Translations under genes and position numbers: made by a program
Shown here: piece after piece, positions 1 through 64,000 of the stretch
Layout: the number at the start of each line of letters is the position of its first letter
How positions within the stretch are numbered: the stretch's first letter is position 1
From: Thermoanaerobaculia bacterium
Lineage (GTDB): Bacteria; Acidobacteriota; Thermoanaerobaculia; Multivoradales; JAIOJS01
Assembly: GCA_963837455.1 (NCBI GenBank)
Contig: CAWINM010000015.1
Span: 384 to 64,383 of the forward strand
Direction: 5' to 3'
DNA: 64,000 nt
Notes under the pieces: model-generated
The model's database searches: none
What the model saw: only the letters and a program-made list of their open reading frames with translations
Told to the model about the DNA's origin: nothing

Positions 1-417
1 CGAGCAGCGCCTCGATCCGGAGCACTTCGTGCGCATCCACCGCTCGGAACGATCGTCAATCTCGACCGCGTTCGCGAGCTGCGGCCGACGGTGTCGGGGT
101 GCTATCGGGCAGTGCTCGCCAATGGCGTCGAGTTCTCTCTCTTCCGCGGTTACCGACGTCGCCTCCTGGGCGCGCGCGGGCCGGACCTGATGAACCCTCG
201 GATCGGTCGGAGCACTGCCACGGCACCCTCGGGCACCCGCCGGTCGTCGGCCTTAGGCGGGCGCCGCGTCGCAGATCTGCCGCAGCGCTCGCACGATCAC
301 GGCGATCTGGTCGAACGGGATTCCGCCGTAGCCGCGAGGACCTCAAACTTGCTGTCGACCGTTAAGGTGGATCGAACGATTCGCGCTGCGATGCGATACA
401 CGATGAGCTCCGAGTGA
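1..417 (+). pseudogene. C-terminal LytTR DNA-binding domain of a response regulator entering from upstream. There is a frame switch near nt 45, and the tail after about nt 190 is doubtful.
   Basis: Frame 2 reads EQRLDPEHFVRIHRS. Frame 1 continues TIVNLDRVRELRP..YRAVLANGVEFSLFRGYRRRLL, a LytTR signature. The frame-1 ORF stays open to TGA 415-417, which overlaps the next GTG. Confidence 0.5.
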
Positions 418-962
418 AGAAAGGCTTCGTCATCGGCTTTCTCACGGCGATCGCCGCCTCGGTGATTGCTCTCTCGCTGTTCCTGGCCGGCGGCGGCCTC
501 CACGCCGGGCAGGATGTGAAGCCGAGTAGGTACGAAAGGTGGGTGGCGAAGAGCGGGCTGCACGCCACCATTCGTCGCGAAACGCAGGGCCTGAAGAGCC
601 CCCTCGAGGCCACGGACGAGAACTTGATCACGGGCGCGGCGCTCTATGACCGGCATTGCCGCGTGTGTCACGCTGGTTCCGACGGCGTCTTGTCGCCCAT
701 CGCTAAGGGCTTGACTCCTCAGGCGCCGCCGCTCGCCACGTACGGCGTCGACGACGATCCGGTGCCCACTACGTATTGGAAGATCGCACACGGGATCCGA
801 TTCACCGGCATGCCCGGATTCCGCGCGACGCTCAGCGAGACCGAGATCTGGCAGCTCGCGCTGTTCGTGGCGAACTTGAAGACTCTGCCACCCGGAGCGC
901 ACGCCGTGTGGCTGCGCCAGACGGCCGGAAACCGAGCCGGCGTCGACCCTCCCAGGTCGTGA
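414..962 (+). CDS. membrane-anchored mono-haem c-type cytochrome
   Basis: N-terminal TM helix (FVIGFLTAIAASVIALSLFLAGG). CRVCH haem-binding motif. Distal GMPGF with a Met ligand candidate. The GTG start overlaps the upstream stop (GTGA). Confidence 0.8.
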   Translation: MKKGFVIGFLTAIAASVIALSLFLAGGGLHAGQDVKPSRYERWVAKSGLHATIRRETQGLKSPLEATDENLITGAALYDRHCRVCHAGSDGVLSPIAKGLTPQAPPLATYGVDDDPVPTTYWKIAHGIRFTGMPGFRATLSETEIWQLALFVANLKTLPPGAHAVWLRQTAGNRAGVDPPRS

Positions 963-1015
963 CGGCCGGGCAACGCGACGGGTCCGAGCCCCGCACCCGA
1001 CCGGGAGCGGCAGGC

Positions 1016-1598
1016 TTGAGACTGGACCCGACCACCCGTTGGCTGCACGCCGGCCTCGCTCTCGGAGTGGTCGCGCAGATGGTGCTCGGCACCCTGATGA
1101 CCGTTCCACCGGGCCCAGGCCTCGGGGTTTTCGACTGGCACCGCAGGCTTTCGAGATCCACGCCCGGGTGGGCTTGCCGTGGCGCTGGTTTGCGCGCTGT
1201 ATTGGGCGTGGATCTGCTCGCCTTTCTCAAGGCTTCGCCTCGTAGACCTTTTCACGTGGACGCGGCGGCAGGGCCGCGCCGCTCTGCGGCGAGAGATCGT
1301 GAGCTTTGTGCGCTTCGGGGCTCGATCGAGGCGCGACCCCGGGCAAATGGCCGGCGCCGTCGACGGCCTCGCGCTCGCTGCCGTCACGGGAAGTGCGGCG
1401 GGTGGATTCGTCAACTATCTGGGCTATTTCCTTCGCGTCCCCATCCCGCATTCGTTCCTACACGTGATGTCGCTGTGGCACGTCGCCCTGGGCTATCTGG
1501 TGTGGACGTTTGTGCTCGCTCACCTGCTCGCGATCGGCCTGCGGGCGGCCGCCTCACCGGCGACTGGAGAAGTGACGCACGACGAACGTGATCGGTAG
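1016..1598 (+). pseudogene. cytochrome b561 (CybB-like) membrane protein, split over three frames
   Basis: Three pieces lie in consecutive frames: RLDPTTRWLHAGLALGVVAQMVLGTLM (frame of ORF 776..1591), FEIHARVGL (ORF 1039..1245), then ALVCALYWAWI...HVALGYLVWTFVLAHLLAIGL (ORF 1179..1598). Switches are at about 1145 and 1180. The TTG start is tentative. Confidence 0.5.
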
Positions 1599-2351
1599 GC
1601 GGATCATGCAGGTGAGTCGGGTGCGCGCGAGGTAGAACACGGTGGCGGCTGAGAACGCGATGAAGAGTGACACGCCGCGCCGAGGGCGGCGCTCGCTCGC
1701 CCGCTCGCGAACGACTTGCTCCCGAGCAGTGCGCTGGCGAGCCCGCCAAGAAGATGGCACGGCATCCCGGCCTCGAAAAGTTGTCCCTGTGCGTCCGTCC
1801 CCGAGTCTGCGCGCGGTCAGCGCCTCGCGAACACCAGTAGATCCGCGTTGAGGCGCTCCGCGTGGGTGATCGGCAAACCGCGTGCCGCGCCCTCGTGGAC
1901 CTCGAGCTCCCGCCAACGGGACGAAGGCGAGGCTCCCAATTCAGGTCGTCAGCGGAGGGTCTGGTGTTGGGCGGCGAGCACGGAAATGGTGATGCGCTGC
2001 GTCGAGCCACCTCATGGTGGCCGTAGACGTCGGCACCGAGAACGGCGACCGCACGGTGCTGATCGACGATCCGGGTCCAGACGCCTGCGGCGGCTCGACC
2101 TACGCGGTCAAGTATCTGTACTTTGTTAGCTCCCAGGCGAAGAGTGGCCACTACCGCCGACACGGAACCGACTACTTCCGGCTGCAACCGAGCCTGGCCG
2201 CGCCTTCCTGCCGCGAGCAGGTCGTGACGCCACTCCCCTGCCCGGAAACCGGAGCACCGCGACACTTCATCTCGGACCCAAAGAACTTCGATCTGGTCTC
2301 GCGGAAGCAAACAAGTTCCTGGGTTCGCTGAAACCCGCCTGGGGGCCGACC

Positions 2352-2800
2352 ATGGGCTTCCCTCTCCCCCTGACCCAGCCCGTGAGCGTGACCGAATCTC
2401 TCGACGTGTACATCCTGGAGCTGGACAAGAACACGCCCCTCGGCGCGAGCTTCGACGCCTTTCTGTTCCCGGTCGGCTCGGCGGAGCAGCGGGACTACCT
2501 CTTGCGGCGAGGCGACGGGGATCTCGGCGTGCTCACCGCCTACGACGCGCTGCACGGCTGGGAGGCAGCGGCGGTCGGCCGGCGGCCGCCCGCCCTCGAT
2601 GCATTCCGCCCACGGCACACCGTCCTCGACTCGCACGCCGGCATCACGGGGCCGATCTCGGCCGGCGACTTCGCCGAGGTTCGCGTCCCGGTGTTCAATA
2701 CCACCTTCCTGCTCTACCGCACTCCCTCCGCGAAGCTCTTGATTCCGTTGCAGCCGGATCCTCGCCTCCCCTCGGGTACCTGTGGCGCTGGGGTGATGCG
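2352..2800 (+). CDS. hypothetical protein (3' end uncertain)
   Basis: High third-position GC in this frame from ATG 2352 to about 2790. I recognise no family. The coding signal switches strand after about 2800. Confidence 0.3.
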
Positions 2801-2933
2801 TGGCGTGGCGGTCGATGCCGATTGCCTCTTTCGATCGCCGTCCTACCGTCGAGGAGGGCGTCCTGCGCCTTGTCGCCGGCGTAGCCCGCGTGTGGCCAGA
2901 GGTCGTCGGTGGCGGCGAGCGAGTTGGTGAGGT

Positions 2934-3218
2934 CCTGGGCACCGATCGCGAGGCGGCGTCGGCCGCCAGATCGCCAGCCGCAACCTCGACCCGCGCTCGC
3001 AGCGGCTCAACCGCGAGCTGGCGCTGGTGGTGGACGACCCCGAGCTCGCCGCCGAGCTGCGCCAGCGGATGGATCGCCACCTCGCCAACCCGGTGCGCAT
3101 CGACGAGCGCGGGTACCCCACGGGCGCCAGCGAGCGCTACCCGGGCGTGCCGCGCCGCAAGGTGTGGGAGCTGCGGCTGCTGCGGCTGCTGGCGCCGCTG
3201 GTGCGCGGCCAGCTCTGA
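2934..3218 (+). pseudogene. orphan C-terminal fragment of a phospholipase D / cardiolipin-synthase-family protein
   Basis: Reads ..IASRNLDPRSQRLNRELALVVDDPELAAELRQRMDRHL.., which is the post-HKD C-terminal segment of PLD-family enzymes. Third-position GC is near 100%. An in-frame TGA lies just upstream and there is no N-terminal part. Confidence 0.5.
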
Positions 3219-3304
3219 CCGCCGCCAGGCGGCAGCCGCCGTCCGCCCAACGCACCCATAGAATGGCCGTGGCAGCGACCCCGATGCTCGCCAAGGAGGT
3301 ACGG

Positions 3305-4057
3305 ATGCGCGCGTTTTCGGTCGGAGGCTTCGCCGCGGTGCTCCTCCTGCTCGGCTCGCAAGCCGTGGCACCGGCGCGCGCCGCCGAGGATGTCGCCGCG
3401 GTGCTGCAAGGCCAGGCTCAGGATCTGTTCGACGCCATCAGCAGCGGCAAGGGTGAGGTCTGGGACCGCCTCCTCGATGCCGATGCCCGCATCACCGCAG
3501 AGGACGGCTCGGTGTCGACCAAGGCCGAGATGGTGGCGCAGGTGAAGCCGCTGCCGGAGGGGGTCTCCGGCACCATCACCGTCACCGACTTCCAGGCCAC
3601 CGTCCACGGCTCGGTAGCGATCGCGACCTACGTCACCGACGAGCACGAGCAGTACCACGGGCACTCGCTGCACTGCCACTACCGCTCCACCGATACCTGG
3701 GTGCGGAGCCCTGCGGGGTGGCGCCTGCTGGCCAGCCAGGTGCTCGCCCTGCGCACGGATCCGCCTGCGATCGAGCTCGCCCCCGAGCAGGTCGCCAGCT
3801 ACCTCGGCCGCTACAACCTGGCGCCGGGCATCGACTACGAGATCCGGCTCGTCGACGGCGCCCTGCAGGGGCAGCGCAGCGGGCGCCCCGCCGAGACTCT
3901 GCGCGTCGAGGCGCCCGACGTCCTCTTCGTGCCCGGCTCGCCCCGCTATCGGAAGATCTTCCACCGCGACGCCGCCGGCAAGGTCACCGGCTTCGCCGAG
4001 CGGCGCGAGGCATGGGACCTCGACTGGTCGCGGGTGGGCGACCGCACCGGCGGCTGA
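3305..4057 (+). CDS. secreted DUF4440 (SnoaL/NTF2-like) plus DUF3471-like domain protein
   Basis: AAGGAGG RBS 5 nt before ATG 3305. Signal peptide MRAFSVGGFAAVLLLLGSQAVAPARA. The C-terminus (YLGRYNLAPGIDYEIRLVDGAL..) resembles the DUF3471 repeats of the hydrolase at 6725-8381. Confidence 0.6.
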   Translation: MRAFSVGGFAAVLLLLGSQAVAPARAAEDVAAVLQGQAQDLFDAISSGKGEVWDRLLDADARITAEDGSVSTKAEMVAQVKPLPEGVSGTITVTDFQATVHGSVAIATYVTDEHEQYHGHSLHCHYRSTDTWVRSPAGWRLLASQVLALRTDPPAIELAPEQVASYLGRYNLAPGIDYEIRLVDGALQGQRSGRPAETLRVEAPDVLFVPGSPRYRKIFHRDAAGKVTGFAERREAWDLDWSRVGDRTGG

Positions 4058-4338
4058 ACGCGCCGTCGGCCTTGGCGACTGGCCGCGAGCCGGCCGGTCG
4101 TGCCAACGAGCCGCGCCCCAGGAAGGTCGGACCTCTCACCGTCCATTGGACCGGGCTCGGGGAGCAGAGCAGCCGGCTGAGGTTCCGGCCAACGCCTGGC
4201 AGGCTCGCGGAAGCTCCGCGCCAGACCCTCCGCGGCGTCCTTGCCCTGTCGTCTTCGTGGCCACCTTTGCGATCTCCTGGGTAGGCGCCGCTCGGGTCTT
4301 GGCCCGGCGCCACGGCACCACGACCCGAGGAGACGCGA

Positions 4339-5986
4339 ATGAACCGCTCCTGGATGGCACTGTCCCTCGCCATGACCGCCCTCGCCACACCGGCATCGTC
4401 GACCACCATCACCGTCACCACCGACGTCGACGACGTCACCGTCAATGGCAACTGCACGCTGCGCGAGGCGATCCAGGCGGCGCAGACCGACCTCGGCGTG
4501 GATGCGTGTGCGGCCGGCTCGCCGACGCTGCCCGACACCGTGCTCATCCCCGGCAACCCCACGCTCGCGCTCGGAACCCTCGCCGTGGTCTCGGGCTCCG
4601 GACCGCTGGTCCTGCGCGGCACCGCATCTCCCGGCCCCTCGGTCCTCAACGGCTCGTTCTCCGACCCGCAGCTCATCCTCAGCGTGGGGCCGGGCGCCGA
4701 CGTCACGGTCGACTCGCTCGAGCTGCGGGTCGGCGGCTTCGGGGCGATCCGCGCCCAGAACGCGACCCTCGCCCTCCACGACGACGTCTTCGGCTTCGAC
4801 TTCGGCTCCTTTGGTGGCGCCCTCAGCTACACGGCCGCCGGCGCCGTCAGCCTGACGGTCGAGCGCTGCGTCTTCTCGGGCAACGGCGCCAACAACGACA
4901 TGGGTGACGCCTTCGGAGGAGGGGCGCGTGTCGCCGTGCAGGCGGGCGCCCGCGCGCGCATCGTCGACTCGACCTTCCTGGGCAACCAGGTGTCGTCAGT
5001 GGACAACGCCATCGGCGGAGGGCTGCATGGCTTCGTGGGAGCCGCGTCCTCGCTCGAGATCGTGCGCTCGACCTTCGACCTCAACCAGGTCGACCCCGGA
5101 GTGGGCGGCGCCGGCGAGGGGCTCGGGAGCCTGGCTGTCCGCGAGCGGAGCCGGTGCGCGAATCGCAGTGGTCGACTCCGTCTTCACCTCGAACCACACC
5201 GTCGCGCCCGGTCCCAACGCCCCGACAGGAGCCCTTCATATCGAGGTGTCCAGCGGCGCCACCCTGGTTCTCGACCGCTTGCGCCTGGAGCACGACGACG
5301 CTGGAGGCCAGGGCCAGCACCTCGTGGTGCTCGCCACCGGCAACGCCACCATCTCCGCCACCAACCTCCTCATCGCCGATGGACCGGAGACCGGCTTCAA
5401 CCTGCAGTGCGCGGACGGCAGACTGCCTCGTCGGGCACGTCACCCTCGCCGGCCACGGCACGCGCGCCGCGATCCTCGCCGCCAACGGCACGGGCGCGCT
5501 GCGGCTGGAGAACTCGATCCTCTTGGACAGCGAGGCGCTGGCGGCTGAGCGGGCCGGTGATCATCGACCCCTCGACGCTTCGGCGACGGCAGCGACCCCG
5601 GTCTTCGCTCGATGCTTCCAGCGACGACTACTCGCTCGCCGCCGGCTCGCCGGCATGGACTTCGGCAACTCGGCTCTGGCGAGCGTCCACGCCCTCGACG
5701 CCGCGCACGGCCCGCGCGTGGTTGGGCCTCAGACCGACGCGGGCGCCTTCGAGCTCGGCGCGCTCTTCGAGGACGGGCTGGAGAGCGGCGACGTCGGCGC
5801 CTGGAGCGAGTCTCTGCCGACGAGGGCGGCGGCCGCGGCATATTGGTCGATCCCTCATTCACCTTCGACCTCTCGCTCGCGAACAGCGTCGTCGCCGGCA
5901 ACACCGACGGCGGCGGTACGGCGATCGACTCCGACTTCTACTTCGAGCGCGGCGACACCCTGCTGTGGAGCGCCGAGGCGCCGTAA
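4339..5986 (+). pseudogene. secreted right-handed beta-helix protein (CxLREAI / choice-of-anchor-Q-like), at least five frame switches
   Basis: Signal peptide, then NGNCTLREAIQAAQ. Repeated ..GGA..V....F.GN.. turns continue through ORFs 4339.., 4904.., 5154.. and 5612..5986 in different frames. Confidence 0.6.
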
Positions 5987-6151
5987 CCGCGTAGGACGGA
6001 AAATCACGATCGGCGCGCCGAGGCGGCGCCGGCCGGAGACGTCGGGCGCGCTAGCCGCGTCCCTTCGCCGCTGGCGGCAAGGGGCATCGGCGGCGTGACG
6101 GCGCCGGCCGTCCCTGTGTACGCTTGTCGCCTTCAGGTGGAGGTGGAAGGC

Positions 6152-6712
6152 ATGGCATGGATCCGGACGATTCCATTCCCCGCGGCGGACGCGGCCCTGC
6201 AGCGGGCCCTCGAGGGGCAGCGCGCCCTCTACCCCCCGGAGTACGCCCGCGACGCGAGCGACGATGGCAGCACCAGCATCGTGGCCTCGCACACTCTCAT
6301 CCCCGACGCCCTCTACCACGCCTTCGCCACCTTCGGCGTGCTGATGGCGCCCGAGCTGCCTCTGTCGCGCCGGCAGCACGAGATGATCGCCACCCGCGTC
6401 TCGGCGCTCAACCGGTGCCAGTATTGAATCCAGGCCCACGCAGAGTTTCTGCGTCGCGTGACCCTGGATGACGAGCTGGCGCGGTGCCTGCGCGAGGACT
6501 ACGAGAACGCCCCCCTCTCCGCCGCCGAGCGCGCCATGCTCGACTACGCCGGCACGCTGACCGTCGACGCCACGCGCGTCGGGCCCGCCGACCACGAGCG
6601 GCTGCGCACCCACGGCTTCGACGACCGTGGCATCCTGCAGATCACCCTCATCGCCTCCTGGTTCAACTACGTCAACCGGGTGGCGGACGCGCTGGGGATC
6701 GGGCGCGAGTAG
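6152..6712 (+). CDS. AhpD/carboxymuconolactone-decarboxylase-family peroxidase-related protein with in-frame UGA 6425-6427 (candidate selenocysteine)
   Basis: ORFs 6095..6427 and 6458..6712 share one frame. Joined, the sequence reads ..SALNRCQY[TGA]IQAHAEFL.., i.e. CxxU at the family's CxxC..H redox motif. GGAGGTGGAAGG precedes ATG 6152. Confidence 0.7.
6430..6467 (+). promoter_or_regulatory. candidate bacterial SECIS hairpin
   Basis: Perfect 6-bp stem 6438-6443 (ACGCAG) / 6449-6454 (CUGCGU) with loop AGUUU. An outer 5-bp stem pairs 6430-6434 (CCAGG) with 6463-6467 (CCUGG). The loop G lies about 18 nt 3' of the UGA. Confidence 0.45.
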
Positions 6713-6724
6713 CCGCCGCCGCGG

Positions 6725-8381
6725 CTACTTCCTGGGAGCCCGCATGTCGAGGCCGTTCTGGTGCAGCGTCACGGCCACCACCTTGGCGGCCTGGTCGCGC
6801 TCGAAGGTGAGCGCGGCCGCCACCAGGTCGTACTCGAAGCGGTCCTTGCCGACGCAGTAGACCGGCAGCGCCTGCTGGCCGGTGAGCATCGCCAGCAGCA
6901 CCTCGCCGCGCGTCGAGACGGTGATCTTCGAGCCCGGTTGGAAGGCGCCGAAGTCGTAGTCGCCCACGTACTCGGCGAGCGCCGCGGCGTTGGGGAACTC
7001 GATGTGCGGGGGCGGTGAGTCGTCGCGCGTGAGCGGGGAGATCGCGACCGTTCTGGTGCAGGGTCAGCCCACCGACCTTGCCGCCGGCGTCGCGGTGGAA
7101 GCTAAGCTGGGCGTCGACGACCCGGTAGAAGAACTCGTCCCTGGCGCTGGCGAAGATGGGAAGGAACGGCTGCCCGGTAAGCCGCGCCACCAGGCCGTCG
7201 CCGCGGCGCACGATGGTGAAGCGCGCCTGCTTGTCGATGGGGTAGACGCCGACGTAGTCGTCGAGGGTGGCGAGCGGCAGGGTGACCTCCACCCGGGCGG
7301 CGTGCTCTTCGCCTGCCGTCTGCCACGTTGCCAGCCAGGCGAGCGGATTGGCGACCGCGTTGCTCGCCAGCACGACGACGCCGCGACCCTTGGCGGGCCA
7401 CACCTCGACGATGCTGCGGTAGCCGCCGGTGCCGCCCTCGTGCCCATAGCTGTCGCCCCAGCCGTCGCCATGGTCGAGGGTCACGTGCTCGAGCGCCAGG
7501 CCCACCTTGCCCCCGATCAGCGGCATCTCGACGTAGTCGCCGGCGAGGATGGGCCATGCCTTGCCCAGCGGCCCCTCACGCCCGGCGAGTAGGGCATCGG
7601 CGAGCTTGCTCATGTCGGCCGTCGTCGAGTGCAGGGCGCCGGCGCCGGCGATCGCCTCGAACGTCCACTCGTGGGCGGGCTCGGTACCGTTCCACGGTTG
7701 GGCGAGCCGGCCACGCTGCTCCGCCGAGAGCTGCTGCACGGTGTCGACCAGGCCGAGCGGAGCGGCGATCCTCTCCTGCACGAGGGTCGCCCACGGTTTG
7801 CCATGGACCCGCTCGAGCACCACCCCGAGAGCTCCGAACCCGAGGTTGGAGTAGGCCGGCGCGCACGGGGGCTGCCCTTCGACCTGGGCAGACTTCAGGT
7901 ACTCGAACAGCGCCCGGTCGTCGTACTGGGCGTAGGGGTCGGCGAGGTCGGCGTGCATCATGTTGTCCGGCAGCCGCGGCAGGCAGGAGGTGTGGGTCGC
8001 CAGCTGCCGCAGCGTGACGCCCCCGGTCTGCGGGTGCTCGAACGCGACCGGCAGGCGCTTCGCGAGCGTGTCGTCGAGAGAGAGCTTGCCCTCGACGACC
8101 GCATCGGCGAGCAGGATGCCCGTGAAGACCTTCGAGATCGAGCCGATCTCGAACAGCACCTTCTCGGGCGCGACTTCGGCGTGCCCGGCGGCGAAGGGCT
8201 CGCCGGCGAGGGCGTACCGCCACCGCCCGTCGCGCCTCTCGGCAGTGGCGATGGCACCATGGCCGAGGGTCGGCGCCAGGCTCGCCGCTTCGACGGCGAA
8301 CGGCGGCCTCTCGCCAGCCTGGGCCCCCGTGCGGGCGAGCACGAGCAGGATGAGGAGGAGGGACGGTGGCAGTCGTCTCAT
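6725..8381 (-). pseudogene. secreted serine hydrolase (class C beta-lactamase/PBP family) with two C-terminal DUF3471 repeats; one frame switch near 7045
   Basis: Signal peptide MRRLPPSLLLILLVLARTGAQA. SISK (SxxK) motif and YSN motif. The last repeat (ORF 6725..6967) is in a different frame from the body (ORF 6672..9011). Confidence 0.75.
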
Positions 8382-8744
8382 GGCTCGAGTCCTCGAATGC
8401 GGGCGCCTCGGGCTCGGGGCGCCAGTAGAAGGTGCCTGACATCGGCCGCAACACCGTCGCGGCCCGCGGCAGGTGACGTCCAACCCAATACGTGCGAGGC
8501 GGGTGGGTTGATTCCCCGGGCACTGCCCCGGGTGGCGCGAGAGTCTCGCTCGCCAGCGTCTGCTCGCCGGCCACCCGCAGGAGGCGCGAGCTCTCGCGCC
8601 GTGCGCTCGAGATGTCGCAGCTCGATCGCCCGCCCGTGAGCCGAGGTTGGCCCCGATGCCCAGGCGTGCAAGAAGCTCGCGCCACCGCTCTGGTACTGTG
8701 GCTGCGCCGAGTCGCGTTCCCGTCGACCAGAAAAGGAGGCGCAG

Positions 8745-8948
8745 ATGTCCGTCGCCAAGGTCTCCGAGATCAGCAGCACGTCCAGCAAGAGCTTCGAGGA
8801 TGCCGTCCAGCAGGGCCTCGCCCGCGCCTCGAAGACGCTTCGCCACATCAAGAGCGCCTGGATCAAGGAGCAGCACGTGCGCTGCGACGACGGCAAGATC
8901 GTCGAGTATCAGGTCAACATGATGGTGACCTTCATCATCGACGACTAG
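8745..8948 (+). CDS. dodecin-family flavin-binding protein
   Basis: 67 aa: MSVAKVSEISSTSSKSFEDAVQQGLARASKTLRHIKSAWIKEQ..GKIVEYQVNMMVTF. AAAGGAGG RBS upstream. Confidence 0.8.
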   Translation: MSVAKVSEISSTSSKSFEDAVQQGLARASKTLRHIKSAWIKEQHVRCDDGKIVEYQVNMMVTFIIDD

Positions 8949-9011
8949 CCGGAGCGCCGGAACGTCCAGCGGCGGCCGGCCGGACCGTCGCTCGGGCGCC
9001 GCCGCCGCCAC

Positions 9012-9659
9012 TCAGCGATTGGGGTTCAGCAGCCCGCCGAGCAGGTCGCCGAGGTCGCCAGCTTCGCCTTCGCGGTCGGTCTCCTCGCCGTCGCCTCCTC
9101 GGCCTCCCAGCAGGCCGCCGAGCAGGTCTCCGAGCCCGCCGCCGCCGGCCGCGCCGCCTTGCAGGCCGCTGAGCGCGGCACCGAGGAGGTCGCCGAGCCC
9201 ACCGCCGCCTTGCGACAGGAGGCCGGCTTCGGGCCCCGCGCCGCCCTGCCGGCGGGCCCTGCTCAGCGCCCCGAGGACGATCGGCGCGAGCATGGCGAGC
9301 AGGCGCATCACCTGCGCCGCGTCGAGGCCGCTGCGCTGCGCGACGGCCTGGGCAACGGGCTCCCGCCGGTCGCCGAGGATGTGGTGCACGCTGCGGCTGT
9401 CGGCCGGCGTCGGGCCCTGGCCGAAGAAGCCGGCCACGTCGTCGAGGATCGAGCCGTCGTGGTCGCGGTCGAGAGCCGCGAGCAGGGACTGGGCGCCGCC
9501 GGCGGTCGCCGCGTTGCCTTGCAAGGCGCCCAGCAGGGCGGGCAACGCCGCGTGCACGGCGGCGGCGGTCTGCTGCGGCGTGGCGCCGACCTGCGACGCC
9601 AGGTTCTGCACGCTCTCGCCGTCGAGCTGTCGTGCTATCAGTTCGAGGATGGCGGACAC
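9012..9659 (-). CDS. DUF937 domain protein with Gly-rich GDLLGGLL tail
   Basis: AAGGAGG lies 4 nt before GTG 9659. Sequence ILELIARQLDGESVQNLASQVGATPQQTAAAVHAALPALLGAL..; the C-terminus carries repeated GLGDLLGG. Confidence 0.6.
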   Translation of the reverse strand: MSAILELIARQLDGESVQNLASQVGATPQQTAAAVHAALPALLGALQGNAATAGGAQSLLAALDRDHDGSILDDVAGFFGQGPTPADSRSVHHILGDRREPVAQAVAQRSGLDAAQVMRLLAMLAPIVLGALSRARRQGGAGPEAGLLSQGGGGLGDLLGAALSGLQGGAAGGGGLGDLLGGLLGGRGGDGEETDREGEAGDLGDLLGGLLNPNR

Positions 9660-9754
9660 GGGGCCTCCTTGTCGGATCAGCGATGAGGAGGGAGCGACCT
9701 GGCACCTCGCCAACGGATGCCCGCGCACGAGGGACATGCCGGCCGATTCGGCCG

Positions 9755-10123
9755 CTAGCCAGCGGCCTTGTTGGGAATCCGCAGGCGGGCGCCGACCTTG
9801 ATGAGGTCGGGGTTGTCGCCGATGACCTCCCGGTTGGCCTCGTAGATCTCGCGCCATCGCTTGCCGTCGCCCAGCCGGTGCTTGGCGATCAGCGACAAGC
9901 TGTCGCCGCTCTTCACCACGTACTCCTCGAAAGCGCCCGCCGTCTGACCGGCTGGCGCGGGGTTCGCGGCCGCCGCCGGAGCGGCCGCCGCGGCGGGAGC
10001 GGCAGCCGCGGCCTTCGCGCCCTCCTCCCGCTTCCGCTGGGCCTCCAGCAGACGCTGCTGCGCCTGCTCGTAGGCCTCTTTCTCCTGGCGTTCCTTTTCG
10101 TCGCTCTTGCCAAAGAGACTCAC
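9755..10123 (-). CDS. LysM peptidoglycan-binding domain protein
   Basis: GGAAGGAGG RBS before GTG 10123. C-terminal LysM: YVVKSGDSLSLIAKHRLGDGKRWREIYEANREVIGDNPDLIKVGARLRIP. Confidence 0.75.
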   Translation of the reverse strand: MSLFGKSDEKERQEKEAYEQAQQRLLEAQRKREEGAKAAAAAPAAAAAPAAAANPAPAGQTAGAFEEYVVKSGDSLSLIAKHRLGDGKRWREIYEANREVIGDNPDLIKVGARLRIPNKAAG

Positions 10124-10324
10124 GGTGCCTCCTTCCGCAGCGTTGTCGGGGCTCGGCCTCTGCCGCCGCAGTATGGCACTCAGCGGAGCGCTGGTGGTGG
10201 CCCACCGCCGCGCCGCGCCGGCGCCGCCCGTTGGCGGTCGCAGTGGCGCCCGCCAACGATCAGCAGCAACCTACTGCAGGCGCTGGAAGGTGCCGCCCCC
10301 GCCTGCCCTATCATCGGCTCCTCC

Positions 10325-12271
10325 GTGGTGAAGAAGACGTCTCGCCCCGCACGCGTCAGCCCCTCGGCACCGGCTCCCGGAACCCCTGCCCTCACGGGCC
10401 GTGGCGCCACCGCCGCGGTGCTGCTCGCCGCCCTGGCGCTCATCGGCCTCGCCTTCTGGCCGGCGGTGCACGGCGGCTTCGTCTACGACGATCACCAGCA
10501 GATCGAGGACAACCCGCTCATCCAGCAAGCCCAGCTGCTCGGCAAGGCCCTCACCTCCGACGTCTGGGCATTCAGCGGCAACGCAGTGGAGACCACCAGC
10601 AACTACTGGCGCCCGCTGTTCGTGGCCACGCTCGCCGTCGAGTATCACTGGTTTGGGGCTCACCCCTTCGGCTGGCACCTCGTGAACCTCGCGCTGCACG
10701 GGCTCGCCACGCTGCTCGCCTTCTTCGCCTTGCGCGGCATGGGCGCCCGCCCCGAGGTCTGCGCCGCGGTCACCCTGCTGTTCGCCGTCCACCCGGCGCA
10801 CGTCGAGTCGGTGGCCTGGATCTCCGGCTCTCCCGACCCGCTGGCGACGTCCCTGCTGCTGGGCGCTTTCCTCTGTCACCTGCGAGCGCGAGCCCGCGGC
10901 GGCCTCGGCACGCGCGGGGGCGCCCTGGCGCTCTTCGCCGCCGCCCTTCTCTGCAAGGAAATCGCCATCGTCTTCCCGCTCGTGGTCTTCGGCAGCGAGC
11001 TGGTGCTCGACAGCGGCGACCATCTGCCGAGGCGGAAGCCGCGCCGCTCGCCGTTCGGTCCCGCGCTGCGCGCGGCGCTCCCCTACCTCGCGGTCACCGC
11101 CGTCTACCTGGCCATCCGCGTCGCCCTGGTGGGCATGACCCACGTCATCCCGCCCGGCGCCCCCGGTCTCGACGGCGTCGTCCTCACCGCCCCGGCCCTG
11201 CTGCTGTTCTACCTGCGGCGGATCTTCCTTCCCCTCCACCCCGGCCCGAGCTACCCGCTGGCGCCCGTCGCCACGGCCTCGCTGCACGACTTCGTCCTGC
11301 CGCTGGTGGCCGCCGCGATCCTCGCGCTCGGCGCCTGGTGGCTCTCGCGCCGGCAGCGAGTCGAGCGCCTGGCCCTGCTCTGGTTCCTGCTGCCGCTCGC
11401 GCCGGTGTTCGACGTGCGGTCGTTCATCCCCGAGGACGTCGCCCACGACCGCTACCTCTACCTGCCGCTGTTCGGCGCCCTCGCCTTCGCCTTCGCCGCC
11501 GCAACGGCAGCGCTGGAGCGGCGGCTCGCGCCGTCCCGGGTGGCGGCAGTGGTCGCCGGCGGCGGTCTCGGGCTGGCGCTCGTCCTGCTGCCGGTCACCC
11601 GCGCCACCACCGCCGTGTGGACCAGCGACGTGACGCTGTGGGAGGCCGGCATTCATAGCAACCCCCACACCGCCTTCCCCCACGTCCAGCTCGCCGACGC
11701 CTACCGGCGCGCTGGCCGCATCGCCGAAGCCCGGCAGCAGCTCGCGCAGGCCCTGGCGCTCAACCCCGGCGTCACCGCCGCCCGCCTCGGCCTGGCGGCA
11801 CTGGACCGCCAGGCGGGCCACCTCGCCGAGGCCGAGCAGAACGTGCGTGTCGTCCTCACCCACTTCCCCGACCTGGCGCCCGCCATCGAGCTGCTCGGCC
11901 TCGTCTACCAGGACGAGGGGCGCTACGAGGAGGCGATCCCGCTCTTCGAGCGCGGGCGCCGCGCCCTCCCCTACCGTCGCGCCCTCTACACCGTGAACCT
12001 CGCCGTGCTCGACCGTCTCACCGGCCGTGCCGCGGCGTCGCGACGCGAGCTCGAGTCGCTCGTCCCCGAGCTGCCGGCGACGCGCGATCCCAAGGTGCTG
12101 TCGGCCTGGTTCTACCTCGGCGACCTCCACCGCGAGGTGGGCGAGGTCGCGCCGGCGATCGACTGCTACCGCCGCTACCTTGCGGCCACCGAGGGCCTCG
12201 ACCCCCGCGAGGTGGCCCGCCTGCGACAGGCCGCTGCCGTGGCGCTGCAGAGTCTCGGCGCCGGGCCGTGA
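10325..12271 (+). CDS. polytopic membrane protein with PMT/TMTC-like N-terminal region and C-terminal TPR repeats
   Basis: FVYDDHQQIEDNP...YWRPL...HLVNLALH...HPAHVESVAWISG motif series, about 10 TM segments, then TPR-like repeats (AYRRAGRIAEARQQLAQALALNP..). The start (GTG 10325) is tentative. Confidence 0.65.
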   Translation: MVKKTSRPARVSPSAPAPGTPALTGRGATAAVLLAALALIGLAFWPAVHGGFVYDDHQQIEDNPLIQQAQLLGKALTSDVWAFSGNAVETTSNYWRPLFVATLAVEYHWFGAHPFGWHLVNLALHGLATLLAFFALRGMGARPEVCAAVTLLFAVHPAHVESVAWISGSPDPLATSLLLGAFLCHLRARARGGLGTRGGALALFAAALLCKEIAIVFPLVVFGSELVLDSGDHLPRRKPRRSPFGPALRAALPYLAVTAVYLAIRVALVGMTHVIPPGAPGLDGVVLTAPALLLFYLRRIFLPLHPGPSYPLAPVATASLHDFVLPLVAAAILALGAWWLSRRQRVERLALLWFLLPLAPVFDVRSFIPEDVAHDRYLYLPLFGALAFAFAAATAALERRLAPSRVAAVVAGGGLGLALVLLPVTRATTAVWTSDVTLWEAGIHSNPHTAFPHVQLADAYRRAGRIAEARQQLAQALALNPGVTAARLGLAALDRQAGHLAEAEQNVRVVLTHFPDLAPAIELLGLVYQDEGRYEEAIPLFERGRRALPYRRALYTVNLAVLDRLTGRAAASRRELESLVPELPATRDPKVLSAWFYLGDLHREVGEVAPAIDCYRRYLAATEGLDPREVARLRQAAAVALQSLGAGP

Positions 12272-12319
12272 GCCGATCGCGCCGGGAACCGGCGGCGGCA
12301 CACCAGGGGCGCCACCCCG

Positions 12320-14164
12320 CTACCGCCGCCCGCCGACCATCAGCCGCAGCCGTCGCAGGCGCTGGTCGAGCTCCTCGGGCGACATGCCGGCGTACTTGGG
12401 CGGCAGCAGGCGGCGGCTGCTCGCCTCGAACACCGCCAAGAGCTCCATGTACTCGAGCAGCTCGACGTCGCGGCTCGGGAAGTAGTCGGCGGCGGCGCCC
12501 ACGAAGTTGCCCGCCAGCACCGGGGCGTCGGGGCCGCCGGCGCGCGCCGCGTCGTCGTTGGCGAGCAGGATCACCGCCTCGACGTCGGCGTTGCTGTAGC
12601 CGACCAGCTTGGCGCCGAAGCCCTCGCGGATGTCCTTGAAGTCGACCTCGGTGCGGATCTTGTCCTTCTTCACCAGCGCCCGCGCCACGCCCTCCACCTC
12701 CTCGGCCGTCTGCGAGTAGAGGAAGGGGATCTTGCGGTCGAGGCGGCCGGCGCGCTTGAGGTCGACGTCGAGCTTGTCGGGACGGTTGGTCATCACCAGG
12801 AAGAGGATGCGGCCCCGGTTGCTGGTGTCGGACATGAACTCCTTGATCCGGGCGATCACCCGCGACGAGGTGCCGCCGTCCCCCTCGCCGTCGGTGTTGC
12901 CGAAGGCGCGGTCGCCTTCGTCGATGATCACCACCACCTGGCCGATGGCCTGGATGACGCCGAGGATCTTCTCCAGGTTGCCCTCGGTGGCGCCGACCCA
13001 CTTGGAACGGAAGTTCTTGAGCTTGATCGTGGTGAGCCCGCACTCCTTGGCGAAGGCCTCGGCGACGAAGGTCTTGCCGGTGCCCATCGGGCCGGTGAAG
13101 AGGATGCCCATCGGCACGCGTGCGGTGCGCCCCTCGCGGATGCTCTCGGCCACCAGCAGCAGGTCGCGCTTGACCTCCTCCATGCCGCCCACCACCTCGA
13201 AGCCGTGCTGCGGCTCCACGAACTCGACCAGCCCGAAGCACTCGCGCTCGAGGATCTCGCGCTTCCGGCGGGCGATCAGGCGCTCGGTCTCGCGCCGCGC
13301 CCGCTCCGCCATGCCGGCGGCGTCCTCGGGAGGCGCCGGCGCGCCGGGGGCGAGCAGCGCCAGCACCTCCTGCCGCGACAGACCGGCGGTGAGCGCTGCG
13401 AGCTTGTGGGCCCGCGCCGCGGCGTCGGCGCCGTCGCCGAGCACGCCGGCGAGGAATGCCTCGCGCGAGGCCAGCTCCTCCTCGGCGGGCGGCGGCGGCG
13501 CCAGGATGGCGGCGATCTGGATGGCCTTGAGGCCGGCGGTGATCTCGGCGTAGCGGTCGGCGTCGGCCGGCTCGAGGCGCGAGTCGGCGAGCAGGGCCGC
13601 CGCGCGCCGGGCGTCGCGGTCGGGCATCGGCACCTCGACCACTGCCACCTTGGGGTTGCAGACCAGCTTGGGCGAGACCTCGGTGAGGTTCTCGGCGATC
13701 AGCACCACCACGTTGTCGCCGCGCTCGATGGCGGGCAGGAACGACCAGCGGTGGAGCATCACCGTCGCCGCGCGGTCACTGTCGGCCTGGAACGAGGGAT
13801 CGCCGGCGGGGACCAGGGCGTCGGCGTACTCGAGGACCACGGCGCTGCGGGTGCTGCTGGTGAGCAGGGTCTCGAGCGCCGCGAGGGTGCGGTCCTTGGT
13901 ACCGGGGGCCTCCAGCTCGTCGGGAAAGCCGACGTCGTGCGCGCGCTTGGCGAAGCGCACGCCGGTCGCCACGTTGTAGAGGACGATGGTCTGCTTGCTG
14001 TCGCGCAGCAGGGCGCCGGCGAGGAAGTCGGAGAGCGACAGCGGCTTGCCGTCGTAGAGGACGACGTCGTAGACGTTGCCGTGGAGCAGGAACATCGACG
14101 CCTCGCCACGCAGGTAGCGGCGGCGGAGCTCCTCGGCCCAGTTGGGTAGCGGACGTGCGGTCAT
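12320..14164 (-). CDS. AAA+ ATPase with a degenerate N-terminal half and one active C-terminal AAA module
   Basis: Walker A GPMGTGKT, Walker [10 protein letters not shown], and [24 protein letters not shown]. The N-terminal ~330 aa lack a P-loop. Start taken at ATG 14164 (MTARPLPNW..). Confidence 0.8.
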
Positions 14165-14339
14165 GGGCGGTGCGCGGATGGGCCGTTTGCGGGCGAACGG
14201 TTGGCTGTTGGCTTGGTCGCCAGCCGCATGCCGGCGCGTCGAGCCATCGTCGACGGAGTCATGTCTGGTGGAGTCATGGCTGATGGAGTCGCCACGCAAG
14301 CGAGCCGAGCCGTGCCTGCCAGCAACTCCAGCGTAGCGC

Positions 14340-15299
14340 TCACATCTCCCTCTCGATGTTGCCCAGCAGCTGCTCGGTGTCGCGCGTCGTCTCGCGGATG
14401 GCCTCGACGCCGTCGAGCAGCTCGTCGAGCTGGCCGGAGAGCTCCTGCGGCGACTGCATGGTGACGATCTGGTCGGCGATGAGCTGGAACGAGTTCTCGA
14501 TCAGGTCGAGCTGGCCCTTGGCCACCGAGAGGTAGCGGTCGATCTCGTGCATCTTCTCGATGCGCTTGTCGACGATCGCCAGGTTCTTCTTGGCGATGTC
14601 GCCCTGCTGCCCGTCCTGCTCGGACATCTTGGCGTAGCGCTGGCGGTCGCGCGCGAGCACGTTGGGGTCGACGCTGTGCAGGTACTGCTCGTAGCGCTCG
14701 CAGGTGAGCGCCATCTCGAGAAAGGCGTCGACGAGCTTGTCGGTCTTGACCAGCTCGCCGCGCAGCAGGTCGCCGGCGAACGAGGGGTTGGAGGCCGCCA
14801 GCCGCTGGATCTCCTCGCGGCGGGCAACCAGCCCCTCGACGCGGGCCCGCGCCTCCTCCGGCAGGCCTTGCATCCGCTGCGCGCGCTCGCTCGCCTGGAT
14901 CGACCTGCGCAGCTGCTCGAACCGCGGGTCCCAGAGAATGTGGCGCAGCCGCTGGCTGTCGGGCGCGTGCAGCAGCCAGATCGCCTCCAGCCCCAGCGTG
15001 GCCAGGCAGAGCAGCGGATTGACGGTGAGCACCGAGGCGGCGAGGCCGCCGCCGAACAGCGACAGGTTGTAGGGGTTGAAGAAGGCGGCCCGCAAGTAGG
15101 GGCGCTTGCCGAACACCGCCTGGTCGAGCACCTGGCGGCCGGCGGCGCCGAGGTCGGAGCGGAACGTCGAGACGCCCGGCGGGCGGCTGGCCACCGCCGC
15201 CGCCGGCCGGGCGGTCGCCGAAGCGCTCGCCGCCGGCGGCGCCGGCGCGCCGGGGCGCACCGCGGTGCGCGGCCGGACGGGCTTGTTCGCTTCGCTCAC
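14340..15299 (-). CDS. membrane-anchored coiled-coil protein of unknown function (XpaC/TelA-like architecture, tentative)
   Basis: Ala/Pro-rich N-terminus. Two hydrophobic helices ([32 protein letters not shown]). About 190 aa of heptad-like helical sequence follows. It lies directly upstream of the AAA+ gene on the same strand. Confidence 0.45.
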
Positions 15300-15403
15300 G
15301 GCAGTCGGAGCTTAGCGCGGAGACCCCGCCCGCCGTATTTCGAGGGCAGCGGCCGCCGTCGGCCGGCGGTGGCGCGCCATGGGTACGCTAGCATCTCCCT
15401 TCC

Positions 15404-15997
15404 ATGCGGCACACCCCACGCGCCACCGTCATCGCCGCCGTCGCGCTCTCCGTCGCCGCTGCCGCCAGCGGCCAGTCGGGCGGCGCCGAGCGGTCGCCCA
15501 AGACACCCGAGGAGCTGCAGCGTCAGGACGGACACCGCTGGGACCTCAGCACACCGGAGAGCGCGGGACCGCAGCGGCCCCTGCGGGCGCGCGGCCTCCG
15601 CCATGCACTCGACGACTATCTGGCGGGAAAGGGAGCCTTGCGCAAGGACGTCGACCTGACCTGGGGGGAGCTCGTGAGCGGCAGGGGCGTGCCCTTCCTG
15701 GCGCTGGCGTTCGATCCCCCGCTCGATGGCGCCCTCGAGCCGGGCACCAGGGTGACGCTGTTCGGCGAGGTCCTCGACGCCGCCGGCAAGGTGACCAGCA
15801 GCTTCGAGGCCGACGACGAGGTGGAGCGCGCCGCCGACCGCGCCATCGCCGACGTCGCGCTGCGCCTGCCGCGCTCCGGCGGGCGGGCGCTGCTCGGCAT
15901 CGCCGCGCGCGGCAAGCCGGTGTGGCTGGTCGAGCGGCAGATCCAAGCGGGAGCCCGCGCCACCGCCGTCGCCGGGTTCCACGTCCTCGCGCCCTGA
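15404..15997 (+). CDS. secreted hypothetical protein
   Basis: Signal peptide [23 protein letters not shown]. Good third-position GC. No family recognised. Confidence 0.45.
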
Positions 15998-16026
15998 GGG
16001 CCGCACCGCCGACCCGGCCGAATGGC

Positions 16027-16938
<912 letters not shown>

Positions 16939-16942
<4 letters not shown>

Positions 16943-17781
16943 GTCGTCCTCTGCGCCAGCGGAAGAGCAGTCCGCAGACACGGCGGATGACGAAGTCGGT
17001 CAGCAGCCCGATGCCGCCGATGACGAGCAGGCCGGCGAACGACCACGACGCCTTCTGGTGGGTGCGCGCCAGCTCGACCATGTAGCCGAGCCCGTGCTCG
17101 GGGTTCACCGCCTCGGCCAGGATCACGTAGGTCCAGGAGATGGCGTTCATCACCCGGAACGAGTCGAAGATCTCCGGGCAGCGCCGCTGGCAGCAGCACC
17201 GTGCGCACGACCTGCGTCTTGGCTCGCGCCGAGCGTGCAGCGCCGTCTGCACCAGCTCCTCGGGCACGGCGCGGATGGCGGACACCACCACCGGCAGCAG
17301 GTAGACGAAGACGCCCAGGAAGAGGAACGCGATCTTCTGCTTCTCGTAGATCCCGAACCAGAGGATGAGCAGCGGGATGAAGGCGGAGATCGGCATGTAG
17401 CGCAGCGGCGCCATGATCGGCTCGAAGAGGCGGTTGACGGGCTCGAAGGCGCCCATCAGCACGCCCAGCGGCAGCGCGACGCGCCGACGCCAGGAGGAAG
17501 GCGATGGCGATGCGCCGCGTCGATGACGAGGATGGCGCTCGCAGAGGTCCTGCTCGATAGAAGAGCTGCAGCGTGCCCTTCACCACCTCGGTCGGCGAGG
17601 GCAGGAAGTCCGGCGGCGCCAAGCCGCCGTAGGTGAGCAGCGCACCACGCCCCGAGCACCAGCGACCGGCAGCCACGCAGCCCGAGCGCCGAGCGCGAGA
17701 CACCCCGCGGCAGCGGCGTCGCGGAGGCCGAACGAGGTCGTGCCGGCGTCGCGGCGGCGCCGCCTTGGCGTCGCTCGCCAC
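16939..17781 (-). pseudogene. ABC transporter permease (NitT/TauT-like), at least three frame switches
   Basis: PPDFLPSPTEVV.., PISAFIPLLILWFGIYEKQKIAFLFLGVFVYLLPVV and VMNAISWTYVILAE..LLTDFVIRR are distributed over ORFs 16939..17781 and 16896..17462. GTGA overlap with the ATPase start. Confidence 0.7.
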
Positions 17782-17787
17782 GCTCGT

Positions 17788-19447
17788 TCAGCCCTCCTCG
17801 GCGCCAGGACGACCTTGATGTCGGTGCGGCGGTTGAGCTGGCGCCCCGCCTCGGTCGCGTTCGGCGCGATCGGGTTCGCTGGACCCGCGGCCGATGGTCT
17901 GGAAGCGGCTGGCGGTGATGTTCGGGAAGTTCTTCAGCATGTAGTTCTTGACCGCCAGGGCCCGGCGCTCCGAGAGCGTCATGTTGGCTGGTGGCGGAGC
18001 CGGTCGAGTCGGTGTTGCCCTCGACCCGCAGATAGGTGTTGCCGAACGAGGTCATGGTGTCGCCCGAGGGAGTCGAGCACGAAGTACGAGCCGGGCATGA
18101 TCTCGTCGGAGCCCGGCGTGAAGTGGATCTGGATCTGCTTGTTGATGATGGCCCGGTCGTTGGCCGAGGGCGCCTTGGCCGCGAGCTTCGGCTCCTCCAC
18201 CTGCTGCCCCGGGTAGTCGACGGCGAGCGCGCGCGAGGAAGCGCGTGTCCGCCCAGTCCTTCGCGTCCACCGGCCGCGTCACCAGCCCCTTCTTGCGCCA
18301 GATGACGAAGGCGGTGTCGAAGAGCGTCTCGTAGTGCGCCTTGCCCGCCGGTGAGCCCGTAGAACTGCGCGTTGTCGGCGTAGGGGGTGAGCTTGAGACC
18401 CGGAGAGCATCCCGGAGACGGTGTCGGTGTCGAGCTTGAGCGCCTTGGCCGACGACGGCGTACGAGCCGGCCGGGTCCTGCTTCATCATCTCGATGCCGT
18501 CGAACCAGCCGTGCACGAAGTCGCGCAGGGTCTCCGGCGCCTGGTCGATGACGTCCTGCCGCGCGCACCAGCGTGTCGGCGATGATGTTGGTCGCCGCCG
18601 TGGTGGACACCAGGACGTGGGCCTCGTCGCCGCGCGCCTCGACCGCCGCCGAGAGGTCCGGCTCCCAGGTCACGGCCGCGTCGACCTGCTTGGCCTTGAA
18701 CATCGCCGCGGCCGCCGGCGCGTCCTGGGTGAAGATGATGTTCTTCTCCACCGCCGGCGCGGTCTTCGGGCGACAGCCCCGACTGCGCCAGCAGGTAGAG
18801 CAGCAGGAAGTGCGACGGCGTGAACTGCGTGCAGGCGACGCTTGACCCTGCGAGCTCCTCGATGGAGTTGATCGACGCCAGCGAGACGATGCCGTCGCCG
18901 CCGCGCGACCAGTCCTGCATGATGATCGACTTGGCCTGCTGGTTCTGCTCGGCGAGGACCGACGCCTCGCGGGCCCAGTTGTCGACGGTGTCCCACATGA
19001 TGTCGATGTCGCCCTTGCGGAACGCGGCGAGCTTGGCCGCCGGGATCCTCGAGCAGCACGAACTTCACGTCCAGGCCGTACTTCTGCTTGTAGAGCGACG
19101 TCGGCTCGGGCTCGAGGCCGCCGTTGGAGACGATGCCCGGGCGCGTGGCCGGCCCAGGTGTTGATCCCCACCACCAGCGGGCGGCCGAGGGCGGTGCCGG
19201 TGGCCGAGGGAGGCAGTGGCGACGCCGGTGACGCCGGCGTTGCGCTCGGGGTCGGCAGGGGCGTTCTTGAGCGCGTCGAAGTCGCTCGACGACACCGCTG
19301 GGCGGTCGGCGGCTGCGGCTCGCTCGGCTCCCGGTCGCCCACTGGCGGATGGCGGCACCCTTGTAGTGCCAGGCCGCGTAGCCGAGCACGCCGAGGATGA
19401 CGAGGGTGATGAAGAGCTTCGCAAAGCGGTCGTCAGGAGCTTTCGAT
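17788..19447 (-). pseudogene. ABC substrate-binding protein fused to a C-terminal OmpA-like domain; many frame switches and an apparently disrupted start codon
   Basis: N-terminal TM FAKLFITLVILGVLGYAAWHY. SBP body: GINTW.GH.PGIVSNGGLEPEPTSLYKQKYGLDVKFVLLED...DIDIMWDTVDNWAREASVLAE... OmpA part: NTYLRVEGNTDSTGS...LSERRALAVKNYMLKNF..NRRTDIKVV. The pieces lie in ORFs 18670..19389, 18486..18998, 17456..19342, 17979..18200 and 17788..17982. The start site reads AT-C-G AAA GCT. Confidence 0.6.
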
Positions 19448-19467
19448 GGTGATCGGTGCTCCTCGCG

Positions 19468-20181
19468 CTACATCGTCTTCTGGCCTTGGCAGCGGCCTGC
19501 TGCGCCGCCTTCTTGCGCCTTGAGCTCGGCGAGCTGCTGCTTGGCCTGCACGTCGCCGGCCTGGGTGCGCAGCGCCGCGAGCCGCGCGTCGAGCGAGGAC
19601 TCGGAGAGCTCCTTGCCGAGGTTGGCCTCGGCGATGGTGTTCTTGATGTGCTCGCGCACGTTGTCGAGCGCCTTCACCTCGGCGTCCACCGACAGCCCCT
19701 CGAGCTGCTCCTGGATGCGCAGCCGGGCCTGCGCCGACTGCATCTTCGCCAGCATGGTGTCCTCTCGGCCTTGAGCTTCCGGATCTCTGCCTGCACGCCG
19801 ATCAGCGAGGACTTGGCGGAGTCGGCGTCCTTCTGCGCCGTCTGCAGGTCGCGCCTTGAGCTCGCCGAGGTCGGTGGCGAGCTGGTTCTTCTTCTGGATC
19901 AGCACGACCGCCAGGTCGTCCTGGTTGGTCTCGACGGCGACGTTGAGCTCGGCCTCGGTCTGCGCGAGCTCGGCGGTCTGCCTTCTTCAGCCGCTCGTCG
20001 AGGTCCTCGCGGCGGCGGATGATGGCGGCGGTCGCCTTCTTGAGCTTCGAGTACTTCTCGACCATCGAGTTGATGGCGTTCTCGTAGGCGATCTCGGGGT
20101 GCTCCTTCTCGATGTCGGAGATCCAGAGCGAGAGGAACCCCGCCAGAGGTTGGCGAGGCGGGAGAAGATGCCGTTGGCCAT
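19468..20181 (-). pseudogene. pspA: PspA/IM30 (phage shock protein A family), at least four frame switches
   Basis: Reassembled from ORFs 19987..20184, 19802..20341 and 19468..19905: [15 protein letters not shown] / [52 protein letters not shown] / [43 protein letters not shown] / ..[40 protein letters not shown]. Confidence 0.7.
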
Positions 20182-20199
20182 CACTCAGCTCCTGAGGTC

Positions 20200-20889
20200 T
20201 CAGCCCTGCGGCTGGTTCTGCCCTTGCGAGGGGTCGATGCAGCTTCGGCGAGTCGCGCACCACGCGCGCCACCGCCTCCTGCCCGAAGAACTCCAGCACC
20301 TGCTGCACGTCCAGCTTCTCGTCGTTACAGGTCGTCATCACCGCGCTCCTGCTCCTGCACCCGCTGCGTCCATCACCTGCTTGATGCGGCGCGATCTCCT
20401 CCTCGAGCTGCGTGATGCGCGTCCTGCGACTCGGAGAGCAGCTTCTGCGGTGTCGGCGGCGCCGGCTCGGATGTAGGCCTCGAGCGCCTGGATCTCCTCG
20501 ACGCCGGCCTCGATGATCTTGTCGATCGGCACGCCGAACGCCTTGAGCGAGGCCTCGACGATCTGCTTCTTGACCGCCGGGTCGGTCTCGGCGGGGAGCG
20601 ACCGCAAGAGCGCCGCCGCCTTCTCCACCCGCTCCTGCTGGTCGCCGTCGACACCCGCCGCGCCGTAGACGGCGCCGAAGTCGACCTTGCCGCCGGGGGC
20701 GGGGGGAGGGTTGCTCATCGGCGTTACCGGCACCACCGGCTGGTCGGCCCCGTAGGGCTCGGCGCCGGCGGCGGGGTCGGCCGGCGCGTAGGCCGCGGCG
20801 TCCGCGACGCTTGCTGCGGTGGCGTCGTCCTCCGGTCGCACCACGAACCAGCCCAGCACGGTCGATCCCCAGCCCTTCTTGTCGCTCAT
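20200..20889 (-). pseudogene. hypothetical protein(s) immediately upstream of pspA. May be one or two ORFs (internal TGA 20338-20340 / ATG 20336-20338), with frame switches.
   Basis: [17 protein letters not shown].. (amphipathic N-terminus), a Pro/Ala linker, then a helical C-terminus ..[56 protein letters not shown]... The following [27 protein letters not shown].. segment sits in the next frame. Confidence 0.4.
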
Positions 20890-21075
20890 GATCGGGCTCG
20901 CATTGTATCTCCCGCCCCGTCCAGGAGGCTGATACGTGCCGTGCGCGGCCCCGATTCCTCCCTGCGGGGCGGCCGGCTGCCCGGGCCGCGGGCGAGCGCG
21001 GAGCGCCACCCGGCTCGGGCTCGAGCGCTGGCGCCTGCCGGCCGAAAGGGCCGCGGGGGCCTGCCCGAGCCCGCC

Positions 21076-23958
21076 CTAGCGGTCGAGCACCTCGCGCACC
21101 TTGCGCGCCAGGATGCCGACGGTGAAGGGTTTCTCGAGCAGCGGCACGTCATCGGTCAACGCCCCGCGCAGGATCACCTCGTCGTCGGTGTAGCCCGACA
21201 TGTAGAGCACCCTGATTCCCGGCCGTCGCGCCACCATCTGGGCGGCCAGCTCGATTCCGCTGCAGCCCGGCATCACCACGTCGGTGAGCAGCAGGTGGAT
21301 GACGCCCGCAAAGCTGGCCGCCACTTCCAGCGCCGCGGCGGCATCCCCGGCCTCCAGGATGTCGTAGCCACAGGCGTCGAGGAAACGACGGATGAGGGGG
21401 CGCAGGGCGGCCTCGTCCTCGACCACCAGCACCGTCTCGGCGCCGCGTGGCAGCTCCACTCGCGGCGCCGGGGCCGCGCTCGACGGTCGCCCCTCGACCA
21501 CCGGCAGGTAGACCTCGAAGGTGGAGCCGCGGCCCTCTTCGCTGCTGACAAAGATGCGACCACCGCTCTGCTCGACGATGCCGTGCGCGGTGGCGAGCCC
21601 GAGGCCGGTGCCCCTGCCCTCCCCCTTGGTGGTGTAGAAGGGCTCGAAGAGATGCACCTGGACCTCGGGAGGCATGCCAATACCGGTGTCGCTCACCGCC
21701 AGCACCACGTGCGGGCCAGGCCCGAGCGCCACCGCCCGCGTCGCATCGAGCTCCCCGCCGGCCTCGACAGCGCGGGTGGCGAGCGTCAACCGGCCACCGC
21801 GGGGCATGGCGTCGCGAGCGTTGACCGCCAGGTTGAGGAGGACCTGCTCGAGCTGGCCGGGATCGGCCTCGATCGCAGGCAGCCGCTCGGCAACCGCGGT
21901 CACCAGCTCGACGTCCTCGCCGATGACCCGCCGCAGCATGGTCTCGATGTCGGCGACCACGCGGTTGACGTCGAGGATGCGCGGCTGCAGAACCTGGCGG
22001 CGGCTGAACGCGAGCAGCTGGCGGGTGAGCCCGGCCGCCCGCGCGCCCGCCTTGAGCACCTCGTCGGCGAAGCCCTGCAGCTGCGGGTCGGCCGAGAGCC
22101 GCTCGCGCAGCAGCTCGCCGTAACCGCTGATCACGCCCAGCATGTTGTTGAAGTCGTGGGCCACGCCGCCGGCGAGGCGGCCCATCGACTCCATCCGCTG
22201 GGCTTGCAGGAGCTGGGTCTCGAGGCGGCGTCGCTCGGTGAGGTCGTGCATGATGGCGATGAGGACAGGGTCGCTGCCGGGCCCGTCGACGTGCGCCAGC
22301 GACACCGAGACCTCGACGGGCACGCGGGTGCCATCCGAGCGCAGCAGGTGCCGGTCCACCACCCGCAGCGCCCCCTCGCTGGCCAGCACCCGCCGCTCCC
22401 CTTCGAGGAGAGCGCGCTCCTCGGGGACGACCAGCTCGTCGTAAGTGCGCCCGATGATCTCCTCGCGAGGACGGCCGAGGATCCGCTCGGCCTCGCGGTT
22501 GGCCTCGATCACCCGGTTGGGCCTCTGGACGACGAAGATGGCATCGTTGGCCTGCTCCATGAGCGCTCGCAGACGAGCCTCCGACGCGCCCAGCCGTTGC
22601 AGCGATTCCACCAGCGCCACCGTCTGCCCGAGCTGCGAAGCCAGGCTGCGGGCAAAGGCCTGCCATGGCACCTCGTCGAGGTCGTGACTGTCGGAAGCGA
22701 GCACCAGCAGCCCGAAGCGCCGGCCCAGCACCACGAACGGCACGAGCAGGGCGGACGACTGCTCGATGCGGGCGAGGAATCGACGTTGCGCCTCGGAGGG
22801 GCGTCCGCGTTCCGCGAAGCCGACGCTCGCGCCGGAGCTCATGGCATCCTGCAGCAGCTCGGGCTGCCCAAAGCACGCCTTCGCATCGGCTCGCATCTCG
22901 CTGGCGATTCCGAACAGCGCCTGCAGCTGCAGCGAGCCGTCCGGCTCGGCGCGGTAGAAGAGCCCGGTCGAGAGCCCGGTGGCGTCGAGACTGTGGATCA
23001 GCACGTCGCCAATCGTCCCGGGCACGTCCTGGGGCCGTGACAAGGCCTCCGAGAGGCCACGGATCACCGACAGCGCGGTGGCCTGGATGGCCGCCTCGCG
23101 CACCAGCAGGTCGTTGCGCATCTTCTCGCGCTCGACCTGTGCCTGCAGGCGCTCGCGATGGAGCAGGACGACGTCCTCCCCCGGGTGGGCAACGGGCACG
23201 CCGGCGGCACCCAGGCTGCGGGCCAAAGCTGCGGCGGCCTCGCCGAGGTCGCCGGTGCGCAGCACCAGCGCGCTCGCGCCCACCTGTGCCGCCAGCTGGC
23301 GGTCGGGGTCCTCGACGTACGACGAGGAGGCGAGCACCACCGGCACGGCGGCGAGCCGCGGGTCCGAGCGCACTGCGAGGCAGAGCGAGAACCCGTCCAT
23401 CCCCGGCATCAGCACGTCGGCAAGGATCGCCTGCGGCTCCCAGCGGCGCGCTACCTCGAGGCCCGCCTCGCCGCTCGTCGCCGTCTCGACCTCGTAGCCG
23501 GCGTTGCGCAGCCGCAGCGCCGCGAGCTTGAGGTTGAGCGGCTCGTCGTCGATCACCAGCACGCGCCGCCCGCAACCGGGGCTGCCGTGGGTTCCGAGAT
23601 GGGCGCTGACCACCTCCAGCAGTCGCGACGGCTCGAGGGGCTTGATCAGCACCTGGACCAGCGGTCCGCCGCGCTCGGTCAGCTCCTCGAGCCGCGAAGA
23701 CATGCCGGTGACCAGCAATGCGGGCAGCTCGGGTTGGGCGCCGGCGCGGCGGAGCTCGGCGAGGAGGCTGAGGCCATCCATGTCGGGGAGCACGTAGTCG
23801 ATCACCGCGAGGTCGAGGGCGGCGCCGGCCGCCGCCGCCAGCGCCCCGCTGCCGTCGCCCGCCGGCACCACCTCGTAGCCGTCGCTCTCGAGCGTCAGGC
23901 GCAGCATCTTGCGGGTGATCGGGTTGTCCTCGACGACGAGCACGGTGCCGGCGCCCAT
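21076..23958 (-). CDS. hybrid sensor histidine kinase (REC-REC-GAF-PAS-HisKA-HATPase-REC)
   Basis: Two N-terminal receivers (VLVVEDNP.., VLVIDDEP..). H-box [13 protein letters not shown] boxes ([24 protein letters not shown]). C-terminal receiver [21 protein letters not shown] overlap with the upstream gene. Confidence 0.85.
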
Positions 23959-24349
23959 CAGCGACCTCCAGCGGCCGCGGCGTCGGCGCGCAAGCGCGCG
24001 GCGACCAGCGCTGCCAGCGCATCGGTGTCGATCGGCTTCGCCAGGTAGCCGTCGCAGCCGGCCGCGAGCGCCAGCTCCTCGTCCCCCTTCATGGCGTAGG
24101 CGGTGAGGGCGATGACGAGAATCCGCCGTCGCGCCGGGTCGGCCTTGAGGCGGCGCGTCAGCTCGAGCCCGTCCATGCCCGGCAGCTGCAGGTCCATGAG
24201 GATGAGCCGAGGCAGGAAGGACTCGAGCACCACCAGCGCCGCCTCGGCGTCGACGGCAGTGCGGACCTCGTACCCCTCGGCGGCGAGCAGCACGCGCGCG
24301 AGCTTGAGGTTCTGCGGGTTGTCGTCGACGACCAGGATCGGCTCGGCGG

Positions 24350-24353
<4 letters not shown>
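23958..24353 (-). CDS. single-domain response regulator (CheY-like receiver)
   Basis: [13 protein letters not shown]...[13 protein letters not shown]...[10 protein letters not shown]...YLAKPI. The GTG start overlaps the kinase stop (GTGA). Confidence 0.85.
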
Positions 24354-25885
<1,532 letters not shown>

Positions 25886-26088
25886 GCCCCACCCCCAAGA
25901 GCAGCCATCCGAGGAGGCACGGCCGGGCCGACCCCGGCTCCGCACCAGACCCTTGACGAGACCAAGCTAGCTCGCCCCAGGTGCCACGTCTATCAGGTAA
26001 ACCACGTACGGGGATCGGGTTGCGGGCTTGCCGGCGGTCTCCCGACCCCGATGGGGTCCCAAGCCGGCGCCAGGGCTCCCTCGAGGCC

Positions 26089-26748
26089 CTAGTCGAGCGG
26101 GAGGATGCCGCGGCGCAAGGCGTAGCGAACGACGTCGGCCTCGCGGCGGAGCCCGAGCTTGCTCATCACCCGCGCGCGGTGGGTCTCGGCGGTACGCGGG
26201 CTGATCGCCAGGCGGTCGCCGATCTCGCGGTTGCGCAGACCCTCAGCCATCAGCCTCAGCACCTCGCGCTCGCGGTCGGTGAGGGTGGCGTAGAGGTCGG
26301 CCCCGGCCTCGGTGGTGGCGCGCTGCCGGTAGGCCTCGATCGCCTGGTCCGAGAACGGCGGGCTCAGGTAACGGTGCCCGGCCGCCACCTCGCGGATGGC
26401 ATCGAACAGGTCCGCCGCGGTGGCGTCCTGGCGCACGTAGCCACCGGCGCCGCCCTCCAACGCCGCCAGCACCTGCACCTCGTCGGCCGGCGCCGAGAGC
26501 ACCAGCGAACGCGTCCGCAGCTTCCGCTGTGCCACGCGCCGGATCACGTCCAGGGCGGCCTGGCGAGCTGTCGCCAGGACGACCACCACGACGTCGGGTC
26601 GCAGCGCCTCGACCAGCTCGATGGCCTGCGCCCCGTCGGAGGCCTCGCCGACGACGGCGAAGCCACCCTCGGCCGCGAGCAGGGCGGCAAGCGCCTGCCG
26701 CACCATGCGGTGCTCGTCGACGAGCACGACGGTGATGGTGTCGCTCAT
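26089..26748 (-). CDS. NarL/FixJ-family response regulator with LuxR-type HTH; the receiver lacks the phospho-acceptor Asp
   Basis: VVLVDEHRMVR.. then PDVVVVVLATARQAALD where the family has PD..L.D..MP. YVRQD appears where the conserved Lys is expected. C-terminal LTDREREVLRLMAEGLRNREIGDRLAISPRTAETHR. Confidence 0.8.
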   Translation of the reverse strand: MSDTITVVLVDEHRMVRQALAALLAAEGGFAVVGEASDGAQAIELVEALRPDVVVVVLATARQAALDVIRRVAQRKLRTRSLVLSAPADEVQVLAALEGGAGGYVRQDATAADLFDAIREVAAGHRYLSPPFSDQAIEAYRQRATTEAGADLYATLTDREREVLRLMAEGLRNREIGDRLAISPRTAETHRARVMSKLGLRREADVVRYALRRGILPLD

Positions 26749-26900
26749 TCCCGGGACACGGAGGACAGCGCGCGCCGTCGCGCACCGGGGCTGGCTGAAT
26801 GGGCAACCGATGTCGTGGAGCCGCTCACCCGCGGCACCCACGGGAGGGTGACGACATGGCTTAGACGATAGGATCGTACCCTGGAAGCGTCCATCCGTGA

Positions 26901-26923
26901 GTGCCCGTATGTGGGTGCCCGTA
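26901..26923. repeat. tandem direct repeat GTGCCCGTA (x2, 14-bp period) in the divergent intergenic region
   Basis: tgaGTGCCCGTAtgtggGTGCCCGTAcc, at 26901-26909 and 26915-26923. It lies between the regulator start (26748, minus strand) and the secreted-protein gene (27018, plus strand). Confidence 0.35.
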
Positions 26924-27017
26924 CCCCTGGCCGGCAGCCCTCTCCAATAGAGGACGGCCCTCGCGCAGGATTTGACCGCTCTGCGCGTTCCAAGGGTAGG
27001 GCTGACCAGCCCGCAAC

Positions 27018-27599
27018 GTGAGGAGAACGACCGTGAGACACCATCGCACCCTTCGCAGCGCCCTGCTGATAGCCGCCCTCGCCTCCCTCGCCTCGGGGGC
27101 CGACGCCGCCCGCGTCCGCGTCGTCCACCACCCGCACCGCACGACGGTGAGGGTCCGCGCCGGCTTCCCCCTGCGGCGGACCCTGCCCCGCGTCTACGTC
27201 CGGCCACCGCGGGTGGCGGTGCGCGTGGCGCCGCGGGTGTTCCTGCCACCGCTGGTGTTCGCTGCCACCGTCGTCGCCGCTCCCAGGACCGCGGTCCAGG
27301 TCTGGCGCGGCAGCGAGAAGCTCGACCGTGACGATGACTGGACGGAGCTCACCCTCAACGTCGACAAGCGCGGCAGCAAGCTGCTCCTCGACATCGAAGG
27401 GGGTGCCGCCGCGATCAGCTTCGCCGAGGTGGTCTTCGACAACGGCGAGGCCAGGGTGGTCGACTTCGCCGACAAGGTCCACGCGCCCGGGGTCTACTCG
27501 CTGCTCGACTTCGCGGATGGGCGCAAGGTGGATCACGTCCGCTTCGTGGCCAGGGCCGACGAGAGCTCGGCCGAGGTCGGCTTCCGCCTGATCACCTGA
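27018..27599 (+). CDS. secreted hypothetical protein
   Basis: Signal peptide LRSALLIAALASLASGADA, an Arg/Val/Pro-rich linker, then a beta-rich C-terminal domain (WTELTLNVDKRGSKLLLDIEGGAAAISFAEVVFDNGEARVVDF..). The start could be GTG 27018 or GTG 27033. Confidence 0.45.
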   Translation: MRRTTVRHHRTLRSALLIAALASLASGADAARVRVVHHPHRTTVRVRAGFPLRRTLPRVYVRPPRVAVRVAPRVFLPPLVFAATVVAAPRTAVQVWRGSEKLDRDDDWTELTLNVDKRGSKLLLDIEGGAAAISFAEVVFDNGEARVVDFADKVHAPGVYSLLDFADGRKVDHVRFVARADESSAEVGFRLIT

Positions 27600-27710
27600 C
27601 GCGACGGCGAGCCTCTGCCGGTCCCCGGAGAGGCGGCCCGGCGTCACGGCGGGCGGGGCAGACCCGCCCGCTGCCGCGCCGGCGGGCGCGATAGAGTGCC
27701 GGCCACCCGC

Positions 27711-29201
27711 ATGGCTGGACGCCACGACGATGCGCGCGTCTGGGAGGACGACCTCGAGGTCGCCTCCCCCGTTTTCGGCATCGACGACGTGCCGCCACCG
27801 GTCGAGACCCTGCTCTACGCCTGGCAGCACACGCTCGTCGACGTCTCCCCCTACGTCCTGCCGCTGGTAGTGGCGACGGCGGTCGGCTACACGCCGGCGC
27901 AGGCCGCCGAGATGATCTCGGCCTGCCTGATGCTGATGGGGCTCGCCACCTTCGTCAACGCCACCTGGGGCAACCGCCTCCCGGCGGTGCTCGGCCCCTC
28001 GGCCACCGACACCGGCGCCATGGCCACCGCCGGTGCCATCTGCGGCGCGCCCGCGATGTGGATGGCCGGCTTCCTCGGCGGCCTGCTGGAGGTCGCCATC
28101 GGCGCCAGCGGAGTGCTCGCTCGCCTGCGCCGCTTCCTGCCGCCCTACGTGTGCGGCATCATCGTCCTCACCATCGGGGTCACCCTCGCCCGCGTCGCCG
28201 GCGGCTGGCTGTTCGCCGACCCGCGCCCGCGCATGCTCGGCCTCGCCGGCGCCGCCATGCTGGCGGTGCTGGCGCTTACCGTCGCCGGCCACCGCTGCGG
28301 CGTCGGCATCCTCGCCCGCGGCTCGCTGCTCTGGAGCCTGCTCTTGTGCGGCGGTGTCGGCGGCGCCGCCCTGGGCCTGGCCGACTTCAGCGCCATCGGG
28401 CGCGCGCCGTGGCTCGGCCTGCCTCGTCTCTTTGCCTATGGCTCGCCGTTTTCCGGGTGGCAGCTGGTGCCGGCCGCCGTCATCGGCGTCACCATCGGCT
28501 ACCTGGGATCGATCGCCGAGTCGATCGGCGACTACGCCGGCACCTGTGCCGTCGCCGGCATCCCCTACCGTGTGCGCCACATGAACCGCGGCATCACCGT
28601 CGAGGGGATCGCCTCCGCCGTCGGCCCCCTGTTCGGCGCCCTGCCCCTCACCACCTACTCGCAGAACGTCGGCGTCGTCGCCACCACCCGCGTCGCCAGC
28701 CGCCGCGTGGTGCAGGTGGCCGCGCTGCTGCTCCTGCTCTACGGGCTGTCGCCCAAGGTGGGAGCGTTGCTGGTGGTGATTCCGCGGCCGGTGGTGGGCG
28801 CCGTCTTCCTCGTCATCTGCGGCATGATCGCGGCCACCGGGCTGCGGCTGCTCGCCAGCGGCCCGCGGGACGAGGTCTCCTACCTCACCACCGCCGTCAG
28901 CCTCGGCGTCGCGCTGACGCTGCCGCTTGTGGCGCCGGCGAGCAAGGCATGGTTCGCGACCTTGCCGGCGCTGGCGCGGCTGATGCTGGCCAACGGCGTG
29001 GTGCTGGCGGTCACCCTGGCGGTCACCCTCAACGCCGTGCTGGCGGCGATGTTGCACCGAGGCGCGGTGCCCACCGCCGCCCCCGCCAACGCCGCGGGAT
29101 CGGTGGCGGCCCGCGAGCGGCCGGCGAGCGGCGACGGTGACGCGCCGGCCAACGCGTCGCCGGTGCGGCCCGTGACCGCCCCACGACCGCGCGGCCACTG
29201 A
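27711..29201 (+). CDS. nucleobase:cation symporter-2 (xanthine/uracil permease, SLC23-like) family transporter
   Basis: LLYAWQH..., LPAVLGPS, YSQNVGVVATTRVASRRV (the NCS2 signature region), and about 12 TM segments. Confidence 0.75.
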   Translation: MAGRHDDARVWEDDLEVASPVFGIDDVPPPVETLLYAWQHTLVDVSPYVLPLVVATAVGYTPAQAAEMISACLMLMGLATFVNATWGNRLPAVLGPSATDTGAMATAGAICGAPAMWMAGFLGGLLEVAIGASGVLARLRRFLPPYVCGIIVLTIGVTLARVAGGWLFADPRPRMLGLAGAAMLAVLALTVAGHRCGVGILARGSLLWSLLLCGGVGGAALGLADFSAIGRAPWLGLPRLFAYGSPFSGWQLVPAAVIGVTIGYLGSIAESIGDYAGTCAVAGIPYRVRHMNRGITVEGIASAVGPLFGALPLTTYSQNVGVVATTRVASRRVVQVAALLLLLYGLSPKVGALLVVIPRPVVGAVFLVICGMIAATGLRLLASGPRDEVSYLTTAVSLGVALTLPLVAPASKAWFATLPALARLMLANGVVLAVTLAVTLNAVLAAMLHRGAVPTAAPANAAGSVAARERPASGDGDAPANASPVRPVTAPRPRGH

Positions 29202-29236
29202 CGGCGCGACCTCGCCGCAGATAGGCTCCGACGGCG

Positions 29237-30259
29237 ATGCGCCCGACCCACCGGCTGCTGCCGCTCCTCGCCGCCGTCCTGCTGGCTTCCGCGGCGCCGC
29301 TGCCGGCGGCGCCGGCGAGGACGTTGCTCAATGTCTCCTACGACCCGACGCGCGAGCTCTACGAGCAGTACAACGCCGCTTTCGCCTCCTACTGGCGGCA
29401 GAAGACCGGCACGGTGGTCACCGTCAACCAGTCGCACGGCGGCTCCGGCAAGCAGGCGCGTGCCGTCATCGAGGGATTGCAGGCGGACGTCGTCACCCTG
29501 GCGCTCGCCTACGACGTCGACGCCATCGCCCGGGCCGGTCTCGTGGACCGCGGCTGGCAGCGGCGGCTGCCCCACGACTCGGCGCCCTACACCTCCACCA
29601 TCGTCTTCCTGGTGCGCAAGGGCAACCCCAAGAGGATCAGAGACTGGGACGACCTCGCGCGACCAGGGATCGCGGTGATCACGCCCAACCCCAAGACCTC
29701 GGGCGGGGCGCGCTGGAACTACCTCGCCGCCTGGGGCTGGGCGCTGCGGCAGCCCGGTGGCTCGCCGGCCAGGGCGCGCGCGCTGGTGCGCGCCGTCTAT
29801 AGGAACGTCCCCATCCTCGACACCGGCGCCCGCGGCGCCACCATCACCTTCGCCGAGCGCGGCATCGGCGACGTGTTGGTGGCCTGGGAGAACGAGGCCA
29901 TGCTCGCCATGCGCGAGCTGGCGAAGCGGCCCCAGGCGCGGGGCGGCTTCGAGCTCGTCGCCCCCTCGCAGTCGATCCTCGCCGAGCCGCCGGTGGCGGT
30001 GGTCGACGCGGTGGCGGCCAAGCACCGCAACGGCGACCTCGCGCGCGCCTACCTCGAGTACCTCTACTCGCCAGCCGCCCAGGAGATCGTGGCGCGCAGC
30101 TTCTACCGCCCCCGCGACCCGGTGGTGGCTGCCCGCCACGCGGCGCAGTTCCCCAAGCTGACGCTGTTCACCGTCGGCGAGGTCTTCGGCGGCTGGGCGA
30201 AGGCGCAACGCGACCACTTCGCCGACGGCGGCACCTTCGACCAGATCTACGCGCCGTAG
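29237..30259 (+). CDS. sbp: sulfate/thiosulfate ABC transporter substrate-binding protein
   Basis: [19 protein letters not shown]...[36 protein letters not shown]...[18 protein letters not shown]. No cysTWA genes are adjacent. Confidence 0.85.
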
Positions 30260-30325
30260 CTCGAGCTGCCGGGGCACGCCGGCCCCAAGCGCGGTGCAGC
30301 CGGGTGCTAGTCTCCGCCATCCGGC

Positions 30326-31438
30326 ATGGACGCCGCGGCCACCGATCCTGCGCGCGACGAGGCCTTCGTCTCCCCGGCGCTCGCTGCCATCGAGCGCGAA
30401 CGTTACGTCGCCTACTCGGCGCTGGCGCGGAACCTCCACTGGCTGGCCGCGGCGCTGGTGGTGCTCTATGCCGTGCTCCATCGCGGCGCCGAGGGAGGTG
30501 CGGGCACGCGGCTGCTCCTCTACCTGCTCGCCGGCGCCATGGTGGCGTACACGCTCGCCTTGCACTGGCCGCGCCTGGGAGCGGTGCTGACGCTCTCGCG
30601 GGTGTGGCTGGAGGCCGCGCTCGACATCGCCTGGGTGACCGGGGTCGTGCTCGCCACGGGCGGCGCCGCCAGCCCCCTCTACTTCCTCTACTACATGGGG
30701 CTGTTCACCACCCTGCCTGCCGCGGGGCGCCGGCCGACCTACTTCAAGGCGGCGGCGATCGCCGCCATCAGCGGCCTGCTGGCCGTGCGCGGCGCGGGTG
30801 GCGCCGCCGGCTGGCGGGCTGTCAGCGAGCTGGTGTGGCCGCTCGCCGCCCTCTGGCTGGTGGCCTACTTCGCCGCCGAGTCAGGATCGGTGGGCGCCCA
30901 CCTGCACCGCTCGCTCTTCCTCGTCGCCCATACCGACGCCCTCACCGGCCTCCCCAACCTGCGCTACTTCACCGGCGCAGCCGACCTGCGCGGTCAGCTC
31001 GGTGAGCCCTACGCCATCGTCATGGTCGACGCCGACGGCCTCAAGCGGGTCAACGACAGCTACGGTCACGCTCGGGGCTCGCAGCTGATCCAGCGCGTTG
31101 CCGTGGCCCTGCGCCGTGTCGCCCGCAGCGGCGACGACCTCTGCTCGCGGCTGGGGGGTGACGAGTTCATCGTCCGCCTCGCCGGCGCCACGGCCGAGGG
31201 CGCCCTCGCCTACTGCGGGCGCGTGCAGCGCCACCTTGCCGAGCACCCGCTGCTGCTCGACGACGGCACGCGGGTACCGATCTCGATCTCGCTCGGCGTC
31301 GCCGCCTACCCCACCGACGGCAGGAGCCTCTCCGAGGTCACCGAGAGGGCGGACCAGGCGCTCTACGCCGGGAAGCGCACGCGCCGCGGCAGCGCCCAGG
31401 TCTGGTCTGGCGCCGCGGCCACGACGCCTCGCGTCTGA
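30326..31438 (+). CDS. membrane-bound diguanylate cyclase (GGDEF)
   Basis: About 6 TM helices, then DALTGLPNLRYF...VMVDADGLKRVNDSYGHARGSQLI...RLGGDEFIV. There is no RxxD I-site 5 residues upstream of GGDEF. Confidence 0.8.
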   Translation: MDAAATDPARDEAFVSPALAAIERERYVAYSALARNLHWLAAALVVLYAVLHRGAEGGAGTRLLLYLLAGAMVAYTLALHWPRLGAVLTLSRVWLEAALDIAWVTGVVLATGGAASPLYFLYYMGLFTTLPAAGRRPTYFKAAAIAAISGLLAVRGAGGAAGWRAVSELVWPLAALWLVAYFAAESGSVGAHLHRSLFLVAHTDALTGLPNLRYFTGAADLRGQLGEPYAIVMVDADGLKRVNDSYGHARGSQLIQRVAVALRRVARSGDDLCSRLGGDEFIVRLAGATAEGALAYCGRVQRHLAEHPLLLDDGTRVPISISLGVAAYPTDGRSLSEVTERADQALYAGKRTRRGSAQVWSGAAATTPRV

Positions 31439-31654
31439 CGGTCGGCGGGACGCCGCGAGTGCAACGAGGGTCGCCGTCGCGTCGCGCCCGGGGCCGCACC
31501 GCGGCGTTCACCCTCGCCTCGAGCCGTGCAGGTGGCCGCTCGCGGCAGTCGGCGCGGCGCGCACCGGGTTTGTCGCGATCTCGCACCAAACGGAGAGCGC
31601 CCTGCCGGCTGTCCGGCAGGGCGCGCCGTCGAGGCGCCGAGAGAGGCTCGGCGG

Positions 31655-34600
31655 CTAGCCGTGCAGTCGCAGCCGCCACAGGGCCGCGGCGGCGAGCAGC
31701 AACCCGGCGAGCAGCAACCCGAGGCCGGAGAGCGTCGGTACTTCGAGCACCGAGCCCTGAACGGCGAACGTAGTCGGGTCACCCACCGCTCCACCCGGGG
31801 CGTCGGTCTGGATCGTCGCGTCGTTGGTGCCACCGCCCGTCGAGTCGTAGTTGACCGTGCCTTGGTTCGAGATGACCTGGCCGGGGGCCGCCGCGTTGTC
31901 GATCGTCGCGTTGATGGTGATCGTCACCGTGCCCCCGTTGGCTGGGATCGAACCGTCCCAGTTGACCGTCGGAGGTGCCGAGGTCACGGTGCCGGAGGTG
32001 GCGCTGGCGCTGACGAACGTCAAGCCGGCCGGCAGGGTGTCGGTAAACTCATGGCCGGCATTGTCGTTCTGGGCCCCGGTGCCGTTGTTGGTGAGGACGA
32101 TGGTGTAGGCGATGGCGCCGCCCGGCGTGAAGGTGCCGGTGACGGACTTGGTGGCCGTGACGTTGGCGGGCGCCAGCACGGGAGCGTCGCACACGGCTGG
32201 CGTGAAGCTCAGCGACCAGGCGCGGATGTTGCCCGTGTCGCCGACGAAGAAGTCGGTGGCGTGCAGCTCCCAGGTGCCGGTGATCGCCTGGCCGCCAAAG
32301 GCGGAGAGCGGATTGGCCGGCTGCCAGGTGCCGGTGAAGGGTGCGGTGGCGGCCGACTGGATGCTGGTGCCGGCGGTGTCGTCGAGCAGAATCTGGCAGA
32401 AGTTGTTGCCGCCGGCGTCGATCCGGTTGATGATCGTCGCCAGCGTCCCGGCCGGAGACTTGAGGTCGATCTGCAGGTCGTTCGCGAAGGTGTGATCGAT
32501 GCCCACCGTCGTGGAGCTGATCGTGGTGTTGCAGACCGTTCCGTCGATGCTGGCCGTGAGCCCCACCAGGTTGCCGGGAGAGGCGACCGGGAGCGAGGCG
32601 ATCGCGGTGACGCCCGGTGTGTTGGCACCCGGGCTGTCGGGAATGGGCACGGGCGCCCCGGTGTAGCTGAAGGCCACAGGTGTCCCCGCCGCTCCGGTCG
32701 GCAGGCTGAAGTTGAAGACCTGCGGGCTGGACCCGCCGGTGTAGGTCACCGTCAGCGTGAACTGGATCGCGGCACCGCAGGCGGCCGCGTTGGTGACGGT
32801 GAACCGGTAGGGCGTCGCGTTGTTCCCCGACGCGGAGACGGCGAGGTCGGGATAGGCCGAGTTGGGGACGCCGACGTTCACCCCCGCCGTCGAGGTGCTC
32901 AGCACGGCACTGATGGCGGTGGCGCCGGCGCCGCCGACGTTGGTGAGCGGGACGATCAGGCTCCAGATCTCGTTGGGCTCGATGGCGCCGTCACCATCGC
33001 CGGCGACCTGCGTCGGCACCGCCGCGCCGGCGTCGAGGAACGCCTGGGGCACGACGCCGCAGTTCTGTAGCAGCGCGGGGGCCATGAGGATGCCGGCGCC
33101 GGTGTCCTTGTCGACTCCCGCCGCCTCGATGTCGATCGTCGAGGCGAGGATGGCGGTGCGCAACGCCCCCGCCGTGATGGCCGGAGCTCGCCGACTTGCA
33201 GAGCGCTGCGATCGCCGCCGCGTGGGGCGCGGCGGCCGAGGTGCCGTAGAAGGGATTGAAGCCCGGCGCAGCCGTCGAGACACCATCGGCGGCCGTGATG
33301 TCCGGCTTCTGGCGCACGACGCCGCCCGTGCTGGTGCGGTTGCCCGGCGTCAGCTCGACGCCGGTGGGACTCAGGATGATCCGCCGCGGACCGTCGGAGG
33401 TGAAGCTCTCGCTCTCGTTGGCGGCGGTGAACAGGCCGGGGTAGGGCCCGTCCGGCGTGCCGGAGAACGAAGTGGCGGCGGGCGTCGCCGCGACGCTGAA
33501 GGCGTCCGCCGTCGCGCTGTGACCGCGCGTCGCGCCGGCCGTCACCAGGGCGTCGTCGAGCTCGCCCCGGAAGACGATGAGGTTGAACATCGGCCGGGAC
33601 GAGGTCGTCCCGTCGGCGAACAGGTCGATCAGCAAGCGCTCGCCGCCGAAGGTGCCGCCGCCGATGAACTCGATCGGGAAGTCGTCGCCGCCGACCCCGT
33701 CCTGGGTGTCGGTGCTGGCGTCGAAGATCATGGTGAGTCCGCCGTCCATGTCGTAGATGTCGAAGTCGGTGGAGGCAGTCGCCGGTGGCGAAATCGTAGT
33801 TCTCCGCCCAGATCAGCACCGGTGGGTTGCCGCCGCCGAACTCCACGAGGATCGAGTTGCCGCCGTCGCCGAAGTCGTGCAGGTTCGCCCCCGCGAGGGG
33901 GGTCGGGTCGGCGGCGCCGCTGGCGAGGAAGTCGCCCTCCCAGGTACCCGCGGTCAGGTCGTCGGTGTTCCCCTCGTTGCCGGCCGAAGAGAAGTAGATG
34001 ACACCGGCGGCCGTCACCGTATTGACCGACTGCGCCACTGGATTGTCCTGGAACGGCGACTCGTCGAGGTAGATGACGTCGTCGACGATGACGTTGCAGC
34101 CGGATGTGGCCAGGTCGAGGATGTTCTGCGCGAAGCTCGCCTCACTGGTGAAGGCGGTCGCGAAACCGAGGCTCGCACCGGGTGCGAGGTCGTGGACGAT
34201 CTCGAGCATCGCCGAGCCCTCGTCGCCGCTGCCCGCCTGGCCGGCCAGGACGTCGACCGTCGGCGGCAGGTCGCCGCTTGCCTGCAGCGAAGCCAGCGAA
34301 TCGACACCGTCGGAGAGCACGCAGACCTTCACCCCCGCGCCGTTGACGCCGAACGTGCCTCGTGCCGACGGCGTATCGTGGGTGAGCGTCGCCCTCGGAG
34401 ACGTTGACGACGTGACGTCATCGCCGGCATGTGCTGGCGGATCTTCCGCACCTGCGGGATCGCGGCGAGCGTCTCGAGGTCCTGCAGGCGCATGCGCGCG
34501 GTGACCCGCTGGAAGCGCACGCTCGCAGACTTGACGATGCCCCCGAGCGACTCGAGCTCAGCGAGCACTGCCTTCACGCCCGCCGTGCTGGTGAGCGATG

Positions 34601-34871
34601 ATGTCCACCGGCACCCGGCCGTCGGTCTCGTTCTTGACGAAGCGGAAGCTCGTCAACGGCGCGAGCCGCGCATCGTTGCGCAGGTGGAGCAGCCCGAGGT
34701 AGAGGCGCGAGTCGATCTTGTTCTGCGTCGTCGTCTTGCCGCTCTTGATGCCCGCAAGGCGGCCATCTGCGTGGCCGCCTGCGCGCTCAGTTTCGGAGGT
34801 GCGGCGTAGGCAGCCGCCGTGGCGAGCAAAGCGAGCGCGATCACCGTGGACCAGCGAGCAACACGGGACAT
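31655..34871 (-). pseudogene. large secreted subtilase-like (S8) peptidase with P-domain, DUF11-like repeat and IPTL-CTERM sorting signal; at least five frame switches
   Basis: Signal peptide MSRVARWSTVIALALLATAAAYA (ORF 34653..34871). VCVLSDGVD and GDEGSAMLEIVHDLAPGA (32956..34332). YGTSAAAPHAAAIAAL (32991..33749). P-domain DHTFANDLQIDLKSPAGT..GTWELHATD, DUF11-like TKSVTG..YTIVLTNNG, and C-terminus EVPTLSGLGLLLAGLLLAAAALWRLR (31655..33286). Confidence 0.7.
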
Positions 34872-35083
34872 TCGTCCACCTCCGGGGCAGTGGATCCTCG
34901 GGCGTCGACGCGCCGCGGATCGTGGTTGGGCTAGGGCTAAAGCAGGCCAAACCTATCTAGGGGCGGCGGCGCTGTCAACCCGTTGCAGTCGGCCAGAGCG
35001 ACCGCCCCCGTGCCGCGATCGGTCAGGGGAGGCCGGTAGGCCGATCGGGCCTGGCGGCGGTGGATCCGGCCCGCCGGCCCCCG

Positions 35084-35722
35084 TCACCCGCTTCCCGTCA
35101 CCTGCGAGGTCGCGAGGAGACCAGACCGCCGAACCTCATCCTGCGAGGTGAGGCGCTCGGCCGGCGAGCGGTAGGCCGGCGGGCGCTCGCCAGCCGCCGC
35201 CTCGGCGATCCGGGCGGCCTCGGCGGCGAGCAGGCCGGCCATCGCCGCGCGCAGCGCCCCCTCCACGGCCAGCGGGCGTGGCAGGCACTCCAGCCGGTGG
35301 ATGCCCCCCTCACCGGCGAGCCGGATCTCCAGGGTCCCGTAGCCCAGCAGCCGACCGGGAAGCCCCTGCGTGAGGCCCACTTCGGCGACCGCAGCGAGCG
35401 GTGCGTCGAGCGCGCGCCGCCGCAACCCGACGGTATGGACCACCCGCCGCGTGGTCACGAGATAGGCCTCGGTCCCCCACCGCAGGCATGCCAGGAGCGC
35501 GAGCGGGAGGGCGAGCACCAGCAGACCGGCGCCCACTGCGGCCGCGGCGAGCGACTCCCAGCTCCCGAGGCGGCCCAGGGTCGACGCCGCCGCGCCGGCG
35601 GCGGCGAGAGCCAGCGCCCCTCCCACACCAGGCAGCAGCGCCACCCAGTGCCGCCGCGTCCGGCACAGCAACCGCTCTCCGGGCGCCAGCAGCGAATCGA
35701 CGCGCTTCACCGGCGTCGACAC
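35084..35722 (-). CDS. bacterial PH-domain (bPH_2 / YdbT-like) membrane protein
   Basis: LLAPGERLLCRTRRHW, two TM helices, then YLVTTRRVVHTVGLRRRALDAPLAAVAEV..TQGLPGRLLGYGTLEIR. Confidence 0.6.
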   Translation of the reverse strand: MSTPVKRVDSLLAPGERLLCRTRRHWVALLPGVGGALALAAAGAAASTLGRLGSWESLAAAAVGAGLLVLALPLALLACLRWGTEAYLVTTRRVVHTVGLRRRALDAPLAAVAEVGLTQGLPGRLLGYGTLEIRLAGEGGIHRLECLPRPLAVEGALRAAMAGLLAAEAARIAEAAAGERPPAYRSPAERLTSQDEVRRSGLLATSQVTGSG

Positions 35723-35729
35723 CTGCGGC

Positions 35730-36386
35730 TCAACTGTTGGCCTCCTGGAGCAGCGTCAGCTGGAAGCCGTCGGGATCCGTGAGGTTGAGGACCCGGGCCC
35801 CCCAGGGCGCCGTCTCCGGTCCGCGCGCCTCCACGCCGCGCGCCTTGATGCGCTCGGCGAGGGCGTCGATGTCCTGCGTGGTCTCCAGGTACAACCGCAT
35901 ACCGATGCCCTTGCTGCGGTCGCGCCCCTTCGCCCAGTCGTCCTGGCTGAGCCCGATCATGCAGGCCCCGGCCAGCATCTCGACACCCAGGAGCACGCCG
36001 TCACGCTCCCAGCGGTCCTTGACGAAGAAGCCCAGGCCGTCGACGTAGAAGCGCAGGCTGCGGGCGAGGTCGTCGACGGTGAGCGCCGCCGAGAGCATCT
36101 TGCAGCGCAGGGTCGCGGGCTCCTGCCGCGGCAGGATGACGCGGCCGGGCGCCGCAACCCTCCGCCGCTTCGCCGCCGACCGCGGCTTGGCGGCTGCCTT
36201 GGACCGCACCGCGGCCCGCGGCCGTGGCGAGGCCTTCGCCTTGCCCGCCGGTCTCGCTTTGGCCGCAGGCTTCGCTTGGGCCGCAGATTTCGCCTTGCTC
36301 GCCGCCGTCCTCGACTTGCCCGCCCTGCTCACCCTCGCCTTCGCCGGCTTCCCACCGGCCCGCTTGCTCCCGCCCTTGCTTGCCAT
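35730..36386 (-). CDS. VOC (glyoxalase/bleomycin-resistance fold) protein with a ~95-aa Lys/Ala/Pro-rich basic N-terminal tail
   Basis: Strong AAGGAGAG RBS before ATG 36386. The tail reads MASKGGSKRAGGKPAKARVSRAGKSRTAASKAKSAAQAKPAAKARPAGKAKA... VOC core: LTVDDLARSLRFYVDGLGF....GMRLYLET.DIDALAERIKARG.....APWGARVLNLTDPDGFQL. Confidence 0.7.
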   Translation of the reverse strand: MASKGGSKRAGGKPAKARVSRAGKSRTAASKAKSAAQAKPAAKARPAGKAKASPRPRAAVRSKAAAKPRSAAKRRRVAAPGRVILPRQEPATLRCKMLSAALTVDDLARSLRFYVDGLGFFVKDRWERDGVLLGVEMLAGACMIGLSQDDWAKGRDRSKGIGMRLYLETTQDIDALAERIKARGVEARGPETAPWGARVLNLTDPDGFQLTLLQEANS

Positions 36387-36482
36387 CTCGATCTCTCCTT
36401 TTCGGGGTCGCTTTCCCGACGCGTGCGCGTCGGGGTTCCGGAGCGAAACCCTACCCCACCGAGCCGCGGCTGCGAGCCATTC

Positions 36483-38972
<2,490 letters not shown>

Positions 38973-38987
38973 CGGGCACCTCGCGGG

Positions 38988-39191
38988 TCAGAGCACCGGC
39001 ACGCCCTCCCGGCGCGGGCCGCGCGGGAAGGCAGCGTCGATGCGGGCGAGCTCGTCGTCGCCGAGCTCGAGGTCGGCCGCCGCGGCGTTGGCCTCGACGT
39101 GCTCGACGTGGCTGCTCTTGGGGATGTTCCAGGTGCCCTGGCCGACGACGGCCACCGGGCGCCCGCCGGGACCGAACGGTGCCGTGCGCAT
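38988..39191 (-). pseudogene. 67-aa remnant of an aldo/keto reductase (N-terminal and C-terminal ends joined, core deleted)
   Basis: ..VAVVGQGTWNI (resembling the AKR N-terminal G-x-G-T-W motif) is followed directly by PKSSHVEHVEANAAAADLELGDDELARIDAAFP (resembling the AKR C-terminus). About 250 aa of barrel are missing. Confidence 0.5.
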
Positions 39192-39195
39192 GGGG

Positions 39196-40068
39196 CTAGC
39201 CCAGCCTGCTCCGCAGGCAGAGGAGCCGCCGCAGCAGCTCCGCCACCTCGAGCTGCGAGGCTAGCGTGAAAGCGGCCGCCGTGGGCCGGTCGGCTCCCAC
39301 CCGCACCGTCACCGCGTCATCGCCGGCGAGGGCCGCGAAGGCATCCTCGTCGGTGGTGTCGTCGCCGACGTAGAGCACGACCTCGCCGCCGGCGCGGTGC
39401 CGCAGCCGCTCCATCGCCGCGCCCTTGCCGGTCCCCGCCGGGCGTGCCTCGACCACCTCCTTGCCGCGCAGGACCTCGAATCCGACCACGGCGCGCGCGG
39501 CCAGCTCGAAGGACGCCGCCGCTGCGGCAGCGTCCTCGGCCGCCGCCAGCCGGGTGTGCAGGGCGAGGCTCGCGCCCTTGTCCTCGACCCGCACACCGTC
39601 ATGGCGGGCGGCGATGGCGGCGGCGCCCCGGCGCAGCGGCGCCAGCGCCGCCGCCGTCGCCTCGAGGTCGATCGCCGGCAGCACCTCCCCGCTCGGCGAG
39701 GCGAGCTCGAGCCCGTGCAGCCCCACCATCCACACCCCTTCGGTGCCGACGAGATCGCGCAGCTGCGCCACCGGGCGGCCGCTCACCACGGCCACCGTGG
39801 TGCCCGGGCGGCTTGCCAGCGCGGCGAGCGCCGCGCGCGTCTCGTCGTCGGCGAGCGCCTGCTCCGGGGTGGGCTGGATGGGAACCAGCGTGCCGTCGAA
39901 GTCGAAGGCGGCGAGGAGCGTGCCGGCGGCGAGTCGGGGCACCAGCTCCGACCAGCGGTCCCAGAGGAGCAGCGACGGGCCGCCCTGGCGCCCGGGCGGC
40001 GCCTCCTGCCGCTCCCCACCGGCCGCGCCAACCGGCCGCACCGCCGTCTTCGTCACTCCCTGAGCCAT
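39196..40068 (-). CDS. otsB: trehalose-6-phosphate phosphatase (HAD family)
   Basis: LLAAFDFDGTLVPI (DxD motif), VAVVSGRP, GKGAAM and LYVGDDTTDEDAF. Follows otsA with a 3-nt gap. Confidence 0.8.
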   Translation of the reverse strand: MAQGVTKTAVRPVGAAGGERQEAPPGRQGGPSLLLWDRWSELVPRLAAGTLLAAFDFDGTLVPIQPTPEQALADDETRAALAALASRPGTTVAVVSGRPVAQLRDLVGTEGVWMVGLHGLELASPSGEVLPAIDLEATAAALAPLRRGAAAIAARHDGVRVEDKGASLALHTRLAAAEDAAAAAASFELAARAVVGFEVLRGKEVVEARPAGTGKGAAMERLRHRAGGEVVLYVGDDTTDEDAFAALAGDDAVTVRVGADRPTAAAFTLASQLEVAELLRRLLCLRSRLG

Positions 40069-40071
40069 CTC

Positions 40072-41670
40072 TCAGTGCAGGGCGCGACGGCGAGCGTCAC
40101 TTCCCCGTTGCTCCGCCGGTCGCTCGGCGGCCCCGCGCTTGTCGCCGCCACCGGCCCGCGCCGGCATCCCCTTGCGGGTTGCCACCACCGCCGCAAGGAT
40201 GGTGGCGAGCCAACCGTGCACGTCGCAGGCCTCGACGCGAGCCTGCAGCCGCTCCATGCGCCGCCGACGCTCCTCGGCCGGCATCGCCAGCGCCTGTGCC
40301 AGCGCCTCGGCGGTCTCCTCGACGGCGAAGGGGTTGATAGCAGCGCGCCGTCGCCGAGGGCATTGGCGGCGCCGGTCAGCTCGGAGAGCACCAGCACGCC
40401 ATCGCGGCCCTGCTGGCAAGCAACAGTACTCCTTGGCGACGAGGTTCATGCCGTCGCGCAGCGGCGTGACGTAGCCGACGGCGGCGTTGCGGTAGAGCAG
40501 CGAGAGCTGCCCGCGCCCGAACGAGCGGTACATGTACCGCACCGGCACCCAGTCGGCGTCGCCGTACTCGCCGTTGGTCCGGCCGACGATCTTCTCGATG
40601 CGCTCGCGCTGCTCGGCGTACTCGGGCACGTCGCCGCGCGAGGGGACGGAGATCTGCATGAGCGAGACGGCTGCGGCGCCACTCGGGCTTGAGACTCGAG
40701 CAGCCGCGCGAAGCCGGCGAGCCGCTCCGGGATCCCCTTGGTGTAGTCGAGGCGGTCGACACCGAGCACCAGCCGGCGCTTGTCGAGGCCGCGGCAATCC
40801 GCTCGCGAGCTCCTCGACCGTCTTGCCGCCGGCGGCTCCTGGAACGTCTCGGGGATCGATGCCGATCGGGAAGGCGCCGAGGCGCACCTCGCGCCCCTCC
40901 CAGCGCACGATGTGACGCGCGTGATCGACCTCGGCGCCGAGCAGCCGCTGGCAGCAGCCCAGGAAGTCGCCGGCGTAGTCCTCGGTGTGGAAGCCGACGA
41001 GGTCGGCGCCGAGCAGACCGGTGAGCACCTGCCGCCGCCAGGGGAGCACCCGGAACACCTCCTCGGTGGGGAACGGGATATGGAGGAAGAAGGCGAGCGG
41101 GCCGCCGTCGGGCCGGCGCTCGCGGATCTTTCGCGGCAGCAGGCAGAAGTGGTAGTCGTGCACCCAGACCACGTCCCCGGGCGCCGCCTCCTCCACCACC
41201 ACCCGCGCGAAGCGCTCGTTGATCCGCTCGTACTGGCGCCACTCCTCCTCGTCGAAGCGGCAGCGGTCGACGAAGTAGTGAAACAGCGGCCACAGCGCGC
41301 GGTTGGCGAAGCCGTGGTAGTAGCCTGCCACCTCGCGCTGGGTGAGCGGTACCTGCCGCAGCGTGAACTGCGGGGCCTCGCCAGGAACCTGGTAGCGCGA
41401 CTCGAGCTCGGGGCTCTCGTCCGGCTGCCAGGCGACCCAGACGCCTCCCGAGCCGCGCATGACGGGATCGAGCGCCGAGACCAGACCGCCGGCGGTGCGC
41501 TCGAAGCGCACCCCATCGGCGGTACGCTTGCGCACGTAGGGCTCGCGGTTGGAGACCAGCAGCAGGCGGTGCCCGCCGAGCAGCCGCTGGGTGAGGCTCT
41601 CGCCGGGCTTCGCTTCCGCCGCGGGAGCCGTGCTGTAAGGTCTTCCGGGGGACGTTTGTAGGTCTTCCAT
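40072..41670 (-). pseudogene. otsA: alpha,alpha-trehalose-phosphate synthase (GT20), at least five frame switches
   Basis: LLLVSNREPY, GGLVSAL, YYHGFANRALWPLFHY, VWVHDYHF.LLP, FFLHIPFP and GADLVGFHT are in ORF 40072..41670. LVLGVDRLDYTKGIPERL is in ORF 40446..41930. VLVLSELTGAA is in ORF 40053..40397. Confidence 0.8.
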
Positions 41671-41812
41671 CGCAAGACGGTCGCGAGCGGCCAGCCGGAG
41701 TGCCGTGCCAGCGACCTGAGGTCAACAGTCCAGGGTGCAAGCGGCCTGCCGCGGAGAGCGGATCTGGCCGCACCGCTCGGGCGCCGGCAAGCTCTTCGCA
41801 AACCGCCGCGAC

Positions 41813-43887
41813 ATGCCACGCCACCGTACCATGCCCCCCTCGGACGCAAGACCCGGAGCCCTTCCAGACATCGAGCCACCGCCGCTCGCCCTCGAGGGGC
41901 GGCAACGCGTCGTCGTCGAGGCGGTGACACCCTGCGTCGACGGCGGCGCCTTCCCCGCCAAGCGCACGCTGGGCGACCGCGTCGTCGTCGAGGCCGACGC
42001 CTTCACCGACGGCCACGACCTGGTGGCGGCACGGCTGCTCTATCGTCCCGCCGGCGAGGGCAGCTGGCGCGAGGCGGCGATGCTGCTGCTCGGCAACGAC
42101 CGCTTCGGCGGCGAGCTGACCGTCGATCGTCTGGGCCGCTGGGAGATCGCCGTCGAGGGGTGGATCGACGCCTTCGGCAGCTGGCGCCGCGACCTCGCCA
42201 AGCGCGAGGCCGCCGGACAGGTGACGGCGACCGACCTGGCGATCGGTGCGGACCTCGTCGCCGCGGCGGCGCGGCGGGCGCCGGCCGGCGAGCGGAGTGC
42301 GCTCGAGGAGCTCGCCACCAACCTCGACGAGAGCTCCCTCGAGGCCGCGGCCCGCGTCCCTCTCGCCCTCGACAGCGAGCTGCACCAGCTCGTGGCGCGC
42401 TTCCCCGACCGCAGCTTGGCAACCCGCAGCCTGTCGCTTGCCGTCGTCGTCGACCCCACGACCGCACGCTTCTCGAGCTGGTACGAGATGTTCCCGCGCT
42501 CGGCCGCCGGCGAGCCGGGTCGCCATGGCACGTTGCGCGACGTCATCGCCCGCCTCGACTACGTTGCCGGCATGGGCTTCGACGTGCTCTACCTGCCCCC
42601 CATCCACCCCATCGGCGAGACCCACCGCAAGGGCCGCAACAACACCACCACGGCAACGGCCGACGACGTCGGCAGCCCGTGGGCGATCGGCAGTGGCGAC
42701 GGTGGCCACGACGCCATCCACCCGGCGCTCGGCACGCTCGCCGACTTCCGCGACCTCGTCGCCGCGGCGGGACGGCGCGGCCTGCGCGTCGCCCTCGACC
42801 TCGCCTTCCAGTGCTCGCCCGACCACCCCTGGGTCGGCGAGCACCCGCAGTGGTTCCGCCACCGCCCCGACGGCAGCATCCAGCACGCCGAGAACCCGCC
42901 CAAGAAGTACGAGGACATCGTCCCCTTCGACTTCGAGTCGAGCGACTGGCGCGCGCTGTGGGTAGCGCTCGCCGGCGTCGTCGAGCACTGGGTGGCGCAG
43001 GGGGTGGAGCTGTTCCGCGTCGACAACCCGCACACCAAGGCCTTCCCGTTCTGGGAGTGGCTGATCGCCGAGGTGCGCGGACGGCATCCGCAGGTGCTCT
43101 TCCTCGCCGAGGCCTTCACGCGCCCGAAGGTGATGTACCGCCTCGCCAAGGTCGGCTTCTCGCAGTCGTACAACTACTTCCCGTGGCGCACCAGCAAGCG
43201 CGACCTCACCACCTACTTCAGCGAGCTCGGGCGCCCGCCGGTGGCCGAGTCTTTCGCCCCAACCTGTGGATCAACACCCCCGACATCCTCACCGAGCAGC
43301 TGCAGCACGGCGGCCGCGCCGCCTTCGCCCAGCGCCTGGTGCTGGCCGCCACCCTGGGCGCGAGCTACGGCGTCTACGGCCCCCCCTTCGAGCTCCTCGA
43401 GGCGCAGCCGCGCGAGGCCGGCAGCGAGGAGTATCTCGACTCGGAGAAGTACCAGCTGCGCTTCTGGGATCTCGCGGCGCGTCCGAGCCTCGCCGAGCTC
43501 ATCGCTCGCATCAACCGCATCCGCCGCGACAACCCCGCCCTGCAGCACGACCGCGGGCTCGCCTTCCACGCCATCGACAACGAGGCGCTGCTCGCCTACA
43601 GCAAGGTCGCGCCCGAAGGCGACAACGCCGTGCTGGTGGTGGTCAACCTCGACCCCACCCACGCCCACGGCGGCTGGCTCGAGCTCGACGCCGCCGCCCT
43701 CGGCACGGCGGTGGGCGGCGAGGTTCCCGCTCGCCCGTTCCAGGTGCACGACCTGCTCACCGACACCCGTTTCCTCTGGCAGCCGGGCCGCAACTACGTC
43801 GCTCTCGACCCGCAGTCGGTGCCGGCGGCGATCTACCGGGTCCGCCGCCGGGTGCGCAGCGAGGTCGACTTCGACTACTTCATGTGA
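41813..43887 (+). pseudogene. glgE: alpha-1,4-glucan:maltose-1-phosphate maltosyltransferase; single frame switch near 43250
   Basis: FSSWYEMFPRS, DVLYLPPIHPIG.THRKGRNN, FRVDNPHTK and [15 protein letters not shown] (ORF 41735..). Then [22 protein letters not shown] (ORF 42160..43887). A codon reads gag-tc-ttt where one nt appears to be missing. Confidence 0.85.
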
Positions 43888-43904
43888 GAGCGAGTCCCAC
43901 CCAC

Positions 43905-47402
<3,498 letters not shown>

Positions 47403-47485
47403 CCCACCGGTGTGCTCCACCTCGCTGGGAACGCGCGCTCGGCCCACCGCCGCCCGCTCGCCGGCCGCCGCTTATACTCGCCAGC

Positions 47486-47707
47486 ATGCGATCCGTTGCC
47501 GACGACCTGCGGCGGGAGCAGCGCCGGGCGCTCGCCCTGCTCACTCCGGCCGAGCGCGTCGCCCTCGCGCTCCGTCTCGGCCAGCGCGACACGCGGACCT
47601 TCGCGGCGACCCAGCGGCTGACCATCGAGCAAGCTCGCCGGTCGCTGCGGCAACGTCGCCAGCGGGGCCGCCGCGCGTCGCGCTGCATGGACGACAGCCG
47701 GGATTGA
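47486..47707 (+). CDS. small hypothetical protein (antitoxin-like partner of the following nucleotidyltransferase fragment, tentative)
   Basis: 73 aa: MRSVADDLRREQRRALALLTPAERVALALRLGQRDTRTFAATQRLTIEQARRSLRQRRQRGRR... The stop overlaps the next ORF's TTG (TTGA). Confidence 0.35.
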   Translation: MRSVADDLRREQRRALALLTPAERVALALRLGQRDTRTFAATQRLTIEQARRSLRQRRQRGRRASRCMDDSRD

Positions 47708-47946
47708 CGCTGCTCGACCTGGTCGCTGGTCGGCTCGAGTCCCTGGGCATTCCCTACTGTGCCATCGGCGCCTCCGCTCTCGCCGCCCACGGCGTCAGCC
47801 GCGCCACGCGGGACATCGACCTCTTCACGGTCTCCAGCGTTGCCCTCGAGCAGGGGTCGTGGGCCCATCTCCACCGCCGGTCACCTGGGATCCGGCATCA
47901 TTCCTGCTGGGGAACGCGCCATGACGCAAGGGGCAGCGATGAGTGA
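47704..47946 (+). pseudogene. truncated nucleotidyltransferase-family fragment
   Basis: [42 protein letters not shown] resembles the N-terminus of uncharacterised/AbiEii-like nucleotidyltransferases. It degenerates after about 55 aa and overlaps the glgB start. Confidence 0.4.
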
Positions 47947-49852
47947 AGGTGGTGGGCGGATCTACCTGCTCACCGCCGACGACCTCCACCTCTTCAACGA
48001 GGGTACCCACTACCGCCTCTACGAGAAGCTGGGCGCCCACCCCGGGGAGTCGGAGGGCGTCGCCGGCACCTACTTCGCCGTCTGGGCGCCCAACGCCGCG
48101 CGCGTCGCCGTGGTGGGGGACTTCTCCGACTGGCGCCCCGATGCCCACCCGCTCGCGCCGCGGGGCAGCTCGGGGATCTGGGAGGGGTTCGCGCCGGGCG
48201 TCGGCGCGGGGGCGCTCTACAAGTACTGGATCGAGTCCGCCGCCCACCAGGGGTACCGGGTGGACAAGGCCGATCCGCTCGCCTTCCGCGCCCAGCTGCC
48301 CCCGGAGACCGCCTCCGAGGTGGCGGACCTCGCCCACCAGTGGCACGACGGCGCCTGGATGGCCGGGCGCGGCGGTCGCGGCGACCTGGCGGCGCCCGTG
48401 TCCATCTACGAGGTCCACCTGGGCTCCTGGCGGCGCGTCGTCGAAGAGGGCAACCGCTCGCTCACCTACCGCGAGCTCGGCCCCGCGCTCGCCGACCACG
48501 CCCTCGACCTCGGCTTCACCCACGTCGAGCTGCTGCCGGTGATGGAGCACCCCTTCTACGGCTCGTGGGGCTACCAGACCACCGGTTACTTTGCACCGAC
48601 CCGCCGCTACGGCACCCCCGAGGAGCTGATGGGGATGATCGACCACCTCCACCAGCGCGGGCTGGGGGTGATCCTCGACTGGGTGCCCTCGCACTTCCCC
48701 AGCGACGAGCACGGCCTCGCCTACTTCGACGGCACCCACCTCTTCGAGCACGAGGACCCGCGGCTCGGCTTCCATCCCGAGTGGAACAGCTACATCTTCA
48801 ACTACTCCCGCCACGAGGTGCGCAGCTTCCTGGTCTCCTCGGCGCTGTTCTGGCTCGACCGCTACCACGCCGACGGCCTGCGGGTGGACGGCGTCGCCTC
48901 GATGCTCTACCGCGACTACGCGCGCAAGGAGGGGGAGTGGCTCCCCAACGAGCACGGCGGCCGCGAGAACCTGGAGGCGGTCGCCTTCCTGCGCGCGCTC
49001 AACGCCGAGGTCTACGAGCAGTACCCCGACACCCAGACCTACGCCGAGGAGTCGACCGCATGGCCGGGCGTGTCACGGCCCACCTACGTCGGCGGCCTCG
49101 GCTTCGGCTTCAAGTGGGACATGGGCTGGATGCACGACACGCTCGAGTACCTGGCCCTCGACCCCGTGCACCGCAAGTACCACCACGACCGCCTCACCTT
49201 CCGCCGCATGTACGCCTACAGCGAGAGCTTCTGCCTGCCGCTCTCTCACGACGAGGTGGTCCACGGCAAGCGCTCGCTGCTCTCCCGCATGCCGGGCGAC
49301 GAGTGGCAGCGCTTCGCCAACCTGCGCCTGCTCCATGCCTGGCAGCACGCGCAGCCTGGCAAGAAGCTGCTGTTCATGGGCGGCGAGATCGGACAGGTGC
49401 GTGAGTGGGACCACGACAGCAGCCTCGACTGGCATCTGCTCGAGCAGCCGTTGCACCGCGGCGTGCAGCGGCTGGTCGGCGACCTCAACCGCCTCTATCG
49501 TGCCGAGCCGGCCCTCCACGAGCTCGACTGCGACCCCGCCGGGTTCGAGTGGATCGACGCCAACGACGCCGAGCAGAGCGTGGTGACGCTGCTGCGCCTC
49601 GGCAAGGACCCCGCCGAGGCGGTCCTCGTCGCCCTCAACTTCACCCCGGTGGTGCGCCGCAACTACCGGCTGGGAGCGCCGCGCGGCGGCTTCTGGCGTG
49701 AGCTGCTCAACACCGATGCGAGGGACTACGGCGGCAGCGGGCAGGGAAACCTGGGCGGCGTCGAGGCGGCGCCGGTGCCGCTACACGGGCGCAGCCACTC
49801 GCTAACGCTGACCCTGCCGCCGCTCGGCGCGGTGTTCCTCAAGGCGGGCTGA
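47921..49852 (+). CDS. glgB: 1,4-alpha-glucan branching enzyme
   Basis: [76 protein letters not shown] and [12 protein letters not shown]. Confidence 0.9.
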
Positions 49853-49870
49853 GCGGGGCCCCGAGGGAGC

Positions 49871-50071
49871 CTACTCGGGCCAGTCGTCCTCCTGCCGCGG
49901 CTGCGGACCGAGGACGATGCCCGCGAGGTCCGGATCCTCGCCGGGGACGGCATTGGCCAACCGAGCGCGCTTCTCCTCCTGCCGCTTCTGCATCTTCGCC
50001 GCCTTCTCCTGCTGGCGCTGGCGGCGCGCCATCTCTCTCTGCCGCTTGGTCGTGCCGGAGTTCATCGCCAT
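49871..50071 (-). CDS. small Arg/Lys/Gln-rich hypothetical protein
   Basis: 66 aa: MAMNSGTTKRQREMARRQRQQEKAAKMQKRQEEKRARLANAVPGEDPDLAGIVLGPQPRQEDDWPE. The RBS is weak. Confidence 0.4.
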   Translation of the reverse strand: MAMNSGTTKRQREMARRQRQQEKAAKMQKRQEEKRARLANAVPGEDPDLAGIVLGPQPRQEDDWPE

Positions 50072-50168
50072 ACGGGGAGCCTGCCTTTTCCCTGGTTCCT
50101 GGGGACTTCGCGGCCTCGCCGGCCGCGCCTGAGGGTGGTCGCGCCCGCAGGCGCGCTCCCCCAGTGTG

Positions 50169-51815
50169 TCACACCGGCCTCGAACGACCCCCCGAGGACC
50201 CCGGGAACCCACCGTCGAGACCCAGCACCACCCCCTCGTCGGCCCGCAGCTCGAGGCTGCGGTGGACGCGCTCACCGGCGCGGTCGAGGTGGGTCGACAG
50301 CGCCACCACGCCTGCGAGCTGCAGTAGCGGCGGCGCGTAGGTGGCCGGCTCGGAACCGAGGTTGAGGGCCACCAGGAAGCGCCGGTCGCCGTCCTTGCGC
50401 ACCCAGGCGAGGAGGTCGCCTCCCGCCCGCAGCGGCGCGAAGGGGCCGACGGCGAGCGCCGGCTCCGCTCGCCGCAGCGCCAGCAGGCGGCGGTAGAGGG
50501 TGAGCGGGGATCGCGGGTCGTCACGCTGTGCAGCGACGTTCACCGCCGCGGCGTCCGACGCCACCGGCAACCAGGGCTCGCCACCGGTGAAGCCGGCGCC
50601 CGGGCCATCGTCCCACTGCATCGGTGTGCGCTCCGGGTCGCGCCCGAGCCCGAGCCCCGGGACGTTGCGCGCGAAGGGGTCGCGTACCCGGTCGGGGGGG
50701 ATCGGCACGTCGCGCATGCCGATCTCGTCGCCGTAGTAGAGCGTCGGCGTGCCGCGCAGGGTGAGCAGCATCATCGCCGCCACCCGCGCCTGCGCCGGCC
50801 CGACGCGGCTCGCCACCCGGCTCTTGTCGTGGTTGCCGAGCACCCAGCTCGGCCAGCCGAAGGTGGGCAGCAGCGCCTCGTAGGCCTCGATGGCGTCCCC
50901 GATTGCCGCCGCCTCCCAGGGTCGCCGGATGAGCTGGAAGTTGAACGGCAGGTTCACCCCGCTGCCGGCGGCGCCGTAGTAGAGCATCAGCCGCTCGAGC
51001 GGCAGGTAGAGCTCGCCGATGAGCATCCGGTCGGGAAACTCGTCGACCACGGCGCGCAGGCCGGCGATCACCTCATGCACCTCCGGGAGATCGGCGGTGT
51101 GGGTGGCGAGCAGGCGCCGGTAGGGGTTCTGCCCCGGCACCCAGTCGGGGTTGGGCGGGTTGTCGCGCAGCGCGGCGTCCTTGGCCAGGTGGTGGATGAC
51201 GTCGACCCGGAAGCCGTCGACACCCCGCCGCAGCCAGAAGCGCAGCACCTCGTGCATGGCGGCGCGCACCGCCAGTTGGCGCCAGTCGAGGTCGGGCTGC
51301 TGGCGCAGGAACGAGTGGTGGTAGTACTGGCCGCTCGCCGCGTCGAGCTCCCAGGCGCTGCCGCCGAACACCGAGATCCAGTTGTTGGGCGGGCCGCCAC
51401 CGGGAGCCGGATCGCGCCAGTGGTACCACCCCCGCCTGGGGCTCTGGCGCGAGCTCCGCGATTCGAGGAACCAGGGATGCTGGTCGGAGGTGTGGTTGGG
51501 GACGAAGTCGAGCAGCACCTTGAGCCTGCGCTCGTGGGCCGCGGCGATCAGCGCGTCGAGGTCGGCGAGGGTACCGAAGCGGGGATCGACGTCGCAGTAG
51601 TCGGCGACGTCGTATCCCCAGTCGGCCATCGGCGAGGGATGGATCGGCGACAGCCAGAGGGCGTCGACGCCCAGCCACTGCAGGTAATCGAGGCGCGACA
51701 GCAGGCCCGGCAGGTCGCCGAAGCCGTCACCGTCGGAGTCCTGGAAGGAAAGCGGGTAGACCTGGTAGATCGCTCCGCGCTGCCACCAGGCGTACGTCTC
51801 GCGGCACTCTCCCAC
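50169..51815 (-). CDS. GH13 alpha-glucosidase (oligo-1,6-glucosidase / trehalose-6-P hydrolase-like)
   Basis: WWQRGAIYQVYP.SF.DS.GDG.GDL.G, LSPI..SP..D.GYDV.DY, DFVPNHTS..HPWF, GFRVDVI, IGE and NHD. Confidence 0.85.
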   Translation of the reverse strand: MGECRETYAWWQRGAIYQVYPLSFQDSDGDGFGDLPGLLSRLDYLQWLGVDALWLSPIHPSPMADWGYDVADYCDVDPRFGTLADLDALIAAAHERRLKVLLDFVPNHTSDQHPWFLESRSSRQSPRRGWYHWRDPAPGGGPPNNWISVFGGSAWELDAASGQYYHHSFLRQQPDLDWRQLAVRAAMHEVLRFWLRRGVDGFRVDVIHHLAKDAALRDNPPNPDWVPGQNPYRRLLATHTADLPEVHEVIAGLRAVVDEFPDRMLIGELYLPLERLMLYYGAAGSGVNLPFNFQLIRRPWEAAAIGDAIEAYEALLPTFGWPSWVLGNHDKSRVASRVGPAQARVAAMMLLTLRGTPTLYYGDEIGMRDVPIPPDRVRDPFARNVPGLGLGRDPERTPMQWDDGPGAGFTGGEPWLPVASDAAAVNVAAQRDDPRSPLTLYRRLLALRRAEPALAVGPFAPLRAGGDLLAWVRKDGDRRFLVALNLGSEPATYAPPLLQLAGVVALSTHLDRAGERVHRSLELRADEGVVLGLDGGFPGSSGGRSRPV

Positions 51816-52027
51816 GAGCGCAGTCTACGGCGTCGCCCGCTGCCACTCCGGCCGCTGCGGCAACGCCGCCCACCGCCCCGCGGCTCGCGGTCGGCGTGAC
51901 CCGGCGCCGCGTCGCCGCCCCCGCCCCATCCCCTGGGATCCGGCGGCGGCGGGCCCGTGCTAACCTTGAGTCACCGATCTAACAAGGGGTGAGTGCGGGT
52001 GGGCTGGGGGCCCGCCGTGTAAGGACC

Positions 52028-52693
52028 ATGATGGCAACCAAGATCTCCGCCCTGCATCGCTCGTCGTGGCTGGTGACCCTGCTGCTGGCGGCCGCGGCGC
52101 TCCCCGCCTCCGGTCTCGACGGCCCGACATCCCCTAGCCGAGTGGTGAGGATCGACTTCGAGAACAAGGCCCTGCCGGCCCGCCAGAAGGAGTTGCTCTG
52201 GCACTACGCCGACCAGATCGTCGGCTGGGCCTCCGCCGAGTCCCTGGTCCGGGCCGCCGAGGAGCAGAGCGCCAAGCCCAACACCATGGAGCACATCCTC
52301 GAGATCGACCGCGCCTGGCAGCGCGGCGGCGACCCCCAGGGGCTCGTCACCAGGCTCGCCAGCAACGAGTGCGCGAAGACGCTGCAGTCCTACCTCGCGG
52401 CGAACCCCGGGTTCGGCGAGGCGTTCGTCGCCGACGCGCAGGGAGCCCTCGTCTGCATGTCGCGGCGCACCAGCGACTACTGGCAGGGCGACGAGGCGAA
52501 GTGGACGCGCGCCTGGGCGGGAGGAACGGGCGCGGTGTTCGTCTCCGAGATCAGCCGCGACGAGAGCACCGGGCTCGACCTCATGCACATCTCGGTGCCG
52601 ATCCGCGCCGGGAGCCACCTGGTGGGCATCCTCACCGTCGGCAGGCCGCTAGGCACCGACGCCGGCGCCCGGTCCAGGGCCAGCAGCCACTAG
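52028..52693 (+). CDS. periplasmic PDC/Cache-like sensor-domain protein
   Basis: Signal peptide ..SSWLVTLLLAAAALPASG. AFVADAQGALVCMSRRTSDYWQGDEAKW....VFVSEISRDESTGLDLMHISVPI. Its TAG and the convergent kinase's stop share a CTAG at 52690-52693. Confidence 0.55.
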   Translation: MMATKISALHRSSWLVTLLLAAAALPASGLDGPTSPSRVVRIDFENKALPARQKELLWHYADQIVGWASAESLVRAAEEQSAKPNTMEHILEIDRAWQRGGDPQGLVTRLASNECAKTLQSYLAANPGFGEAFVADAQGALVCMSRRTSDYWQGDEAKWTRAWAGGTGAVFVSEISRDESTGLDLMHISVPIRAGSHLVGILTVGRPLGTDAGARSRASSH

Positions 52694-54155
52694 CAGCGCA
52701 TCCGCAGCACGAACTCCGCTCCGCCTTCGGGCCGGTTGGCAAGCCCGCAGCCGAAGCCGTGCTGTCCGACCACCTCGCGAATGAGGACCAGCCCGAGGCC
52801 GCGGCCGTCGCGCTTGGTGGAGAAGAACGGCACGAACAGCCGCGCCTCCGCCTCACGCGGGATGCCGCCGCCGCTGTCCGCCACCCGCAGCGTCACCTGA
52901 CCCTCCTCGCGAGCCAGCGACAGCGCGATCTCGCCGTCCTCGCCGATCGCCTCGATGGCGTTGCGGAAGACGTTGACGAGCACCTGCTCGATCTGGTGGC
53001 GGTCGAGGGACACCGGCGGCAGCCCCTCGCGCCTGGTCCAGCCGCAGGCGATGCGCCGCCGCTCGAGCTCCGGAGCGAGCAGCAGCCGTACCTCGGCGAC
53101 CAGCGTCTCGAGGTCGGCGGGCCGGCGCTCGGGGGTGGCAGCCGCACCACCTCGGCGAAACCGTTGACGAAGGCGTTGAGGCTGCGCATGCGCGCTCCCG
53201 CCACGGTGAGCGCCTGCCGGAAGTCCTCGCGTTCCGTCGCCGGCAGCCGCTCGCCAAAGGCCAGGCACGACTCGAGCAGCGACGCCACCGCCGCCACCGA
53301 GTTGCCCACCTCGTGGGAGATCATCCGCACCAGCTGCTCGTAAGCGGCCTTCTCGGAGGTGCGCAGCTCCTCGGTCACCTCCTCGATGAGGTAGAAGCTG
53401 CGGGGAAACCCCCGGTCGAAGAACTGGCCGCGGTAGCACTTGAGCCGGCGCCGCCCCTCGAGCGGCACCAGCCGCGACTCGCCGGCGGCGAGCCCGGCGA
53501 GCTCGCGGGCCAGCGCACCGGGGACCGCGGCGAGCGGGGTGCCGACGATGCGGTCGCCCTTGCCTTCGCTGCCGGCGCCGAGCAGCTGCGCCGCCGCTTC
53601 GTTGCGCAGCGTCACCCTGCCGTCGTGGTCGAGAGTGAGCACGCCGACCGGCGAGGCCGACAGCACCTTGTCGAGCAGGAAGCTCTGCTCCTCCAGCCGC
53701 AGCCGCTCGGCGCGCAGCTGGTCGCTCATGCGGTTGAAGAGGTCCACGAGGGCGTCCGTCTCGGGCTGCCCCACCGGCAGCAGGTGGGAGCCGAAGTCGC
53801 GCTCGCGCAGGAGCTCGACCGCCGTCCCCAGCAGCTCCTGGGTGGCGGCGGCCCGGCGCAGCAGCGCGAGGCCGCCGGCGAGCGACAGCAGCAGCAGCGG
53901 CTCGGCCCCGAGGATCCAGATCGGGCGCTGCCACAGGGCGAGGACGAGGAGCCCGGCGAAGAGCAGGTGCGCCAGGACGAGGTAGGCGAGCATGGCGCGC
54001 ACGCGCAGGCGCGGCGGCGGCACCCGAGCGCTCTCCGTGGCGGCAGCGCGTCCCCGCCCTGGCGGATCGTCCTCGACCGCGGGCCCATCGCCGGAGCCCG
54101 CCGCACCCCGCGATCCAGAGACGTCCGCGTCGCCGCCGGCCGCGGCCGCGCTCAC
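52690..54155 (-). pseudogene. sensor histidine kinase (partner of the NtrC-type regulator), one frame switch near 53140
   Basis: TM + HAMP-like + PAS, with H-box MISHEVGNS (ORF 52893..54155). HATPase part VLVNVFRNAIEA, DSGGGI, FSTKRDGRGLGL (ORF 52690..53934). GTG 54155 overlaps the regulator stop (GTGA); the alternative start is ATG 53993. Confidence 0.7.
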
Positions 54156-55549
54156 TCGGGTTCCCCTTCGCGTGGAAGCATGCCGTGCTTCTCGAGCCGG
54201 CGGTAGAGCGCCGGTCGTGAGAGGCCGAGCGACTCGGCGACGCGCGTGAGGTTGCCCGAGAAGTGCTCGAGCGCGCGCGCGATCATCGCCCGCTCCATCT
54301 CCTCCAGGGTCATGCTTCCTGGGTGCGGCAGCGCACCCGGCTCTGCCGGCTCCGGCGCCCGTCGATCGGCGAGAACGGCCAGGTCTGTCGCCTCCAGGCG
54401 TTCGCTCTCGAGCACCAGCGTGGCGCGCTCCATGAGCTGGCGGAGCTGGCGTACGTTGCCCGGCCAGCGCTGCCCCGCGAGCCAGGTCAGGGCTCCGGGC
54501 GCGAAGCTGCGCGGCGGGCGCCCGTAGGCCTCGGCGGCGTGCGCCAGGAAGGAGCGGGCCAGCAGCTCGATGTCGTCGGGGCGCTCGCGCAACGGCGGCA
54601 GGCGCAGGGCGATGAGGTTGAGCCGGTAGAGCAGGTCCTCGCGGAACTGGCCGTGCGCCACCATCTCGGCGAGGTCGCGGTTGGTCGCCGCCACCACCCG
54701 CACGTCCACGGTACGCGTCACGCTCGAGCCCAGCACCTCGTAGGAACGATCCTGCAGCACCCGCAGCAGCTTCACCTGCGCCGCCGGCTCCACCTCCCCC
54801 ACCTCGTCGAGGAACACCGTGCCGCCATGGGCCAGCTCGAAGCGGCCGCGGCGGTCGGCGCGGGCGTCGGTGAAGGCGCCGCGCACGTGCCCGAACATCT
54901 CGCTCTCGAACAGCGTCGGCGAGATACCACCGAGGTTGACCTTGACGAAGGGCCCCTGGCGCCGGCGGCTGTTGCGGTGGATCGCCGCCGCCACCAGCTC
55001 CTTGCCGGTGCCACTCTCGCCGGTGACCAGCACCGCGGCGTCGGTGGGCGCCACCCGCATCGCCATCTCGACGACGCGCAGGAAGCGTGGGTCCTCACCC
55101 AGCAACCCCTCGAGGTCCCAGCGCGAGTCGAGCGCCGCGCGGTCGAGATCCGGCTCGCCTTCGGCGCGCACGTGGCGCAACGAGAGCGCGGTCTCCACCG
55201 CCGAGAGCAGCGCCGCATGCGACCAGGGCTTGGTGAGGAAGTCGGAGGCACCCGCCTTCATCCCCTCGACCGCCAGGCCGATCGAGCCCCAGGCGGTGAT
55301 CAGCACCACCGGCAGCTCCGGCCGCCGGGCGCGCAGCGCGCGCAGCAGGGCCAGCCCCTCGGCGCCGCTGGTGGCGCGGGTGAAGTTCATGTCCTGCAGC
55401 ACCAGGTCGAAGGGCTCCCCTTCCATCAGCGCCAGCGCCTCGGCGGGCGAGGCGGCCCCCGCCGAGGCGTAGCCGTGCTGCTTGAGCAGCAGCGCCAGCG
55501 AGGCCCGCACCGAGGTGTCGTCGTCGACGACCAGCAGGCGGGCCTTCAT
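54152..55549 (-). CDS. sigma54-dependent response regulator (NtrC family: REC-AAA+-Fis HTH)
   Basis: LLVVDDD..DLVLQDMNF. GESGTGKE Walker A. ESEMFGHVRGAFTDA (GAFTGA-like loop). FLDEVGE. C-terminal NLTRVAESLGLSRPALYRRL. Confidence 0.9.
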   Translation of the reverse strand: MKARLLVVDDDTSVRASLALLLKQHGYASAGAASPAEALALMEGEPFDLVLQDMNFTRATSGAEGLALLRALRARRPELPVVLITAWGSIGLAVEGMKAGASDFLTKPWSHAALLSAVETALSLRHVRAEGEPDLDRAALDSRWDLEGLLGEDPRFLRVVEMAMRVAPTDAAVLVTGESGTGKELVAAAIHRNSRRRQGPFVKVNLGGISPTLFESEMFGHVRGAFTDARADRRGRFELAHGGTVFLDEVGEVEPAAQVKLLRVLQDRSYEVLGSSVTRTVDVRVVAATNRDLAEMVAHGQFREDLLYRLNLIALRLPPLRERPDDIELLARSFLAHAAEAYGRPPRSFAPGALTWLAGQRWPGNVRQLRQLMERATLVLESERLEATDLAVLADRRAPEPAEPGALPHPGSMTLEEMERAMIARALEHFSGNLTRVAESLGLSRPALYRRLEKHGMLPREGEPE

Positions 55550-55800
55550 GACGCGGGTAGCTGCAGGGTGTAAATGGAGATGGTCTTGCCGTCCGAGCGG
55601 TTGCACACGAGACTGCGGCCGTCGGCGGCGATCTGCGGCCGGGCATCCCGGAAGGGCGCCTCGGGAGTCGTGATGCGCCGCCTGTGACCTCCAGCAGCGT
55701 CCAGGCTGAAGCCGCCGTTCTCCTGCGAAGCGTAGACGATCTCCCGCCCATCGGGCGACCGGCGCGGGTAGGCGTTCTCGCCGCCCTCCATGCGCAACAC
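55546..55800 (-). CDS. 84-aa PD40 (WD40-like beta-propeller repeat) mini-protein or fragment
   Basis: Two PD40-like repeats: YPRRSPDGREIVYAS and RPQIAADGRSLVCNRSDG. It is wedged between the permease stop (55802) and the regulator start (55549), with overlapping stop and start codons. Confidence 0.45.
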   Translation of the reverse strand: MLRMEGGENAYPRRSPDGREIVYASQENGGFSLDAAGGHRRRITTPEAPFRDARPQIAADGRSLVCNRSDGKTISIYTLQLPAS

Positions 55801-55801
55801 C

Positions 55802-56989
55802 TCACTCCCAGCGCAGGGCGTCCGCCGGCGCCAGGCGGGTCGCCACCCGGCTCGGGTAGAGGCCGCAGGTCAGGGTGAGGACGAAGATCACCACCAGCGC
55901 CGCCACGGCGGCGAGGATCACCTGCCCCGGCTCGATGCCGCCGAACAGCGAGAGCAGGGGCAGCTGCAGCACGAGGACGAGCGCCGGCGCCACCGCCAAA
56001 CTGGTGACGAGGCTCAGCTCCAGCAGCACCTGGCGGTGCACGGCCTGGCGGCTGGCGCCGGCGGCACGGCGCAGCCCGAGCTCGCGAGTGCGTCGCGTCA
56101 CGTTCTGCCACAGCACCCCCAGCAGCCCCAGCGCCACCATCATCAGCAGGAAAGCCGCCACCACCGCCGCGATCACCAGCGGTGCCAGCTGCAGGCGCAG
56201 CTGGGAGTGGCGCATCGCCGCGAGCGGCTCCACCGACAGCGACCAGTTGGGGACCACCGGTGCCAGGCGGCGCAGCAGCTCCGGCTCGTAGCTGGCAGGG
56301 GTGCCCGGCGCCATGCGCAGCATGAGGTGACGTGGCGGGCGCTCGTCGGCATCGGCGAGGGAGACCCGGTCGAAGAGCACGTTGCCGCCACCGATGAGCT
56401 CGCCGTACTGGCGGAACTCGTCCACCACCCCCACCACCCGCGTCGATCGCTCGCCGCGGAAGATGACCTTCCCCAGCGGGTCGGCGCCCTCGAAGAGGTC
56501 CCGCGCCAGCCGTTGGTTGATCACCACCGGCCGCAGGCTGGCGCCGTCGTCGGCACGGCCGAAGAAGCGCCCCGAGACGAGGTGCAGCTGCGCGACCTTG
56601 GCGAAGTCGTCGGTCACCTCGATCACCGACATCTCGGTCGAACGGTTCTTGTAGTGGAGATTGCTGAAGCTGCCGCCGACCCGGTAGGGGGTGATGAAGG
56701 CGCCTGCCGCGGCTTCGACCGGGGCCAGAGAGCGCGCCTCGGCGAGCAGCTGGCGGACGCGGGTGACGTCCTCGGGGGACCACTCGTCGTCGGTGGAGAC
56801 GTTGGTGTCGACGTCGACCACCCAGACGTTCTGCCACTGGAAGCCCAGCGGCCGGCGCCAGTTGGTGGCGAAGCGCAGGGCGACCAGGCCCACCGCGAAC
56901 ACCACCAGGAACGAGACGGCGATCTCGAGCATGAGGAGGCCGGTCGAGCGTTTGCGGTGCCAGACGAGCTTGAGCAGGTGACGGATCAC
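55802..56989 (-). CDS. ABC transporter permease (FtsX/MacB-type)
   Basis: N-terminal TM, a large periplasmic domain, then a C-terminal FtsX 3-TM bundle (RTRELGLRRAAGASRQAV..LYPSRVATRLAPADALR). GGGAGG RBS. GTGA overlap with the upstream gene. Confidence 0.8.
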   Translation of the reverse strand: MIRHLLKLVWHRKRSTGLLMLEIAVSFLVVFAVGLVALRFATNWRRPLGFQWQNVWVVDVDTNVSTDDEWSPEDVTRVRQLLAEARSLAPVEAAAGAFITPYRVGGSFSNLHYKNRSTEMSVIEVTDDFAKVAQLHLVSGRFFGRADDGASLRPVVINQRLARDLFEGADPLGKVIFRGERSTRVVGVVDEFRQYGELIGGGNVLFDRVSLADADERPPRHLMLRMAPGTPASYEPELLRRLAPVVPNWSLSVEPLAAMRHSQLRLQLAPLVIAAVVAAFLLMMVALGLLGVLWQNVTRRTRELGLRRAAGASRQAVHRQVLLELSLVTSLAVAPALVLVLQLPLLSLFGGIEPGQVILAAVAALVVIFVLTLTCGLYPSRVATRLAPADALRWE

Positions 56990-58224
56990 AGGGACCTCCC
57001 GCGCAGGGCTTCCACCGGATGCAGCCGCGACATCCGCCAGGCCGGGTAGACCCCGGACAGCAGGCCGAAGGCGGCGCTGAACACCACTCCCCAGAAGAAG
57101 ACCCGCAGGTTGAGGGTCAGTTGGGCGTAGGGGATGAGACCGCTGCCGTTGAGCGCCCCCAGCACGAGGCCGCACAGCACGAGGCCGAGGGCGCCGCCGA
57201 GCAGCGAGAGCACCAGGCTCTCGACGATGAACTGGCCGACCAGCGCCGAGGAGGAGGCGCCGAAGGCCTTGCGGACGCCGATCTCGCCGGCGCGCTCGAG
57301 GATGCGCGACAGGTTGAGGTTGACCAGGTTGATGGCCGGCAGCAGCATGAACACCAGCGCCAGGCCGGCGAGCAGCCCGCGCAGGGCCCCCGGGTGCGCC
57401 GCCTCGAAGCGCGACGTGAACAGCACCCGCGAGGCGAACTCGAAGAGCGTCTCGAGACCGCCGTAGAAGCGGGAGAAGGTGTGGGCGTCGGGCGGTCGGG
57501 CGGCGGCCACGCGGGCGGCGAGCTCGTTGCGCACCTCGTCGAGCCGCGCCGGGTCGGCGAGCACCAGCGCGAAGAAGTCGCCCACGTACTCACGCTTGTA
57601 GCCGTCGGAGCGTGCGGTGCTGATCGGCACCCAGACATCGGCGAAGGGGACGACGCGGAGGAAGGGCACGTCCCTGACGACGCCCACGACCCGGAAGCGC
57701 TGGCCGTCGACCTCGATGGTGCGCCCCACCGCGTGGTCGTCGCCGAAGAAGCGCTGGCGGGTGGTCTCGTTGATCACCGCCACCGGTCGCGCCTGCCGCT
57801 CGTCGTCCTCGGTGTAGGGCTGCCCCTCGACGAACTCGAAGTCGAGCACCTGCCAGAAGGCGCCGTCGGTGCGCTTCAGGTACGAGACCAGCTTCTGCCC
57901 GTGGGGGTAGGAGTCGACCTCGTGCTGCAGCTGCAGCAGGGCGACCTTGTCGGCGCCCGGCAGGTCCCCCATGTAGCGCTTGACGAAGGGCCAGCCGGCG
58001 AAGCCGGTGCGAGTCGATTCGGGGCCCACCATCGCCAGGCCGTAGAGACCGAGCGTCCGCCCCATGCGCGTCTCGGGCGGGTGCGGGCCGAAGACGCCGT
58101 CGAGCAGCGCCGCCGCCAGCGTCAGCACGAGCAGCGTGAAGGCGACGCCGAAGAGGCTGGCGAAGGTGAAGAACCTCCTCCGCAGGAGGACCTTCCAGGC
58201 GAGCTTGAGATAGCTGCGCAGCAT
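56986..58224 (-). CDS. ABC transporter permease (FtsX/MacB-type)
   Basis: MLRSYLKLAWKVLLRRRFFTF..., a periplasmic domain, then RAGEIGVRKAFGASSSALV...VYPAWRMSRLHPVEALR. Confidence 0.8.
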   Translation of the reverse strand: MLRSYLKLAWKVLLRRRFFTFASLFGVAFTLLVLTLAAALLDGVFGPHPPETRMGRTLGLYGLAMVGPESTRTGFAGWPFVKRYMGDLPGADKVALLQLQHEVDSYPHGQKLVSYLKRTDGAFWQVLDFEFVEGQPYTEDDERQARPVAVINETTRQRFFGDDHAVGRTIEVDGQRFRVVGVVRDVPFLRVVPFADVWVPISTARSDGYKREYVGDFFALVLADPARLDEVRNELAARVAAARPPDAHTFSRFYGGLETLFEFASRVLFTSRFEAAHPGALRGLLAGLALVFMLLPAINLVNLNLSRILERAGEIGVRKAFGASSSALVGQFIVESLVLSLLGGALGLVLCGLVLGALNGSGLIPYAQLTLNLRVFFWGVVFSAAFGLLSGVYPAWRMSRLHPVEALRGRSL

Positions 58225-58251
58225 GGTTCGCTCCGTTCTCTTCGCGGGCCG

Positions 58252-58914
58252 CTACTGCACCTGGCGGCCGTCGAACAGGCGCACCACCCGGTGCGCCCGC
58301 TCCGCCATCCGCGCGTCGTGGGTGACCATGACCACCGTCGTGCCCTCGCCATTGGCACTGGCGAGCAGCCCCAGGATCTCGTCGCCCATGGTGCTGTCGA
58401 GGTTGCCGGTGGGCTCGTCGGCGAGCAGCACCTGCGGCCGGCCGACGAGGGCCCGTGCCACCGCGACCCGCTGCTGCTGCCCGCCGGAGAGCTGGCTCGG
58501 GAAGTGGTGCACCCGCGACGACAGCCCGACACGATCGAGCGCGGCGAGCGCCATGCGCCGCCGTTCGCCGCCGGCGAGGCGACGATAGAGCAGCGGGATC
58601 TCCACGTTGTCGAGCACCGTCAAGTCGGGGACCAGGTGGAAGCTCTGGAAGATGAACCCCACCTTCTCGTTGCGCAGCCGCGACAGCTCGCGGTCGCGGC
58701 GCGTCGCCACCGGCTGGCCGTCGAGCACGACGCGGCCGCCGCTGGGCACGTCGAGCAGGCCCATCAGGTTGAGCAGCGTCGTCTTGCCGCAGCCGGAGGG
58801 GCCCATGATGGCGACGAACTCGCCGCGCTCGACGTCGAGCTGGATGCCGTCGAGGGCGCGCGTCTCGATGCGGTTGGTGCGGTAGGTCTTGGATACGTCT
58901 TCGAGGCGGATCAT
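58252..58914 (-). CDS. ABC transporter ATP-binding protein (MacB/LolD-like)
   Basis: GPSGCGKTTLLN, FIFQSFHL, LSGGQQQRVAVARAL, LLADEPTGNLD and VMVTHD. Confidence 0.9.
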   Translation of the reverse strand: MIRLEDVSKTYRTNRIETRALDGIQLDVERGEFVAIMGPSGCGKTTLLNLMGLLDVPSGGRVVLDGQPVATRRDRELSRLRNEKVGFIFQSFHLVPDLTVLDNVEIPLLYRRLAGGERRRMALAALDRVGLSSRVHHFPSQLSGGQQQRVAVARALVGRPQVLLADEPTGNLDSTMGDEILGLLASANGEGTTVVMVTHDARMAERAHRVVRLFDGRQVQ

Positions 58915-58977
58915 CGGTCGCTCCTCCTTCTTCGTCGCCTGGGTCGTTCCGGCGTCGAGGCGCGCGCGCGTCCCCGC

Positions 58978-60228
58978 TCACCGCAGGCGCAACTCTGCGG
59001 CGTGCAGGTAGTCGGTCATGTCGGAGAGGATCACCTCGTCTCCTTCGGCGAGACCCGAGCGCACCTCCCACCCCTGGGGCCCCGAGGCCCCGAGCTCGAC
59101 GGTGCGGCGGCGGGCGCGGTCGCCCTCGACGACGAACAGCTCCTGCCGCCCACCCTGAAGAGCGGCGCCGCGGGGCAGCCGCAGCACGGCGGGAAGACGA
59201 TCGGTGACCACCTCGACGTCGACCCGCAGGTTGTTGCGCAGCGCGGCATTGGCGGGATCGGCGAGGGCGACGCGGAAGCGCACCACCCCCTCCTCGATGG
59301 TCGGGTACACCGTCTCCACCGTCCCCTCGAGCGAGCTCTCGCCGGCGGTGACGCGCACCGGCAGCCCGGCTCGCAGGGCGGCGGCATGGACGTCGGAGAC
59401 CGTCCCCTCGACGCCGTACGCGGAGAGGTCGGCGATGCGCGCGACGGGAGCGCCACGCTGGACCGTGGCGCCCTCCTGCGGCACTACCCAGGTGACCACG
59501 CCGTCGCGGTCGGCCCGCGCCGTGCCGAGCTCGAGCTGGGCGGCGGTGGCGGCACGCTCCTCGGCCAGCCCGCGCGCGTCGAGGTCGAGCGCGCGCAACG
59601 CGGCCTCGCCCTGGCGGCGCGCCGTCTCGAGCTCGCGGCCGAGCCGCGACTCGTCGAGCCGCGCCTTGCTCTCCGCCACCTCGGCCTGGCGCAGCGCATC
59701 CTCGGCGGCCAGCCCCTCGGCGTGCAGCCGCCGTGTCTGCTCGAGGCGGAAGCTCAGGAGCTGGTGGTCGAGCCGCGCCCCCTCGCGCTGGTCGGCGAGG
59801 TCGGCGAGCTCGCCGGCCAGGCGCAGCCGTTCGCGCTCGGCCTCGTTGCGCTTGTGCGCCAGCTGCTCGTCCTGGCGCGCCGCCTCGAGGCGCAGGGCGC
59901 CGAGGTCGAGCTCGACGATCGGCTGGCCGACGACGACCCGGCTGCCGGGGCGCTCGAGCAGCCGCAGCACCCGCGCCTCGACCGGGCTCGACAGCACCTT
60001 CTCGAAGGCGGGAACGACACGACCGGCGGCGGTGAACGACGCCTCGACGGTGCCGCGCTCGACGTGCGCGGTGCGCACCCGCGCGCGAGCGATCGACGGT
60101 CGCAGCCAGCCGGGCAGCAGGGCGAGCAGCAGCACGACGCCGAGCAGGGGGGCTCCCAGCCGCGCGATGCGGCGCAACCGCGTGCGGCGGATCTCCCCAG
60201 GGTCGAGCTCGCGGTCCATGGTTTCCAT
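58978..60228 (-). CDS. HlyD-family periplasmic adaptor (MacA-like)
   Basis: N-terminal TM (LGAPLLGVVLLLALLPGW). Coiled-coil hairpin (..LEAARQDEQLAHKRNEAERERLRLAGELADL..). Beta-barrel C-terminus. Start set at ATG 60228 because the sigma54 promoter lies inside the longer ORF extension. Confidence 0.8.
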   Translation of the reverse strand: METMDRELDPGEIRRTRLRRIARLGAPLLGVVLLLALLPGWLRPSIARARVRTAHVERGTVEASFTAAGRVVPAFEKVLSSPVEARVLRLLERPGSRVVVGQPIVELDLGALRLEAARQDEQLAHKRNEAERERLRLAGELADLADQREGARLDHQLLSFRLEQTRRLHAEGLAAEDALRQAEVAESKARLDESRLGRELETARRQGEAALRALDLDARGLAEERAATAAQLELGTARADRDGVVTWVVPQEGATVQRGAPVARIADLSAYGVEGTVSDVHAAALRAGLPVRVTAGESSLEGTVETVYPTIEEGVVRFRVALADPANAALRNNLRVDVEVVTDRLPAVLRLPRGAALQGGRQELFVVEGDRARRRTVELGASGPQGWEVRSGLAEGDEVILSDMTDYLHAAELRLR

Positions 60229-60277
60229 GTCTTCGTCGTAGAGTGGGGCGGCCGGGGCGCCGCGGCGATCCGCAAGC

Positions 60278-60292
60278 GCAACCGGTGTGCCA
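60278..60292 (-). promoter_or_regulatory. sigma54 (-24/-12) promoter for the efflux operon
   Basis: The minus strand reads gTGGCACaccggTTGCg, an exact TGGCAC-N5-TTGC match. The -12 element lies 50 nt upstream of ATG 60228. An NtrC-type activator is encoded in the same operon. Confidence 0.6.
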
Positions 60293-60342
60293 CCACGAGT
60301 CGACGCAGGGTCAATCACTTACACGTCAAGCGCGGGCGCGTT

Positions 60343-60369
60343 GCGTACGACCACGGACGCCGGCGTACG
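60343..60369. promoter_or_regulatory. candidate enhancer (UAS): two GCGTACG sites 20 bp apart
   Basis: GCGTACG occurs at 60343-60349 and 60363-60369, each containing the CGTACG palindrome. The sites lie about 50-80 bp upstream of the -24 element. Confidence 0.3.
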
Positions 60370-60446
60370 GAAGCGGACGGCGACGGCGCCGACCGGCCCA
60401 TGGCTTGCACGAGGGATCGACGGCCGATAACAAGGGAGGACCAGCC

Positions 60447-60809
60447 ATGGCAAATCCGTTCGTCCACATCGAGCTGACCACCGACGACGTCGAGAAGGCG
60501 AAGCAGTTCTACGGCGCGCTCTTCGAGTGGGAGCTCAAAGACGTCCCGGAGATGAGCTACGTCACCGTCGGCGTCGGCAGCGGCACCGGCGGCGGCATGA
60601 TGAAGAAGCCGATGCCCGAGATCCCGACGCAGTGGATGCCGTACGTCGAGGTCGCCGACTGCCGGGCCTCGACCGCCAAGGCGCGCTCGCTGGGCGCCGT
60701 CGTCGGCATCGACTGCAACCAGATCCCCGGCATGGGCACCTTCAGCATCATCGTCGACCCCACCGGGGCCCGGCTGGGGCTGTGGGAAACTGCGCGGCCG
60801 CCGAAGTGA
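60447..60809 (+). CDS. VOC family (glyoxalase-fold) protein
   Basis: AGGGAGGA RBS. MANPFVHIELTTDDVEKAKQFYGALFEWEL......GGGMM......W.PYVEV.D......KA..LGA......IPGMG.F.I..DP.GA..GLWE. Confidence 0.8.
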   Translation: MANPFVHIELTTDDVEKAKQFYGALFEWELKDVPEMSYVTVGVGSGTGGGMMKKPMPEIPTQWMPYVEVADCRASTAKARSLGAVVGIDCNQIPGMGTFSIIVDPTGARLGLWETARPPK

Positions 60810-60857
60810 CGGCGGCGATCGCTGCACCCGGCCGGCTTCTCGGCTAGGCTCCGTCTC

Positions 60858-62539
60858 ATGCGACGAAGCAACGCCGTCTTGGCGTGGGCTCTGACCTCAT
60901 CGCTGGCCGCGGTCGCGGCGGCCCAGACAGCCACCGCGCCGCCGCCGGCCCCGTTCGTTGCCAGCGTCGACGTCGAGCTGGTGGAGGTGGAGGTCTTCGT
61001 CAGCGACGGCCATGGCGCGCCCGTCACCGGCCTCTCCCCGCAGGACTTCGTGCTGCGCGTCGACGGCGAGCCGCGGGAGATCGCCGGCTTCTTCGAGGCC
61101 GCCCCGCGAGCGGAGCTGTCGACGGCGACGGTGACAACGGTGCCGGCGCCTGCCGAGCCGGGGGCGCCGGCACAGGCAGCGCCACCGCCGCCGCCGGAGC
61201 AGCAGATGTCCCTGGTGGTGCTCCTCGACGAGCTCCACCTCCAGCCGGCCGGCCGCAAGCGCACCCTGGACCGCCTCGCCGCGTTGCTCGAGCGAGCGCA
61301 TGGCTGCCGGCGACAAGGTGATGATCGCCACCCTCGACCGCTCGCTGGTGGTGCGCCGGGGCTTCGACGCCACCGGGCCGCTGGACGCCGACCTCGCAAA
61401 GATCGCCAAGCACGCCCCCGGCGGCATCCACACCGAGGTCGAGCGCCGCCTGACGATGTCGCAGATCCGCGACCTCTACGCCGACCGCGGCTGCGAGGCG
61501 GTCGGCGAGATGCAGGCCCTCGCGGCTTCCTGGACCCAGGACGTCGATCGCCAGACCCGCGCCACGCTGTCGACGCTGCAGGCGCTGCTCGAGAGCCTCG
61601 GCGGTCGCAGCGGCAGGAAAGCGCTGCTCTACGTCACCGAGGGGCTGCCCCTCAACCCCGGCCTCGAGGCCCAGCTGCTCATCGGCGAGCTCTGCGGCGG
61701 CAACCCCGACCCCTCCACCGGCCTCGTCGGGCCGCTCGAGCGCGTCAGTCGTGCCGCCAACGCCGCCCAGGTGACGCTCTACACCCTCGACGCCGGCGGC
61801 CAGCGGGTGCTCGCGTCTGCCGAGAGCGCGGGGCCCGGGCTCGCTCTCGCCAATCAGGCGAACGTCCGCTCCGACAGCCAGGACCCCGCCTTCGCGCTCG
61901 CCACCGACACCGGCGGCAAAGCGCTGCTCGAAAGCAACCGTCCCGAGCTGCTGCTCGCCGATCTCGCCCAGGACCTCACCGCCTACTACTCGATCGCCTT
62001 CACGCCGCGGCCGGGGGACGCCGGCCGCGCCCATCACATCCGCGTCGAGGTGAAGCGACCCGGTGTGCGGGTGCGCCACCGTTCGAGCTGGGACCCGGCG
62101 ACGCCGGAGGACCAGCTCAACGGCCGCGTGCTCGCCGCCCTGCACTTCGGCGGCGAGGACGCCAACCCGCTGCAAGCGCGCCTCGAGGCCGGCCCTCCCC
62201 ACCGCGAGGCGGACGGCAGCTTCACGGTCGTCTCTGCGGCTGCTACTGCCGGCGAGCGCCCTCACCCTGATACCGCAGGGTGCGCGCCGCCAGGGCAGCC
62301 TGCGCGTGCTGCTGGCGGTGGAGGACGGCGCCGGCCGCACCACCCCCGTCCGCGCCCTGCCGCTGCCCGTGGACCTCCCCGCCCCCGCCGAGGGGCAGGC
62401 CGACGCCGCCACCGTGCCACTCGAGGTCCGCCTCAAGCTGCGGCAGGGGCGCAACACCATCGCCCTGGCGGTGCACGACGAGGTGGGCCAGGAGACCAGC
62501 GTGGTGCGGCGGCAGGTGACCGTGGGCGGCGCCGGGTAG
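60858..62539 (+). pseudogene. VWFA-related (TIGR03436-like) secreted protein, two frame switches
   Basis: Signal peptide, then FVASVDVELVEVEVFVSD..G.PV.GL...DF.L.VDG (ORF 60858..). VMIATLD....ALLYVTEGLPL.., YTLDAGG, and YYSIAFTP......HHIRVEVKRPGVRVRHR (61300..). ..LRVLLAVED....VHDEVGQETSVVRRQVTV (62063..2539). Confidence 0.7.
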
Positions 62540-62711
62540 CTGGGGCCGCGATAGCCGTCCCCACCGCTGTTTCGGCCTCGGCTCACCCAGCGCGCGTGCC
62601 GCGCGACGCAAAGTAGGGAGGTTGGCCGGCTCGACATCGCGCCTCCCACCGACGCAGGCCGGGGGGCCCTGCCAATGCGCTAGAGTCTCTAACTAGATTC
62701 CAGAGGGTGAG

Positions 62712-64000
62712 GTGCTCGGTCCGCCTACCGGTTTCTGGGGGAAGCTCGAGAGCGTCAACGGTGTCGCCGTCGCCTGGCACCCGCTCGCTCATCACTGCGC
62801 CGACGTTGCGGCGTGCTGCGAGGCGCTGCTCGAGCAAACGCTCTTGCGACAACGCCTTGCGCGCACCGCAGGGCTCTACGACCTCTCACCGATTCAGGTC
62901 GCAAGGCTGTGCTCGCTCGCAGCCTTTCATGACCTGGGCAAGTTCAATCGTGGCTTCCAGAACAAGGCATTCCCGGGTCGAACGCCGTGGGCCGGGCATC
63001 TCGCCGAGTTTCTAGCGCTTCTCGACGGCACCTGCTCCGATACCGCCAACCGAGAGCGTCTCGCTGGAGCGTTCCCCTTCCCCGAAGTGAGCGCGTGGGG
63101 AGACGACCTGCTCGGTCTCTTCGTTGCAACCATCAGCCACCATGGTCGGCCGGTGCAACCTGAGCCCCGGCACTGCGACCGATCGCCAGAGTGCTGGACG
63201 CCCGGCGAGGATGTCGATCCGTTCGCTGGAATTTCAGAGCTCGTCGCCCTGGTGCGGACCTGGTTCCCCGAGGCCTGGGCCGAGAACGGCGAACAATTGC
63301 CCACCTCCCCACCGTTCCAGCATGCATGGTGCGGGTTGCTGACTCTCGCGGACTGGTTGGGATCTGACAGTCGCCCCGGATTCTTCCCGTTTGGCGACGT
63401 CAGTTGCGATCGCATGGCCTTCGCCCGCGAGCGCGCCACCCAACGGCTCCGTGATCTCGGCCTCGACGCGACATCGGCCCGTCGGGCTCTCGGGGCCGAT
63501 TCGCCTGGCTACGAGCGCGTGCTCGGTGTGGTCTCGCCGCGACCGGCGCAGTTGCGAATGCTCGATCTCCGATGTTCGCCAGTCGGGGCCGTGGTCGTCC
63601 TCGAGGCACCGACAGGCTCGGGCAAGACAGAAGCCGCGCTCGCCCACTTCCTTCGGCTCTTTCACGCAGGCTTGGTGGATGGCATGTACTTCGCGCTTCC
63701 GACGCGGGCCGCCGCAAGCCAGATCTATGAGCGGGTCTACTCCGCTGCGCGCTACGCCTTCGGAGACGCGGCCCCGCCCGTGGTACAGGCTGTGACGGGC
63801 TACATCAAAGCCGATGGGGTCGTGGGAGTCCCTCTGCCACCCTTCACTGTCCTCTGGCCCGACGACCCGGCGGACCGCCTGCATGCCCGTGGATGGGCCG
63901 CGGAGAACCCCAAACGGTTTCTCGCCGGTTCGATCGTCGTCGGCACCATCGACCAGGTGCTGCTGTCGACCCTCAAGGTGCGCCACGCGCACCTGCGCAG
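62712..64000 (+). CDS. cas3: CRISPR-associated nuclease/helicase Cas3 (type I-E-like), 5' part only. Runs off the window, with a possible 1-nt insertion near 63960.
   Basis: Frame 0 is open from TAG 62694 to the window end. GTG 62712 is preceded by GAGGGTGAG. FWGKL..WHPLAHHCADVAA, FHDLGKFNRGFQNK, SHHGRP, LADWLGSD, LEAPTGSGKTE, FALPTRAAASQIYERV and GTIDQV(c)LLSTLKVRHAHLR. Not listed in the supplied ORF track because no stop falls within the window. Confidence 0.85.
   Translation, partial: MLGPPTGFWGKLESVNGVAVAWHPLAHHCADVAACCEALLEQTLLRQRLARTAGLYDLSPIQVARLCSLAAFHDLGKFNRGFQNKAFPGRTPWAGHLAEFLALLDGTCSDTANRERLAGAFPFPEVSAWGDDLLGLFVATISHHGRPVQPEPRHCDRSPECWTPGEDVDPFAGISELVALVRTWFPEAWAENGEQLPTSPPFQHAWCGLLTLADWLGSDSRPGFFPFGDVSCDRMAFARERATQRLRDLGLDATSARRALGADSPGYERVLGVVSPRPAQLRMLDLRCSPVGAVVVLEAPTGSGKTEAALAHFLRLFHAGLVDGMYFALPTRAAASQIYERVYSAARYAFGDAAPPVVQAVTGYIKADGVVGVPLPPFTVLWPDDPADRLHARGWAAENPKRFLAGSIVVGTIDQVLLSTLKVRHAHLR

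Follow-up and report, generated by a model that had tools for sequence, protein, structure and literature searches.

Positions 6152-6712 on the + strand of the window (the whole 64-kb stretch of DNA that was analyzed) very probably constitute one gene, encoding an AhpD-like thiol/selenol oxidoreductase (TIGR01926 / COG2128) in which the UGA at 6425-6427 specifies selenocysteine (Sec) as residue 92. The continuity of the gene, its membership of the family, the Sec/Cys column, a helix downstream of the UGA together with its selective conservation, and purifying selection beyond the UGA are established by the observations described below.

Reading frame and gene structure

The reading frame 6152-6712 (+) comprises 186 codons, and its sole interruption is the TGA at 6425-6427. 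The original prediction had noted two ORFs in the same frame, 6095..6427 and 6458..6712, parted only by this TGA, and its description of the sequence holds: translation of the + strand from 6095 to 6712 contains a single internal stop, within the peptide C-Q-Y-*-I-Q-A-H. The start codon is likely ATG 6152, from which translation yields the family N-terminus M-A-W-I-R-T-I-P, as in all homologues. Homologues of 188 aa align over their full length to the 186-residue product at 62–76% identity, and the third-position GC of the gene is 0.86 before the TGA and 0.95 after it. The features of the locus are as follows.

6139..6143, + strand: GGAGG, Shine-Dalgarno-like, 8 nt 5' of the start (read from the sequence; putative function)
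6152..6712, + strand: complete coding sequence of the predicted AhpD-like (TIGR01926) selenoprotein, 186 codons including UGA-92, with the stop codon TAG at 6710-6712 (single frame, domain models, alignment, third-position GC, dN/dS)
6380..6382, + strand: Glu77 codon, putative proton-relay Glu at AhpD profile position 118 (invariant in the alignment; mapped through TIGR00777)
6416..6418, + strand: Cys89 codon TGC, first residue of the C-x-x-U redox motif (sequence and alignment)
6425..6427, + strand: in-frame UGA, predicted Sec codon, residue 92 (TGA in 80/80 genome and 79/80 metagenome loci; Cys in Cys-form homologues and PDB relatives)
6428..6434, + strand: 5' arm, AUCCAGG, of a lineage-specific lower stem (pair probability 0.94–1.0 in free RNA; not conserved in the family)
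6437..6439, + strand: His96 codon CAC, conserved active-site His four residues after Sec (invariant in the alignment; CAC in 83/83 TGA forms), its last two bases being the opening of the SECIS minihelix
6438..6454, + strand: predicted SECIS minihelix of 17 nt, the helix starting 10 nt after the UGA (RNAalifold, codon entropy, Sec-versus-Cys contrast)
6463..6469, + strand: 3' arm, CCUGGAU, of the lower stem (free-RNA pairing; not conserved in the family)

A reading of the locus as two separate genes is ruled out. Between the TGA and the GTG at 6458 lie ten residues, among them the invariant H96, E98, F99, L100 and R101, and the GTG itself (codon +11) is present in just 33 of 78 relatives; as this codon is not conserved, the downstream half is not a separate gene. 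Purifying selection acts downstream of the TGA, where dN/dS against eight close relatives is 0.20–0.37, compared with 0.13–0.31 upstream. Six other same-frame ORF pairs across a stop in the window, coding-like on both sides, were considered and set aside, as they look like gene boundaries or antisense shadows; only the stop at 6425 sits within a conserved domain.

Family membership and structural relatives

For comparison with domain models, we used the joined protein with U replaced by C. The NCBIfam model TIGR01926, “peroxidase-related enzyme”, matches with 111 bits against a cut-off of 81.8, aligning residues 50–183 to profile positions 39–173 of 178. Residues 55–111 match Pfam CMD (PF02627; 8.5e-10, 38.9 bits against a gathering score of 23), an assignment at the level of the fold from which decarboxylase activity does not follow. 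TIGR00778, the AhpD core domain, also scores above its cut-off, with 38.6 bits against 27.8. Together with the TIGR01926 score, the Pfam match bears out the peroxidase-related CMD/AhpD-type product that had been proposed from the sequence.

The model for AhpD proper, TIGR00777, gives 22.2 bits against a cut-off of 191.95, and this score (22 versus 192 bits) rules out an AhpD orthologue. Its weak alignment covers residues 75–108 on profile positions 116–149 and places E77, C89, U92 and H96 on positions 118, 130, 133 and 137, which we take to be the catalytic set Glu118/Cys130/Cys133/His137 of M. tuberculosis AhpD. In that enzyme, Cys133 is the attacking nucleophile. The nearest solved structures by sequence are 2pfx (E = 6e-26), 3c1l (Mlr4105), 2oyo, 2prr and AhpD 6k40, with E values ranging from 6e-26 to 2e-17, the first four being structural-genomics entries named “uncharacterized peroxidase-related proteins”; in the alignments to 2pfx and 3c1l, the motif C-x-Y-C-L-x-A-H falls on C89/U92/H96.

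The UGA column among relatives

A search of a set of 5.8 billion proteins returned 963 matches, of which the best 120 are full-length, with ~188 residues and 61–70% identity. In 19 aligned proteins from these 120, the column of the UGA holds 15 Cys, 3 Trp and 1 Leu. The TGA had been predicted to occupy the second Cys of the C-x-x-C...H motif, and the alignment confirms this placement: it coincides with the Cys of Cys-form homologues and of the solved structures, and this Cys is conserved in 15 of the 19 proteins. The DNA behind two of the Trp entries (P0004 and P0112) is TGA, mistranslated as W under the wrong genetic code (genetic code 4), whereas the third Trp entry (P0055) is a true TGG and the Leu entry (P0069) is TTA. 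The expectation that gene callers would mishandle the gene has thus come true, the Sec forms being present in public protein sets only as Trp mistranslations.

Among close relatives, the Sec form is the common form. A species-representative scan with the family alignment (one genome per species, 185,579 species) identified 398 relatives, and TGA occupies the column in all 80 that were kept, the best 80 of the 398 (65–76% identity). These come from Thermoanaerobaculia, Blastocatellia/Pyrinomonadaceae, Vicinamibacteria, Terriglobia, Gemmatimonadota and Planctomycetota, and the two best, at 75–76% identity, are Thermoanaerobaculia. A metagenome scan was seeded on purpose with an alignment that put Cys forms first, yet the best 80 of its 568 relatives comprise 79 TGA and one CGA. 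Because gene callers split the gene, its Sec form hardly shows up in protein databases; since the callers report two fragments or put Trp at the UGA, these databases under-represent a predicted selenoprotein that all 80 of the closest species genomes analyzed contain. Once the gene is called correctly, estimates of selenium use among soil phyla change.

A conserved helix downstream of the UGA

The 6-bp stem that had been noted 10 nt after the UGA is present and is the sole helix conserved in the family. It is a perfect duplex of ACGCAG (6438-6443) and CUGCGU (6449-6454) closed by the loop AGUUU; alternatively, the minihelix, a 17-mer of sequence ACGCAGAGUUUCUGCGU, may be viewed as a 7-bp stem capped by a GUU triloop. 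The loop G is 6445. With 83 TGA forms aligned without gaps, RNAalifold returns only one conserved helix, at columns 21–26 / 30–35, which correspond to 6439-6444 / 6448-6453, and the extra pair 6438-6454 is kept in 76 of the 83.

The sequence of this element is near-invariant over 18 nt, corresponding to codons +4 to +9 after the UGA and forming a minihelix of 6–7 bp with a G-containing loop. At conserved residues, codon entropy is ~0 only at these six codons and 0.4–2.2 bits elsewhere. Across the 83 TGA forms, His is encoded by CAC (83/83), Ala by GCA (80/83), Glu by GAG (83/83), Phe by TTT (83/83), Leu by CTG (83/83) and Arg by CGT (76/83). GCA, TTT and CGT are minor codons where these genes encode Ala, Phe and Arg elsewhere, and the gene in the window keeps all three despite its high third-position GC after the TGA. 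Of 162 TGA forms, 148 preserve all six stem pairs, against none of six Cys forms (Fisher p = 1.4e-6), and every one of the 162 preserves at least five. At these codons, the six Cys-form genes have GCC/GTC/GCG, mostly TTC, and mostly CGC/CGG, and GCA, TTT and CGT occur together in no single one of them.

No compensatory changes occur in the helix among the 83 TGA forms, where the sole stem variation is an A to G change at 6442 that keeps a G-U pair; the support for the helix is synonymous-site conservation and the contrast between Sec and Cys forms, with just six Cys-form DNA controls. Every stem pair has at least one base fixed by the amino acid sequence of the peptide His96-Ala-Glu-Phe-Leu-Arg101. 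Because these fixed bases leave their partners essentially one choice (GCA, CTG and CGT, and CAC likewise), the 18 nt hardly vary from phylum to phylum and no covariation is seen. Also fixed are two free positions, G6445 and U6448 (in GAG and TTT), which lie within or next to the loop. A loop guanosine is a common feature of bacterial SECIS elements in selenoprotein surveys, and G6445 corresponds to it (PMC1088965). The element is a clean example of a predicted SECIS hard-wired onto an invariant catalytic peptide, H-A-E-F-L-R, and offers a possible simple DNA signature, TGA N9 CACGCAGAGTTTCTGCGT.

We consider it unlikely that the Sec form is dominant over the Cys form throughout soil Acidobacteriota, Gemmatimonadota and Planctomycetota, with the identity of the SECIS marking a recent inter-phylum spread with shared SelB specificity, beyond the dual-coding constraint. 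If this were true, the protein could rank among the most abundant selenoproteins of soil, and the gene could serve to mark selenium dependence in soil bacteria that are largely aerobic. Even less likely than such a spread is that the UGA and helix are decoded non-canonically, for example by insertion of Cys.

Folding of the window sequence

The original prediction had further described the inner stem as nested in an outer one, in a SECIS-like geometry, and this holds with one nuance: both stems exist and the minihelix lies at the canonical distance from the UGA, but the outer stem is lineage-specific and a competing inner helix forms in the free RNA. The outer stem pairs CCAGG (6430-6434) with CCUGG (6463-6467) and is extended by RNAfold to 7 bp (6428-6434 / 6463-6469). 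Segment 6425-6475 folds with −21.2 kcal/mol (z = −3.2), a stability equaled by 1 of 200 shuffles; the hairpin is more than chance. In the optimum of this free 51-nt RNA, the inner part is taken by the competing helix CACGC 6437-6441 / GCGUG 6456-6460 (−21.2 versus −16.6 kcal/mol), and the 6-bp helix ACGCAG/CUGCGU has a pair probability of only ~3–4%. The first ~12 nt after the UGA are expected to lie inside the ribosome when the UGA is in the A site, and were therefore excluded from a second folding; with these removed, the helix 6438-6454 is dominant, with a pair probability of at least 0.9 (0.9–1.0). The minihelix alone has a dG of −8.2 kcal/mol.

Both the competing helix and the 7-bp lower stem use codons that are free to vary in the family (+1 to +3 and +10 to +14), and both are lineage-specific. 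The lower stem 6428-6434 / 6463-6469, being unconserved in the family, was rejected as part of the conserved element. A covariance-model scan, which had been suggested as a check, did not recover a SECIS: at the gathering score, Rfam gave no SECIS family match over the whole window, and at E <= 10 it gave none within 6300-6600, where the sole match was a chance one to gntR-DTE (E = 6.9).

Genomic context

The gene stands alone in the window. Upstream lies a secreted beta-helix-like gene (4339-5990), and downstream, in convergent orientation, a beta-lactamase-family/DUF3471 gene. No conserved operon partner was found, as no neighbor is common to more than ~1/5 of the loci, and the context therefore assigns no substrate. 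An upstream ORF of at least 250 residues forms one similarity cluster in 25 of 116 loci, which span all three phyla and include two Cys forms, and ends ~275 nt before the Sec/Cys codon; at three loci with called genes (L004, L087 and L088), it is an amino-acid permease by Pfam and overlaps the AhpD-like start by 4 nt. Within the window, 2970-3152 carries a small syntenic ORF and shares 67–72% identity with the region immediately 5' of the gene in L005 and L006; this ORF and the best matches indicate an affiliation with Thermoanaerobaculia.

The antisense ORF 5855-6613 (−) was rejected as a gene, since it has no coding-like third-position GC and its clustering across loci is only the shadow of the conserved sense gene. 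The combination of a UGA and a 6-bp helix with a GUU-type loop occurs nowhere else in the window, and six extra matches checked in the related loci lie outside ORFs. Several other genes of the window are frameshifted, including glycogen phosphorylase and GlgE; the window therefore comes from an error-prone assembly or from a genome with pseudogenes.

The window had been described as containing no selA, selB, selD or tRNA-Sec, and our searches agree: ARAGORN finds no tRNA in its 64 kb, hence no tRNA-Sec, and Pfam finds no SelA, SelB or SelD domain in the 49 of its ORF translations that were scanned. In 170 related loci, ARAGORN finds four ordinary tRNAs only and no tRNA-Sec. A tblastn search of the window and 168 loci (1.48 Mb) with the SelD and SelA proteins of E. 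coli gave no match, which is a weak negative. Use of Sec is known in Acidobacteria at the phylum level (PMC1794560, PMC12013277), Occallatibacter riparius being one acidobacterial Sec user (PMC12013277).

Alternative readings of the UGA

The lack of sel genes and tRNA-Sec in the 64-kb window would suit a copy that is dead within a real selenoprotein family, the Sec machinery having been lost or the gene being in decay, such that UGA 6425 terminates translation. The nearby glycogen phosphorylase and GlgE, each split across reading frames, could likewise mean pseudogenisation. We nevertheless regard a dead copy as very unlikely. The gene has neither a frameshift nor a second stop, its third-position GC remains at 0.95 after the TGA, and the minihelix is intact base for base. 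Moreover, dN/dS downstream of the TGA is 0.26–0.33 against the closest relatives L005 and L006, although a very recent loss would be invisible to such measures.

Still less probable is a UGA that is read without SelB or Sec, by an opal-suppressor tRNA (the allo-tRNA of Acidobacteria) or a selC*-type tRNA(Cys)UCA, with insertion of Ser or Cys. Such tRNAs have been described, some of them in Acidobacteria and delta-proteobacteria (PMC5389517), but none was found in the window or in the 170 loci searched, and a generic suppressor needs no position-specific loop-G helix conserved only in UGA-bearing genes. TGA is also the commonest normal stop, terminating 37 of the 55 predicted genes in the window, and has therefore not been reassigned; the family itself is catalogued as a selenoprotein family (PMC13188914).

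Least probable of all is that the TGA is a nonsense mutation or a sequencing or assembly error in a Cys-form gene: it is one base away from TGC/TGT and the assembly seems to contain indel errors, but the same TGA is found in 161 other independent loci, the apparent errors elsewhere in the window are frameshifts and not substitutions, and the Sec-form-specific codons GCA, TTT and CGT, found together in none of the six Cys forms, are all present in the window.

Proposed mechanism

For the preferred reading, in which UGA 6425-6427 encodes Sec, we infer SelB dependence, selenium incorporation and the chemistry at this position. As the ribosome reaches the UGA, the mRNA just beyond the entry channel would fold into the minihelix 6438-6454, whose apical loop would expose G6445 and the U residues that follow. 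SelB carrying Sec-tRNA(Sec) would then bind the minihelix and bring Sec to the A site in place of release factor 2, whereas without selenium or SelB, translation would stop and leave an inactive fragment of 91 residues. By homology, Sec92 would stand where M. tuberculosis AhpD has its attacking Cys133, Cys89 would act as the resolving partner of Sec92 to give a selenenyl-sulfide, and His96 and Glu77 would occupy the positions of the His137/Glu118 proton relay. By analogy, the enzyme would most likely reduce peroxide, or an oxidized peroxiredoxin-type or other disulfide/sulfenate substrate.

Comparison with known systems

In the minimal SECIS of E. coli fdhF, a 17-nt upper helix stands 11 nt after the UGA, and the G-U of its loop is recognized by SelB. 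The predicted minihelix described here resembles it in its length of 17 nt, its 10-nt spacer, a G-U in the apical loop and its location inside the coding sequence. It differs in its sequence, in having no bulged U and a loop that reads AGUUU/GUU, and in being a predicted element without a match to the SECIS models of Rfam.

With M. tuberculosis AhpD, the protein shares the TIGR00778 core domain above cut-off and the spacing E-x11-C-x-x-C/U-x3-H, and probably also a two-residue redox chemistry. In contrast to that system, the gene here has Sec for Cys, and no ahpC, lpd or dlaT is adjacent to it within the window. The PDB entries 2pfx, 3c1l, 2oyo, 2prr and 6k40 are the closest solved relatives, yet every one of these is a Cys form whose function is likewise unassigned. 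Two further models, NF041238 (AhpD_rel_CFYUT (seleno)protein, with an architecture of 357 positions) and NF053654 (YciW-related (seleno)protein), describe related CMD-fold (seleno)proteins with a C-x-Y-U-type motif; the protein scores far under both cut-offs, with 62.5 bits against 175 and 42.7 bits against 310, respectively.

The closest counterpart is the AhpD-like selenoprotein family (“AhpD-like 1” of the ocean surveys), which the original prediction had rightly taken to be described already. In 2005, a study of the Sargasso Sea introduced AhpD-like proteins carrying a CxxU motif (COG2128) as a new selenoprotein family (PMC1088965), and AhpD-like proteins ranked as the fourth most abundant selenoprotein family in the GOS survey (PMC2398784). 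A 2026 review lists “AhpD-like protein, TIGR01926, CxxU” (PMC13188914), and AhpD-like is a browsable family in BSepDB (PMC13326102). At the sequence level, the gene agrees with this known family in every criterion. The two are alike in a TIGR01926 score above cut-off, a CxxU motif with Sec in second place, widespread Cys-form homologues and a stem-loop with a loop G after the UGA (PMC1088965, PMC2398784, PMC13188914). Knowledge of selenocysteine decoding or of AhpD-type chemistry is left unchanged by the gene described here. The difference lies in provenance: the family has been described mainly from marine metagenomes, together with a few Clostridia and delta-proteobacteria, whereas the gene in the window and its 160 closest relatives belong to soil-type Acidobacteriota, Gemmatimonadota and Planctomycetota.

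Codons at the selenocysteine position

Three loci from relatives carry a sense codon at the Sec column, the second position of the C-x-x-C/U motif, together with an exact SECIS minihelix, the stem-loop predicted downstream of the UGA:

L001:955-957, TGG (Trp)
L004:2598-2600, TTA (Leu)
L121, CGA (Arg)

Each of these codons lies one base away from TGA. The variants may reflect recent loss of Sec, in which case the alleles are probably inactive, or they may be miscalled bases in metagenome contigs. Among helix-bearing genes, none has TGC or TGT at this column. The Tyr codon directly 5′ of the UGA (window 6422-6424) is TAT in 64 of the 83 genome-derived Sec forms, the homologues with TGA at the Sec column, and in 46 of 79 metagenome Sec forms; conserved Tyr codons elsewhere in the same genes are TAC in approximately 85–89% of cases. 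This preference for TAT may represent a context effect on UGA recoding.

Two Sec forms appear in public protein records with Trp at the Sec position, because the translation of their contigs used a genetic code in which TGA stands for Trp:

L002:291-863, protein record P0004
L003:82-648, protein record P0112

The remaining Sec forms have no full-length entries in protein records. Protein-level searches are therefore misleading, making the family look Cys-dominated.

Genomic neighborhood of the AhpD-like gene

In three loci, an amino-acid permease gene (PF00324/PF13520) is located immediately upstream of the AhpD-like gene, overlapping its start by 4 nt:

L004:949-2322
L087:1649-3004
L088:1679-3004

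Such upstream ORFs form a similarity cluster present in 25 of 116 loci (these three and 22 more) from Acidobacteriota, Gemmatimonadota, and Planctomycetota, beside Sec and Cys forms alike. A functional link between the AhpD-like gene and the uptake of some amino acid is possible. The window contains no permease gene upstream of its AhpD-like gene. It does contain the following ORF:

2970-3218, (+), small high-GC3 ORF

Its 2970-3152 segment shares 67–72% protein identity with L005:1464-1643 and L006:9700-9882, the stretches that directly precede the AhpD-like gene in the two Thermoanaerobaculia MAG loci. In the window, two additional genes, encoding DUF4440 (3263-4057) and a beta-helix-like protein, separate this ORF from the selenoprotein gene.

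Integrity of genes in the window

The AhpD-like selenoprotein gene has an intact reading frame, unlike four genes elsewhere in the window:

4339-5990, (+), beta-helix-like secreted protein, frame change judged by eye
6725-8381, (-), beta-lactamase/DUF3471 gene, frame change judged by eye
36483-38987, (-), glycogen phosphorylase (GlgP), three pieces in different frames, covering Pfam profile positions 2-164, 171-519, and 556-712
41735-43887, (+), GlgE, two pieces in different frames

These splits point to indel errors in the assembly or, alternatively, to pseudogenes. GlgP and GlgE belong to a glycogen/trehalose cluster spanning 36483-51815, which also includes:

39196-40056, trehalose-phosphatase
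40072-41670, OtsA-like GT20
43962-47402, TreS-maltokinase-like fusion of 1146 residues
47939-49852, branching-enzyme-like gene
50169-51815, alpha-amylase-family gene

At the window edge lies an incomplete gene that continues past the window end:

62712-63998, (+), Cas3, with an HD domain (1.9e-31) and the first part of a DEAD helicase domain

Beyond the window end there is probably a type I CRISPR-Cas locus.

A possible further selenoprotein gene

Approximately 1 kb downstream of the Cys-form homologue (Cys codon at the Sec column) in one relative locus lies a gene call just 103 residues long:

L086:4490-4801, match to PF00837 (T4_deiodinase)

Bacterial selenoproteins are known to include a deiodinase-like family, so this short gene call may likewise have been cut off at a Sec codon.
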